A DNA stretch of 64,000 nt from Eledone cirrhosa. Taxonomy: Eukaryota. The position numbers were made by a program, and so were the translations under genes. Under the pieces are notes generated by a model. The model worked only from the letters and a program-made list of their open reading frames with translations. It did not search any database and was not told where the DNA came from. Each line of letters begins with the position of its first letter. The stretch's first letter is position 1. This document shows, one piece after another, positions 1 through 64,000 of this stretch. The stretch is taken from positions 246,698,001 to 246,762,000 of the forward strand of contig OZ024742.1 in the NCBI GenBank assembly GCA_964016885.1, written 5' to 3'.

Positions 1-275
1 CGTATGGCTTCTGGTAAGCGAACCACAAATGACTTTCTGGATAGTTGAGTCGTATTCCACTTCTTAGATAGGTGAACCTACTTTATTGCTTTATTGCTTT
101 TCTAACCGAAATTACCAGGTCCACTCGTTGGTAAACAACGCAACATAAATGGTATATATTCTAGGGCGGCAAAAATTCCCGAGATCCATGGACGAGTTCT
201 CTCCAGCGGTTTGACATGGTATATACATATATATATATACCATTGATTAATCAATGAACCTTGTTAAACTTTTGG

Positions 276-333
<58 letters not shown>

Positions 334-526
334 TCAGCTGTACAAAAAGGGATTTTATTTACAGTATTAACAATTGTTTCATTGATCAGGTGAGTAATGA
401 AGGTCTCCTTCCTAGTTGTGAGAAGGTTTTGATGTTGCGTGCCAGTTAGAAGTGGGAACTTACAATTCTATAATATGTCACCTACCACCGTCTAAGAATG
501 CAAACATATGCCAACAGCAAACTCAA

Positions 527-655
<129 letters not shown>

Positions 656-1005
656 GACATATATTTATATAACACCTCTAATATGTGTTAATGCTACTTT
701 GTTGCGACTGCCAATAACTATAACTAGCCAAATTCTCACTATATGCAAATGAACATATCCAGCAAATGTACATCATACAAAATTCTGTATAGACACTAGT
801 CCATTTTCATGTCACTAACAGTTGAGTGAATATCACTGAAAGATTAATGAATCTTGAGACAGCAGTGTCTTAGGTTCTCAAAACAACTGGCAACTCTGTG
901 ATATATTCACAGAGGAAAATATAGAAAAATGTTTTTTCTTACAAAAAAAACTTTTCTCTGATAACGACGCTACCCATATGCTTATTATGTATAAACGTAT
1001 AAACG

Positions 1006-1056
<51 letters not shown>

Positions 1057-1059
1057 CAT

Positions 1060-1600
1060 TATCGGAGAAAGCTTTTTAGCGATACTCCGGCCAAATTCCA
1101 ACTCACTCAAACATTAGGAAATAAGTGAGTATATTCCTAATTAAGCGTTCGGGGTGCTAACTAAATGTATTGCGTGGAAAATTTGCTGTATTATTTCATA
1201 TGAGACATATCGAATATATCTCTTCCCAGATGGACGTCTCGTTTCATTATAAGATTCCTACAATTTGGGTGAAATTATACCAATTTATGTAGGAGCTTGT
1301 ATACCATCAATAGATATATATTCAAGTGGGCTCCTATAATTCATCAGTGGGTGCCCCAATAATACTAATATTTAGCGATAATCATCATCAGTGCCTGAGG
1401 TATCTGTTAGGTTGCTAGTCCAGCAGTTCTAAAGAAATACTCAAACTGATTCAAAAATGAGGAAATAAATTACCGCCAAAAAAACAATACATGCGCATGA
1501 CAATGAACTCTAAAAGGAATTCAGGTCACGTGCTAGAACTCAATTGGAACTTGAAAAAATATCTGTGTACAGCGATTGATGACACACACAGATATTTTCA
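1060..1600 (-). mobile_element. Non-coding ~540-bp hammerhead-bearing repeat (family F1; PLE pseudo-LTR-like), copy 1
   Basis: Aligns by eye to 3925-4490 (same orientation) and 5820-6303 (inverted); flanked by (TA)n/(CA)n; contains a hammerhead. Confidence 0.75.
1225..1351 (-). ncRNA. Type I hammerhead ribozyme with long loop-II insert (F1)
   Basis: Minus strand: CCCA-CUGAUGA-AUUAUAGGA...UCUUAUAAU-GAAA-CGAGACGUCCA-UC-UGGG; AUC site with a C.A mismatch in stem III. Confidence 0.75.
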
Positions 1601-1699
1601 CACATACGCACAGGCCTACACACAGGCACACACACAGGCACACGCACACGCACACGCACACGCACACGCACACACACAGGCACACGCACACGCACACGC

Positions 1700-1777
<78 letters not shown>

Positions 1778-2539
1778 ATATATATATATATATAGTTTTA
1801 TATACACCTTTCACACACACACACACACACGCACACACACACTTATATTTATATATATATATATTAATTATTTGTGTTTGTTTTATAACATCTAGTCGAG
1901 AGCTTATCATGATGATTAGCGGAAATTAAAATATTTCCTTTGTCTAATATTTTGAATGACGCGCCAAAAACCGGGGGTTATTTCCCTTGCTGGAATTAAC
2001 ACGTGACAGTTATAGATACGATACGCTGCATCTAGCGGCAACATTTAGCCTATCACCCCGTCCTGGGTAGAACGAAAACCTGTTGAAGAACTGAATCCTC
2101 TGTTCGATCATGAATACCACGAGCTTGCCAGTCACGTAAGTCTGATATTTGATTTAGGATTTCAAAGAAACACTTTAAACGTATAATCGTTTGATTTGTC
2201 GAGGTGTATTTTTCTCAACCTGTTATTTCTATCGTTACTTTGGCATATTACTGTGTGTTAGATTTTGCCTACCACAATGTTCGATTTGTCAAGCTATTTA
2301 AACGTATGTTATTACTCTAAGGACCTACCTTATCGAGTGCTTTGCTAACTCATCATTTCATATAAGTTAGGCCGAATTTGCTTGCAAACAGCCAGAGATT
2401 CGATTTTACTAAATTTCCAATTATATATATATATATATATACACACACATTGAGAAGGCCTTTTAGAGGTGTCCTTTACTTGCCTGGTCATAACAATATC
2501 ATTTGGGTTGTGGGTGCTTTACTTGGAGCTCGCCCATAC

Positions 2540-2720
2540 TATTGGCAGTATCGGTAGAGGGTTGGACGCCATGCTTTCTAGCATAGTTATGTCCTTTTAC
2601 AGTCTGAGTTCAAATCCCGCGGAGGTTAACTTTGCCTTTCATCCTTACGGGGTCGATAAAATAAAGTACCAGTAATGTACTGGATAATTGCTGGCCTTGT
2701 GCCTAAAGTAGAAACAATTA
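2540..2720 (+). mobile_element. tRNA-derived SINE
   Basis: A-box-like TGGCAGTATCGGT, B-box GTTCAAATCC, conserved body GGGGTCGATAAAATAAAGTACCAGTAATG and tail GCTGGCCTTGTGCC; more than 10 copies in the window. Confidence 0.8.
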
Positions 2721-2989
2721 TCTCCCTTAGTTGCTTACTGATGTTTGGTCCAAGTTGAAAGTAGTGTCAAAACCGCTGGGTGAGGGTTCAGTCAACTGAT
2801 TTGCGGACGACATGGTATTATTTAACTTATCTGAAGGTGATCCTCCGACATGCACTGGTTAGGTTTGCTGCGAGTGCTGCACAGCAAGAATGAATATCAA
2901 TTTGGCAAAAACTGAGACATTCGTCTCCTCGAGAACGCTTGCGCGGTGATCTCTGAAGCAGATGGAGAAGTTCAAGTATGTCGTAAACA

Positions 2990-3390
2990 TTTTCATGAGT
3001 GATGGAAGGCTGAATCAAATGCAAGGATTGTCGGAAAAGGATTCTATAATACGCCAGCTTCAACACTTGTTCATCAAAAGAAAAGAAGGGACGTAATTGT
3101 AAAATCAAACTCGCTATCTTCAATTTGGTGTTCGTGACTGCATTTACCTATGGTTCTGAATCTTGGGTAATGACCGAAAGAATACGATCACGAATACAAG
3201 TCGTCGAAATGGGGTCCCTCCGACAGAGATCAGGGCGTCTCTCCAGTTAAAACCGCTAATTCGCATCGAGAGATCACTGCTGCGATACTACGGAAATGTG
3301 GTCAGAATGTATAAAGAAAGAATCATTAGACAGATTTTACGGGTAACGCCAACCAGCAGGTGATCCAGGTGTAGATTCCGAACAAGATGG
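2990..3390 (+). mobile_element. RTE-clade LINE 3' fragment
   Basis: TYGSESWVMTERIRSRIQ and LIRIERSLLRYYGNVVRM; homologous to 43400-43700. Confidence 0.75.
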
Positions 3391-3460
3391 CATACACACA
3401 CACACACGGCGTCTTAATAACGTAATGCAGACAGCCAGGCATACAGACAAAAGAGAAATA

Positions 3461-3660
3461 CTAAGAGTTATAGAGATAGATCGCTAAATCGCCTAATGCG
3501 GTCCCTAGGGTATTGAAAATTTGAAATACCTTTTGCTCAAAACACTCAGAGGACCATAAGTATTGCGTGTGTAAAGTTTGAAAACAATCGGTTGGGTGGT
3601 TCTCGAGTTTTAGTGATCGGACAGACAGACAGACATTCTCTGTTTTATATATATATATAT
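3461..3660 (-). mobile_element. Non-autonomous Helitron-like 5' segment
   Basis: Minus strand TATATAAAACAGAGAATGTCTGTCTGTCTGTCCG...CCAACCGATTGTTTTCAAACTTTACAC resembles invertebrate non-autonomous Helitron 5' ends. Confidence 0.55.
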
Positions 3661-3854
3661 ATATATAATTATATATTCGTGTACAGTTATTTTTGCATAC
3701 ACAGTAACATAATATAAACAAAAGTATTTATTTCGCGATAAAGTATTGATATGCTTCGCCCGGAAAAAACCCCTGGTATGTACGACGAATTTTTTTTATA
3801 AGCACAAAATATAGACACCATCCCGAGGCCGAGGTATTCCTTACTTCTCTGTAC

Positions 3855-3917
<63 letters not shown>

Positions 3918-4087
3918 CATAATCAGAGAAAGCTAAAAGCGATACTCCGGCCAAATTCCAGCTCACTCAACAAACATTAGGAAATACCTGAGTATATTCC
4001 TAATTAAACGTTCGGAGTGCTAACTAATTGTATTGTGTGGAAAATTGGCTGTATCATTTCATATGAGATATATCAAATATATTTCTT

Positions 4088-4214
4088 CCCAGACGGACGT
4101 CTCGTTTCATTATAAGATTTCTACAAGTTGGGTGAAATTATACCAATTTATGCAGAAGCTTGTATAAGATCAACAGATACTTATTCAAGTGGGCTCTTAT
4201 AATTCTTCAGTGGG
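4088..4214 (-). ncRNA. Type I hammerhead ribozyme with 77-nt loop-II insert (F1)
   Basis: CCCA-CUGAAGA-AUUAUAAGA[77 nt]UCUUAUAAU-GAAA-CG-AGACGUC-CG-UC-UGGG; all core nucleotides canonical; GUC site. Confidence 0.85.
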
Positions 4215-4492
4215 TGCCCAATAATATTAATATTGATAACTAAATCAACATCAATGTTTAGCGATAATCACCACAGTGCTTAACGGAGCTGCTAGGTTGT
4301 TAGTCCAGCAGACCTAAAGAAAATTTCACACTGTCACTAAAATAGGTGGAAGGAGATTACTGCCAAAAAACAATACATGTGCAGATCAATGAATTCTGAA
4401 AAGAGTTCAAGCCACGTGCGAGAACTCAATTGGATTTGAAAAATTTACCATGCGTGCGCATCGCTTGATGACACACAGATATTTTCACAGGC

Positions 4493-4524
<32 letters not shown>

Positions 4525-4646
4525 ATTATATATTCGTGTACAGATATTTTTGCATACACAATAACAAAATATAAACAAACGTATTTATTTCACGAGGCTC
4601 GATAAGAATAAATATATATCAAATATATAAGAACCCTAGAGCAAAT

Positions 4647-4675
4647 CCCGAGCAACGCCAGGCCATTCTGCTAGT
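4647..4675 (+). mobile_element. Helitron-like 3' terminus
   Basis: GC-rich hairpin CCCGAGCAACGCC(A/G)GG followed by CTAG|T; mirror copy at 5604-5632 (-). Confidence 0.6.
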
Positions 4676-4855
4676 ATATATATATGTCTTATGGTAGCTA
4701 ATTGTAATACACAATAAATTGAGTTCCGATGCATCACTGATTCTTCATTTTCCATTTTATATATATATATATATATATATAAAGAAAAAAACATGAAATC
4801 GAAAATGCAACTGGAGTCTTATTTAAAAAAAAATATATATATATTTATTTGGTTC

Positions 4856-4888
4856 CTTTACCGGTTTCGCAGTTCTGCTTTTCAAAAG
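4856..4888 (-). ncRNA. Minimal hammerhead, U3-A8 variant (F2)
   Basis: CUU-UUGAAAA-GCAG-AA-CUGC-GAAA-CCGG-UA-AAG. Confidence 0.65.
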
Positions 4889-4954
4889 TAGAGTTGAGAT
4901 GGAGGGTCTCACATCTGATGTGAGAAAAACCACAGACCCTCCATCTCAACTCTA

Positions 4955-4990
4955 CTTTTGAAAAGCAGAAGAACTGCGAAACCGGTAAAG
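4955..4990 (+). ncRNA. Minimal hammerhead, U3-A8 variant (F2)
   Basis: CUU-UUGAAAA-GCAG-AAGAA-CUGC-GAAA-CCGG-UA-AAG; palindromic loop III. Confidence 0.7.
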
Positions 4991-5128
4991 GAACCAAATA
5001 AATATATATATATATTTAAAAAAAAAAAATAAGACTCCAGTTGCATTTTCGATTTCATCTTTTTTTCTTTATACTTTCACTCGTGTAGGACACATCGGTT
5101 ATTTTTCATTTTGTAAAAAAAACATCAC

Positions 5129-5196
<68 letters not shown>

Positions 5197-5212
5197 TAAA
5201 ATAACAGATTAA

Positions 5213-5263
5213 AGTTTAAGCAAAGAATCGCTGCTTTCACCCTTAACGGGATCTTCTGAAACT
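5213..5263 (-). ncRNA. Hammerhead, A4 variant (F3)
   Basis: Exact mirror of 5331-5381. Confidence 0.65.
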
Positions 5264-5330
5264 AACAAAGTCAATCTGTAAACGCAGAACTGGATATTTC
5301 CCAGTTCTGCGTTTACAGATTGACTTTGTT

Positions 5331-5381
5331 AGTTTCAGAAGATCCCGTTAAGGGTGAAAGCAGCGATTCTTTGCTTAAACT
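5331..5381 (+). ncRNA. Hammerhead, A4 variant (F3)
   Basis: AGUUU-CAGAAGA-U-CCC-GUUAA-GGG-U-GAA-AGCAG-CGAUUCU-UUGCU-U-AAACU; three stems pair; CUU site. Confidence 0.65.
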
Positions 5382-5490
5382 TTAATCTGTTATTTTAATA
5401 AATATTTGCTCTACGGTTCTTATATATTTGATATATATTTATCCTTATCGAGCCCTCTTTGGATTTTAATCTTCAAATTTATTATTATTA

Positions 5491-5522
<32 letters not shown>

Positions 5523-6097
5523 GAAAACGAAGAATCAGTGATGCATCGGAACTCAATTTATTGTATATTACAATTAGCTACCATAAGACATATATACATA
5601 TATACTAGCAGAATGGCCCGGCGTTGCTCGGGATTTGCTCTAGGGTTCTTATATATTTGATATATATTTATCCTTATCGAGCCTCGTGAAATAAATACGT
5701 TTGTTTATATTTTGTTATTGTGTATGCAAAAATATCTGTACACGAATATATAATTATATATATATATATATATATATATAAGGGTTAAAATATATATATA
5801 TATATTTTTTTTTTTTTGCCTGTGAAAATACCTATGTGTGTCATCAAGCGATGCGCACGCATGGTAAATTTGTCAAATCCAATTGAGTTCTCGCACGTGG
5901 CTTGAATTCTTTTCAGAATTCATTGATCTGCACATGTATTGTTTTTTGGCAGTAATCTACTTCCACCTATTTTAGTGACAGTGTGAAATTTTCTTTAGGT
6001 CTGCTGGACTAACAACCTAGCAGCTCCGTTAAGCACTGTGGTGATTATCACTAAACATTGGTGTTGATTTAGTTATCAATATTAATATTATTGGGCA

Positions 6098-6224
6098 CCC
6101 ACTGAAGAATTATAAAAGCCCACTTGAATAAGTATCTGTTGATCTTATACAAGCTTCTGCATAAATTGGTATACTTTCACCCAACTTGTAGGAATCTTAT
6201 AATGAAATGAGACGTCCGTCTGGG
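6098..6224 (+). ncRNA. Type I hammerhead with long loop-II insert (F1)
   Basis: CCCA-CUGAAGA-AUUAUAAAA...UCUUAUAAU-GAAA-UGAGACGUCCG-UC-UGGG. Confidence 0.8.
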
Positions 6225-6441
6225 AAGAGATATATTTGATATATCTCATATGAAATGATACAGCCAATTTTCCACACAATACAATTAGTTAGCACCCCGA
6301 ACGGATACATATACATATATATATATATATATATATATGTGTGTCTGTATGTGTTTAAAAGTTAAACAGAAATAACAACACAATCGGTACAGTATATGGA
6401 AGGTATGTATTAGGTGAACGCTTGATATAGCAGGAAGAGGG

Positions 6442-6477
6442 TCTTAACGTTTCGGACGCTAGTCCTTTATCAGAAGA
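6442..6477 (-). ncRNA. Minimal hammerhead with G8A change (F4)
   Basis: UCUU-CUGAUAA-A-GGAC-UAGC-GUCC-GAAA-CG-UU-AAGA. Confidence 0.6.
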
Positions 6478-6707
6478 AAGAATGAGAAATAAAATAGGTT
6501 GAGGGGGCGGGCGTGATGTAATTGGAAAAAATGACTTTAGATAAAAATATCAGGTCCATTCATGTTGACATCGCTTGCAAAACTGTTGGTGCTGGCGTTT
6601 TGTGTATGATTTATTTTTTAGAAAAGTGGATGATGGCGCGTGTCTACCTGAAATGGAAAAAAACCGTTTTGTAAAAAGAGCTATACTTGAGCACGTGCGT
6701 AAGCATG

Positions 6708-6839
<132 letters not shown>

Positions 6840-6840
6840 C

Positions 6841-6871
<31 letters not shown>

Positions 6872-7799
6872 TGTGTTATTATAGGTCCGTACGAAACTAA
6901 GAAGAAATGTGTGTGTATATGTGAGTAAAAGAGTGTGTGCATGTAAGTACGAAATTATGAGCAAAATTATGTTAATATAAGTGTGTATGTATGTATGGAT
7001 GTATGTATGGATGAATGGGTGTATATATTCCAACGCAACACACCATTCTCTCATATCTCTCACTTATGGTTTGCTATTTAACTGTAACCAGACATACTTT
7101 CTTGTTTTCTATACTTTTCTTTCTCCCTTACTATAAGAACCGATAGTAAGGGAGAAAACTGACTATACTCTCTTTCTTAACAACAATGCTTCGAAGCGGA
7201 CACCTCTTGGCCTGCTTCCATGTGGCTCTCTTTTTTCCCTCTAGCTTTGTATTCTATATGTTGTCTGTATTTGTCTTCTAAATCTTATGATCGGCTGTTT
7301 AAACTTGATATCACAGCCCTATTGTTCCTGCCTGTCCAAGATTTTATCCCAAATATTTATTTATGATTTTTATGTTCGTCTAATTTCTTTGTCTGTCTGT
7401 GCGTCGGTCGCATATAGTATTCTATCTCGTGTTCTTTTCCGTACAATACTTTTCTAATTTGGAATTATCATCATGGGAGAACTCTAAGCTATGGTTTCTC
7501 GTCTGTTTACCTACCGAAACACCGCGAGCTTAGAGGAGTTGGCTAAATATTTGAATTTTTCATTGTTATTGCCATGTTTGTCAGGGTCCCCAGTTTTTCC
7601 GACCGTTTCTGTACTACCCTATTTCTTCCTGATTATTCCCATTTCCAACAGTTTCATTACATTTATTGTATCACTATTCCAACGAAACACAGTACGCTCA
7701 TATCTCTCTCACTTTCAGTTTATATATATATGTATAGATATATATACATGATGGACACTCCCTTTAATGACATTTCAGTTCAGCTGTTGATTTACATAC

Positions 7800-10430
7800 C
7801 AAGCCGCGTTTAGTGCAGATGACAGGATTTTGAGCGGAGCAATGATGGAAGGTTTGATTGAAGTTTCGTGTTAGATATGAGATCATGATGTGCCAGACGA
7901 AATTTTTCAAAATTCTTTATACCTTCATGAGAGACATTTCTTCATTTTTCACGGTCAGCAGCTAGTGCTTCAGAAGAAGTAAGAGCTATGTTCATAGATT
8001 TAAGATTGTACTTCAGTTTGCCTATATATCTGAGTAATGGTCACCATTATGCAGTAGACTATATAACAGTATCTTGGGTGTGCGATCCTCTGTGAACAGG
8101 CTATTTAAGTTGGAATTGCATTAGAAATGACTCAATCCCACCGATGTTGGACCTCGTGAATAGATCGGCATTGAAGACTGTCAGAAAGTGAATAACTAAA
8201 GGTAGAACAAATATAATGTTTTTGGAAGAGACCAAGCTTATACATGTGGGTGCGATAACGTGTCCATGACTCCAAGCTGTATAAAGGTTTTATCTGTACT
8301 ACTGCATGATAAACTGCAACTTTCATTCAGGGATATACCTCTGACACCCTATAGACGATGATACAGTTTGCCAAAAGCATCAGTTGCTTTGGAGACGTGA
8401 TTGAACATCTCATCATCCAGGGATGTTGTGGGGCTCAACTTGCGCCAAGGTAAGTAAAGGAGTTCACATACTTCAGATCCGTAGCAAAGGGACGCCCGTA
8501 CCCCAGCTGTCTTTAATCAACACCTCCTATTTGCCTGGGGCTTGGCTTTGGTTGATGTACCAATTCAGTCTTCTTAATGCTGATTGTTAAACCAAACGCC
8601 TTACAGGAAAGCGAGAAGTGGTTCACCAATTCTTTCCCCTCTTTAAGTGATGCTGCAAATAGTAAATCACGAATAACACTTGTTCATTTTAGTCTTAACG
8701 CTCTGAAGATGTATTATAAATGCATCCCTGAAGTCTTGAGGGTCATGTTCGATCATCCGGATTTCCAGAAATAGTCGAAGAAGCTTACGAACCAGTTGTT
8801 GACTTCTATATTTGAAAATTTCAGGTGGGATGCTATCTTTTCCGGGAGCTTTATTAGATGACAGTTGTTTGATCGCGACTTGTACTTCATTCAAGCTTGG
8901 TCTGAACGTTACTTGTGGTATATATGTCCTTTGTGAAATAGATGGTATTACATCTTAATCTACGTTTGACACAGAATTTAGGAACTTTTCAAAGTGTTCC
9001 TTCCACCGAGAGAGTATCTCAGCTTTGAGTGTATAGGGCTGTACCATCAGAAGATAGAATTGGATTTGACCTGCTCTACTTCAGACCATACACCGCCTTC
9101 AGACTATTATAAAATTTAGTTGAGTCCTTTTTCTTAGCAACCTCTTGTAACCCAGCTGCTTTAGCTGTCCACCAGGCATTCTTCATCAAGTGAGGACTAT
9201 GTGTACTGCATACAATCTTTATAGGCTTTCTTTTTAGTTGTTGAGCTTTTATCTTCCTTTCAAAGACTGTTTAGGTTATGCATCTTACTGATAAGGTTCT
9301 GGAAATATGAGATGCTTTCATGAAAATATTACTGATATTAAGATTTCTACGGATGCTGCATAGGTAGAATCATCGAGCGCTTTCCATGAAGCATCAATGT
9401 CATCTGAAATCTGGACAGGGCCGAGGGATGAGCCAAGTTTTGCAGAAAGTTCCAACCTCCTATCAGTGAATCTCAAAGCACCCACATCAACCTTGGGTGA
9501 GACAGGTGGCTTTTGAAGACGCATTTTGTTGGGAAGATTGAATGAAATCTTAGTGCGCAGCAGTGCATGATCCGACGGATAGCAAGCAGAGTAAAAAGGG
9601 AGAGTGATTTTGAAATCTTTTAGGTCACGCCTGGTGTGTAATGACATAATTAATTATGGGAAAATCCTTGGATCTAGGATGCATCCATGTTGTCTTATGG
9701 TTTGCAGGTTGTTGTAAAAAGCTATTAGTGATGCTAAGATCAAATTTCCTGCAGAGTGAAAGTAGCCTAAGCCCATTTAAGTTCATGGCTCCAATTCCAT
9801 TAAGCCCAAGGACACCATGCCATGTTTGATAGTCATTTACAATCCTAGCATTGAAATCTCCCATTATGATAAGCTTGTTCTTTTATGCAACAGTGCAGAC
9901 CACTGTGTGTAACTAACTATAGAATGTTTCGATATCATGCTCAGATGAATAGAGAGTTAAGGTGTAATAACTCACTATGTAACTGAGGTGTTGTTTGCTA
10001 GATCCAGAGAATGAGTCATGGTAAGATCATTAGCACCTACGGAAAATGAGGTTAGGGATTTAGCAATGTCAGATCTAATATATAGTCAACTACCAGATTG
10101 ATGGTGGCCTTCCTCACTTTTTCCGGACCAGAAGATTATGTAATATTCTGTTACTCCTTCCATTCGGCATGTGCTGGGGGTATCAGGTTTTACGTATAGC
10201 ACATATATCAATATTTCTATTGAGAGTATAGAACCAAAAGTTAAATGTTATGCTTTGTTTCGATCGCATATTTGGATAACCAGACAGCCGCTGTTGACTG
10301 CCAAGTTAAAAGATTGAGCAAATATTTGTTTAGGTCTTCCTTTGCCGCCCTTCCATGTGTAGGGAAAGCAGAGCAGCTATGTCTAAAAAGACACCAGAGG
10401 ACACGAACAGCACAAATTGCTCATATTTGT
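7800..10430 (-). mobile_element. Decayed RTE (BovB-like) LINE with internal RT deletion
   Basis: APE: GDFNARI...TWHGVLG...TTWMHPRSK; RT N-terminus: EVQVAIKQLSSNKAPGKDSIPPEIFK; then IRDLLFA...FGLTISIKKTE; C-terminus: KVAVYHAVV...LYSLESWT; many stops and frameshifts. Confidence 0.85.
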
Positions 10431-10789
10431 GTATGAACAACCATCTCCTGATGGTCGTCACAATAGAACTCCAGCGAAGGACTTTCTGTAACACCCTTTA
10501 CTTGTCTCATTTCTAGGCTAAGAGTTAAATTAATGATAGGAATTAGCTTGCAATTTCGCCAATATATTTTAGTTCGTTTATCCCATAAATAACATACAAG
10601 CTGAAGAATCATTAAAAAGAAATTAAATTTTCAAGAATTATTAGATAACCGCCAAATAACTTATTAAATATTCTACTAGAAAAAATATGGTAATCTTCAA
10701 ATAAGTAGTCTTAAAAAAATATTTTTCGATTTAGTTAAAAAAATCCTCATGATTTTGTAATTATGGTTAATCACATTACTTCCTATATG

Positions 10790-10831
<42 letters not shown>

Positions 10832-10834
10832 TTG

Positions 10835-10877
<43 letters not shown>

Positions 10878-11319
10878 GACATATTCTTTACTCTTTCATG
10901 TTTAATCTCAACAGAAGATAAAAAGTTCACATGATAATTTCCATCAAATTTCTTTTAGTTTGTTGTTACATTTTTTCTTTAAATGAAATTCTTAGTTTGA
11001 GGCTGTATGTAAAATATCTTTGAATTCGATATAGAAATTAAGAATTTATTCAAAATGTATTCAATTTTAAACGTCTTAAAGTTTAACAGGTTTGTCGCTG
11101 TCATTCACTATATGCACATCTTTTCTTTCTGCGTAATTCCACAGTTAAGATCAATATATTGAAGTGACGGCACTTGTTTCAATGTAACGACTCACCCGCT
11201 GGTTTGTCACATGAATTACATCCGTGTTGAAAGCTGTACAAGATAGCTTCAAGTCACTGCGTGGAGTAAGAAGGTGTTTAAGAGAATGCTGTATGTTAAT
11301 ATCAAGAATAAGAGCGGTA

Positions 11320-11510
11320 GATTGACAGTATCTGTAGAGCGGTAAATAAAATGCTTTGCGGTATTTAGTTACGGGTTTCTACGTTCTGAATTAAAATTCC
11401 ACCGAATTCAACTTTTTCTTTCAACTTTTCCAGGGGTCATAAATATAAAGTACCAGTTATGTACTGGGGTCGATATTATTGACTTTCCCCTTCCCCTAAA
11501 TTGCAGGACA
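11320..11510 (+). mobile_element. Diverged tRNA-derived SINE copy
   Basis: TTGACAGTATCTGTAGAGCG...TAAAGTACCAGTTATGTACTGGGGTCGAT. Confidence 0.65.
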
Positions 11511-11565
11511 AACATTTTTTGTAAAAAGTAATTTCACCTGTTCAACAAAATATTTAATATAGAGT

Positions 11566-11890
11566 GTACACCCACCATTCGCGGTCCCTGCACTCGCACT
11601 CCCAGTTATTCGCGGAATTTTCCTAAGAAAACCTAATAATTGTTCGTGGAAACCAACGCATATTCGCGGAATCGTAAATATCTTCCGCGATTTGTTATGG
11701 CTTTTTTCGTGGCAATATATATGTTTAACGCTAAATTATTAATAACAATATTCTGTATTTTCCGGCCTATATTTGACATTATGTTTTGACGTTTATAGGT
11801 ATTTTTATGGACCCCGTCCAATATTCACGATTTTCACTCTTCGCGGGTGCTCTAGGAAAGTAACCCCGTGAATACCACGGGACAACTGTA
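11566..11890. mobile_element. Pogo/Tigger-like MITE
   Basis: Right end CCCGTGAATACCACGGGACAACTGTA; degenerate left end TACACCCACCATTCGCGG; internal TTCGCGG/CCGCGA repeats. Confidence 0.55.
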
Positions 11891-12204
11891 TACCATTGTA
11901 TATGTAAAGGGTGTAGCGAAGATTATAAAGGGCAAATGAAACTCACCCTCAGAAATAGAATGACAATTCACAGCTAACAATTACGAGACCCCGCCACAAG
12001 ACAGATACTACTTAATGAGATTTCTATGCAACGAACAAATCCACCAAATCCCAGGTCTTTCCATTATACCGTTGTCTAGATAATGTCACAGAGCAAATAC
12101 AAATAAATAAATAAAATATATTTATTCAAAAATACAAACCACGTCTGAATAGACTCTAACTACCCCCACACTTACACGTAATATTCTTCACCTTGCTAAT
12201 AGAA

Positions 12205-14330
12205 TTATTGGAGACCTCAGGGGAAGCAGGGGCCCGACTGCTCCAGTCATCAACAGCCCTCAGCAACTGTCTCCTCCGCGCCAATTTGCCCAGCCATGCC
12301 CGCGATCTTTTCTTCTCAACCAGTTTCACCACCCCGAGGAAGATGACGGAGGCGTCCGCCCCATCGCGGTGGGTAACGTCTTCCGACGACTTGCAGCCAA
12401 GATAGTTTGTAAGTCAGTCAGAGACGACCTCAGTTAGGTGGTAAGCCCTGTCCAGCTCGGAGTGGGAATCAAGTGCGGTTGTGAGGCCGCAGCTCATGCG
12501 GCCAGACACTTCATACTGCACGCACCTCCCTCGTCAACCCACCTCCTCGTAAAGCTGGACAGGACTAACGCCTTCAACATCATTAGACGGGATGACGTTC
12601 TAGAGACATGTCTCAGGCGAGCCCCCTCCATCTACCCCCTCGTTCACCTTTCGGACGGAAGACCCAGCTCACTCATAGCCGCCGACAACAGGACTACTTC
12701 CGCCACAGGTGTCCAGCAGGGGGACCCACTCGGCTCGCTCCTATTCCCGCTGGCAGTCGACGACATAGCCCGGTCGGTCCGGTCACCCCTCAATGTCTGA
12801 TACCTCAGCGACGCGACCCTGGGCAGCCAAATCATCCCAGCTCTAAAGCTCCTTGGACTTGAGATCAACCAGACGAAGTCTGAGGTGATCAACATCAGCT
12901 ACGGAGAGGCCGAATTCCGCAACGCGGTACTCTACTATCCCCCCATACTAGCTGGGTCATGACTGACACCCAAGGACGCCGCATGCATTCTCTGCTCTCC
13001 TGAAAGCTATAAGAGAATGCCTGGAGACCAAGCATGCAGATTTGTCCCGATTAGCAGAGATGCTGCGCCTCATTGACGCTCATCTCGAACTCTTCCCCTT
13101 GAGTAACTGTTTCGCCCTCGCTAAATTCACATTGACACTGCGCTGTAAACCTTGCCACCCCCTTGCAGATCTTCTCGGGGAACATGACATCACCATTCGA
13201 CGCTCTGCGGAACTCATCTGCAATGTCAGTTTCGACAGAGCAGGCAGGCAACAGGCGATACTACCTCTCCTCTATCTCCTTTTGTCGCGCTCTCGTCAGC
13301 TAGGTTCTCAGCCAGTCGGCCGAACCTGACCTAGCCCCTGAGATGGAACAGGCTCTGGACAGATGAAAGCCTCTCTATCCCCCCCCCGGTATACTACGGT
13401 CCAACGTAATTGGGACGACATCAATTGCAGTTCTTTGTCAGGCAGATCGAGTTTGGTTTGGACCAACACCACCTCGCCTGCCTCCGCCCCGATTCTCAGC
13501 CCAACAGCGGCGCGTGGTTCAATTCGGTGCCCTACTCGTCAACCGATACCCATCTTGATGATGAGTGCACTCGCATCGGAGTAGCCCAACGCCTTGGCCT
13601 CCGCATATGTGAGCCACATAAATTCTGTTGATAAGTTCGGTTTGCACCCTCTGCCTTGCCACCAGAGCGCAAGCCGGTTCCGCCGACACGCCGCTCTCAA
13701 CGGCGTATTGCGAAGAAGCCTGGACAGAGCTGGTTTTCCATCTCAACTGGAGCCAGCAGGCCTAGACCACGGAGATGACAAGCGCCCCGACGAAATCATC
13801 CTCTTCCCATTCAAAGGAAGTAGATCCTCATCTGGGACGCCAGCTGCTGCGACACGTTCTCCGCCTCCAACTTAGTCGCTTCACCACAAACCCCGGCATC
13901 ACGGCCCGCCTCGCAGAAGAACGTAAAATAAACAAATACCGGGGTTTGTCCGACCGCGTCCTCTTCGCACCAGTCGCCGTCGAGACCTCAGGCGCACTTG
14001 AATCCCGTGCTGCTGAGCTCCTCCGCAAAATCGGAGCGTCGGCGGCCCGTCTGAGGAAGGAGCCCCGTGAGATTAGGTGGCTGTTGCAGCGGGTGTCACT
14101 GGCTATCGTCTGCGGGAATGCTTTTGCCGTCTTGTCCACGGGGCGCAGCACTTCTTCCCCCTTGCCCTAGGCCCAAAGCCCATCCTTCTCTTCACCCACC
14201 CTCCCCCTCTCTTTTGCGACACCAGAGCTCTTGCATTCCCCTCCGCTGCCCGTTCTTTTTCTTTTTTTCTTTTTCTTTTTTTTCTTCTATATTTCTTTAT
14301 TCTTTCTTTCCTTCTGTCTCTTTTGTTTAT
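12205..14330 (+). mobile_element. Decayed CRE-clade non-LTR retrotransposon (RT + REL)
   Basis: QLGVGIKCGCEAAAHAAR, VKLDRTNAFN, GVQQGDPLG, RHAALN, KRPDEI..FPFKG, AEERKINKY..L...FAPVAVETSG; multiple frameshifts. Confidence 0.85.
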
Positions 14331-14476
14331 ATTATTGCCGTTATTATGGTTGTCACTATTATAAAATAACTAAAATAACTATTTTATAGCAACTAACTGT
14401 AATTGCAGTTTTCTCTATCTGAGCAACCTATATCTTATGAATAAAATAATTTCCATATGTGGATAACTTCTTTTAT

Positions 14477-15089
<613 letters not shown>

Positions 15090-15439
15090 CATATGCACAC
15101 ACACACATACAACTTAAATACAGAAGCGAATAACATCAGTTATTCATTATTTACATTTCTTAACTCTCTTAATATATCCGGTATAATCGTTTTCGATAAA
15201 CAAAATCAGTTTGTTGTTTATCAAATTGCAGACTGGGGTATAATGTCTGTCCTTCCCCCTCTTCCTTTATTTTATTGCTTAACTTTTTTCTTTTTCTTCT
15301 TCATTTCTTTTTTCTTCCTTTCATTTTTTGTTCCCTTTAATAGTGTTTTGAGCCAATGTAAGGGAACACTACTGTTAGAAACAGTGGCCTTGTTCTCCGG
15401 ACTCCGGTCTCGTTGGCTTTGCTGGCGTTTCTTTCGTCA

Positions 15440-15850
15440 CTAACCTCTGGCCATGTCCTCATCAACAAAACACAACGGGACCCACTGTGATGGAGGAACG
15501 CGAGGCTGCCTGCGAGACTTGGAACCGATTCGGACTTCGCCCAGAAGGCGTCCCTCCCTCTCTTCTTGTAGATGTCAAATCCCCCAGAGCATATGGGATG
15601 CCACTCAGTGCGACATGGCCTTGGACTGGCTGGAGTGCCAGCTCGACCAGCACCACCTCGCTTGTTTTCTCTCGGCCTCCAGCGTCACAGCGGTGCCTAG
15701 CTCAATGCCTTACCCTCTTTTTAAACTGGCACGTAGCTGAATAATGATAGCCTGCGAATCAATGGTCCCTGAGGTTTAGCCTCCGGATCTGCGAGCCAAA
15801 CATATATCACTTCGGATCCCCCGTAGACTCTTTCGATCTCCACCCACTGT
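15440..15850 (+). mobile_element. CRE-clade fragment
   Basis: QSIWD...QLDQHHLACF and LRI..GL.L..C motifs match 13400-13650. Confidence 0.65.
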
Positions 15851-16679
15851 CTTGTCGAGACAAACTCTACAGGCACGGAAGTGCTGTCAGACAGATCTGT
15901 CCGAAATACGTGTAGGGCGATGAAAATCGTTCTCCACGTACTTGTCCTGTATCCGGGCATTACTGACTTGTGAAGTTTTGTCGAACAGCTATTTTCACGT
16001 GTAGGAGGGATACAATTAAGTCCATTATCAAGCTCCTCTCGTCGCCTTCTTCTGGTCGTGCAAGTCAGGAAGATTTCTTCAGCCTGGTGGCTGTAGCAGA
16101 AGATCTGTGTTGGACGCGGCTGGAAGGACTGAAGACACTTTGCTCTTCGGCCAATTTCTCATCAACCTTTTCAAGTTCCTCTTCGAAAGAAAGGTGAGAG
16201 TTGAGCGGCAAGTGCTCCTCTCCATCGCTGTACATTTCTTAAAATGTGGGTTAATGCAGCGAGAATGGCCGGAGTAGATGGACTTACTCTGACCAAGAAC
16301 CTGTATGCTGGAGATTTCGAGAAGAGAGGGGCACATTCCTATGGTGCTCTTGGAGATTAGAGTAGTTTAGTATCTGTGGGATTCCTAAGCCATCCCTCAG
16401 TGGTGTTCCTCCCTATTTAGATTTTTTTTATTGTTATATGTGTATTGTTATTTGTTATAATTTTTAACACGTTTTGAATTTGTTCATCTTTTTGTAAATC
16501 TCTTCTTTCTCTGTCTTTTGTATTGTTCTCCATGTTTCGACCCTTGTGGTCAATAAAGAAATGATTGTTATTATCATTATTATTGTTGTCAGACAATGAG
16601 GCACCCGTGCTGATGGTGTGATTGAAGTTGCTATGATGTTTATAATAGTATAGACATTCTGTCGCTGTTTCATCCACCC

Positions 16680-16706
16680 TACTACTGCTACTACTACTGT
16701 TGCTGT

Positions 16707-16765
<59 letters not shown>

Positions 16766-16771
16766 ATACTG

Positions 16772-16846
<75 letters not shown>

Positions 16847-16848
16847 TT
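16680..16848. repeat. (CTA)n/(CTG)n microsatellite
   Basis: Seen directly. Confidence 0.95.
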
Positions 16849-17479
16849 GTGGTCAACTTTGGTTATGACATTATTAATCTCCTTATTTAATTAGCTCAAC
16901 TTTCCCCTAATTGGTGCCATCCTATTGTCTATACACACACACATATATTTCTATATGCAAACAAATAAGCACACTGGTAGACACACACACACACACACAC
17001 ACATATATATTTCTATATGCAAACAGATAAGCACACTGGCAGACAGGCACACACATACACACAAAAACACATAAACATATACACTGGTAAACACACATAC
17101 ATACACACACACATATATATATATATAGAGAGAGAATATGTGTGTGTGTGTGTGTGTGTGTGATTGTTTTATTTTAATTACGCAGTGGTGTTGGTATGCA
17201 TGTAGAGTCGTGTTAATGTTTTTGAAGATAGTGGTAGTGATGTTGGCTAGTGGTGGTGAGGGTGGTGGTGGTGGTGGTGTGGTTGATTGATAGTGGTGTT
17301 GTGATTATTATTTAGAGATGATGGAACCATGATAACATGAATTATCGCATCATCAAACATAAGGGATTGGAGTGAAGTGAGCCAGGGGTGAAGTAATATG
17401 GGACCTTACCACCACCACCACCACCACCACCACCACCACCACCACCACCACCACCACAATGAAAATCATCATCATCAAT

Positions 17480-17511
<32 letters not shown>

Positions 17512-17759
17512 TAGTAGCTGACGACGGTTACAGCCTTCATCTACCCATTACAGCTGTCATAATTAGTTGTGGTCCCGTGATCGGGTCATCAGCTATGGTC
17601 AATAGCGGGATTTGAAACTCGGACACTTTACTAAGGGGAGGAGTGGCAAACGCTCTTCCACTATAACCATAAGAGAAAAAATCCTCTTAAAAGAGAGATT
17701 AGAGCAAATTCGTTTGGTTTTAGCAAAGAAGTAGCATGAGAGAAAAATAGATAGGGGTG

Positions 17760-18540
17760 GGGGGAGCTGGTAGATAAGTTAGACGAGGCTATATGTAATG
17801 GCATTGCAACGGACGTATTAGTATTAGACGATTTCTTCAATGCGAAACACGAAGGTTGCATTGTCAGAGCTATGGAGCTTGCTCTAAGAAACGAGGGAGC
17901 CGAACCTGTTCGATGAGCCCACGTGGCAGAGATGCAGCGTGGTAACAAAACCACCATTAGGTCTTTGACGGATCGAGATGGACGCGAGCTGAACGATTCC
18001 AGGCAGATATGTGAGGCCTTTTACCAGCACTTTGCTCGTCTGTTCGGCTAGGTGGGAGACGGTGGTGGACTTCAGTCCCTACCGCGGCAGCCTACCACGT
18101 CTCTCGACGGTCGATGTTGAGCGTGGCGAAAGGCCGATGGCTTCAGCCGAAATTCAGGATGCCCTAGTCGGCTGCACGAGGTGCAAGTAACCCGGTTTTG
18201 ATGGTCTGCACCACGAGCTTTACATAGAAATGCCAAACTTGTTCTTCGATTTCCTCGAAGCACTCTACTGCAACTGTCAGCAGAACGGGAGTATTCCCAG
18301 TTCTGTGAGCCGGGGCGTAGTGACGCTGATGGGGAAAGACGAGAACAAGAGGGATAAGTTAGACAACTTCAGGCCCATATATCTGCTGAACACAGAGTTT
18401 AAGATTTTGGTCAAGGATTTAGCGAAGAGGTTGGCGCTTGTTGAGGTTTTGGTAGGGGAGGCGCAACATTGCGCAATCACGACCAGGTCCATACGCGACA
18501 AACTCCACCCCATGCGATACCTCCTAGAGAGGGTAAGGTG
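17760..18540 (+). mobile_element. L1/Tx1-clade LINE fragment (RT N-terminus)
   Basis: SRGVVTLMGKDENKRDKLDNFRPIYLLNTEFKILVK.LAKRL..VGEAQHCAI..RSIRD.LH. Confidence 0.75.
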
Positions 18541-18836
18541 AATGGCCCGTGAATGGGCCTATTCTGAGCATGTGCCTGTAGGCTTGTTAATTTGAGGAGG
18601 AGTGGGGGTGCCCTTCCCGGTTGCCTTCAAGTGTTGTGGTGTGGTTGATGATGTTGGTGGTGGATACGTTCCTGTTGTAGTTGGCGGGGATGGCGATATT
18701 GCTGCCGCATGGCTTTGGTCGTCACCGACTACAGAGCTTTTTGTCTACATCCTATTGGTCCCAACACTCTATAACCCCACATGTGAGTGTATCAGTGCAT
18801 ATAAATAAATGAGTGTATATATATACATATATATAT

Positions 18837-19033
18837 AACAAAGAAGGTGTGATAAGATACCAGGTGGACCATAATGCACCAGAGTAATCAATACTTAGGG
18901 TAGTAGAGTGGGAAATAGCAAAAGAGTCAGGACACTGACGGCTGAGCTCCGGCCGTTTCGACAGCTAGATCAGAACAGTTCGGATCTAACGCCGTCAAAA
19001 TGGCCGGTGCTCAGCCGTCGGGGTCCTGACTAT

Positions 19034-19040
<7 letters not shown>
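18837..19040. mobile_element. pLTR-like end (F6) with fold-back containing hammerhead 3' halves
   Basis: Related copies at 21635-21760, 37026-37115 and 60515-60575; minus strand reads GUC-GAA-ACGGC..GAGCUC.GCCGU-C. Confidence 0.65.
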
Positions 19041-19101
<61 letters not shown>

Positions 19102-19420
19102 AGATTACCCATGTATATATACACGATTTGAGATTAGATGCTCTCAGACGAGATTCTGGTTTTGCTTGATTAGCAAATTTGATGAGAAGTCTGGAGATGG
19201 AGTCGAGTCTATAACATTAATATGGATCCTGAGCCACCCATCTGTGAAACGTCCGTAAGTGAGCCTAATCAATAAAAACCTCAACGTGAGACTTCGTTTC
19301 TTCTTCATATGTATACACTATACACTCTGTTATAGCATAGAGTGCTGATATTGGTACCTTCCTCGATAACCCACAAATCTACTGAATCACCTAATCTCTC
19401 TTTCTTCCTCTCTATCTTCT

Positions 19421-19520
<100 letters not shown>

Positions 19521-19966
19521 GTATATATATATATATATATATATATACGGACAGACACGCATCATACACACACACACTCATGCACACACAGATATATATA
19601 TATGTATATATACATACACAATCATGTACGTACATACAGATATACATATAGCTAAACATATAAATAAATAGGTAGATAGATAGATGCGTAGATAAGTGAT
19701 TATAGAGTCTAGACAACTTTGACGTTTAGCTGAAATCGATTAATACGTCTTTCAACGATCGATTTCTAAATTGTCAATCAAACAGGAAACACAACCAGAA
19801 ATATCGATCTGTTTAGATTACATCATAGAGACATGTGACAGTTATTGGTGAGGGCAGGGTGGGGTTGTTGAGATATAGTCTAAGAAATAGGCGATTTTAT
19901 TTTATTAACTTCAAGTAGAGTGTATATTGCTTGGTGTGTGTGTATGTGTGTGTGTGTGTGTATATT

Positions 19967-20035
<69 letters not shown>

Positions 20036-20069
20036 GTGTGTGTATATGTATGTATATATATTATGGTTT

Positions 20070-20520
20070 ATAAAACTTAAAGCCCCTGCTTTGGTCCCGA
20101 ATGACAAAGGGTTTTGCATCTAGAAAGTTCCCATCCGAGGCACAAGACAGGGCAAGTTGGTTTTGTGGTAAACCAGCAGTCGCCCATGCATACCAGTCTT
20201 CCTTCTCCATACCCACGCAGTTATCCAAGGGAAGGGTAAAGCCCGACACAGAATGGCACCAGTGACGTCACAACATATTTCTACAGCTGCGTGAACTGAA
20301 GCAACATGCAATAAAATGTCTTGCTCAAGGACATAACACATGAGTCTCCAGGCCCGAGAGAGACTTTATAAGCTTGAGCAGGGAATCAGCGATGCAGACA
20401 AATGGTTACTATACACACAGCCATAGTTGAATGTTTTACATAATTCGCTTCGCAATTATAAGTCCGGGAATCGAACTCATAACCTCACGATTGTGAATCC
20501 AACTCACGAACCTCTAAATC
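20070..20520 (-). mobile_element. SINE-like element (second family), interrupted by a ~120-bp insert
   Basis: Minus strand has B-box GTTCGATTCCC and GTCCTTGAGCAAGACA; related heads at 58730-58820 and 41690-41810. Confidence 0.55.
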
Positions 20521-20973
20521 ATGACAAACAAAAGAAAAACAGACAGAATTTATTAAACAGCTGAGTTGATGCTTATATGTATACATATGATGTATTTGTT
20601 ACTAATTAATGTCTTTATGAAAAATATTTTATTTACTATAATTTACCCTAGTGATTTTGAAGCGAACAGAATTGTTTTTGATGAAAAGAAAAGAGTGAAT
20701 TATTTAGACGTTACGGTAGAAAAAATAAATTGATAATAAGACAAATGATATTACTTTTATGCATCAATCATAAAATTAGATTACAAGACTTCGTCTTCTT
20801 AAATAATAAGTTATGATAGAATAACTAGTTAATCTAATATTTTTATTGGAAATGTGAATCATTAGATAGAATGAATTATTAAGTGTATAATTAAAAAAAA
20901 ATGCTAATTAAGCAATGTAATAGTGGCCCAGGGGTACATAAACAACTTCGGGTAAATTTCGTGTAATTAAGCT

Positions 20974-21018
<45 letters not shown>

Positions 21019-21270
21019 TGCGTTTCGCTTTATTTTTAAATTTCGTGTAATTAAGCTTGCATATATATATATATATATACACAAGTATGTTGTGCAGACA
21101 CACAAATGCACGTATATATGTATACATACATAAACATTCACATTTATTTTATATTTATATGTATATATATATATCTGCATGTGGGGTTGACGGCTGAGAG
21201 AAAAGAGTACTCAATACCGAAGTAGAGTTTTAATATTCATTTTATTAAGGTTAAATAGTGAGTTTTGGAG

Positions 21271-21298
21271 TTTCACCTGTTGATCGCAGGGTCATCAG
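21271..21298 (-). ncRNA. Hammerhead core (F7); stems I and III not resolved
   Basis: CUGAUGA-C-CCUG-CGAUCAA-CAGG-U-GAAA within a pLTR-like 120-bp insert between microsatellites. Confidence 0.45.
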
Positions 21299-21369
21299 AC
21301 AAGAACTGAAGAAAATGAATACACACACACACACACACACACATACACACACACACACACGCACGCACG

Positions 21370-21408
<39 letters not shown>

Positions 21409-21587
21409 CCTTATGTATATATATATATATATAAGGGTCTGTGTGTGTGTATTCATTTTATTAAGTTCTTGTGTGGGTGTGTCTATACACAGTATATATA
21501 TATCGTGTGATGCTGGCGAACACATATATATATATATGTTCGCCAGCATCACACGATATATATATACTGTGTATAGACCCCCCCCCA

Positions 21588-21636
<49 letters not shown>

Positions 21637-21873
21637 CGAAGGAGGTGTGTTAAGGAACCAGATGGACCATAACGCACCAGAGTACTCAATACTTAGGGTA
21701 GTAGAGTGGGTAATATGAAAATGTTTGACTCCGACGGCAGAGCTCAAGCCGTTTCGACGTATATACATATACATATACATCTACATATAAAATAAATGTG
21801 TATGTTTATGTATGTATACATATATACGTGCATGCATTTGTGTGTGTGTCTGCACAACATACTTGCATATATA

Positions 21874-21947
<74 letters not shown>

Positions 21948-21951
<4 letters not shown>

Positions 21952-22327
21952 TATGTACACGTACATACATATATGTATACAGACGTACAGTAGTATGTAT
22001 ATATATATATACATACATGCACACATATATATATGTACGTATGGATTCACCGAACATTTATTATAATGCTCGGTGTGTTTGTAAACAAACATCACGTATT
22101 AAGCCGTAGTGTCCAGCAACCATCGTTGCTCGTTTGTTCAACACTCACAAAGGAACGCTCTACTAGTTTCAAGCTTATTAGCTATCGTCAGCAACGTATA
22201 CCTTCCTGCCAGATTGTTGAAAGTATATACTTACCTTATGCATATTAACGGCTGAGTAGCCCAATTTGCATATCGAGTGGGTTAATCGGCCGGGTGCACC
22301 GAAAACGATTAACGGAAAAAGTGAAAC

Positions 22328-22330
<3 letters not shown>
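21948..22330 (-). mobile_element. Non-coding hammerhead unit F8, diverged copy
   Basis: Homologous to 46805-47212. Confidence 0.8.
22155..22197 (-). ncRNA. Minimal hammerhead (F8)
   Basis: ACGUUG-CUGACGA-U-AGCU-AAUA-AGCU-U-GAAA-CUAG-UA-GAGCGU. Confidence 0.75.
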
Positions 22331-22386
<56 letters not shown>

Positions 22387-22425
22387 CAGCGAGATCGTAT
22401 TTCGGGTGTGGTAAAAAATAAAAAA

Positions 22426-22460
<35 letters not shown>

Positions 22461-22962
22461 TCGCCAGCATCACACGAAGATGGTATAACGACACCTCATA
22501 ATTGTATGAGCGACTGATGATGTCACATGGAAACTGTTAATGATATAACTATTGCATCATTGAAATATATATAATGTAATAAAACAGTTATGTAAAAGTA
22601 ACATTGTGTTAACAATATTTCATATACATATTTACATAGTTGCTAATTACTGTGTTGTTTATCCGTAAGAGTCGTGTTCCGACGTTTCGTTGATGAACAT
22701 GTACGGACATGTAAAAGTACTCCACGTCAGTTGCATCTATCCATCCGAAGCCTAGAGATCACATGTAACCAACTGTCCATATATGAAGTAAGCGATAAGA
22801 CAGATGTTGCGTAATCGTATTTATTATATGCATTTCTGTGACACCAGCATGGAGCTGTTAGGCAAACGTTACAAAAACAACCAGTACCAATGTGATGTCA
22901 TCGGATGTTAACAGACCGGACTTGTAACATCTTTTTAAAGTTTTAACGTTGCAAAAATAAAA

Positions 22963-23034
22963 CACTATACATATTTCAATGGCCAAGTTACATCATTCGA
23001 TCATGACACAAGACCTTTGTGACATCGTCAGTTG
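22963..23034 (-). ncRNA. Decayed hammerhead (UAUGUA loop-III type)
   Basis: CAA-CUGACGA...AUU-GAAA-UAUGUA-UA-GUG; shares CACTATACATATTTCAATG with 62362. Confidence 0.4.
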
Positions 23035-23429
23035 GGGATTGCATAATTAGTGAACCAATAAAACGATTTACGTCAAACACAAGCAGAATATACTTAATCC
23101 TACAGATGGATCGCGAAATCTAGAGTTATTGCTGAGGCAAACTATCTCTTAATAACACATTCGCCAATGCTAAGCAATGTGAGATTGGTAGGCACGACCA
23201 AGGGGGTGGGGGCTGTTTGGTGGTAAGAGAAATTCTGCTGTTCATAGATAAAGCCGTGCTGCTAATCATAAACAAATTGTTTGCTGCAACAAAGGTTAGG
23301 GGTACCAAACTGTGTGTTATTAAAAAGTAGGGTTGAATGTTAAATTAAATAAATAAAAAAAAAATGAAGTATGAAAAATATATTAAGAAGAAATATAAAT
23401 ATAAATATTATAAATTAATTTAATGATTT

Positions 23430-23632
23430 CTGATTTAGGCACAAGGCCAGCAATATTTAAGGGAGGGGAAAGTCGATCCCTAGTGTAGTACTGGTACTTC
23501 ATTTTATCGACCCTGTAAGGTTGAAAGGCAAAGTTAACCTCGGTAGGTTGAATTCAGAATGTAAAGGGCCATCACTCTATGTTGTAAAGCATGTAGTCTG
23601 ACGTTTTACCAATACTGCCAATCCACTACCCT
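23430..23632 (-). mobile_element. tRNA-derived SINE
   Basis: Reverse complement of the 2540-2720 family. Confidence 0.8.
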
Positions 23633-24084
23633 TTGTAAAGTAATTATAATGTTAATGTAAATGATTCGTTAAAGCAATTGATTAAAGAGTATGTAATCTA
23701 GTTCAGATTAATATGCGAGTGTTTGTATTGTGAAAAAAAGAAAATGTGACACTAATGGAACTGCAAGGTCACAAAATGATATACCAATACCGAGTATATT
23801 CAAATATTGAAGGCGGAGAGATTAATTAATTTATTAATTCCAAGCACTCAAGGGATGGAAACTAAATCTAGCATCCTACAACTAACTCGGAGAACCATCA
23901 GCGGTCCGTCCGTGGTGTATCGCATACGAGATAATGCTGATAATAGTGATGTTAATGAAAATGGTAATAGAATTACGTAGTGTGGATAAAAAATGCAAGT
24001 ACATAGTTGAAGGTAAAATTGAAGATAAAAAAAATATAGTGGATAAGAGACGATTTGTAACCCACTGTAACGCACTGTTGTCCA

Positions 24085-25004
24085 TTGTCACCACCGAGGT
24101 GTGAGCAGGAGCATTGACACGATGGAACAAGACCTTTTTCTTCAGCAATACTGGCCTCTTTTCTTGATGTTCTCACGCAGATGTTTAAGCAGGTTGGCGT
24201 AGTATTGTCCGATGATAGTGTGGCCCTTTTGTAGATAATCCCAACAACACTCCTTGTGCATCCTAGGCAATGGTAGCCATGATCTTTCCTGCTGATGATG
24301 TGACCTTAACCTTCTTCGGGGTGGGTGAGGATGGTTTTTTACCACTGTTAGACTGCCTTTTTTGTTTCAGGTTGGTAGTGATGGACCCCGGTCTCGTCCA
24401 TGGTTACAAATCGTGCCAGGAACTCTTCTGTATTAGTTTCAAAAAGTTCAAAATTGATGGAGGACATGGCGCGAAGAGTGCGCTTTTGTTCCTCATTCAA
24501 CAGACATGGAATCTAGCGTGCAGGCACCATCTTCAAACCAGGCTCGTTCCTCAGAATATTATTGGCTCGCTCCTGGGTGATGCCTAACATGTTTGGTATC
24601 TGATGAGATGACAGTCGTCGATTTTCCATCACCATCCCAAGGAAAAGGTCAATGTTCTCTGGTGTCGTCACTGCTGAAGGCCTCTCAGACCTCTGGTCAT
24701 TTTCCACATCATCATTGCCACGCTTGAATTCAGTGGCCAAGCGTTTGATCGTAGCATATGACGGAGCATCGTCCTCTAATTTGTATTGCATGTCCTTATA
24801 GATGTCAGCTGGGGTGATGCTTTTTAACTACAGGTACTTGATCACTTCTCGATACTCGAGTTTCTTCAGTTTTCATAAAAATGAAGTACATCAACTTTAA
24901 GAATCTGCGAAAAGAACCGAAAAAGTGTTTAGACCATGTCGCCTGGCTAACACTGTAAGAACATGTCGCAGATTTCACAGACGAAATTGTATTTGCACCT
25001 CGTA
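24085..25004 (-). mobile_element. Decayed mariner DNA transposon
   Basis: EYR.VIKYL...APSYATIKR.ATEFKRG...RPS, FVTMDET.VHHYQPETK, SAGKIMAT, YYANLL..LR, VLFH..NAPAHTS; TIR-like TACGAGGTGCAAATAC at the right end; 3' part missing. Confidence 0.85.
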
Positions 25005-25111
25005 TAACATTACGTGTGTAGAGACAAACAACGTCTCTCTCCCTCTTTCTCTCTCCCTCTCTCATTCTCTCTCTCTCTCTTTATATATATAATAATAATA
25101 AGAAGAAGAAG

Positions 25112-25524
25112 AAACTGGAACACAATAGACCTGACCTGGTGGTTTTGGACAAGGAAAAAAGATCGTGCCTGATTGTGGATGTAGCCTGCCCATTCGACAC
25201 GAGAGTGCAAGAGAAGGAGATGGAGAAAATTAACCGATACCAGAACTTAAAGTGGGAGGTTAAAAGGATTTGGAACTGCCATGAAGTCAAAGTGGTCCCG
25301 ATTGTCATAAGCGCACTAGGTACTATCTCAAAAGGTTTCCAGGGATGGTTAAAGAAAATTGGCCCCGCCACGCTTTTTGGAATGCTTCAAAAGGCATGGG
25401 AAAAGCTGGGAAAAGCAAGAACCCTCCGATACGTCCTGAATATCTGAGGCTGCAGGTAGCGGCTTGATATTCATTTCAACAAACTTTCCAGTTAACTAAC
25501 ATCAATGACTGAGACTCAAAGAAC
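25112..25524 (+). mobile_element. 5'-truncated copy of R4/Dong family A, flanked by (AAT)n
   Basis: High identity to 33445-33850; REL C-terminus plus 3' UTR. Confidence 0.92.
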
Positions 25525-26539
25525 AATAATAATAATAATAATAATAATATTAATAAGAGATAGGGAAGAAGACGCACGTGGTGGATAGAAGGTCATGAAA
25601 TCGCTCCCGTAAGCTTTTGATTTTTAACATATTTAAAACAATTGTGATATAACAATTTTTAGTACAAATGATACATAAAGCACCAGACTCAGCTCTCAGA
25701 AAATTCGGATCCATAATATCCTGTTATATCGCTCAAATATTCAATTTTGTATTATAAATTTTATATTCCAAAAAGAAAATGGTTATAAATGGAAGAAAAC
25801 CCCCTCTGTCTACACTATATAGAACAGCCAAATAACAGCAATTTCACCAACACCACAAACTAGATACACCACCTATCCCATCACCCCTCTGTGTACACTA
25901 AATGCACCAGCCAGATAACGGCAATTTCACCACCACCAATCCCAGCATAATAATAATAATTATTACTATTATTGTATCTTAAGTTTTCTCAAAATGTTTA
26001 ATTCAAATATTAAGAAAATATGTCAACACATATATTAAACATACGCGACAAACCGCATAGATACACAGATCAAACAAACGCATACTACTACAGTCTATTC
26101 AACAAAACTCAGTAACGACAACGCCATCACTATAGTCATCGCCGCCACCACTCCATCCATCATTGCTACCACTATCCCATCACCACCGCCACCACTCCTT
26201 CATTACTACCACCACTATTCCCCCATTACTTTCTGTTAACTTAAGAAAGGGGAAGGTGGCGGTATCACTAGACAAGGGAGAGGCTAGCAAAAGATATAAA
26301 TAGATTGACTTAGTGACTCGGTCAAATGTCAACGACTATGGAACTGCTGGCTCCCCCCTTCCCCACCAACAATAGAAAAAGACCCAGCACCACCACCGAC
26401 ATAGGCAACAACAATAAAAGGCAACTTCAACAAAAAGTATATTATATTATTAATAATAATTTCATTCTTAAGCCACGCAATGCTCACATTAAGGAACCAC
26501 TCATGATAATAACAATTTCAAAAACAACAAAAAAGAAAA

Positions 26540-29468
26540 CCCTGTGACCAAGAAATACCGGGATGGCGGCCGGCGGGGAATAGCGTGTCTCTCGGGAAGG
26601 ACGACCCCTCTAGTCTTGGTTGACACTAGTCCTAGAAGTGGTAACACGAAATGATTACCCCTTGGCGGTTAAGGATAAAACACGACAAAATAAAATAAAT
26701 GTCAAATGATAAAATCTCATACCGGATCGGCCGTCACCCGGGTCAAAAAGGGCCGCATCCCTCAGAGAGGAACCAGCCTGGGGTCGAAAAATCAGCTAAT
26801 GGTTCAAACCTTCCCCTCACTTCGGAGCTGGAGACCTCCCATAAACGGAATACTCCTACTGTTGGTTCTCCATGCTCATCACCTAGAAATCCAAAGAAAA
26901 AGAGAAGGGAAGATAATAAAAGTCAAGGGAAGATAATAAAGAAGTCCTTGAGGCCTTCTACACTGCCATGTACTACCCATCAAATAGATCGAATACAGAA
27001 CAGACATATATCAACTGGAAAAAGAAACATCCCGAAAAAAGAGGCAATATTGACAGTAACAAACTAGCCAATATACGAAGAAATATTGTTAAAAAAAAGT
27101 TACTAACTGATATAGAAATTGATCAGATCAAGCTATTAGCATAAAGTCAGCGAAGGGAAAATGAAACTTGTGTCAGTGAAAACGAGGTAAATTGTAACAC
27201 TTCGAATCCCAGGGTTGGGGCGGAATCACTGACAACAGAACAAATTAAAGAAAGGATCGAAAAAGTGGAGGGAGTGCATGCTCAAGATGAAACACAAAAT
27301 GAAAACAATGAGATCGTAAATGATAAGGAAATGAATGAGAATGAACTTGCCAACTTGAAGGATGAAATTATGATCGAATGGTTGAAAATGAAAGAATCTG
27401 ACATGGGGGAACGAGACACCCTCCAGAACTCCAAACAGAACAAAAAGATAATACACAAGACTAACATAATTCTCAAAAACATTATCATCACAAACAAACT
27501 AAACATTACTGATTTAAATCATCTCTATTATGCATCGGCTAAAGTCACCACTCCCTTATGTGGAGTGAAAATGAAAAAACAAAGGAATCCCCACAAGAAA
27601 TCTAGTGGCAAGAGAACATCAATCGCCAAATAAACCTTCTCCGATCTGACATAGAAATTTTAACAAACTACAAAGTAGGTGAACATGTTAAACAAACTAA
27701 ACTTAGAAAATTGAAAAGAAAATACAGTATAAAATCAACAAGTGACATAGACATGCTGATAGAAATAATCAAGCAAAAAGTGTCGGCCAAAGCTGCTCGT
27801 ATAAGGCGCTTTGAAAAACGATCTAGATTCTATAAGGACAATAATATGTTCAAAAACAACCAAAGAAACTTCTACAGAAAAATTGGCAAGTCAACAATAA
27901 CTGCTAAATCAATACCACCCAAGGAGGAAGTGCAAGAATTCTGGGAAAAGATCTGGGCCGAAGACAAACTTCATAATATACATGGCCAAGGGATAGACAG
28001 ACAAATGAAAGATACAGCTCACCTTGAGGAACAAATATGGGAAAATATAACAGTTGAACAGTTGCGTGTGGCTCTTAGAAAAACCAGCAAATGGAAATCC
28101 CCAGGAAAAGACAAAATACCAAATTTTTGGATAAATGCCTTCACAGAGTCTCATGAGCTGTTAGCCCAACTTTACAATGAAATAGTTAAGGAGCCAGAAA
28201 CGATACCATCATGGCTAGTTAACGGCATTACATTCCTGCTTCCGAAGAATGATGAGACAAACAATCCCAAAAATTACAGACCGATAACTTGCTTGACCAC
28301 AATGTATAACATTTTAACATCAGTCCTAACTGAATATACATATGACCACCTGATAACAAATGGCCTATTTCCCAATGAGCAGAAAAGATGTAAACGAGGC
28401 TCATATGGCTGTAAGGATCAGCTTTTGGTTAACAAAATGATACTGGAAGATTGTCATAATAAACACAAAAATCTATCAATTGCTTGGATGGATTATAAAA
28501 AAGCATTCGATAGTTTGCCACACAGTTGGATTGAAAAATGTTTAGAGATTTTCAAAATATCGAAATGGCAAGAAAAGCCTCTGTATGGAAAATACCCAGA
28601 AAGAGCTAACAATGTTGATGTTGACAAAACTTTAACCCATCAGTGGTTGGGATCCTCTGGACTGAAATCGGAGCTGAAGGACTGATTATATCAGCACAAG
28701 ATCAGTGTCTGCCCACAAAAAATTACCAAACCAACATAATAAAAAATGGATGCAACCCATTGTGCCGTGTATGTAAAAAACAACCAGAGACCATTGATCA
28801 TATAATTTCAATCAGCAGTCCTATAGCTCCAACCGAATACCTAAACAGGCATGACAGAGCTGCACAATACATACATTGGATAATGTGTAAGTATTTTGAC
28901 CTGCCCCATCAAAAGAATTGGTGGGAGCATCAACCACCTCCCATACTTGAAAAAGATCACATCTCAATCTTGTGGAACTTTAGCATCCAAACAAACAGAA
29001 AAATAGATGCAAATAGACCTGATATAATACTGAAGGATTTTAAAAAGAGGGTATGCCTGCTAATTGATATGTCCGTTCCAATAGACAAGAATGTATTTAT
29101 AAAACCATTTGAAAAATTGAGCAAGTATAAGGACCTGGAGATAGAAATTGGAAAAATGTGGAAATTGAGAACTAAAACAATACCAGTGGTTGTAGGCGCT
29201 CTAGGAATGATACCTAAGGGGTCTAATGATTACTTATCGCAAATCCCAGGAAACCCGCGTATAGGAGAAATACAACAGATAGTACTAATGGGAACTGCCC
29301 ATATACTAAGGAAGATTCTGTCAATATAAGTACATCACAAGTCTAAACACCTAAAGATGCATGTGTGTGTATGTGCTTTCTTGAACATGGCGGATCTTGT
29401 TGTCTCTTGAGGTCACTGGTTGTGACTTGGTGATAACTCGTATGAACATAAAGCAATATAAATGCAAC

Positions 29469-29471
<3 letters not shown>
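26540..29471 (+). mobile_element. R4/Dong-type non-LTR retrotransposon family B; frameshifted, internally deleted; (AAT)n tail
   Basis: WKSPGKD, NYRPITCL, EQK.CKRGSYGCKDQLL, WMDYKKAFDS.PHSW, CRVC...ETIDH, RHD, NRPDII..D, EKLSKY.DL; RT motifs QGD and DD absent. Confidence 0.9.
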
Positions 29472-29562
<91 letters not shown>

Positions 29563-30199
29563 GAAGAAGAAGAACCCCCCCCCCTCCTCTCCTCTGGCTA
29601 CACTATATAGGACAGCGAAACTCACCAACACCAGAAACTAGATACACCACCCACCCCATCATCTGTGTACACTAAACACAACAGCATTTTCACCTTCACC
29701 GCCACCGCTCACTACGGCCATCATTACCACCACTATCCCATCACCGCCGCCACCACCCCCTGACTCCTTCACTGCTGCTGCCACCGCTACAGCACCATCA
29801 CTACAGTAATACGGTCGCATCACCGCCACCACTGCCTCGGTATCGACATCACCGCCACCACTGTCTCAGTATCGCCAACGCCGCTAGTCTCTGCTGGCTA
29901 CCACTTCCACATTATAGAATTCCTACTACTAACAAAGAGGAAGGCATCAAAATATATAGATAGACTCAAAAGAAAAAAGAAAAAACAAACAACAAAAGCA
30001 GCACAGCAACAACAGTAAAAAACGAGAAAAACAGAGAAAAACAAAAACAAAAAAAGAAACCCCAAAAACGTAAAGAAAATAAGAATGAAGAGAGAAGCAG
30101 GCGGACGGACAGAGAAGAGGGGGGAAAAAGTAAAACTTAAAAAACAAAAACTAAGTCAGACATTCGAATACTACATTACAATGAAACTTATGCTTATTC

Positions 30200-33100
30200 A
30201 TTTTTGGGGCCCTTTCTGCCCGTGTGTTTGTTTGTTTATGTGTGTCCGTATACAGCGTGGTGATAATGCCACACAAGGGCCAAGTGGGATGGCGGATCCA
30301 CAGATGGCTATGTAAACATACATTCGCCAATCCTCGATAAGAGTGTTTAAATATCGAACATAAACAGTTCGAATAACGGTGAAATGGAGACTAGAACGTC
30401 ATGTGACAGACTCTCACCCAACAGGTGCCCCCTGGCTCAGCAGCAGGAACCTGACTGTCAACGAAATACTGCTGATGTTGGAGGAAGAAGAAGAAGGAAA
30501 GGGGCCAGAACCAACTGGACGAAAGAATTGAATAGAACTGTTATGCAATGCTACCTGAAAAGTAACCCCAAGGAGAGGGGCTACAGGAGACGGATGCATA
30601 ACATCTGGAACGAGATTGGTTTATTTAAATTAGATGAACAAAAATTGGCCGGGCAGGCTCGGGTAATAAGAACTAATGGGTGGATAAGCGAGCTGGAACT
30701 GGAGGAACTGAGCAGAGAGAATGGCTTGGAGATGGCGGGTGTAGTATGCCAGACAAGCGAGCCGGCGGGAAATGAAGGTGAGGAGGTCCTGAGAGCGGAG
30801 GAACCACCCGAAGCAGACAATGATCTGAATACTGAGATAAATAATACCTGGAACAGAGATACGGCCACTGAGGAGATGAATGCTGACGGGCTAGGACAAG
30901 ATTCGGTTGACATCCTAAATTTAGTGGTAGATGAGTTGAACAATGATAGTGGGAGACCTATGAACCTAAGATTTGTAGACAGGAAAAAGTTAAAAGAAAC
31001 AACAGCTAAGGTAAACAAAGTCATCCCATACCTTGAGGCGAGGAGTCTTCACCAGTGCAACAATATCCTCAAAGCAACAGCAAATACGGTGAGGAAACTA
31101 CTTGGTATAAAAGCGAGAGGAAACAACAGACAAGAAAGAGCAGAGCCGTGGTGGAAGAAGCGACTGAGTGGGCAAATCGGGGAAATGAGAAATGACATAG
31201 GAAAGCTTGAGTCACTACTGAATGGGACACTAAAAAACATAGGCACTAAAAATAGACTGGAAATAAAATACAAAACTAGGAGTAAAAAGCTAAACATTAT
31301 CATAGAGGAATTGAAGCAACGCATTGTAGCAAAGAGTGCCAAAATCAGGCGATACGAGAACAGAGTCAGTCAGTATAAACAGAACCGCATGTTCGACAAC
31401 AACCAGAAGATGCTGTTTGGACAGCTTGAGGGGAAAGAAAGAGGCACCGACTTGATCCCTGGGGCGGAACAAGCTAAAACATTCTGGAGAGGAATATGGG
31501 AGCAGGATGTTAGACACAATGCCCAGGCAGGGTGGATTGAGACAGTACAGAGGGAGATCGGTGAGCAGGCACAGCAACAGACTGATTTGAGTATCACAGT
31601 TGAAACTCTTAAGGGGCAAGCCAAAAAACTAACCAACTGGAAATCACCAGGCCCAGATGGTGTGCAGGGGTATTGGATTAAACATTTAACATCCCTCCAC
31701 CCGAAGCTGACGGCCATGTTCAATGACTGCTTGGTGTCGGGTGAGGTGCCAGAGTGGTTGACAAAAGGTACCACAGTTCTGATAATGAAAGACCGAATCA
31801 AGGGTAATGATGTTACCAACTATAGACCTATCACATGTCTGCCCGTAATGTGGAAACTGTTGACGAGCATTGTGTCTGAGGAAATCTACCATCACCTCCA
31901 CACAAACAACTTGTTGCCGGACGAACAGAAAGGATGCCGAAAGAAGTCACGTGGTACAAAGGACCAGTTGCTTATTGATAAGATGGTAATGGGGAATTGC
32001 AGGAGGAGACACACTGATCTTGCCATGGGATGGATAGACTACAGAAAGGCATTTGACATGGTGCCTCATTCCTGGATCACCAAAAGCCTGGAGATCTTCA
32101 GGGTGGCAGATACCATCAGACAGTTGCTGGGCAGGAGTATGGGGTCCTGGGAGACAGAGTTGACATCAACTGGAGTATCCTTGGGAAGCGTGAAGATCAA
32201 GAGAGGTATCTTCCAGGGAGATAGCCTGTCCCCTCTGTTGTTTGTCCTTGCCCTGATGCCCTTGACCATTATGCTGCGAAAAGTGAGAGCAGGATACAAG
32301 TTGGGAAGGGGAGAGCTTACCATCAATCACCTCCTCTTCATGGACGATCTTAAGCTCTTCGGGAAAAGTGAGAAGGAGTTGGATGTGCTTGTTGACACTG
32401 TCCGTATTTTCAGCAGTGATATATGTATGCAGTTTGGTATTGGTAAATGTGGAGTCATTGTGATGAGGAGGGGTAGGTTGAGCAGAAGTAACGGGATCCA
32501 GATACCAACAGGTGAGATGATAAAGGAAATTGACTCTGAGGAAGGATACAAGTATTTGGGCGTTCTGGAGGCTGATGGCATAAAGAACAAAAAAATGAAG
32601 GAATTGTTAAGAACTGAATACATTCGGAGAGTAAGGAGCGTATTGAAGTCACATCTGAACAGCAGAAATGCCATAAGCGCAGTAAATTCCCGAGCTGTGT
32701 CTATTATTAGGTACAGTGCGGGAATTCTGAGATGGAATGTTGCTGAACAAAAAGAAATGGATAGGAAGACTAGGAAGCTATTGACTATCTACAACATGTT
32801 CCACAAGAGGAGTGATGTCGATAGACTCTACCTAAGGAGATCTGAGGGTGGAAGAGGTCTTATCAGCATAGAGGACTGTGTTCAGATGGAGAAAAACAAC
32901 CTATACAAATACGTGACCTATAGTAAGGAGCCAATGCTCAGAGCTGTACTGAAGGAGGGGACAGTAGGCCAGGGGATACCCAAGGAGGAAATAACATCAA
33001 GGAGGAAGAGCAGCCTTAAGGGAAAATCCCTTCATAGTACCTTCTTTGAGAAAACTGAATTTAGAGATCCACAGACATGGAACTGGTTGAGAAGAGGAGA

Positions 33101-33850
33101 CCTCAAAAAGGCTACAGAAGGAATGCTAATGGCTGCGCAGGAGCAGGCCCTCAAAACGAAGTGGTTGAAGCACCATATCTACAAGGAGGAGGCTAGCCCA
33201 CTGTGCAGGATCTGTGGAGAGAGAGAGGAGACTGTGGCTCACATTGTGTCCGAGTGTAAACACCTAGCCCAGACCCACTATAAGGGCTGGAGACACGATG
33301 TGATGGGCAGGGTGATCCACTGGCACCTGTGCAAAGTAAACAATCTACCACATTCTGAGAAATGGTATGAGCATAGGCCAGAGGCGGTGATTGAGAACAG
33401 TCAGGTGAAGGTGCTGTGGGATTTTAGGATACAGACGGACAAAAAACTGGAACACAATAGACCTGACCTGGTGGTTGTGGACAAAGAAAAAAGATCGTGC
33501 CTGATTGTGGATGTGGCCTGCCCGTTCGACACGAGAGTGCAAGAGAAGGAGAGGGAGAAAATTAACCGATACCAGGACCTAAAGTGGGAGGTGAAAAGGA
33601 TTTGGAACTGCCATGAAGTCAAAGTGATCCCGATTGTCATAGGCGCACTGGGGACTATCTCCAAAGGTTTCCAGGGATGGTTAAAGAAAATCGGCCCCTT
33701 CACGCTTTTTGGAACGCTTCAAAAGGCATGCTTGCTTGGAACGGCAAGAACCCTCCGATACGTCCTGAATATCTGAGGCTGCAGGTAGTGGCTTGATATT
33801 CAATCCAACGGACTTTCCAGTTAACCAACATCAATGACTGAGATTCAAGG
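30200..33850 (+). mobile_element. Full-length R4/Dong-type non-LTR retrotransposon family A with (AAT)n tail
   Basis: Single intact ORF, ~75-nt 3' UTR, AAT tail at 33851-33900; 5' boundary approximate. Confidence 0.92.
30384..33776 (+). CDS. Reverse transcriptase-CCHC zinc knuckle-restriction-like endonuclease polyprotein (1130 aa)
   Basis: NYRPITCL, DYRKAFDMVPH, GIFQGDSLSPLLF, HLLFMDDLKL, YKYLG, GGRGL, CRICGEREETVAHIVSEC, RHD, NRPDLVVVD, DVACPFD, EKINRY. Confidence 0.97.
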   Translation: METRTSCDRLSPNRCPLAQQQEPDCQRNTADVGGRRRRKGARTNWTKELNRTVMQCYLKSNPKERGYRRRMHNIWNEIGLFKLDEQKLAGQARVIRTNGWISELELEELSRENGLEMAGVVCQTSEPAGNEGEEVLRAEEPPEADNDLNTEINNTWNRDTATEEMNADGLGQDSVDILNLVVDELNNDSGRPMNLRFVDRKKLKETTAKVNKVIPYLEARSLHQCNNILKATANTVRKLLGIKARGNNRQERAEPWWKKRLSGQIGEMRNDIGKLESLLNGTLKNIGTKNRLEIKYKTRSKKLNIIIEELKQRIVAKSAKIRRYENRVSQYKQNRMFDNNQKMLFGQLEGKERGTDLIPGAEQAKTFWRGIWEQDVRHNAQAGWIETVQREIGEQAQQQTDLSITVETLKGQAKKLTNWKSPGPDGVQGYWIKHLTSLHPKLTAMFNDCLVSGEVPEWLTKGTTVLIMKDRIKGNDVTNYRPITCLPVMWKLLTSIVSEEIYHHLHTNNLLPDEQKGCRKKSRGTKDQLLIDKMVMGNCRRRHTDLAMGWIDYRKAFDMVPHSWITKSLEIFRVADTIRQLLGRSMGSWETELTSTGVSLGSVKIKRGIFQGDSLSPLLFVLALMPLTIMLRKVRAGYKLGRGELTINHLLFMDDLKLFGKSEKELDVLVDTVRIFSSDICMQFGIGKCGVIVMRRGRLSRSNGIQIPTGEMIKEIDSEEGYKYLGVLEADGIKNKKMKELLRTEYIRRVRSVLKSHLNSRNAISAVNSRAVSIIRYSAGILRWNVAEQKEMDRKTRKLLTIYNMFHKRSDVDRLYLRRSEGGRGLISIEDCVQMEKNNLYKYVTYSKEPMLRAVLKEGTVGQGIPKEEITSRRKSSLKGKSLHSTFFEKTEFRDPQTWNWLRRGDLKKATEGMLMAAQEQALKTKWLKHHIYKEEASPLCRICGEREETVAHIVSECKHLAQTHYKGWRHDVMGRVIHWHLCKVNNLPHSEKWYEHRPEAVIENSQVKVLWDFRIQTDKKLEHNRPDLVVVDKEKRSCLIVDVACPFDTRVQEKEREKINRYQDLKWEVKRIWNCHEVKVIPIVIGALGTISKGFQGWLKKIGPFTLFGTLQKACLLGTARTLRYVLNI

Positions 33851-34013
33851 AATAACAATAACAATAATAATAATAATAATAATAGTAATACTAATAATAA
33901 TTGTTTCTACTTTTGGCACAAGGCCAGCAATTAACCAATGCATTACTGGTACTTTATTCTATCCAGAAGGATGAAAGGCAAATAATAATAATGAGTATAA
34001 CCGAAATTGAAGC

Positions 34014-34104
34014 TTAGGTATCATTCCCAGAGCGCCTACAACCACTGGTATTGTTTTAGTTCTCAATTTCCACATTTTTTCCAATTTCTATCTCCAGGTC
34101 CTTA
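34014..34104 (-). mobile_element. Internal fragment of R4/Dong family B
   Basis: Reverse complement matches 29129-29218. Confidence 0.8.
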
Positions 34105-34262
34105 AATTATAAGAGGCAGTCACGAAGCACTCAATGATGTGAGATATTGATACATTTTCACCCAGAATGAACTCAAAAGTTTAGTGAAGTGTGACACCAA
34201 GAATAAGGCGACCAAAAGCATGTTGCTACAATAAGACAACATCGATATAATAAAGAGGTCGA
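34105..34262. repeat. Unclassified repeat duplicated at 35208-35365
   Basis: AAATTATA.GAGG.AGT.ACGAAGCACTCAATGATGTGAG...GAGGTC present twice. Confidence 0.8.
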
Positions 34263-34677
34263 ACACTAACGAGTGGGTATGAATCGATAAAAATCGATAA
34301 AAATCTTCAATAGGTTCCTGGGATTTCGAGGAGATACATTCCAAGTTGCATAACGAATAAGCAAGTCAGTGATACATCATTTGATGGGACGGATATATCC
34401 CTTCTTCAACAGGTTTTATGTTCCAAGTTATCCGATTCGTTCGGTCACTAGATGACACTGTGGCAGTCTACTGGAGCTGTAAATTTGGCAATCAGGTTAC
34501 GTGTCCTTTCTAAAAAAAAATAGCAAGATCAGTCGGCCAAAATTTTGGCGGGTACATTCAAAATGTGAACAAAGGAGTTTTTCAGAGCCTCAAATTAGCT
34601 CTCAACTAGGTTTACAAAAAATCAATTAAACAATTAATTATAAGGACTTGGAGAAAAATAATTGTTTCAAATAATAT

Positions 34678-35085
34678 TTGTTTCTACTTTTGGCACAAGG
34701 CCAGCAATTATTCCAGTGCATTACTGGTACTTTATTTTATCGATCCCGTAAAGATGAAAGGAGAAGCTAACCTTGGTGGGATTTATAATCAGACCATAAA
34801 GGGCCTTAACTCTATGCTGCAAAGCATGGTGTCTGACGCTCTACCGATTCTGCCAATCCACTAATAATAATTGTTTCTTATATAGGCACAAGGCCAGCAA
34901 TTTTGGGGGAGGGGAAAGTCGATTAAATCGACACCAGTGCATTACTGGTACTTTATTTTATCGACCCCGTAAGGATGAAAGGCAAAGCTAACCTTGGCAG
35001 GATTTGAACTCAGAACGTAAAGGGCCATAACTCTATACTGCAAAGCACGGTGTCTGACGCTCTACCGATTCTGCCAATCCACCAA
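34678..35085 (-). mobile_element. Two tandem tRNA-derived SINE copies
   Basis: 34678-34862 and 34872-35083; a partial copy also at 33900-33982. Confidence 0.85.
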
Positions 35086-35409
35086 TAATAATGAGGGTAC
35101 TATTAAGTTAGACATGACATGGGTGAATACTGCCCGAAATATATCGAAGGTATCAATGTTATGAAAGTATAACCGAAGTTATAGCTGCCCTGTATCAGGT
35201 GCTCATCAAATTATAGGAGGTAGTTACGAAGCACTCAATGATGTGAGATATTGATACATTTTCACCCAGAGTGAACTCAAATAGGTAATGAAGTGTGACA
35301 CCAAGAATAAGGCAACGAAAAGCATGTTGTTACAATAAGACAACATCGATATAACAAAGAGGTCAACATATATATATCTAGGTGGATAGATTGATGTTTT
35401 TATTTTCCG

Positions 35410-35530
35410 AATTAGGCGCTGAGCTAGCCAGCCGCAGGTGTGAGCCTCGCGAGTTGGAATGGCTCTTCCAGCGCATCTCCCTTACTATCCTCCGGGGAAA
35501 CGCTTTCTCCATTCTGTCCGCCAGGGCTGT
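35410..35530 (+). mobile_element. CRE-clade 3' fragment
   Basis: EPRELEWLFQRISLTILRGNAFSILS matches 14060-14140. Confidence 0.75.
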
Positions 35531-35910
35531 GGGGAGGCCAGCACGTGGGACACCATTTGTTCACCATATGGAGAGATGGGGAGGGCGAGAGAGATGGAGG
35601 CGGTGACAGTGGGAGTTCGGCTCTTCCACGTTCGGACCATATTCTTGTGGTTGTGTTCATTATCTATAGATTTTCTCATTATACAATGGATGAAAACAAA
35701 CACGCACACTCATACACATATATATTGATACTGTGCAACATCTACGATTTGACAGTTCAGTTGAAAGGAGAGGGGACTTCACCAGCATTGAGTTGATACT
35801 TTTTTTATCGACCTCGAAAGGATAAATAGTGAAGTGTACTTCGGTGGTATTAGATCTCAGAAGTCAGAAACTCGAAACAAATAACCAACGCTCTAACACA
35901 AATACATATC

Positions 35911-36013
<103 letters not shown>

Positions 36014-36085
36014 TATGGTAATATATATATATGCGTGTACGCATTTATATATATATATATATATACATATGTTTATATATATGTG

Positions 36086-36165
<80 letters not shown>

Positions 36166-36243
36166 TCTCTCTGTATATATATATATATATATATTATATA
36201 TACAGAGGGAGAGAGAGAGAGAAAGACACACATATATATAAAC

Positions 36244-36325
<82 letters not shown>

Positions 36326-36953
36326 TTCTAGGCGTACTGTTTTCGAGGAATCTGTTTACAACTTAAACATATTTATGGGATATTCATTGCCATTTAAAGA
36401 ACAATAGGATTTAATATTTTCAACGCGGCAGCTAAAATGGAGTACAATATTTTATATATTTAAGAGAATTAAACAAATTTTTTATCAACTCTTGATAAAC
36501 AAACGACGTGGTTGACCGGGAATGCAGGCCGAAAATGTTGCTTGCACAGAAGAGAACTACGTTTGAGTAAATTTTTACAAGTAGCAACGGAACAATTTTA
36601 ATACGGCCTAACGTAAGTTTTTGTGTTATCTCATAGAGGGAGCGAATGTGAAATATTTCTCTTAAGAACAGCTGTGATAACAATTTTCAACAACATGATT
36701 GATTTCAAAATGTAAAGATTTGTTACTGTTAAATTTAAAGAAAAGAGAAGACAAAAAAAGATTAAGAGAAGATTTATGTGAGAAATAAAAATAGTAAGAT
36801 ATGAAACATGTTTAACTAAATAACAAATAGACATATGGTAGTTTATGAAAATGGTGTGTGGTGTGTTGAGAAATAAAAGAAGAAAATGAATGTTGCGGTC
36901 TTAGATATCGTAAAGTCATCTTTATAACAGGGTATATGTACACATATATACAT

Positions 36954-36985
<32 letters not shown>

Positions 36986-36990
36986 GTGTG

Positions 36991-37027
<37 letters not shown>

Positions 37028-37123
37028 GGGGTCCTACTCGTTCCTATTACCCACTCTACTACCCTAAGTATTGAGTACTTTGGTGCGTTATGGTCCACCT
37101 GGTTCCTTACCACATTTCCTTCG

Positions 37124-37169
<46 letters not shown>

Positions 37170-37299
37170 CTGACGGTAGCTAAGATGCTTCCATAGGCGG
37201 TATGCCGGTTGAGCACTCTATGCTGTTTCAGAGCAGAGTATGATAGAATAGAAAACGAAAAATCAGTAAATTGAGTTCAGATGCATCACTGATTATTCG

Positions 37300-37419
<120 letters not shown>

Positions 37420-37589
37420 TGTATCGTCAAATATGAAATTTGTAGAAAAAAAACAAATGCCTACAAATTTCATACTTGATAACTCAATATATATATATAT
37501 ATACATAACGCTGTGACTTCTCCCTCCCACGTGTAGTTGGACGGTCGCTTTAAACATTCTGTTAGTGTTGTCTGAAATGTATGGCCTAA

Positions 37590-37669
37590 CACACGCTGAT
37601 AAACCTGGGTTATTTCACTTCTCTCAACAACTTAATGGCGAAACAGATCACTTCGGATTTGTACGTGTG
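37590..37669 (+). ncRNA. Full three-stem hammerhead with G8A decay (F10)
   Basis: CACACG-CUGAUAA-ACCUGGGUU...AACUUAAUGGC-GAA-ACAGAUC-ACUUCG-GAUUUGU-A-CGUGUG. Confidence 0.65.
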
Positions 37670-38194
37670 GTATATAGTTATAGAGTTATTTATTTACGCT
37701 TTAATTTATATTTTTAATTATCGTGTCTTTATTCTGCCTTCCATAGGTTATAGATTCCATACACTGTTGGTTTTTTCCCTGTTTTATTGATGGCGCACTG
37801 TATATCTCTCTAGTGTGTTACCTTTTCAACATATTGTATTCTAAAGTGCCCAGGATTTCCTCTCCTTTGAGCACATTACTTACAGGGAACGGCGAGAGTC
37901 TATGGCTCCGTTAATGTATCGTGATATGTGTGTATGTATGTATGTATATATGTATATATAGGTATATATATATATGATTTTTCTTCTTCGATTTCCCCAT
38001 GGCTAACTTGTTGCAAACTGTATCTGGTTGAAACTCTTTTCGTTTTCAGTTGAAGCACACATACCTTTTATTTGTGAATTTAGTAGACACGGATAGTATC
38101 CTATGTTATTATATTTTAACTCTTTGTTGTAATCCCATGTGCACTCGTCTGAAAGGTACCAACTTTCGAAGCACAGAAACCATAATGATCCTTT

Positions 38195-38317
<123 letters not shown>

Positions 38318-38339
38318 CAATATATATATGATAAGATAG

Positions 38340-38540
38340 ACTCCTGTCTTCTATCACCCATGAAAACTCCCCGACGGGTTTCAGCGTAACTCCACTCGCT
38401 TGCAAGAGATTGAATGTTTCAGTCCTCTTTGCAACACTGATTTTGATTCCTGCTGTGCAGCACTCAGCCGTAAACGTATCCAATGCATGCCGAAGTTCAT
38501 CTTCTGGTGAGTTATTTAACATTATGTCTTCTGCACATAT
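38340..38540 (-). mobile_element. RTE fragment
   Basis: AEDIML...DELRHALDTFTAECCTAGIKISVAK matches 43080-43260. Confidence 0.7.
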
Positions 38541-39189
38541 TAGTCGACTGATCCAAATATTAGCCGACATTATGATCGTTAGTCCAATAAACTTACCACA
38601 AGGCCACGTGCCTTTACTCTGCTCAGGCTTGATAGAACAAAACTACGGTACAAGATGGTGCAACAAATAGGCGGCTATCCTACAGACTCGTCTGTGATTC
38701 GGACAAAATGCCTTTCCGTTATATATTCCAGCTTCTTGTGTTCTGAATTTCAATTTTAGGTAGCGAATTGGCTGAGTCGTTAAGGTTTAGGATAAAAAAA
38801 AACTTTGCTATATTTGTTCCGGGTTTCTACGATTTTTGTTCAAAATGCCACCAAAGTCAACTTTGTTGTTTAATAGTCGCACAAAATGTCGCGAAGTATT
38901 TATTCAAACACATTGAGTTCTGAATTCAAATTCCACCAATGTCAGCTTTGATGGTAGACTGAAACTGTAACTTGGTTTGACACCATCACTTGGTCCTGGG
39001 GTACCTCTTAAAGGAACCTAATCTGTTAAAATTTTTTTTTTTTTTTTTTTGTAATTGTTTTTTAATAAGATGGTTTGTGAAGTGTGAAGAAAAGTCACAG
39101 CACGTCATCGTGGCATTACGGGGCTTCATCTGAATTTTGAGAGATATGAATCCTGTATGTATGGCCCCACAACCTCTAATGGTTGGTGT

Positions 39190-39390
39190 AAGACAGAACA
39201 AAAGAGAGACAAAATAAAGACCCGGTCCCCGAGGAGGACACGGAATGTGTGACAAAAGGGCTTTGACAATATATAAACAACCATCCGATTATCGCACCAA
39301 CCAACCAGAAATCTATAATAAATTGAAGTGAAAACCAACATGTGCGTGTGGTTTTATTGGCAGCATGACCCTCCGAAAGTATAACAATAT
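39190..39390 (+). mobile_element. Old diverged copy of the Penelope pLTR with decayed hammerhead
   Basis: Ends ...CATGACCCTCCGAAAGTATAACAATAT(AT)n like 52925-52952; decayed core CCGAGGA-GGACAC...GTGAC-AAAA. Confidence 0.8.
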
Positions 39391-39532
39391 ATATATATAT
39401 ATATATGAATGTATATATAGTGTATTTGGTAATACACTGTATGCTTATTTAAAACCATTTTGAAGACATTACGCTATTGTTTTAAAGTAGTGACTATGTC
39501 ACTTACTTCTTTTTTCAACAAAAAAATGGAGA

Positions 39533-39580
39533 TAAGCTGAAAGATCTCTGTTTCATACTGTTGGTATTCCTCAGAGCTTA
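39533..39580 (-). ncRNA. Type I hammerhead (F11)
   Basis: UAAGCU-CUGAGGA-AUAC-CAACA-GUAU-GAAA-CAGAGAUCUU-UC-AGCUUA. Confidence 0.8.
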
Positions 39581-39943
39581 GCACTCCCCTTGACTGTTGA
39601 AATATTATGAATGTTGGATTCTTATAGAATTCCAGAAATAATCAGGAACTGATTATACAGAGCGGTTGCCGATCCAGCAAAAATTGAAAATTAGAATTGC
39701 TACTCTGAAATAGCGATGTTTATATGAATGTATATATAGTGTATTTGGTAATACACTCTATGCTTAATTAAAAGCATTTTGAAGACCTTAGGCTATTGTC
39801 CTAAAGTAGTGACTATGTCACTTACTTCTGTTTTCAACAAACAAAGGGAGATAAGCTGACAGATCTCTGTTTCATACTGTTGGTATTCCTGGAATTCTAT
39901 AAGAATCCAACATTCATAATATTTCAACAAACAAGGGGAGTAC

Positions 39944-39991
39944 TATGCTCTGATGAATACCAACAGTATGAAACAGAGATCTGCCAGCTTA
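39944..39991 (+). ncRNA. Type I hammerhead (F11), U16.1C change
   Basis: UAUGCU-CUGAUGA-AUAC-CAACA-GUAU-GAAA-CAGAGAUCUG-CC-AGCUUA. Confidence 0.7.
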
Positions 39992-40132
39992 TCTCCCTTT
40001 GTTTGTTGAAAAAAGAAGTGACATAGTCTCTACTTTAAAACAATAGCGTAAGGTCTTCAAATTGAGCATACAGTGTATTACCAAATACACTATATATACA
40101 TTCATATATACATCGCTATTTCAGAGCAGCAA

Positions 40133-40182
<50 letters not shown>

Positions 40183-40294
40183 ATATATATATATATATAT
40201 ATATATAAATACGTTATTCCGGGTTGAATCGGAGGTAACCACAGTAAGTAAGGTACTCAATACATTGCAGAGTATAAAAGTTTTAATATAGATG

Positions 40295-40348
40295 AGATTC
40301 TACAGGACTAGAACTGTTGTTTCATTCTTTAGAAATCATCAGGAATCT
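40295..40348 (-). ncRNA. Type I hammerhead (F12) in fold-back 40280-40408
   Basis: AGAUUC-CUGAUGA-U-UUCUAAAGAA-U-GAAA-(CAA)CAG-UUCUAGUC-CUG-UA-GAAUCU; mirror copy at 40347-40390 lacks the stem I 5' strand. Confidence 0.75.
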
Positions 40349-40406
40349 GATGACTTCTAAAGAATGAAACAGTTCTAGTCCTGTAGAATCTCATCTATAT
40401 TAAAAC

Positions 40407-40464
<58 letters not shown>

Positions 40465-41145
40465 CACACACACATATATGTATTTGAAAAAAGGAAAAGA
40501 ATGACTTCACTTACAGTTCTAAACAATTTAATTTTATATTATAATTTTACAATTTTGTTTTGTTTTTCTTCTTCTTCTTCTTCTTCACCCGCCTTTTCCT
40601 TAAAGGGTCGTGTGTATATTGAGTGGGGTGGGGTGGGAGACAGGGGCAGAGTCCTTCTCTTTACCAACATAATTTGACGGACATGGAAGAAAGGAAGGGC
40701 ACATTCGAACCTGGTGAGGTTTGAAATTATGACCTGACAAATAGCAAGAGAATATTCCAGCAAGACTAACATTCTGTCCACGTGGCATGCATCAGGAATC
40801 AAACTGATATTCTAGCGATACTAGCAGTCTGTCCATCTGCCTAATATGTTGAATCATTGATTCCGATATTTTAGCGAGACTAGCAATCAGTCCGTGTTTC
40901 ATTTATTTTGAATGATTCTAATTTTTATTCAAAGTATTTCCAACACGGTCTGTTAAACGTTGTTTCTTTAGTTAAGATGCGATGAAGAGGACAAATTATA
41001 AGCTATTTGGTTCAGTGATACATAAATGGACAAATAAATACATTAATTAAATATATGAAGGAAATAAATAGATTTATAACGATAATAATGATGATTATCA
41101 ATATTAATTATATTAGCAGCAATAATGCTAATTCACACACACACA

Positions 41146-41222
<77 letters not shown>

Positions 41223-41224
41223 GC

Positions 41225-41274
<50 letters not shown>

Positions 41275-41335
41275 GTATGTGTTTGTGTGTGTGTATACTC
41301 AAACATGCCCACATATATAGGCACGTACACAAATA

Positions 41336-41370
<35 letters not shown>

Positions 41371-41376
41371 TATTAG

Positions 41377-41409
<33 letters not shown>

Positions 41410-41423
41410 CACACTCACACACT

Positions 41424-41454
<31 letters not shown>

Positions 41455-41869
41455 TTTTTTTTTAACGTATTTATACAATGTATGTGTCTAGTTTATGTGT
41501 GTATGTAACATAATTATTGCCTGCACGCTTCAGCGGAAATTGAACCAGCCACCAAGGATTCTGTGATTTCAGAGACGGCAGGAAACTATTAGTTTTAATA
41601 TAATTATAATGAAACAGGATATATCTAATTAGCCATGGTCTGCGCATGTATTGGTCAGTTGTATTTGTAGTTAACTGCGCTAGCTTGTAGGACGTTAGTG
41701 GATGAGCGGTAATGAGTTCGTTTCACAGCTACGTAGTTTCGGATTCGTCTCATTGTGTAATTGCGAGGTACCTTGGGCAAGTTTCGTCTACTATAATCTC
41801 AGGCCAATCAATGTCTAATTAATAGTAGTAAATTGATGTGTATGCTAGTAAAAACAATTTAATAGAAAA

Positions 41870-42125
41870 AGAAAATGAAAATTTAGGTTGAGAAGAAAGA
41901 ATGGAATGTAAAATAAGAAAATATAAAAAAAAGGAAAAGGAAGGGAAATGCAAGGACCCTAGTATCACGGAAGAATGGGGAAGGAGAAGGGTGATTGGGC
42001 TCTGGACCTTGGGCGCAGCGGTAATGGGACTGTGCCCCACGGACAAGACCGCAAAAGCATTCCCGCGGACTATGTCTATCGACACTCGCTGCAATAGCCA
42101 TACCACCTCGCGGGGCTCCTGTGAA
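41870..42125 (-). mobile_element. CRE-clade 3' end
   Basis: EPREVVWLLQRVSIDIVRGNAFAVLS plus a 3' UTR like 14170-14300. Confidence 0.8.
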
Positions 42126-42134
42126 TGACATTTA

Positions 42135-43815
42135 CTTTGACGGAAACTGCCGCCTCTAAATAAGCCTAGTTGACAAAGGACCAGATTGGTGAATGGCGCG
42201 AATAAGACCACCGAAATTGCAATATGGTGAGGAAAACAAAGAAAAACCATACAGCACCGTCCTTCTCGGATAGAGGAGCCTGTTAAAAAAATACATTGCA
42301 GTCTTCATTTTATGCCGCAAAAACTAGTGATAGGTATGCGAGCTGTCCTGGGAGGCGTAGGATGGACGCACAAAGGTTGCGTATCCCAAGGGGGCAAACC
42401 ATGATAGTTGGAAGCTGGAACACCACAACTAGTATAGTAAGGAGCGGTAACTAGTCGACGATGCTAGATGCTACCGGCTAGATATAGTCGAGGTTTCCTC
42501 AACAAAGTTCCATGGCTCTGACACTGTAGATTTGGATGGAGGATGGAAACTCCACTATTCAGGTGTGGCGCCAGAAATGACTGCACAGGCTGGAGTGGGG
42601 ATACTCACAAGCCCCCAGCTGTCAGTATGTGTTATGGACTGGATCCTGTTAGGAGGGAGCATTTGCCTCTTGAAGCTGAGGCTGAGAGATAGGTTTCTGT
42701 GTGTGGTCTAAGTTTATGCACCAAACAAGGAGCCCGAATACAGATCCTTCCTTGATGAAGTAACTGCAGCATTAGATGTAGCTAAGACTGAGTCATATAT
42801 CCTATTTGGAGACTTCAATGCACATGTTGTCACTGACGATCTGACTTGGAAAGGAGTGATTGGAAGGAATGGCGACCCCGATCTAAATACAAATGGAGAG
42901 CTTTGTTGAACTTCTGTTCTAGCAATGGACTCTATGAACATCTTCCAGCACAGAGATATCCATAAATCATGAACAGAAATCTATAATTGATTTTGCAATG
43001 GTCTCTGATCTCTTTGATTCTGTGCTGAATGTTCATGTTAAGAGAGGGGCTGAGGTGTCAACTGATGAAAATCTGCTGGAATTTGCAGAAGACATGGTGT
43101 TACTCAACTGGATAGAAGATGATCTTCGACTTGCACTTAAGTTTGATGTTGAGTGCTGCATGGCTGGAATGAAAGTCAATGCTGCGAAAACTGAGACACT
43201 CCTCGTCCTCTCAAAGAAGCCTGCGCAGTGCACTCTAGATGTGAATGAAGTTCCACTGAAACAGGTAGAGAACTTCAAGTACCTCGGGGCCGTGTTCACG
43301 AGTGATGGAAGGCAAGAGGCTGAATTAAGTGCAATGCAAGAATTGCAAAAGCTGATGCAGAAATGCGCCAGCTTCAGTATTCAGTAATCCCTCAATTCAG
43401 TTTTCGTGCCAACCCTTACCTATGGTCATGAATCTTGGGTAATGACAGAAAGAATACGATCGTGAATACAAGCGGTCGAAACGAGATTCCTCCGAAGAGT
43501 TTTGGAGTAACGTTACTCGATAAAGTGCGGAGCTCGAAGATCAGAGAATCACTGCAAGTAGAGCCACTACTTCTCCGAATTGAAAGATCACAGCTCCGAT
43601 ACTATGGGCATGTGGTTAGAGTGCTGGACAGATTTTTACGGGCGAAACCAACAGGTAGAAGTCCCAGGGGTAGACCCCAAGTAAGATTGTTGGATAACGT
43701 TCATGAGCTTGGCTCATCACGTTTGGGGATCCAGCTGGATCAGTTGGAGGCGGTTGCTTCTGACAGGACCCGTTGGAGAAAGTGTTTGAGGACTCTGCCC
43801 CCACGACCCTCTCAG

Positions 43816-43820
<5 letters not shown>
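42135..43820 (+). mobile_element. RTE-clade (Expander/REX3-like) LINE, internally deleted, (TAA)n tail
   Basis: APE: GWKLHYSGV..AQAGVGILTSP, VYAPN, GDFNAHV...WKGVIGRNGDPDLN, KRGAEVSTD joined directly to LLEFAEDMVLL...FKYLG..FTSDGR; C-terminus EPLLLRIERSQLRYYGHV...LPPRP. Confidence 0.88.
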
Positions 43821-43853
<33 letters not shown>

Positions 43854-43952
43854 CTTTCTTTATTAACCACAAGGTTTACACAAAGTAGACATTAATGACA
43901 GTACAGGACAATACTGGACGGTACAAAAGGGCATAATAATAATAATAATAAT

Positions 43953-44537
43953 CATTTTGACCTGCCCCATCAAAGGAATTGGTGGGAGCATCAACCACCT
44001 CCCATACTTGAAAAAGATCATATCTCAATCTTGTGGAACTTTAGCATCCAAACAGACCGAAAAATAGATGCAAATAGACCTGATATAATATTGAAGGACT
44101 TTAAAATGAGGGTATGCCTGCTAATTGATATGTCCGTTCCAATAGACAAGAATGTATCTATAAAAACATTTGAAAAATTGAGCAAGTATAAGGACCTGGA
44201 GATAGAAATTGGAAAAATGGGGAAATTGAGAACTAAATCAATACCAGTGGTTGTAGGCGCTCTAGGAATGGTACCTAAGGGGTCTCATGATTACTTATCG
44301 CAAATCCCAGGAAACACGCGTATAGGAGAAATACAAAAGATAGTACTAATGGGAACTGCCCATACACTAAGGAAGATTCTGTCAATATAAGTACATCACA
44401 AGTCTAAACACCTAAAGATGCATGTGTGTGTATGTATGTTCTTTCTTGAACATGGCGGACCTTGTTGTCTCTTGAGGTCACTGGTTGTGACTTGGTGATA
44501 ACTCGTATGAACATAAAGCAATATAAATGCAACTATA
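43953..44537 (+). mobile_element. 5'-truncated R4/Dong family B copy between (AAT)n tracts
   Basis: Near-identical to 28893-29471. Confidence 0.92.
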
Positions 44538-44580
44538 ATAATAATAATAATAATCATAATAATAATGATAATAATAATAA

Positions 44581-44626
44581 TCAAACTTTCCAGTTAACTA
44601 ACATCGATGACTGAGACTCAAAGAAC
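44581..44626 (+). mobile_element. 45-bp 3' tip of R4/Dong family A between (AAT)n tracts
   Basis: AAACTTTCCAGTTAACTAACATC.ATGACTGAGACTCAAAGAAC matches 25481-25524. Confidence 0.85.
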
Positions 44627-44666
<40 letters not shown>

Positions 44667-45034
44667 TTGGTTGTTCATAGGAGGTGGAACTAATAATATT
44701 GGTAGTGGTAATGGGGGTGGTGATGGTGATGGAGGAAAGTGGTTGTGGGGATAGTAGTGATGGTGGTGGTGGTAGTAAATACAAAAGCTTCAGTGGTGCA
44801 GAATGAAGGTTTAGTTAAATTAAATAGAACTGAATTAGTTAGTATTGTTTATAATTAGTGGGTTGTATCAATTAAGGGATGTAATTATAATGTAGTCCGA
44901 CGCGCGTGCTTGTATGTGTAGGTATATTGGTCTTGTGTAATATGATATGTATATTTATATATTGTTATATACATATACGTATGTGAGTATGTTTATGTCA
45001 GTCTCTCTCTCTCTGTCTCTCTCTGTCTACACAT

Positions 45035-45183
<149 letters not shown>

Positions 45184-45740
45184 ATTCACAGACTAGATTC
45201 CTTCTTCCTCCCGTTAGACCTGTACGGAATTCCTTCCTTGCTCACATTCCAACCAGATTTGATGGTCTTTATTCTCTCTCGTTCACGATTTCACCGAACT
45301 TATATTCATGGAAATTTGGGACTTGACTCTTTCTTCCTCATTTTTCGTTGCTTCACCATCTTTGTTTGTTTACACTCTCGTGTCCCCTTTATTTACGTGT
45401 CCCAACGACTTTTTTTAGCCGTTGCTCGCACCAACCGGAGGTATATGGTCTTTAAAGTGATGAAATACCAATGATGGTTGGAAGATCATTGATGAAGGAC
45501 TAACTTTATTCATATATATATGTACACATATATTTATATAGATATTGTATGTACGCACACACTCACACACATACATACATACATATATATAAACTTACAC
45601 ACACACACGCACAGACATAGGCATACATATGCACACACATACATACCAGATATATATATATAAATATTTATTAACATTTATATATATTTATATATATTAT
45701 CCTTATCGAGCCCTCTTCGGAATTTAGTCTTCACATTTAT

Positions 45741-45861
<121 letters not shown>

Positions 45862-46366
45862 GAGAGGTATAGAGATTGTTTTAGCAAGAAGCTAACGGCA
45901 TTCTATAACATATATGCGACTATAACGTCAAGATGGGAAAAGTAGTTAACGAAAGATTTAGGAAAAATAACTCAAACTCATCTCAAAAGAGAATCAGGAT
46001 ATAAATTCATCCACAGAATTTAGTAAAATCCAGGGAAAATCTATAGACCTTTAACTCATGATAAAATAAAGTTTGAAACACTTATCCTTCAATTTGGAAT
46101 AACATCAAATGCTCTGTATAGTCTTAAAAGACTATTTCATGAAAACTTTCAGTGGAGATGGTCACGGTTGGAATTTCAATCATCAGCAGAGCTCAACAGA
46201 AAACCAGGGCTCTCACAGTAATATAATCCGAAAAAGGGAATTCTAAAACTGGCTAGTTCGCCTTCATGTGTATTTATGAAAAAGCACATGAGGAAAAAAC
46301 GGGGCTAGTGACGTCAGGATGGAAGTGAATGTTTATTTACAAGAAATAGCAGTCAAATACATTCTG

Positions 46367-46415
<49 letters not shown>

Positions 46416-46630
46416 TGTAAGTATGTATGTATACGTACATACATATATGTATACAGACGTACAGTAGTATGTATTTATATACATACACGCACACACATAT
46501 ATATATGCACGTATCGGTTTACCGAACATTTATTATAATGCTCGGTTTGTTTGTTTGTAAACAAACAAACAGCCCGAATTACGCCGTACAGTGTTTAGGC
46601 AACCACGTCACGTTTTTGATCAACACAGGA

Positions 46631-46673
46631 ACGATGTACTAGTTTCAAGCTTATTAGCTATCGTCAGCATCGT
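46631..46673 (-). ncRNA. Canonical minimal type I hammerhead (F8)
   Basis: ACGAUG-CUGACGA-U-AGCU-AAUA-AGCU-U-GAAA-CUAG-UA-CAUCGU; perfect 6-bp stem I, palindromic CUAG, GUA site. Confidence 0.88.
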
Positions 46674-46948
46674 ATACCTTCCTGCCAGATGGTTGAACGT
46701 CTGAAAGTATGTACTTTCCTTATGCATATTCCTGTATACATATATGTATGTACGTATACATATTTACATTTAAGTAAGTGCCGTACTAAGACTGAGAAAT
46801 GAAATTTCGTTTCATTCTATTCCATTTATCGTTTTCGGTGCGCCCGGCCGACTGAACTCACTCGATATACAAATTAGGCTGCTCAGCCGTTAATATGCAT
46901 AAGGAAAGTATATACTTTCAGACGTTCAACCATCTGGCAGGAAGGTAT

Positions 46949-46991
46949 ACGATGCTGACGATAGCTAATAAGCTTGAAACTAGGACATCGT
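46949..46991 (+). ncRNA. Minimal hammerhead (F8), U16.1G change
   Basis: Identical to 46631-46673 except the site reads GGA. Confidence 0.75.
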
Positions 46992-47429
46992 TCCTGTGTT
47001 GGTGTTGAACAAAAAGGTGACGTGGTTGCTTAAACACTGTACGGCGTAATACGGGCTGTTTGTTTGTTTACAAACAAACAAACCGAGCATTATAATAAAT
47101 GTTCGGTAAACCGATACGTGCATATATATGTGTGCATGCATGTATGTATATATATACATACTACTGTACGTCTGTATACATATATGTATGTACGTATACA
47201 TACATACATACTTACATTTAAGTAAGTGCCGTCATAAGAGTGAGAAGTGAAATTTCGTTTCATTCTATTCCATTTATATATATATATATATATATATAAT
47301 TTTGTTATATTGTACTGTGTACTCTATCGGAAATATTGATTTCGAAACAAGGTCACCAATTCAAGTGAAGATGAAAATTAATTATATCGACCCTAGTACA
47401 TGGTCTTCGACAATAAATTAATTATTTCA

Positions 47430-47780
47430 ACTTTTGGTACAAGGCCAGCAATTATCCCAGTACATTACTGGTACTTTATTTTATCGACTCCGTAAGGATG
47501 AAAGGCAAAGTTAACCTCGGCGAAATTTGAAATCAAAACGTGAAGGGCCGTAACTCTATTCCGTGCAGCATGGTGTCCGACGCTCTACCGATACTGCCAA
47601 TCCACCGCCCTCTCCATGACCATAATAATGATTTTTACTATAGGCACAAGGCCAGCAATTATGGGGGAGGGGAAAGTCGATTAAATCGACCCCAGTGCAT
47701 TACTGGTGCTTTATTCAATCGATCCCGTAAGGATGAAAGGCATGTTGACCGATGCTCTACCGATTCGGCCAAATCTACCG
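47430..47780 (-). mobile_element. Two tandem tRNA-derived SINE copies
   Basis: Same family as 2540-2720. Confidence 0.8.
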
Positions 47781-47814
47781 CCTTCTGCTCCGACCATAAT
47801 TGTTTCTATTTTCG

Positions 47815-48398
47815 TAATGGTGATGGTGATGGTGATGGTAATGATGATGATGGTGGCGTTGATGGTGATGCTGATGGTGAAGCTGGTGATAATGATGGTG
47901 ATGCTGGTGGTGATGGTGGTGGCGATGATGGGAATGATGATGGTGGTGATGCTGGTGGCGATGGTGGTGGTGATGGTGCTGATGATGGTGGTGGTGATGG
48001 TGGTGGTGATGGTGGTGGTGATGGTGGTGGCGATGCTGGTGGCGATGGTGGTGGTGGTGAAGCTGGTGATAATGATGGTGATGCTGGTGGTGATGCTGGT
48101 GGTGATGATGGGAATGATGATGGTGGTGATGCTGGTGGCGATGATGGTGGCGATGGTGGTGGAGAAGCCGGTGATGATGATGGTGATGATGCTGGTTTGT
48201 GATGATGGTGGTGGCGATGATGGTGGTGATGCTGGTGGTGATGATGATGGTGATGATGGTGATAATGATGGTGATGATGCTGGTGGTGACGTTGGTGGCG
48301 ATGATGGTGGTGATGCTGGTGGTGATGATGGTGGTGATGCTGATGGTGAAGCTGGTGATAATGATGGCGATGCTGGTGGTGATGGCGGTGATGGTGTT
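47815..48398. repeat. (GGT/GAT)n low-complexity tract with ~180-bp internal duplication
   Basis: GGTGAAGCTGGTGATAATGATGG recurs at ~47876, ~48056 and ~48345. Confidence 0.9.
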
Positions 48399-48647
48399 TA
48401 GGCGATATAGAAAAATGTTGGCTAGATTTTCAAATATATTTTTCACGGAAAATTCAAGAAGGCAACGGGAAAAAAATCGCCACCCCCCCACCTCCTCTTC
48501 TGCTCCGCCTCATTCCTCTCCTCCTCCTCCCCAACAGCTTTATTCATCATACACTAATTTCTTCATTCACTAATTTCTTTCTATCTTCCATTTTTCTTTT
48601 TCTGTACGCCATTCTTTCTTGTTCTATACACCATCAGCTCCGTCCTT

Positions 48648-50135
48648 TATGTATGTATGTATGTATGTGTGTATGTATGTGTATGTATGTATGTATGTAT
48701 GTATGTATGTATGTATGTATGTATGTATGTATGTATGTATGTATGTGTGTATGTATGTGTGTATGTGTGTATGTGTGTATGTATGTATGTATGTGTGTAT
48801 GTCTGTATGTATGTATGTATGTGTGTATGTGTGTATGTATGTATGTATGTGTGTATGTATGTGTGTATGTGTGTATGTGTGTATGTATGTATGTATGTGT
48901 GTATGTCTTTATGTATGTATGTATGTGTGTATGTGTGTATGTATGTATGTATGTGTGTATGTATGTGTGTATGTATGTATGTATGTATGTATGTATGTGT
49001 GTATGTGTGTATGTGTGTATGTATGTATGTATGTATGTATGTATGTGTGTATGTGTGTATGTATGTATGTGTGTATGTATGTATGTATGTGTGTATGTGT
49101 GTATGTATGTATGTGTGTATGTATGTATGTATGTATGTATGTGTGTATGCATGTATGTATGTATGTATGTATGTATGTGTGTATCTATCTATGTGTGTAT
49201 GTGTGTATGTGTGTATGTATGTATGTATGCATGTGTGTATGTATGTATGTATGTATGTATGTATGTGTGTATGTGTGTATGTGTGTATGTATGTATGTAT
49301 GTATGTATGTATGTATGTATGTGTGTATGTATGTGTGTATGTATGTATGTGTGTATGTATGTATGTATGTATGTATGTATGTATGTATGTATGTATATGT
49401 GTGTGTATGTATGTATGTATGTATGTATGTATGTATGTATGTATGTATGTATGTGTGTATGTATGCATGTGTGTATGTATGTATGTATGTATGTATGTGT
49501 GTATGTGTGTATGTATGTATGTGTGTATGTGTGTATGTATGTATGTATGTATGTGTGTTTGTATGTATGTATGTATGTATGTATGTGTGTATCTATGTGT
49601 GTATGTGTGTATGTATGTATGTATGTATGTATGTATGTATGTATGTATGTATGTATGTGTGTATGTATGTGTATGTATGTATGTATGTATGTTTGTATGT
49701 ATGTATGTAAGCATGTATGTGTGTATGCATGAGTGTATGTGTGTATGTATGAGTGTATGTGTGTATGTATGTATGTATGTATGTATGTTTGTGTATGTAT
49801 GTATGTTTGTATGTATGTATGTATGTGTGTATGTTTGTATGTATGTATGTATGTATGTATGTATGTATGTATGCTTGTATGTGTGTATGTATGTATGTAT
49901 GTATGTATGTGTGTGTGTATGTATGTATGTATGTATGTATGTATGTGTGTATGTATGTATATATGTATGTATTTATGAATGCATGTATGCAAATATGTAT
50001 GTATATATGTATGTATGTTGGTATATATGTATGTATATGTATATGTATGTATTTATGTATGTATGTATTTATGTATGTATGTATGCAAGTATGTACGTAT
50101 GTATCCATGTATGTATGTATGTATGTATGTATATA
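48648..50135. repeat. 1.5-kb (ATGT)n/(ATGTGT)n simple repeat
   Basis: Seen directly. Confidence 0.97.
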
Positions 50136-50790
50136 TTTGACTCCATATACATATCCAAGTGTATACACACACACATACAGATAGAAATACACACATATGT
50201 CTATGAATATATCTTTTATTTCTTATCAACGTAAGATAAACTACTTTCCATTCCAGAATCAAGCAAAATAAAAAAAAATAAAAATCCCAACAACAACAAC
50301 AAAAAAAATGACGAAAACAAACAAGCAAAAAACAAAAACATTTCAAGATATATACATTGAAACTAATATTATCGATTTCAACTGTGATACAAGTGTAATA
50401 TACCAATACATCACCAGTTTTTACGTTCGAATCACACTTATCTCCACACACCTTGTCAATGAGGTTTGATTTACTGCGCTTTCCATCCTGGCCATTTTTT
50501 TTAATATAGTACGATTGATATGTTTTTGGCAAACACGAGGTGGTAGTGGTGTTTGTGGTGGTCGTGGATGGAGCGCAAAGTTGACTCTTATTATTGAAGA
50601 AGGTGGCGAGAAATGGGAGGTGAAAGGGGTGTGTAAGGGTTCGAAACACAACGTTTATCGTTTGGAGTGGATTTTTGTTGTTGTTGGTGTTGTTGTTGTG
50701 GTTGTTGTTTTTGTTGTTCTGTTTGGGTTTTTCTTATTTGCCGATTGAAATATTTAATCTACGCCAATTGCATGCAAAATACATATATAC

Positions 50791-50855
<65 letters not shown>

Positions 50856-50975
50856 TATACATACATACATGTATACATACATATATACATATATATATAT
50901 ATACATATATGCACATATATAAGCATACATATTTATATATATACATACATACATACCTACGTATATACATGCGTA

Positions 50976-51038
<63 letters not shown>

Positions 51039-51805
51039 CAATTAAAACATTATTTGTCTCTAATAACTTCATTGTTGAATTTATTTAGATGGATTTGACT
51101 GCTATTTCGAGCATCATTATAAGCCTGTCGTACTGTTCTAATACATATAAAGAGATATGTTCATTTAGTAATTGAATGGCGCAACGCGCTGGACACCATG
51201 CGGTTTCGGAAACGACATGGTCTGTATTCTTTTATTCATATCTCTTCTAATTCCAAAGAATTCGATATCGGATGAAGGAACTGAAATTCTTCCAATATTG
51301 GTTATGCAAATATTTTGAAAAATAATGTTGTTTCTGGTATTCCAGAAATCATGGTTGGCGAACTATATGAGTAAAACAGATTTATTTTAGTTTTCTAGCT
51401 TATACCCCAACCAAATTGAGATTTTGGCTTAAGTTCAGTATGTGGATAAGGTCATATAAAATGAATAAAAAAAGGTGCGCAAAGTCAACTGAAAAATAAC
51501 GAAACAGCGGACCGTCCCTTCTCAACAGTTGACCTCTGGAGGTTCTCATGGTTTCAGTTCTTTAAGGTCGATCCGCGAGCTTCAGTTCACATGCGACACT
51601 AACAAATGAACATAAGACAGATCGATTGGTCTTCCGACTATGTACAAATAGAATATAATTGCTACAAATGGAAAGATGCTCACATACATACATACATATA
51701 TACACACTTACCTAAAAACCTTCCTATATACATACGTACAAACTTATATACATATGTAATACGTATACACTTACGTAATACATACATATATATATATATA
51801 TATAT

Positions 51806-52656
51806 ATCATAAATAATGTCCCTAGAATTATTAGATAAAATATATACTATTTCCTCTCCCAATTAGCATAATTAACCATATAAAAAATCAATTAGACCAG
51901 GCTATAAGAATAAAGACTTCTATGAAGAAATATTTGATAAATAACCGAAAGCAGCCTCTTCGCGGTTGACCACAATAGAGTATTTACCCAACATTTCAAC
52001 AGCATGTAGAAACTGACCAAATATACCGTCAACCATACACAATTAGGTATAAAATTAAAGTTAGAAGAAATGCGTACATGCCGTAATTATATCCCTACTA
52101 TGATTTCGTTCGTATTTTGAGATATCCTATTAAGGATAAATCTCGTGTATCGAACTCATCAGGAGACAAACTCAATAGGACAGTTAATTTTCCAAAGCGA
52201 TCCCGCCAGAAATAGATTAAAAAAATGGCTAAGAATCGTGACGTGGCAGTGGTCAAGTTAGAAAGAATGTGATTAGTTGCTTACAGCGAGTAGGCTGGTT
52301 GCTAGAAAGCGTAGCCCAATATCGCCCAAATTGCATCTCAACCCAACGGGAGATTATTAAATATAAAGATTTACATATACATAAAGTCACAGATATATAT
52401 GTGGCAACCGTTCACGATGTGGCTCAATGAAGAATTAATAATCAGAGCAATATATCATAAATCATGTCCCTAGAATTATTAGATAAAATATATACTATTT
52501 CCTCTCCCAATTAGCATAATTAACCATATAAAAAATCAAATAGACCAGGCTATAAGAATAAAGGCTCCCATGAAGAAATATTTGATAAATAACCGAAAGC
52601 AGCCTCTTCACGGTTGACCACACTAAAGTATTTACCCAATATTTCAACAGCATGTC
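51806..52656 (-). mobile_element. Non-coding 648-bp terminally redundant hammerhead unit (F13)
   Basis: 51806-52006 repeated at 52454-52655 (period 648); hammerhead in the unique part; left end in (TA)n. Confidence 0.8.
52090..52168 (-). ncRNA. Type I hammerhead with extended stem II (F13)
   Basis: UGUCUC-CUGAUGA-GUUCG...GAGAU.UAUCCU-UAAU-AGGAUA-UCUC...CGAAC-GAAA-UCAUAG-UA-GGGAUA. Confidence 0.78.
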
Positions 52657-52751
52657 GCGCATGCGCAGACTGAGCACACAACACACACACAGAAACAAAA
52701 TGGCGTAGGACAGAACAAAGGAGAGGCATAGAAACAAAGAAAGGAATCCCC

Positions 52752-52796
52752 AGTCACTGAAGAGGTCACAGAGTGTGTGACGAAAGAACTATGACT
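52752..52796 (+). ncRNA. Hammerhead in 5' pLTR (F5)
   Basis: AGUCA-CUGAAGA-G-GUCACA-GAGUG-UGUGAC-GAAA-GAAC-UA-UGACU. Confidence 0.85.
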
Positions 52797-52926
52797 ATAT
52801 ATAAACAACTATCTGGTTGTGGAACCAACCAACCAACCAGAAATTTATAAATTTATAAATTTATTATAAATTTATTATAATAAATTGAAGTGAAAGCAAC
52901 TGGTGCGTGTGTTTCTTATTGGCAAC

Positions 52927-55900
52927 ATGACCCTCCCAAAGTATAACAATATCGGTTTCAACACACGATTTCAGATAAAGAATCTTGCTAAACAAATTCA
53001 GAAACGAAATATCGTAAGCCTTAGCCAGGCTAACAAGATACTGAAAACCACCATGTTCTGTTGTCTACGAAAAACCATAACATCTCGCAACTACACTTCA
53101 TAAAAGAATGCGCCTCATCCCGAGTTTACACCAACACCATCAACACCGACGTTAGAAGATTACAACTTACCAAAAAACAAGCAGATAGGCTAAAACGAAC
53201 ATTAATTCTAAACATAAAAAAGAAGATCTATAGAGAATTAAGTCATCAAGAAAAACATAAGCGTAACCTAATACAAGAAATAGCTAGGATCACCACACCA
53301 AGAGAGAAACTAATATTTATAAGCCTTATACGCCCTGAAGAACAGTACATTACTCAAGAATGTGATAAGCACTTTAACAAGAAACTGAAGTGGCTTAAGC
53401 AGATAAAGCTAAATCAGGATACTATAGAGAATACCAATAGATATCCCGACAAAATTGACGGTATAAATATGGCCGACACCTCATTAACAGAAGAGTTCAA
53501 CAACAACAATAACACAAATATATATGGTAACACAAGAATAGATAACGATGAGATGTCTGTGTTATGTTTACCCCCGAAATTTGCGACATTCAAGAAGGTA
53601 AATATGATTAGTTGTCTGTCACAAATAGAAAAATCATTTACAAAACTACGCTGGAGCCTCAAAAACAAAAACAAAAACAAAAGCAACAATATACGCACAC
53701 ACATATACAACACACATCCCAACAACAACAGACACACAGACACAAACAACAATAACAACAACACACACACCAACAACAACAACAATAACAACATACCCAG
53801 AAACAACAACAACAGACACGCAGACACAAACAACAATAACAACACACACAACAACAATAACACACACGGAGACAACAACAACACACATCAACAACAGCAC
53901 ACATCAACAACAACAACACACACACATTCAATGCCTCTCACCACCACCACAATCTTAACAAACACACAGACACAGAAAACAAGTAATGACAGTAGCACAG
54001 AAATCATAGAAATAAGGGAAAGTAATAGGATTAAAAAGAGAAGGGAGACTAAGGACAAAGAGAATAACCAAGACGAACACACAGACACACAAAATACGGT
54101 AGATAACAACAATGAGCCAGTGGAAAGAGACAGGAGTAATTGTGAGAGACATAGAAACAACCATGAGGCTGTTGGTGGAAATAGAAATAGAAACAACACA
54201 ACTAACAATAACAATAGCACTAGTACACATAAAGCAGCAGCCTGGAACTCTACGTTTTATAATCCCTCCGATAAATCATTCGACCTGCGACGAGTCCACG
54301 CCACGACTTTACCATTTAACAAACGCACGCAATTGCCGTCGCAGGTCGATGAACAAACAGAAGCACAATTTAGTATAGCTAGATCCGAACTTAGAAATAT
54401 TATAGAATAGTATAGCAAGAAGCATAATAGAATGGAGGCCCAGCAACTGGGAGAAAAATCTGCAAATGGCTTGCGTAAGCTCATGCAGCGCTCACGTAAT
54501 GGAGAAATAGCATGCTTTCCAACAGACAAGTCTGGCAGAATGTCGGTTGACAGCCTGCCAAACTACATCCAGGCAATGCAACCCCACATCACTAACACAA
54601 GAGAGGTAACACCACAGGAGCATGAGGATAGAGAAAAAGGCCTCAATGCCCATATGGTGATGTGGACGAATATAATGCAGCCCAACAAAAGGACTGCCAA
54701 CAACTTCCAGGCCTGGAACAATGACGTGCCGGCGTTGTATGGGCTTCGAAAAAACCATAAAACGGGCTGTGACCCTGTCGCGGGACCACCAACACGGCCA
54801 GTCTGTGGAGCTAACATTGCTAGTAACTACAGACTGTCCTACTTCCTCTCCCTGATCATACGCCCCATCATTGAAATGTCCCCAGATGTATGTGACAGCA
54901 CGGAGGACCTCCTCAGCAGAATCGGCGTGAGTAACCGATCTGGGGACCTAACAAACTGCATAATAGGCAGTATGGATGTTGTGTCCCTGTATCCATCTAT
55001 TGACGTGGATTTTGCTGTGGAGAAATGCATAGAAATGATCAGTGAGAGCAAGGTTGAGTTCCGTGGGATTGATACCAGTGAGCTGGGACTCCTACTTAAG
55101 CTTACCTATAGTAATAATTACCTAGACACATATGACCTTAGCAACCTGTGCCCTACAAGACCAGCAAGAGGCAGACCACCTACCATTACCTCAATGGCCA
55201 AGAAAACCCACACAGATAGATGGAACGGGTGGACCAGAGCCATACGGACACCCGAAAACCACGATGAACTGAAGAAAATGATTGCACATGCGGTAGGGGC
55301 CAGCATAAAACTAACCCTTAAGGAACATATGTTCAAATTTAATGGAAAAACATATGCCCAAGAGGAAGGAGCAGCCATTGGTGTTAGCATTGCAGGCGAC
55401 ATAACTAACTTATTCATGGTATGGTGGGACAGTAGACTTAAACTTAAACTTAAAGAACAATTAGAAGACCCCTTAACCCTGATAATGTACTCCCGCTACG
55501 TAGATGATATAAACATCGTAGTTAAGACACCCCCACTAGAGAACAGTCAGGAACTAGAGAAAAACACAATGGAAAGCATCCAGCAAATAGCAAACTCCAT
55601 CCACCAGAGCATTAGAGTTACTATAGACTACCCAAGTAAACACCCCAACCATCGATTAACTGTACTAGACACAGAGCTCTGGTTAGATACCATTAACAAC
55701 AAAAAACAAATCCTCCATTCCCATTATGCCAAACCCATGACTTCCAAACATCTGATCCACCGAAACTCGGTCGTTTCGGACCATACCAAAATCAACATAC
55801 TGATTGCGGATTTGGTACGGGTGATGAGAAATGTGTCCCGCATGTGCAACCCCGAAGAACTAGAGAGACACATACAACACTTCATCCACCGTATGCAGTT

Positions 55901-56628
55901 CTCTGGCTACAATCAGAGAGATAAAATCAGAGTGTATAGAGGAGCCAGAACCAAATGGGAAAAAAATGGGAAATAATGACATAAATGGGACCTGCCCCTT
56001 GTATAGGAGCAAATTTTGGAATAGAATAGAAAGAACTAGGAACAAGGCTAATAGAATAAACTCATGGTATGATAGCAATAAATACCAGAGTGTAATGTTC
56101 ATCGATACAACCCCTAGAGGTGAATTAGCTTACAAATTTAGAAGGGCCCTAAATATACATAAACTCAATATTAAGATAGTAGAAAGACCAGGTACCTCCG
56201 TAAAAACACTTATTAGCAAGACATACCCTTTTCAAAGACCATCATGTATAGATAAGAAATGTATAACCTGTAAAATAAGCCCCCATATTAACTGTAAAAC
56301 TAGAAATGTAGTGTATAGCATAAGATGTACTGAAGGACAATGTAGAGACAAAAATATAGTGTACATAGGTGAGACAGCGCGTAGTGTAGGGGAACGGATA
56401 AATGAACACTGGCGAGACCTTCAAGATAATAAAGAATCATCTGTACTCTACCAACATGCTAAAATAGAACACAAGAGTAAATTAGAGAACATAGAAATAA
56501 AAATAGAATCTACTCACAGAAAAGACGCAATGTTTAGACAAATTACAGAGGCAATAAACATAAAAGAATTACAACCAAAATTCAATAGAAAATATGAGTG
56601 GAACAGCAAAATCACAACTTACAATTAA
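52927..56628 (+). pseudogene. PLE RT-GIY-YIG ORF with three lesions
   Basis: ATG 52927 lies in the pLTR; frameshift ~53055; in-frame TAG 54408-54410; +1 shift in an A-run ~55960. Motifs: PTDKSG, LYGLRK.HK, PTRPV, SMDVVSLYPSI, GAAIG, RYVDDI, VLD, CxxxxCxxC linker, NVVYSIRC...C...YIGET.R...RINEH. Confidence 0.9.
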
Positions 56629-56786
56629 GGACAAAATGAAAACACACATACACATAGAACAAACAACCAACCAGTAACATGTAAATAAACAAATAAATAA
56701 ATAAATAAATGAACATAAACACACACAGAAACAAAATGGCGTAGGACAGAACAAAGGAGAGGCACAGAAACAAAGAAAGGAATCCC

Positions 56787-56831
56787 AGTCACTGAAGAGG
56801 TCACAGAGTGTGTGACGAAAGAACTATGACT
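56787..56831 (+). ncRNA. Hammerhead in 3' pLTR (F5)
   Basis: Identical to 52752-52796. Confidence 0.85.
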
Positions 56832-57054
56832 ATATATAAACAACTATCTGGTTGTGGAACCAACCAACCAACCAGAAATTTATAAATTTATAAATTTATT
56901 ATAAATTTATTATAATAAATTGAAGTGAAAGCAACTGGTGCGTGTGTTTCTTATTGGCAACATGACCCTCCCAAAGTATAACAATATATATATATATGCA
57001 TGTATGTATTCATGCATATATGTATGTATGTCAGGTATGTATGTCAGGTAACAT

Positions 57055-57290
57055 GTATCCCAGTACAACCTGTCTCATGGTCGGGTCGTTGGCGACTAAA
57101 CTGGCAACCCCCCAAGGTTTCTTGGTGAGGAGGGTGACTTTGGACATCCTGCAGGACTAAAAACAAAACCTGTCAAAGGGCAAAGGAGCTCTTAAGAGTC
57201 AATGGCCATCCAAAATCACCGGGAGAGATGACCCCTTAGCCTTTGTCAAGGCAGAATTCTAGGAGAAGGAAAACTCTGATATAACACCTG
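57055..57290 (+). mobile_element. Probable RTE 5' UTR fragment
   Basis: TAGCCTTTGTCA.GGCA...TCTAGGAGAAG shared with 63940-63980; resembles RTE leaders (inference). Confidence 0.45.
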
Positions 57291-57672
57291 CAACCCTGAT
57301 GGTATCCAATGATGTTGGCTTGTTCTTCTTTTTGGTAAATATCATCTTGGTTAAGAGAGTGGGACTGGCTGTGTGCAGTGCCTTTGCTCACTATAAAAGT
57401 TTCACGGCACAGGCATTGCTTTATATCTGGAGATCTCTCTGCACTTGTCGTCACATGGTAACATGGGCCCAGCACTATGTGTCAATAATTGTCACAAGTG
57501 TAGTGTTTGTACCAGAGTTTTCAAGTCGCTGGCTGGACTAAAAAGTCACACTCGTTCAGCGCATCGGTAGGGGTTCTCCTACATGGATATAAAGTAGTGG
57601 CCGTACTCGAAAACGAGTTGGCAGCCACCATGTATGTATGTATGTATGTATGTATGTATGTATGTATGTATG

Positions 57673-57705
<33 letters not shown>

Positions 57706-57769
57706 GATGGTGTAGTTTGCTTGAAGCATTGAGGAAAATGAAAATGAAAAGTGGTTATGTTTAGAAAGA

Positions 57770-58275
57770 TGGTGTTGGTGACAGCATTAATCGTGAAGAT
57801 GGTTGAGGTAGTGAAATGTGGTTGAGGTAGTGAAGGTGGTTGAGGGTGTTGGAGGTGTTGGGGTGCTGTAGGTGGTGGTGGTGTAAGTGGCGGCGGTTAT
57901 TGGTGGGCTTGTTGGTGGTGGATGTAGTGAAGGTTGTGGAGGTAGTGGAGGCGTTGCAGGTGGTGGTGGTAGAGGTGGTAGAAGTGGTGAAGGAGGTAAA
58001 GTTGGTGATGGTGATTGAGGTGGTGGTGGTCATGGATGGGGTAGGTTGATTCAGTAGTTGAGATGGTGGAGGTAATGGAGGTGGTAGAAGTGGTGGGTAG
58101 GTTGTGGTTGTGCTATAGGTGGTGGATGTAGTGGAGGTTGCGGTGGTGGTGGAGGTTGGTTGAGGTGATAAAGATGGTGGAGGTAGAAGAAATGATGGAG
58201 GTTGTGGTGGCAGTTGAAGTAGTGGAGGTGGTAGATGCGGTGGTGGTGTTAAGTGGAGGAGGTGGATATGATGGG
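57770..58275. repeat. (GGT)-rich low-complexity tract
   Basis: Seen directly. Confidence 0.85.
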
Positions 58276-58524
58276 GATAGTATCTATTATGAGAAAGGAT
58301 GTTACCATTCATGTTTACACCCCTATCATATAATGGTTCCTCCCGTAATGAAGTGATTTGATATTAAAGAGAAATTAAGGAACATTCTACAGACTTTATG
58401 GTCCAGCTAATACGTGTCTCAACAAACAGAATGCTGCTCCGTACTTGGCTATCTCTCTCACATACACCAAACGCCTCATTTAATCACATAATATCGAATG
58501 TAATATATACACAGGGAGGGTGTG

Positions 58525-59190
58525 GGGTTTGTAGTATCGGCCCTTTACGATCTGAGTTCAAATCCTGCCAAGGTTGGTTTTGCCTTTCATCCTTACGGGG
58601 TTGTAAAATAAAGTACCAGTAATGCACTGAGGTCGATTTAGCCGACTTTCCTCCCCGCAAAGTTGGGGCCTTGTGCTTAAATTAGAAACCAATTCACTGG
58701 GCATTCACTGTATGGAAGGCGCTTGTACATGTGGTTAGAGTGTTGGTCACTCTGATCGTAAGAATGTGGGTTTCATCCGTGGACTGGACAGCACGTTTTG
58801 TTCTTGAGCAAATCATTTCATTTCACTCAATCAAAATAAGCGTCATCAGCAGCTGGGGTGATTATGTGATGGAACAAAAGGGAAAGTCGATTAAATCGAC
58901 CCCAGTGCATTACTGGTGCTTTATTTTATCGACCCCGTAAGGATGAAAGGCAAAGCTAACTTCGGCGTGACTCTATGCTGCGAAGCCTGGTGCCCGACTC
59001 TTTACCGATACTGCGAATCCACCACCCTATAATATAATAATAATAATAATAATAATAATTTCTTTATTGGCCACAAGGACCGACATATAGGGGATAATAC
59101 AAAGACATAGACAGTGGAAGTTTGACCGTAACTCAATGCTGCAAAGCATGGTGACCGACGCTCTACCGAAACTACCAATCCACCGCCCCC
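58525..59190. mobile_element. Cluster of partial SINE copies on both strands
   Basis: 58525-58690 (+), 58880-59025 (-), 59120-59188 (-). Confidence 0.7.
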
Positions 59191-59612
59191 AGATAATTCC
59201 ACAAAATAAGTTTGATCTAATACATGCCAGCATGAACAAACGACTGTAAAACAGATAAAATAAATACATAAAGAAATATATACACTAGCAATATATATAA
59301 AATATAATTTTTTCAGACATTGGTAATCTTATAAAAAAGGGGCAATTTTAGATTTTAAGCCTGTAGCTAAAAGTGTAAACAGCAGTTAACTTAAGAAACA
59401 TTTCTAATTTTCCAAATGCTTACACTTCTATAGCTACAGGCTTAACAATTATCTTAAAAAGTGTGGAATTAGTGATCAGCGACTCTTTAGCGTTGTGATT
59501 AATGCACTCACAGTGCATACAAGAGATGCACAGTTCGATTTCTCGCAGAGCATCCTCCCACCTTTCTCCGTCTCTAAGAGTATTTTACCTGATTTTCTCA
59601 ACTATTTGATGT

Positions 59613-59658
<46 letters not shown>

Positions 59659-59992
59659 CATAATTATCTGGTTGAGCTTGCTCGGACATATATATATATA
59701 TATATTTAGTTATGTAATAAACAACATAAGATAATTATTTCATTATCTTATGTTGTTTATTACATAACTAATAAGCTCTGTAACCTACATAGAGCACTCT
59801 TTTTTCCTGGACCTTTCCGACGGAATTACTTCATTCACACACATACAAAGATATATATATATATATATATGTGTGTGTGTATATATGTTTATATATACGT
59901 GAATAAGACCGTTTTGCTCCTACCAGTCTATTCACCATCAATAACTACCCTTACATACACATACAATACATATATATATATATATACACTAT

Positions 59993-60027
<35 letters not shown>

Positions 60028-60284
60028 AATTTGCATATGGATATATGCAAATATGCGCCACGCAAAATGTAGAGAGGCTCTAGTCTATTTTCATATCAAT
60101 ACTGCTTGAGCGATTGTTGAGATTAACAAATCTTGAAACAGCTGTCTGACATTCTCAAAGGCTATATATCACTAGAAGATAAGATAATCTTTTCACAAGG
60201 AAAAATTATATTTTCTTTAATAGCGAGGCTGCCATAAGTCTATTGTATATAGTATAAGCTTTCATATAGACTCCTATTATGCTT

Positions 60285-60470
60285 GGTGAATTGGCGGTAT
60301 CGGTAGAGGGTCGGACGCCATGCTTTGACGCATAGAGTTACGGCCCTTGCCATTCTGAGTTCAAATCCCGCCCAGGGTAACGTTGCCATTCATCTTACAG
60401 GGTCGATAAAATAAAGTACCAGTAATGTACTGGGTATTTGCTGGCCTTGTGCCAATAGTAGAAACAATTA
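60285..60470 (+). mobile_element. tRNA-derived SINE
   Basis: TGGCGGTATCGGTAGAG...GTTCAAATCC...GCTGGCCTTGTGCC. Confidence 0.82.
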
Positions 60471-60844
60471 TGCTTAACGACACACACCCACACCCACATA
60501 TATATAAATATAAATAGGAACCAGTAAGACCCGGACAGCTGAGCTCAAGCCGTTTCGACGGCTAATTCTGGACTCAAATATAAATATAGATATATTTATA
60601 TATATTTATATATAAAAACATATATATATATATCGGAGAATAATCGTTTTAACCCATCCATTTAACAAATTCTCTATTTGAACTTCCCCCACCCACATAC
60701 ACACTATCAAACAGACACACATATGCATACAATCACACACATTTATGTACATATATATATACAATATAATTATGCATATATTTATGTACATACCCGAAAA
60801 AGCGTCCACATATACCACTCTAACACATGCGTACAGGCACTCAC

Positions 60845-60884
<40 letters not shown>

Positions 60885-61063
60885 TATATATATATATATT
60901 TGTGTATATCTATATATATTTGTGTGTATATATATATATATATATATAGGTACATATATATGTATATAAATATATATACATATGCAACAAATTAATTAGC
61001 TAAAACCATATTCATATATGTATAAGGCATATTTATAGTTACATGCTTGTATAAGTATTTATA

Positions 61064-61107
<44 letters not shown>

Positions 61108-61336
61108 AATATATATGTGTGTGTGTGTGTGTGTGTATATACATATATACAAGATGCATACATACTTACATACATGCATACATCCATGCATCCATCCATC
61201 CATCCATACACTTATACATAGATACATACATACCTATGTGTTAATATAAGGTGGTATAATAAGATAAAAAAAATGACGAATAAAGCAAACGCAAACTCAC
61301 ACAGACACATACAGAGGTACATATCCAAACACAGCT

Positions 61337-61422
<86 letters not shown>

Positions 61423-62138
61423 ACACACACACACACACACGAAAGGATGGAGAAATCTTTGTATAAAAAGACGTGCGAGTAGATAGATATAACTTCGAGG
61501 AATTTGTGTTTCGTTAAAGACAACACTTGTGCCAGTTGGGAGCACTTGAGCGCTCCCAAACTAGATTCTTGTACAAGATTTACAACTCAATCCCATTATC
61601 GGAAGAGATAAGTCAACATGGCTGTCAGGAACGCCATGTCGAAATTATCGCTTATCACTTGAACGTATCTGAGTTAACGGCAGATAGCTTGGTCATAACA
61701 TGGCCGACATCTTTGTTTCAATGTTGAACGTTGAATGGTATATATCGTGTGGTTGTGTATAGTGAATATTGGTGTGTATAATGGTGTAGAGTGTATGATG
61801 CAAACGGTGTGCCGATGTGTGTGGTGAATATATCGATGGAGGTGGTGGGGAAATTTTACCTACAGACGTAGCTTAATATATTTAGGTAGATTATTTAGTT
61901 AGACACACACACAGATACACATACACAAACACACACACACACGCACACACACACACGCGAAAGCACACACACATACTCACATACATTAGGTTACTCTCAA
62001 ACACATATACATACACATTCTATTACGCTCAAATGTATACACAAATATATATTTATATCTATATACTTGGTAAACACACCTCTGTGCTAATGTGTCATGT
62101 TGTACCCCGTTACCGAATGCAGCAGTCGATATCTCATC

Positions 62139-62243
<105 letters not shown>

Positions 62244-62361
62244 TACACACACATACACACACACACATACACACACACATACATACACACATATATATAA
62301 ATATTAAAAACAACAACAGAAGGTCGGATTGGAAGCTTTATAAATGTTTATTCCACTAAAG

Positions 62362-62430
62362 CACTATACATATTTCAATGAGCCAACTTCTTCTGAATAC
62401 GATGCATGACTCAGGCGATTTCATCAGGTG
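62362..62430 (-). ncRNA. Hammerhead (UAUGUA loop-III type)
   Basis: CAC-CUGAUGA-AAUCGCC...GGCUCAUU-GAAA-UAUGUA-UA-GUG. Confidence 0.6.
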
Positions 62431-62887
62431 TTAATTGCAGAATTAGTTATATAAGAGAACAGGATTTTGGCGAACACATACAGAGACTAAGAAATAGAAA
62501 ATAGGAGAAGGATTTCAATTCGGGGATGGCTCTCTGATTCCGTGTTATTCTAACGGCATGACATCGTTTACTAACCGGAATCACCAGTTTCACACTTTGA
62601 AAACAATATATCATAAATGGTATATATCTTTCTATCCATCTCCCCATCATTCTAATCGACATTTTCCTGTCCTCCTCCTCTCCCCCCTCTCTCTATAATA
62701 CCCTCATTCTAATCTCTCATTCTCCCTCTCTCTCTCACGCTCTCAGTTCGATTTATGGTTATATCTCCACCCCCACTTCACCCCCACCCCTCCACACACA
62801 CACACCAGAAAAAGATTACTATGCAAATGGTATACGGTTAGTAACGGCTACTTTTCGCGCTGAGAATTCTCAAGTTTTACGAATATT

Positions 62888-62934
<47 letters not shown>

Positions 62935-63030
62935 ACACACATACACACACAAACACACACACACACACACACTTATATATATATGTATATATATGAAATG
63001 TTAAGTGTTACTTTTACATAATAGTTTCAT

Positions 63031-63108
63031 AGCATTATATATATTTCAATGACATGGTTATGCAAAGGTTATGCCATTAACAGAATCCATGTGATAGCAT
63101 CAGATGCT
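63031..63108 (-). ncRNA. Hammerhead with A9C change (UAUAUA loop III)
   Basis: AGCAU-CUGAUGC-U-AUCACAUGG...CCAUGUCAU-U-GAAA-UAUAUA-UA-AUGCU. Confidence 0.65.
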
Positions 63109-63287
63109 CATACATTTATGAGGTGTATTTATGCAAGTATACAGATACGCCGTCGGTAACGTATCACCATCTCAGTGTGATACACTACTGACGTGAAGTG
63201 AATTTGTACTGTTTAAATCGGTTACAGCGTAACCGCGGCGTTACAGCGTCACCGCTATGAATAAGCACCATGACTATTTGCACTGCA

Positions 63288-63331
<44 letters not shown>

Positions 63332-63458
63332 AAAGTTCTATTTAAAATTGTTGGGATACAACAAGTAAATATTTTTTAACTGATATAAAGCACACGACAA
63401 ATTTTTGGAGTAGATATACGATATTAATAAATGGAAACTATATTTATAAAACCATATT

Positions 63459-63523
63459 TATTTCATTATACATATTTCAGGGATACCACATTAAATTATG
63501 GTATGCCTTCATCAGACAAAATA
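63459..63523 (-). ncRNA. Type I hammerhead (mirror of 63668-63732)
   Basis: Exact reverse complement. Confidence 0.8.
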
Positions 63524-63667
63524 CAATATATAACAGTTTTACAAATAGGTTTGACGTACCCTTTAAAATACAACCATTACTTTTGGAGGCTGTCTGGATA
63601 GCCTCCAAAAGTAATGGTTGTATTTTAAAGGGTACGTCAAACCTATTTGTAAAACTGTTATATATTG

Positions 63668-63732
63668 TATTTTGTCTGATGAAGGCATACCATAATTTAA
63701 TGTGGTATCCCTGAAATATGTATAATGAAATA
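63668..63732 (+). ncRNA. Type I hammerhead (UAUGUA loop III)
   Basis: UAUUUUGU-CUGAUGA-AGG-C-AUACCA...UGGUAU-C-CCU-GAAA-UAUGUA-UA-AUGAAAUA; canonical core, AUA site. Confidence 0.82.
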
Positions 63733-63780
63733 AATATGGTTTTATAAATATAGTTTCCATTTATTAATATCGTATATATA

Positions 63781-63816
<36 letters not shown>

Positions 63817-64000
63817 TGTATGTATGTATGTATGTATGTATGTATGTATGTATGTATGTATGTTTATAATATGCGCGGGGACATAGAAATAGTCGGGCTG
63901 GACACCCGATCGCGAGGATAAACCACTGGGAGTGAAGGGTCCCTAGCCTTTGTCAGGGCATTCTTCTAGGAGAAGACAACTCAGGAAACTGGGATAACTC

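Follow-up and report, generated by a model that had tools for sequence, protein, structure and literature searches.

Metazoan non-LTR retrozymes have been proposed to be moved by PLEs. The case for this mobilisation in animals has been built on ribozymes common to both, on their co-occurrence and on similarity of pLTRs. Insertions of PLEs with a tail on one arm only are already documented in the available parts of two studies (PMC8557442, PMC3846280), the second of which also describes 5′ microhomology joins without a TSD. Here, in a 64-kb window (the whole stretch of DNA analysed, to which all coordinates refer), a copy of a repeat family termed F13 stands head-to-head with a PLE between two TA-rich tracts. 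F13 is best classed among the non-LTR retrozymes, moved by PLE-type machinery, and the fused locus is probably an ordinary, layered insertion.

Layout of the locus and the join

The join lies inside a contig of 379 Mb, next to a left flank that is single-copy, in a 3.0-Gb animal-type assembly. The features of the locus are:

51682..51808: left-hand (ACAT)n/(TA)n tract, targeted by the 3′ end of F13 (from sequence)
51802..52655, minus strand: F13 copy, classed as a non-LTR retrozyme and made up of a 648-bp unit and a 206-bp repeat (from repeat and genome comparison)
51802..52007, minus strand: terminal repeat of F13, unit positions 1-206, stopping at end 1
52090..52168, minus strand: type I hammerhead of F13 (from motif, pairing and covariation)
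52350..52365, minus strand: internal copy of the second F13 3′ end, unit position ~298
52450..52655, minus strand: internal repeat of F13, differing from the terminal one at 9 of 198 bp
52652..52656: head-to-head join, no TA spacer
52657..52952, plus strand: 5′ pLTR of the PLE, including 26 bp earlier read as a junction
52752..52796, plus strand: minimal type I hammerhead of the 5′ pLTR
52953..53012, plus strand: 60-nt tail, from PLE end 1 to end 2
53034..56628, plus strand: PLE coding region, broken
56719..56987, plus strand: 3′ pLTR of the PLE, with a hammerhead at 56787-56831, stopping at end 1
56985..56997: right-hand (TA)n tract, targeted by the 3′ end of the PLE

Coordinates and repeats confirm the order given by the first-pass annotation, namely (TA)n, F13 on the minus strand with a 648-bp period, the PLE on the plus strand and (TA)n. 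The ~25-bp junction that it placed at 52656-52682 is not filler. Positions 52657-52682 are upstream pLTR sequence, present in most of the 30 pLTR loci compared, and looked foreign because the 3′ pLTR in the window has lost ~54 bp there. The F13/PLE join is therefore direct, with a 4-nt word, ATGT (52652-52655), that matches both elements, followed by one letter (52656) that matches neither. The two elements are in opposite orientation, each has its 3′ end at a TA target, and the join pairs end 1 of F13 with end 1 of the PLE. Any TSD is unreadable inside (TA)n. The pLTR at 14535, cited earlier as an example of the usual inverted arrangement, is indeed self-inverted, but it is solo and has no PLE body.

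A repeat search of the whole 64-kb window was dominated by microsatellites. Flank searches gave no paralogous empty site, the left flank being an old repeat (other best matches 71-82%) and the right flank a young one. A chimeric DNA query found no second copy of the join among the 40 scored of 1,444 candidates.

It is barely credible that the join is an assembly artefact linking two repeats. Among contigs from 4 sequencing runs covering 51060-52830 none spans the left TA tract or the join, as such an artefact would allow, and these contigs are short in repeats; neither an empty allele nor one with only F13 was seen among them. Against this, both halves carry private letters found nowhere else, the join is embedded in the large contig next to single-copy sequence, and similar joins occur at other loci.

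F13, a non-coding retrozyme

The two F13 repeats in the window (the 206-bp repeat and the corresponding part of the 648-bp unit) are 95.6% identical. The 3′ end of this copy is end 1 of the family, and its 5′ end is truncated at the join. The unit is GC-poor (35%) and non-coding, with a longest stop-free frame of 65 codons and no LTR or PBS, and tandem arrays reach ~3 units (L022). No recurrent coding neighbour was found among 134 single-arm blocks; RT/EN matches lie near 3 of these, every one TA-separated or an artefact.

That F13 has a hammerhead of its own, as first proposed, is supported by motif, pairing and covariation, but Rfam scans, including one of 51810-53000, returned microsatellite noise and no hammerhead family. 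The core (52162-52156, minus strand) has a long stem II and a short palindromic stem III, in which the window copy carries two rare changes, at 52099 and 52103; the predicted cut falls after 52096. In 30 copies 95% of stem cells are paired and 25 cells show double changes, a result reached by 0 of 500 shuffles; these copies were hand-chosen for variety and related sequences can beat such shuffles, so that the test is support and not proof. The core is conserved in ~195 F13 pieces.

F13 is a high-copy family, with 4,732 first-look candidates in the genome, of which 40 were scored, and 811 genome matches to the exact pattern of end 1 followed by TA versus 0 for a control. Its 3′ ends fall at two fixed sites, unit positions 206 and 298, ~90 nt apart. 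From 382 loci and the window 244 unique blocks were obtained, including some low-complexity noise; they comprise best matches and the first-listed pattern matches on contigs C1-C4, and are thus not a uniform sample. They include 109 self-inverted blocks, 75 simple blocks with 5′ TA, 59 others and 1 complex block.

F13 thus shows the hallmarks of PLE insertions: TA targets, two 3′ ends with a tail, 5′ truncation and self-inversions. Because this anatomy is the one described for PLEs (PMC8557442, PMC3846280), we attribute the movement of F13 to PLE-type machinery, and the earlier suggestion of a retrozyme-like RNA mobilised in this way is supported. Between F13 and the PLE of the window, the one PLE compared, there is no significant similarity (best E 0.14).

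The PLE copy and its family

The PLE is nearly full-length, but its frame is broken. An N-terminal part with an Asn-rich stretch (53034-54407) ends in a stop codon (54408-54410); the RT follows (54411-55973), with a frameshift near 55960-55966, after which a C-x4-C-x2-C knuckle and a GIY-YIG endonuclease extend to 56628. The window copy can therefore no longer be called autonomous, as it had been. The Pfam matches, RVT_1 (E 7e-4) and GIY-YIG (E 5e-4), are both below curated cut-offs; a PDB search gave one weak RT match, and comparison with the LINE ORF of the window found nothing.

The order of RT and C-terminal GIY-YIG, together with the pLTRs, is that of EN+ PLEs, here in a broken reading frame. 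The knuckle agrees with the CX2-5CxxC motif upstream of GIY-YIG that defines the Neptune/Nematis clade in the accessible part of PMC8557442. The pLTRs (52683-52952 and 56719-56987) are 99.3% identical, and the ~54 bp missing from the upstream part of the 3′ pLTR are flanked by microhomology. The family is large, with 14,502 and 13,100 exact genome matches for its two ends.

Formation of inverted insertions

Where both ends of a self-inversion could be resolved, end 1 is paired with end 2 in 134 of 139 cases (F13 and PLE together), and end 1 is never paired with end 1. For F13 the count is 90 of 93 (16 unresolved) and for the PLE 44 of 46 (17 unresolved); the remainder in both families is end 2 with end 2, and pairs of end 1 number 0/93 and 0/46. 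Other TA-ending families show similar end pairs, with some exceptions.

The two arms of 70 F13 inversions differ by 0.33% at polymorphic columns, versus 3.56% in 1,933 random pairs. Since the arms share subfamily letters, both come from one template. In three cases (L234, L242, L259) neither arm contains the other, which counts against simple fold-back copying. We infer that inversions result from two primings on one RNA, with one start site per DNA strand. Both start sites carry short AUAU words able to pair with a TA primer, and microhomology at F13 self-inversion joins has a mode of 2 nt. Two-ended priming, on which the first-pass annotation had built, is thus the normal route of inversions in this genome (109/244 F13 blocks, with a shared arm template). 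No earlier report of the end counts or of the same-template test was found in the literature searched.

Relative age of the two halves

Repeats on the same arm of an F13 insertion start alike, with 0.42% difference at subfamily-polymorphic columns (90 pairs) compared with 3.56% (1,933 random pairs), and can therefore be used as a clock. This homogeneity also fits a predicted circular template. In the window 9 of 198 positions differ between the F13 repeats, compared with 1 substitution and 1 indel over the 270 positions of the pLTR pair, which bears out the first impression that the F13 repeats are the more diverged (Fisher p 0.002, or 0.034 counting the indel and the 54-bp loss, both optimistic values). 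Rare letters, defined by frequency thresholds because counts of “unique letters” are invalid for F13 (recurrent changes, 250 copies), give a roughly threefold difference, 15/834 in F13 and 15/2804 in the PLE (p ~0.001). Those of the PLE are uneven, with 10 in 55659-56649 and 0 in ~590 pLTR columns, so that the clocks are overdispersed and the p-values optimistic. F13 may mutate faster than the PLE, which would weaken the age gap.

In 41 other PLE copies pLTR and body are equal in age (1.20 versus 1.21%), and the pLTR clock is therefore unbiased by region. In age the window PLE falls below the 10th percentile among 47 PLE copies, and 90% of 138 F13 copies exceed 1.09%. The age gap was measured at the window join; in 14 other joins partner copies are too few. 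The two halves thus differ in apparent age, whereas those of a twin-primed two-RNA chimera would be of the same age.

A decayed F13 transcript might in principle have been copied late, giving an old-looking half to a recent event. However, no parent locus of the window F13 was found in the assembly: its best genome matches are 94-97%, a 19-mer with two of its private letters occurs once in the genome, and no other copy shares its private letters as a set. It is therefore not a late copy of an old locus in the assembly.

Head-to-head joins between unlike families

The 59 “other” F13 blocks were sorted by eye. Of these 36 were dropped (noise, diverged F13 running on, short self-arms, and short TA or other microsatellites at the join), leaving 23 direct joins. 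In 10 of the 23, or 8 without the doubtful L122 and L333, F13 is joined head-to-head with another TA-ending family (window, L002, L009, L103, L116, L122, L146, L187, L333, L343). One runs into the 3′ side of its neighbour, and the remainder are 3 very short or inverted flank copies, 2 uncertain cases, 2 SINE-like elements and 5 joins to other DNA. Several candidates were rejected as unlike-family joins: L138 has a short TA between its parts, L145, L171 and L174 are inverted flank copies across a TA tract, and L170 joins a clipped self-inverted neighbour.

In non-targeted families tails face TA tracts approximately 3 times as often as heads (337:113, a ratio blurred by fuzzy matching that misassigned some terminus clusters), so that naive layering predicts the opposite of what is observed. 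The head-to-head excess over naive sequential insertion is significant (binomial p < 0.001) and persists when 3-4 joins in which a different head meets a clipped F13 tail are added. TA runs are shorter at heads (median 19 versus 28 nt). From the PLE side such joins occur only at the window and L431 (L041 is doubtful) among 133 blocks with a 3′ end. Heterologous head-to-head fusions, which the first-pass annotation proposed to look for genome-wide, recur with other families, but a second F13-PLE join was not found in the F13 and PLE block samples. In the literature searched, mostly open-access papers, no head-to-head fusion between a retrozyme and a PLE was found.

This excess is an argument for a single event as first envisaged, in which both ends of a PLE-made (TA)n break were primed and the F13 and PLE cDNAs annealed via ATGT. 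Such an event would leave both outer ends as exact family 3′ ends at TA, as observed; two-ended priming is routine here, and 4 nt of microhomology is within the range of F13 self-inversions. Moreover, PAc can nick both strands in vitro and extend them (PMC11167929, accessible part), and L1 is reported to yield products of this kind in the available text of PMC11702581 and PMC13174262. However, a normal inversion is made from a single template and has end 1 paired with end 2, and unlike-family joins do not follow that rule (3 of end 1 with end 2, 3-4 of end 1 with end 1, the others undefined). The excess might also result from arm loss in self-inverted insertions, of which L170 is a partial example. 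In addition, (GAT)n elements of retrozyme-like and SINE-like type form joins in the same manner (L011, L108).

Probable order of insertion

For the window the halves of different age, the lack of a parent F13 haplotype in the assembly and the join of end 1 with end 1, which breaks the rule for single-event inversions, all speak against priming on two RNAs in one event. We therefore consider that reading of this site, including its variant with late copying of an already decayed F13 transcript, rather unlikely. The 8-10 head-to-head cases among 23 direct joins, versus 1 into a neighbour's 3′ side, count against a sequential order. Nevertheless, sequential insertion is favoured because the age gap outweighs the prior that two-RNA joins provide.

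On balance we favour a history in which F13 inserted first and the PLE later, the TA spacer likely being lost when the PLE 5′ end was joined by microhomology. The starting point is what is shown for F13: its tandem unit is closed and non-coding, its type I hammerhead is conserved, and its insertions have the anatomy of PLE insertions. A PLE protein, perhaps of another family, would have copied circular or tandem F13 RNA into (TA)n, priming at end 1. Later a PLE endonuclease would have cut the TA tract on the 5′ side of F13, and the RT, primed at PLE end 1, would have copied almost the whole element. The end of this cDNA might then have annealed via ATGT to F13 DNA exposed by resection, with deletion of the remaining TA and possibly of a former inverted second F13 arm. 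It is common for 5′ ends to abut non-TA DNA, and in some joins the neighbour has been clipped (L170, L115, L220, L321).

The age gap also fits a history in which two complete, independent neighbours, separated by TA or other DNA, were fused later through a deletion made during repair at the fragile TA tract, as do the microhomology at the join, the existence of 3′-clipped F13 ends joined to other DNA, and the microhomology-flanked 54-bp loss in the 3′ pLTR. Such deletions should, however, yield mostly tail-to-tail or tandem joins, few of which were observed, and the whole pLTR kept at the PLE 5′ end hints at an RT stop and not at a random deletion point. We regard such a later fusion as highly unlikely.

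Apart from the window, two-RNA events may exist as a class in this genome, with precedent in L1 (PMC11702581, PMC13174262, as far as their available text goes). It can tentatively be proposed, as a doubtful generalisation, that at PLE-cut breaks in (TA)n each end may be extended by its own RT complex, so that different RNAs (retrozymes, PLEs of other clades, SINE-like RNAs) are captured in pairs in single events, in ~3-4% of F13 insertions, while a normal inversion is made by one complex using two sites on one RNA, one per strand; the window would then be the retrozyme-plus-PLE case. If the recurrent unlike-family joins are single events, two different RNAs would have been copied into one break.

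Comparison with known systems

The main yield beyond this locus is a retrozyme that bears all the footprints of PLE insertion, together with a rule of one end per strand that holds almost strictly. Like the non-LTR retrozymes of Cervera and de la Pena 2020 (PMC7229834) and of the preprint of Li et al. (10.64898/2026.07.22.740005), as described in the accessible parts of both, F13 is non-coding, GC-poor and tandem, has a type I hammerhead, and is dispersed in high copy alongside PLEs. Those retrozymes are typically 170-400 nt long, whereas the F13 unit is ~650 bp, within the 51-972 bp of the preprint. F13 differs from them further by its long stem II insert and by the absence of detectable similarity to the pLTR of the neighbouring PLE. 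To the existing arguments for PLE mobilisation it adds anatomical evidence, which the accessible text of these two sources does not contain: insertions of this non-coding unit, which does not resemble the PLE beside it, bear the same footprints, being two-ended, TA-primed and inverted.

The window PLE shares with Neptune/Nematis-type EN+ PLEs, in the available parts of PMC8557442 and PMC3846280, the RT with C-terminal GIY-YIG, the C-x4-C-x2-C knuckle before it, pLTRs with a minimal hammerhead and an Asn-rich stretch, and its family shares the optional one-arm tail, inverted 5′ copies and a microsatellite target. Unlike those elements it is broken, its tail is 60 nt instead of 30-40, and its 5′ neighbour is an unrelated retrozyme and not its own inverted pLTR.

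In the accessible part of the in vitro work on the Poseidon PAc (PMC11167929) the RT starts, as here, at either of two neighbouring sites, which mark the limits of the tail, and both strands of an AT-rich target are cut and extended. In vitro the start site shows no strand difference, whereas in this genome there is almost always one site per strand; the pairing of end 1 with end 2 and the shared arm template tie the two in vitro start sites to the two DNA strands. Finally, the L1 twin-priming two-RNA chimeras in the available text of PMC11702581 and PMC13174262 resemble the window in that RT products of opposite orientation are joined with microhomology, but they were demonstrated by de novo events or by a TSD with matched age, whereas the ages in the window are mismatched.

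Partners of F13 5' ends

The 5' ends of F13, the non-coding retrozyme-like repeat with a 648-bp unit and a hammerhead, are joined to several kinds of sequence at the sampled genomic loci. At L145:1700-1960, L171:1210-1345 and L174:2250-2335 an inverted copy of the sequence beyond the TA tract abuts the F13 5' end, as though the TA end, once folded back, had used its own flank as the priming template. At L116:2150-2350 a pLTR-like piece that contains a hammerhead core is fused head-to-head with F13, and at L138:356-473 such a piece is head-to-head with a TA-ending family other than F13. Both pieces resemble the one in a second Penelope-like element (PLE) family, whose RT is present in L103. F13 5' ends are also found head-to-head with SINE-like elements bearing (GAT)n tails (L011, L108). 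A similar SINE-like insert occurs within two F13 copies (L187:600-960 and L188), near the same unit position, and these copies perhaps constitute a subfamily.

TA-ending families and other elements of the window

Genome-wide, the 3' ends of at least 8 TA-ending repeat families fall at two fixed places (end 1 and end 2) with a spacing of 40-100 nt. In most self-inverted insertions of these families, one arm finishes at each of the two ends. The window holds further self-inverted, TA-targeting, hammerhead-bearing elements, together with a LINE-type frame and broken relatives:

14474-14893: solo self-inverted pLTR of the window PLE's family, without a body; its forward arm terminates short of end 1
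39184-39400, 39407-40137, 40208-40406 and 46408-47220: a pLTR, old and diverged, with several other self-inverted elements that target TA and carry hammerheads
30351-33776: LINE-type RT frame of 1,141 aa, uninterrupted
27145-29329 and 43899-44390: broken relatives

Comparison of the 1,141-aa frame with the PLE RT revealed no relationship.

N-terminal frame of the PLE

Within the N-terminal frame of the window PLE lies a low-complexity Asn/Thr-rich run (53700-53930), which recalls the N-rich inserts that rotifer Penelope elements carry (PMC3846280).
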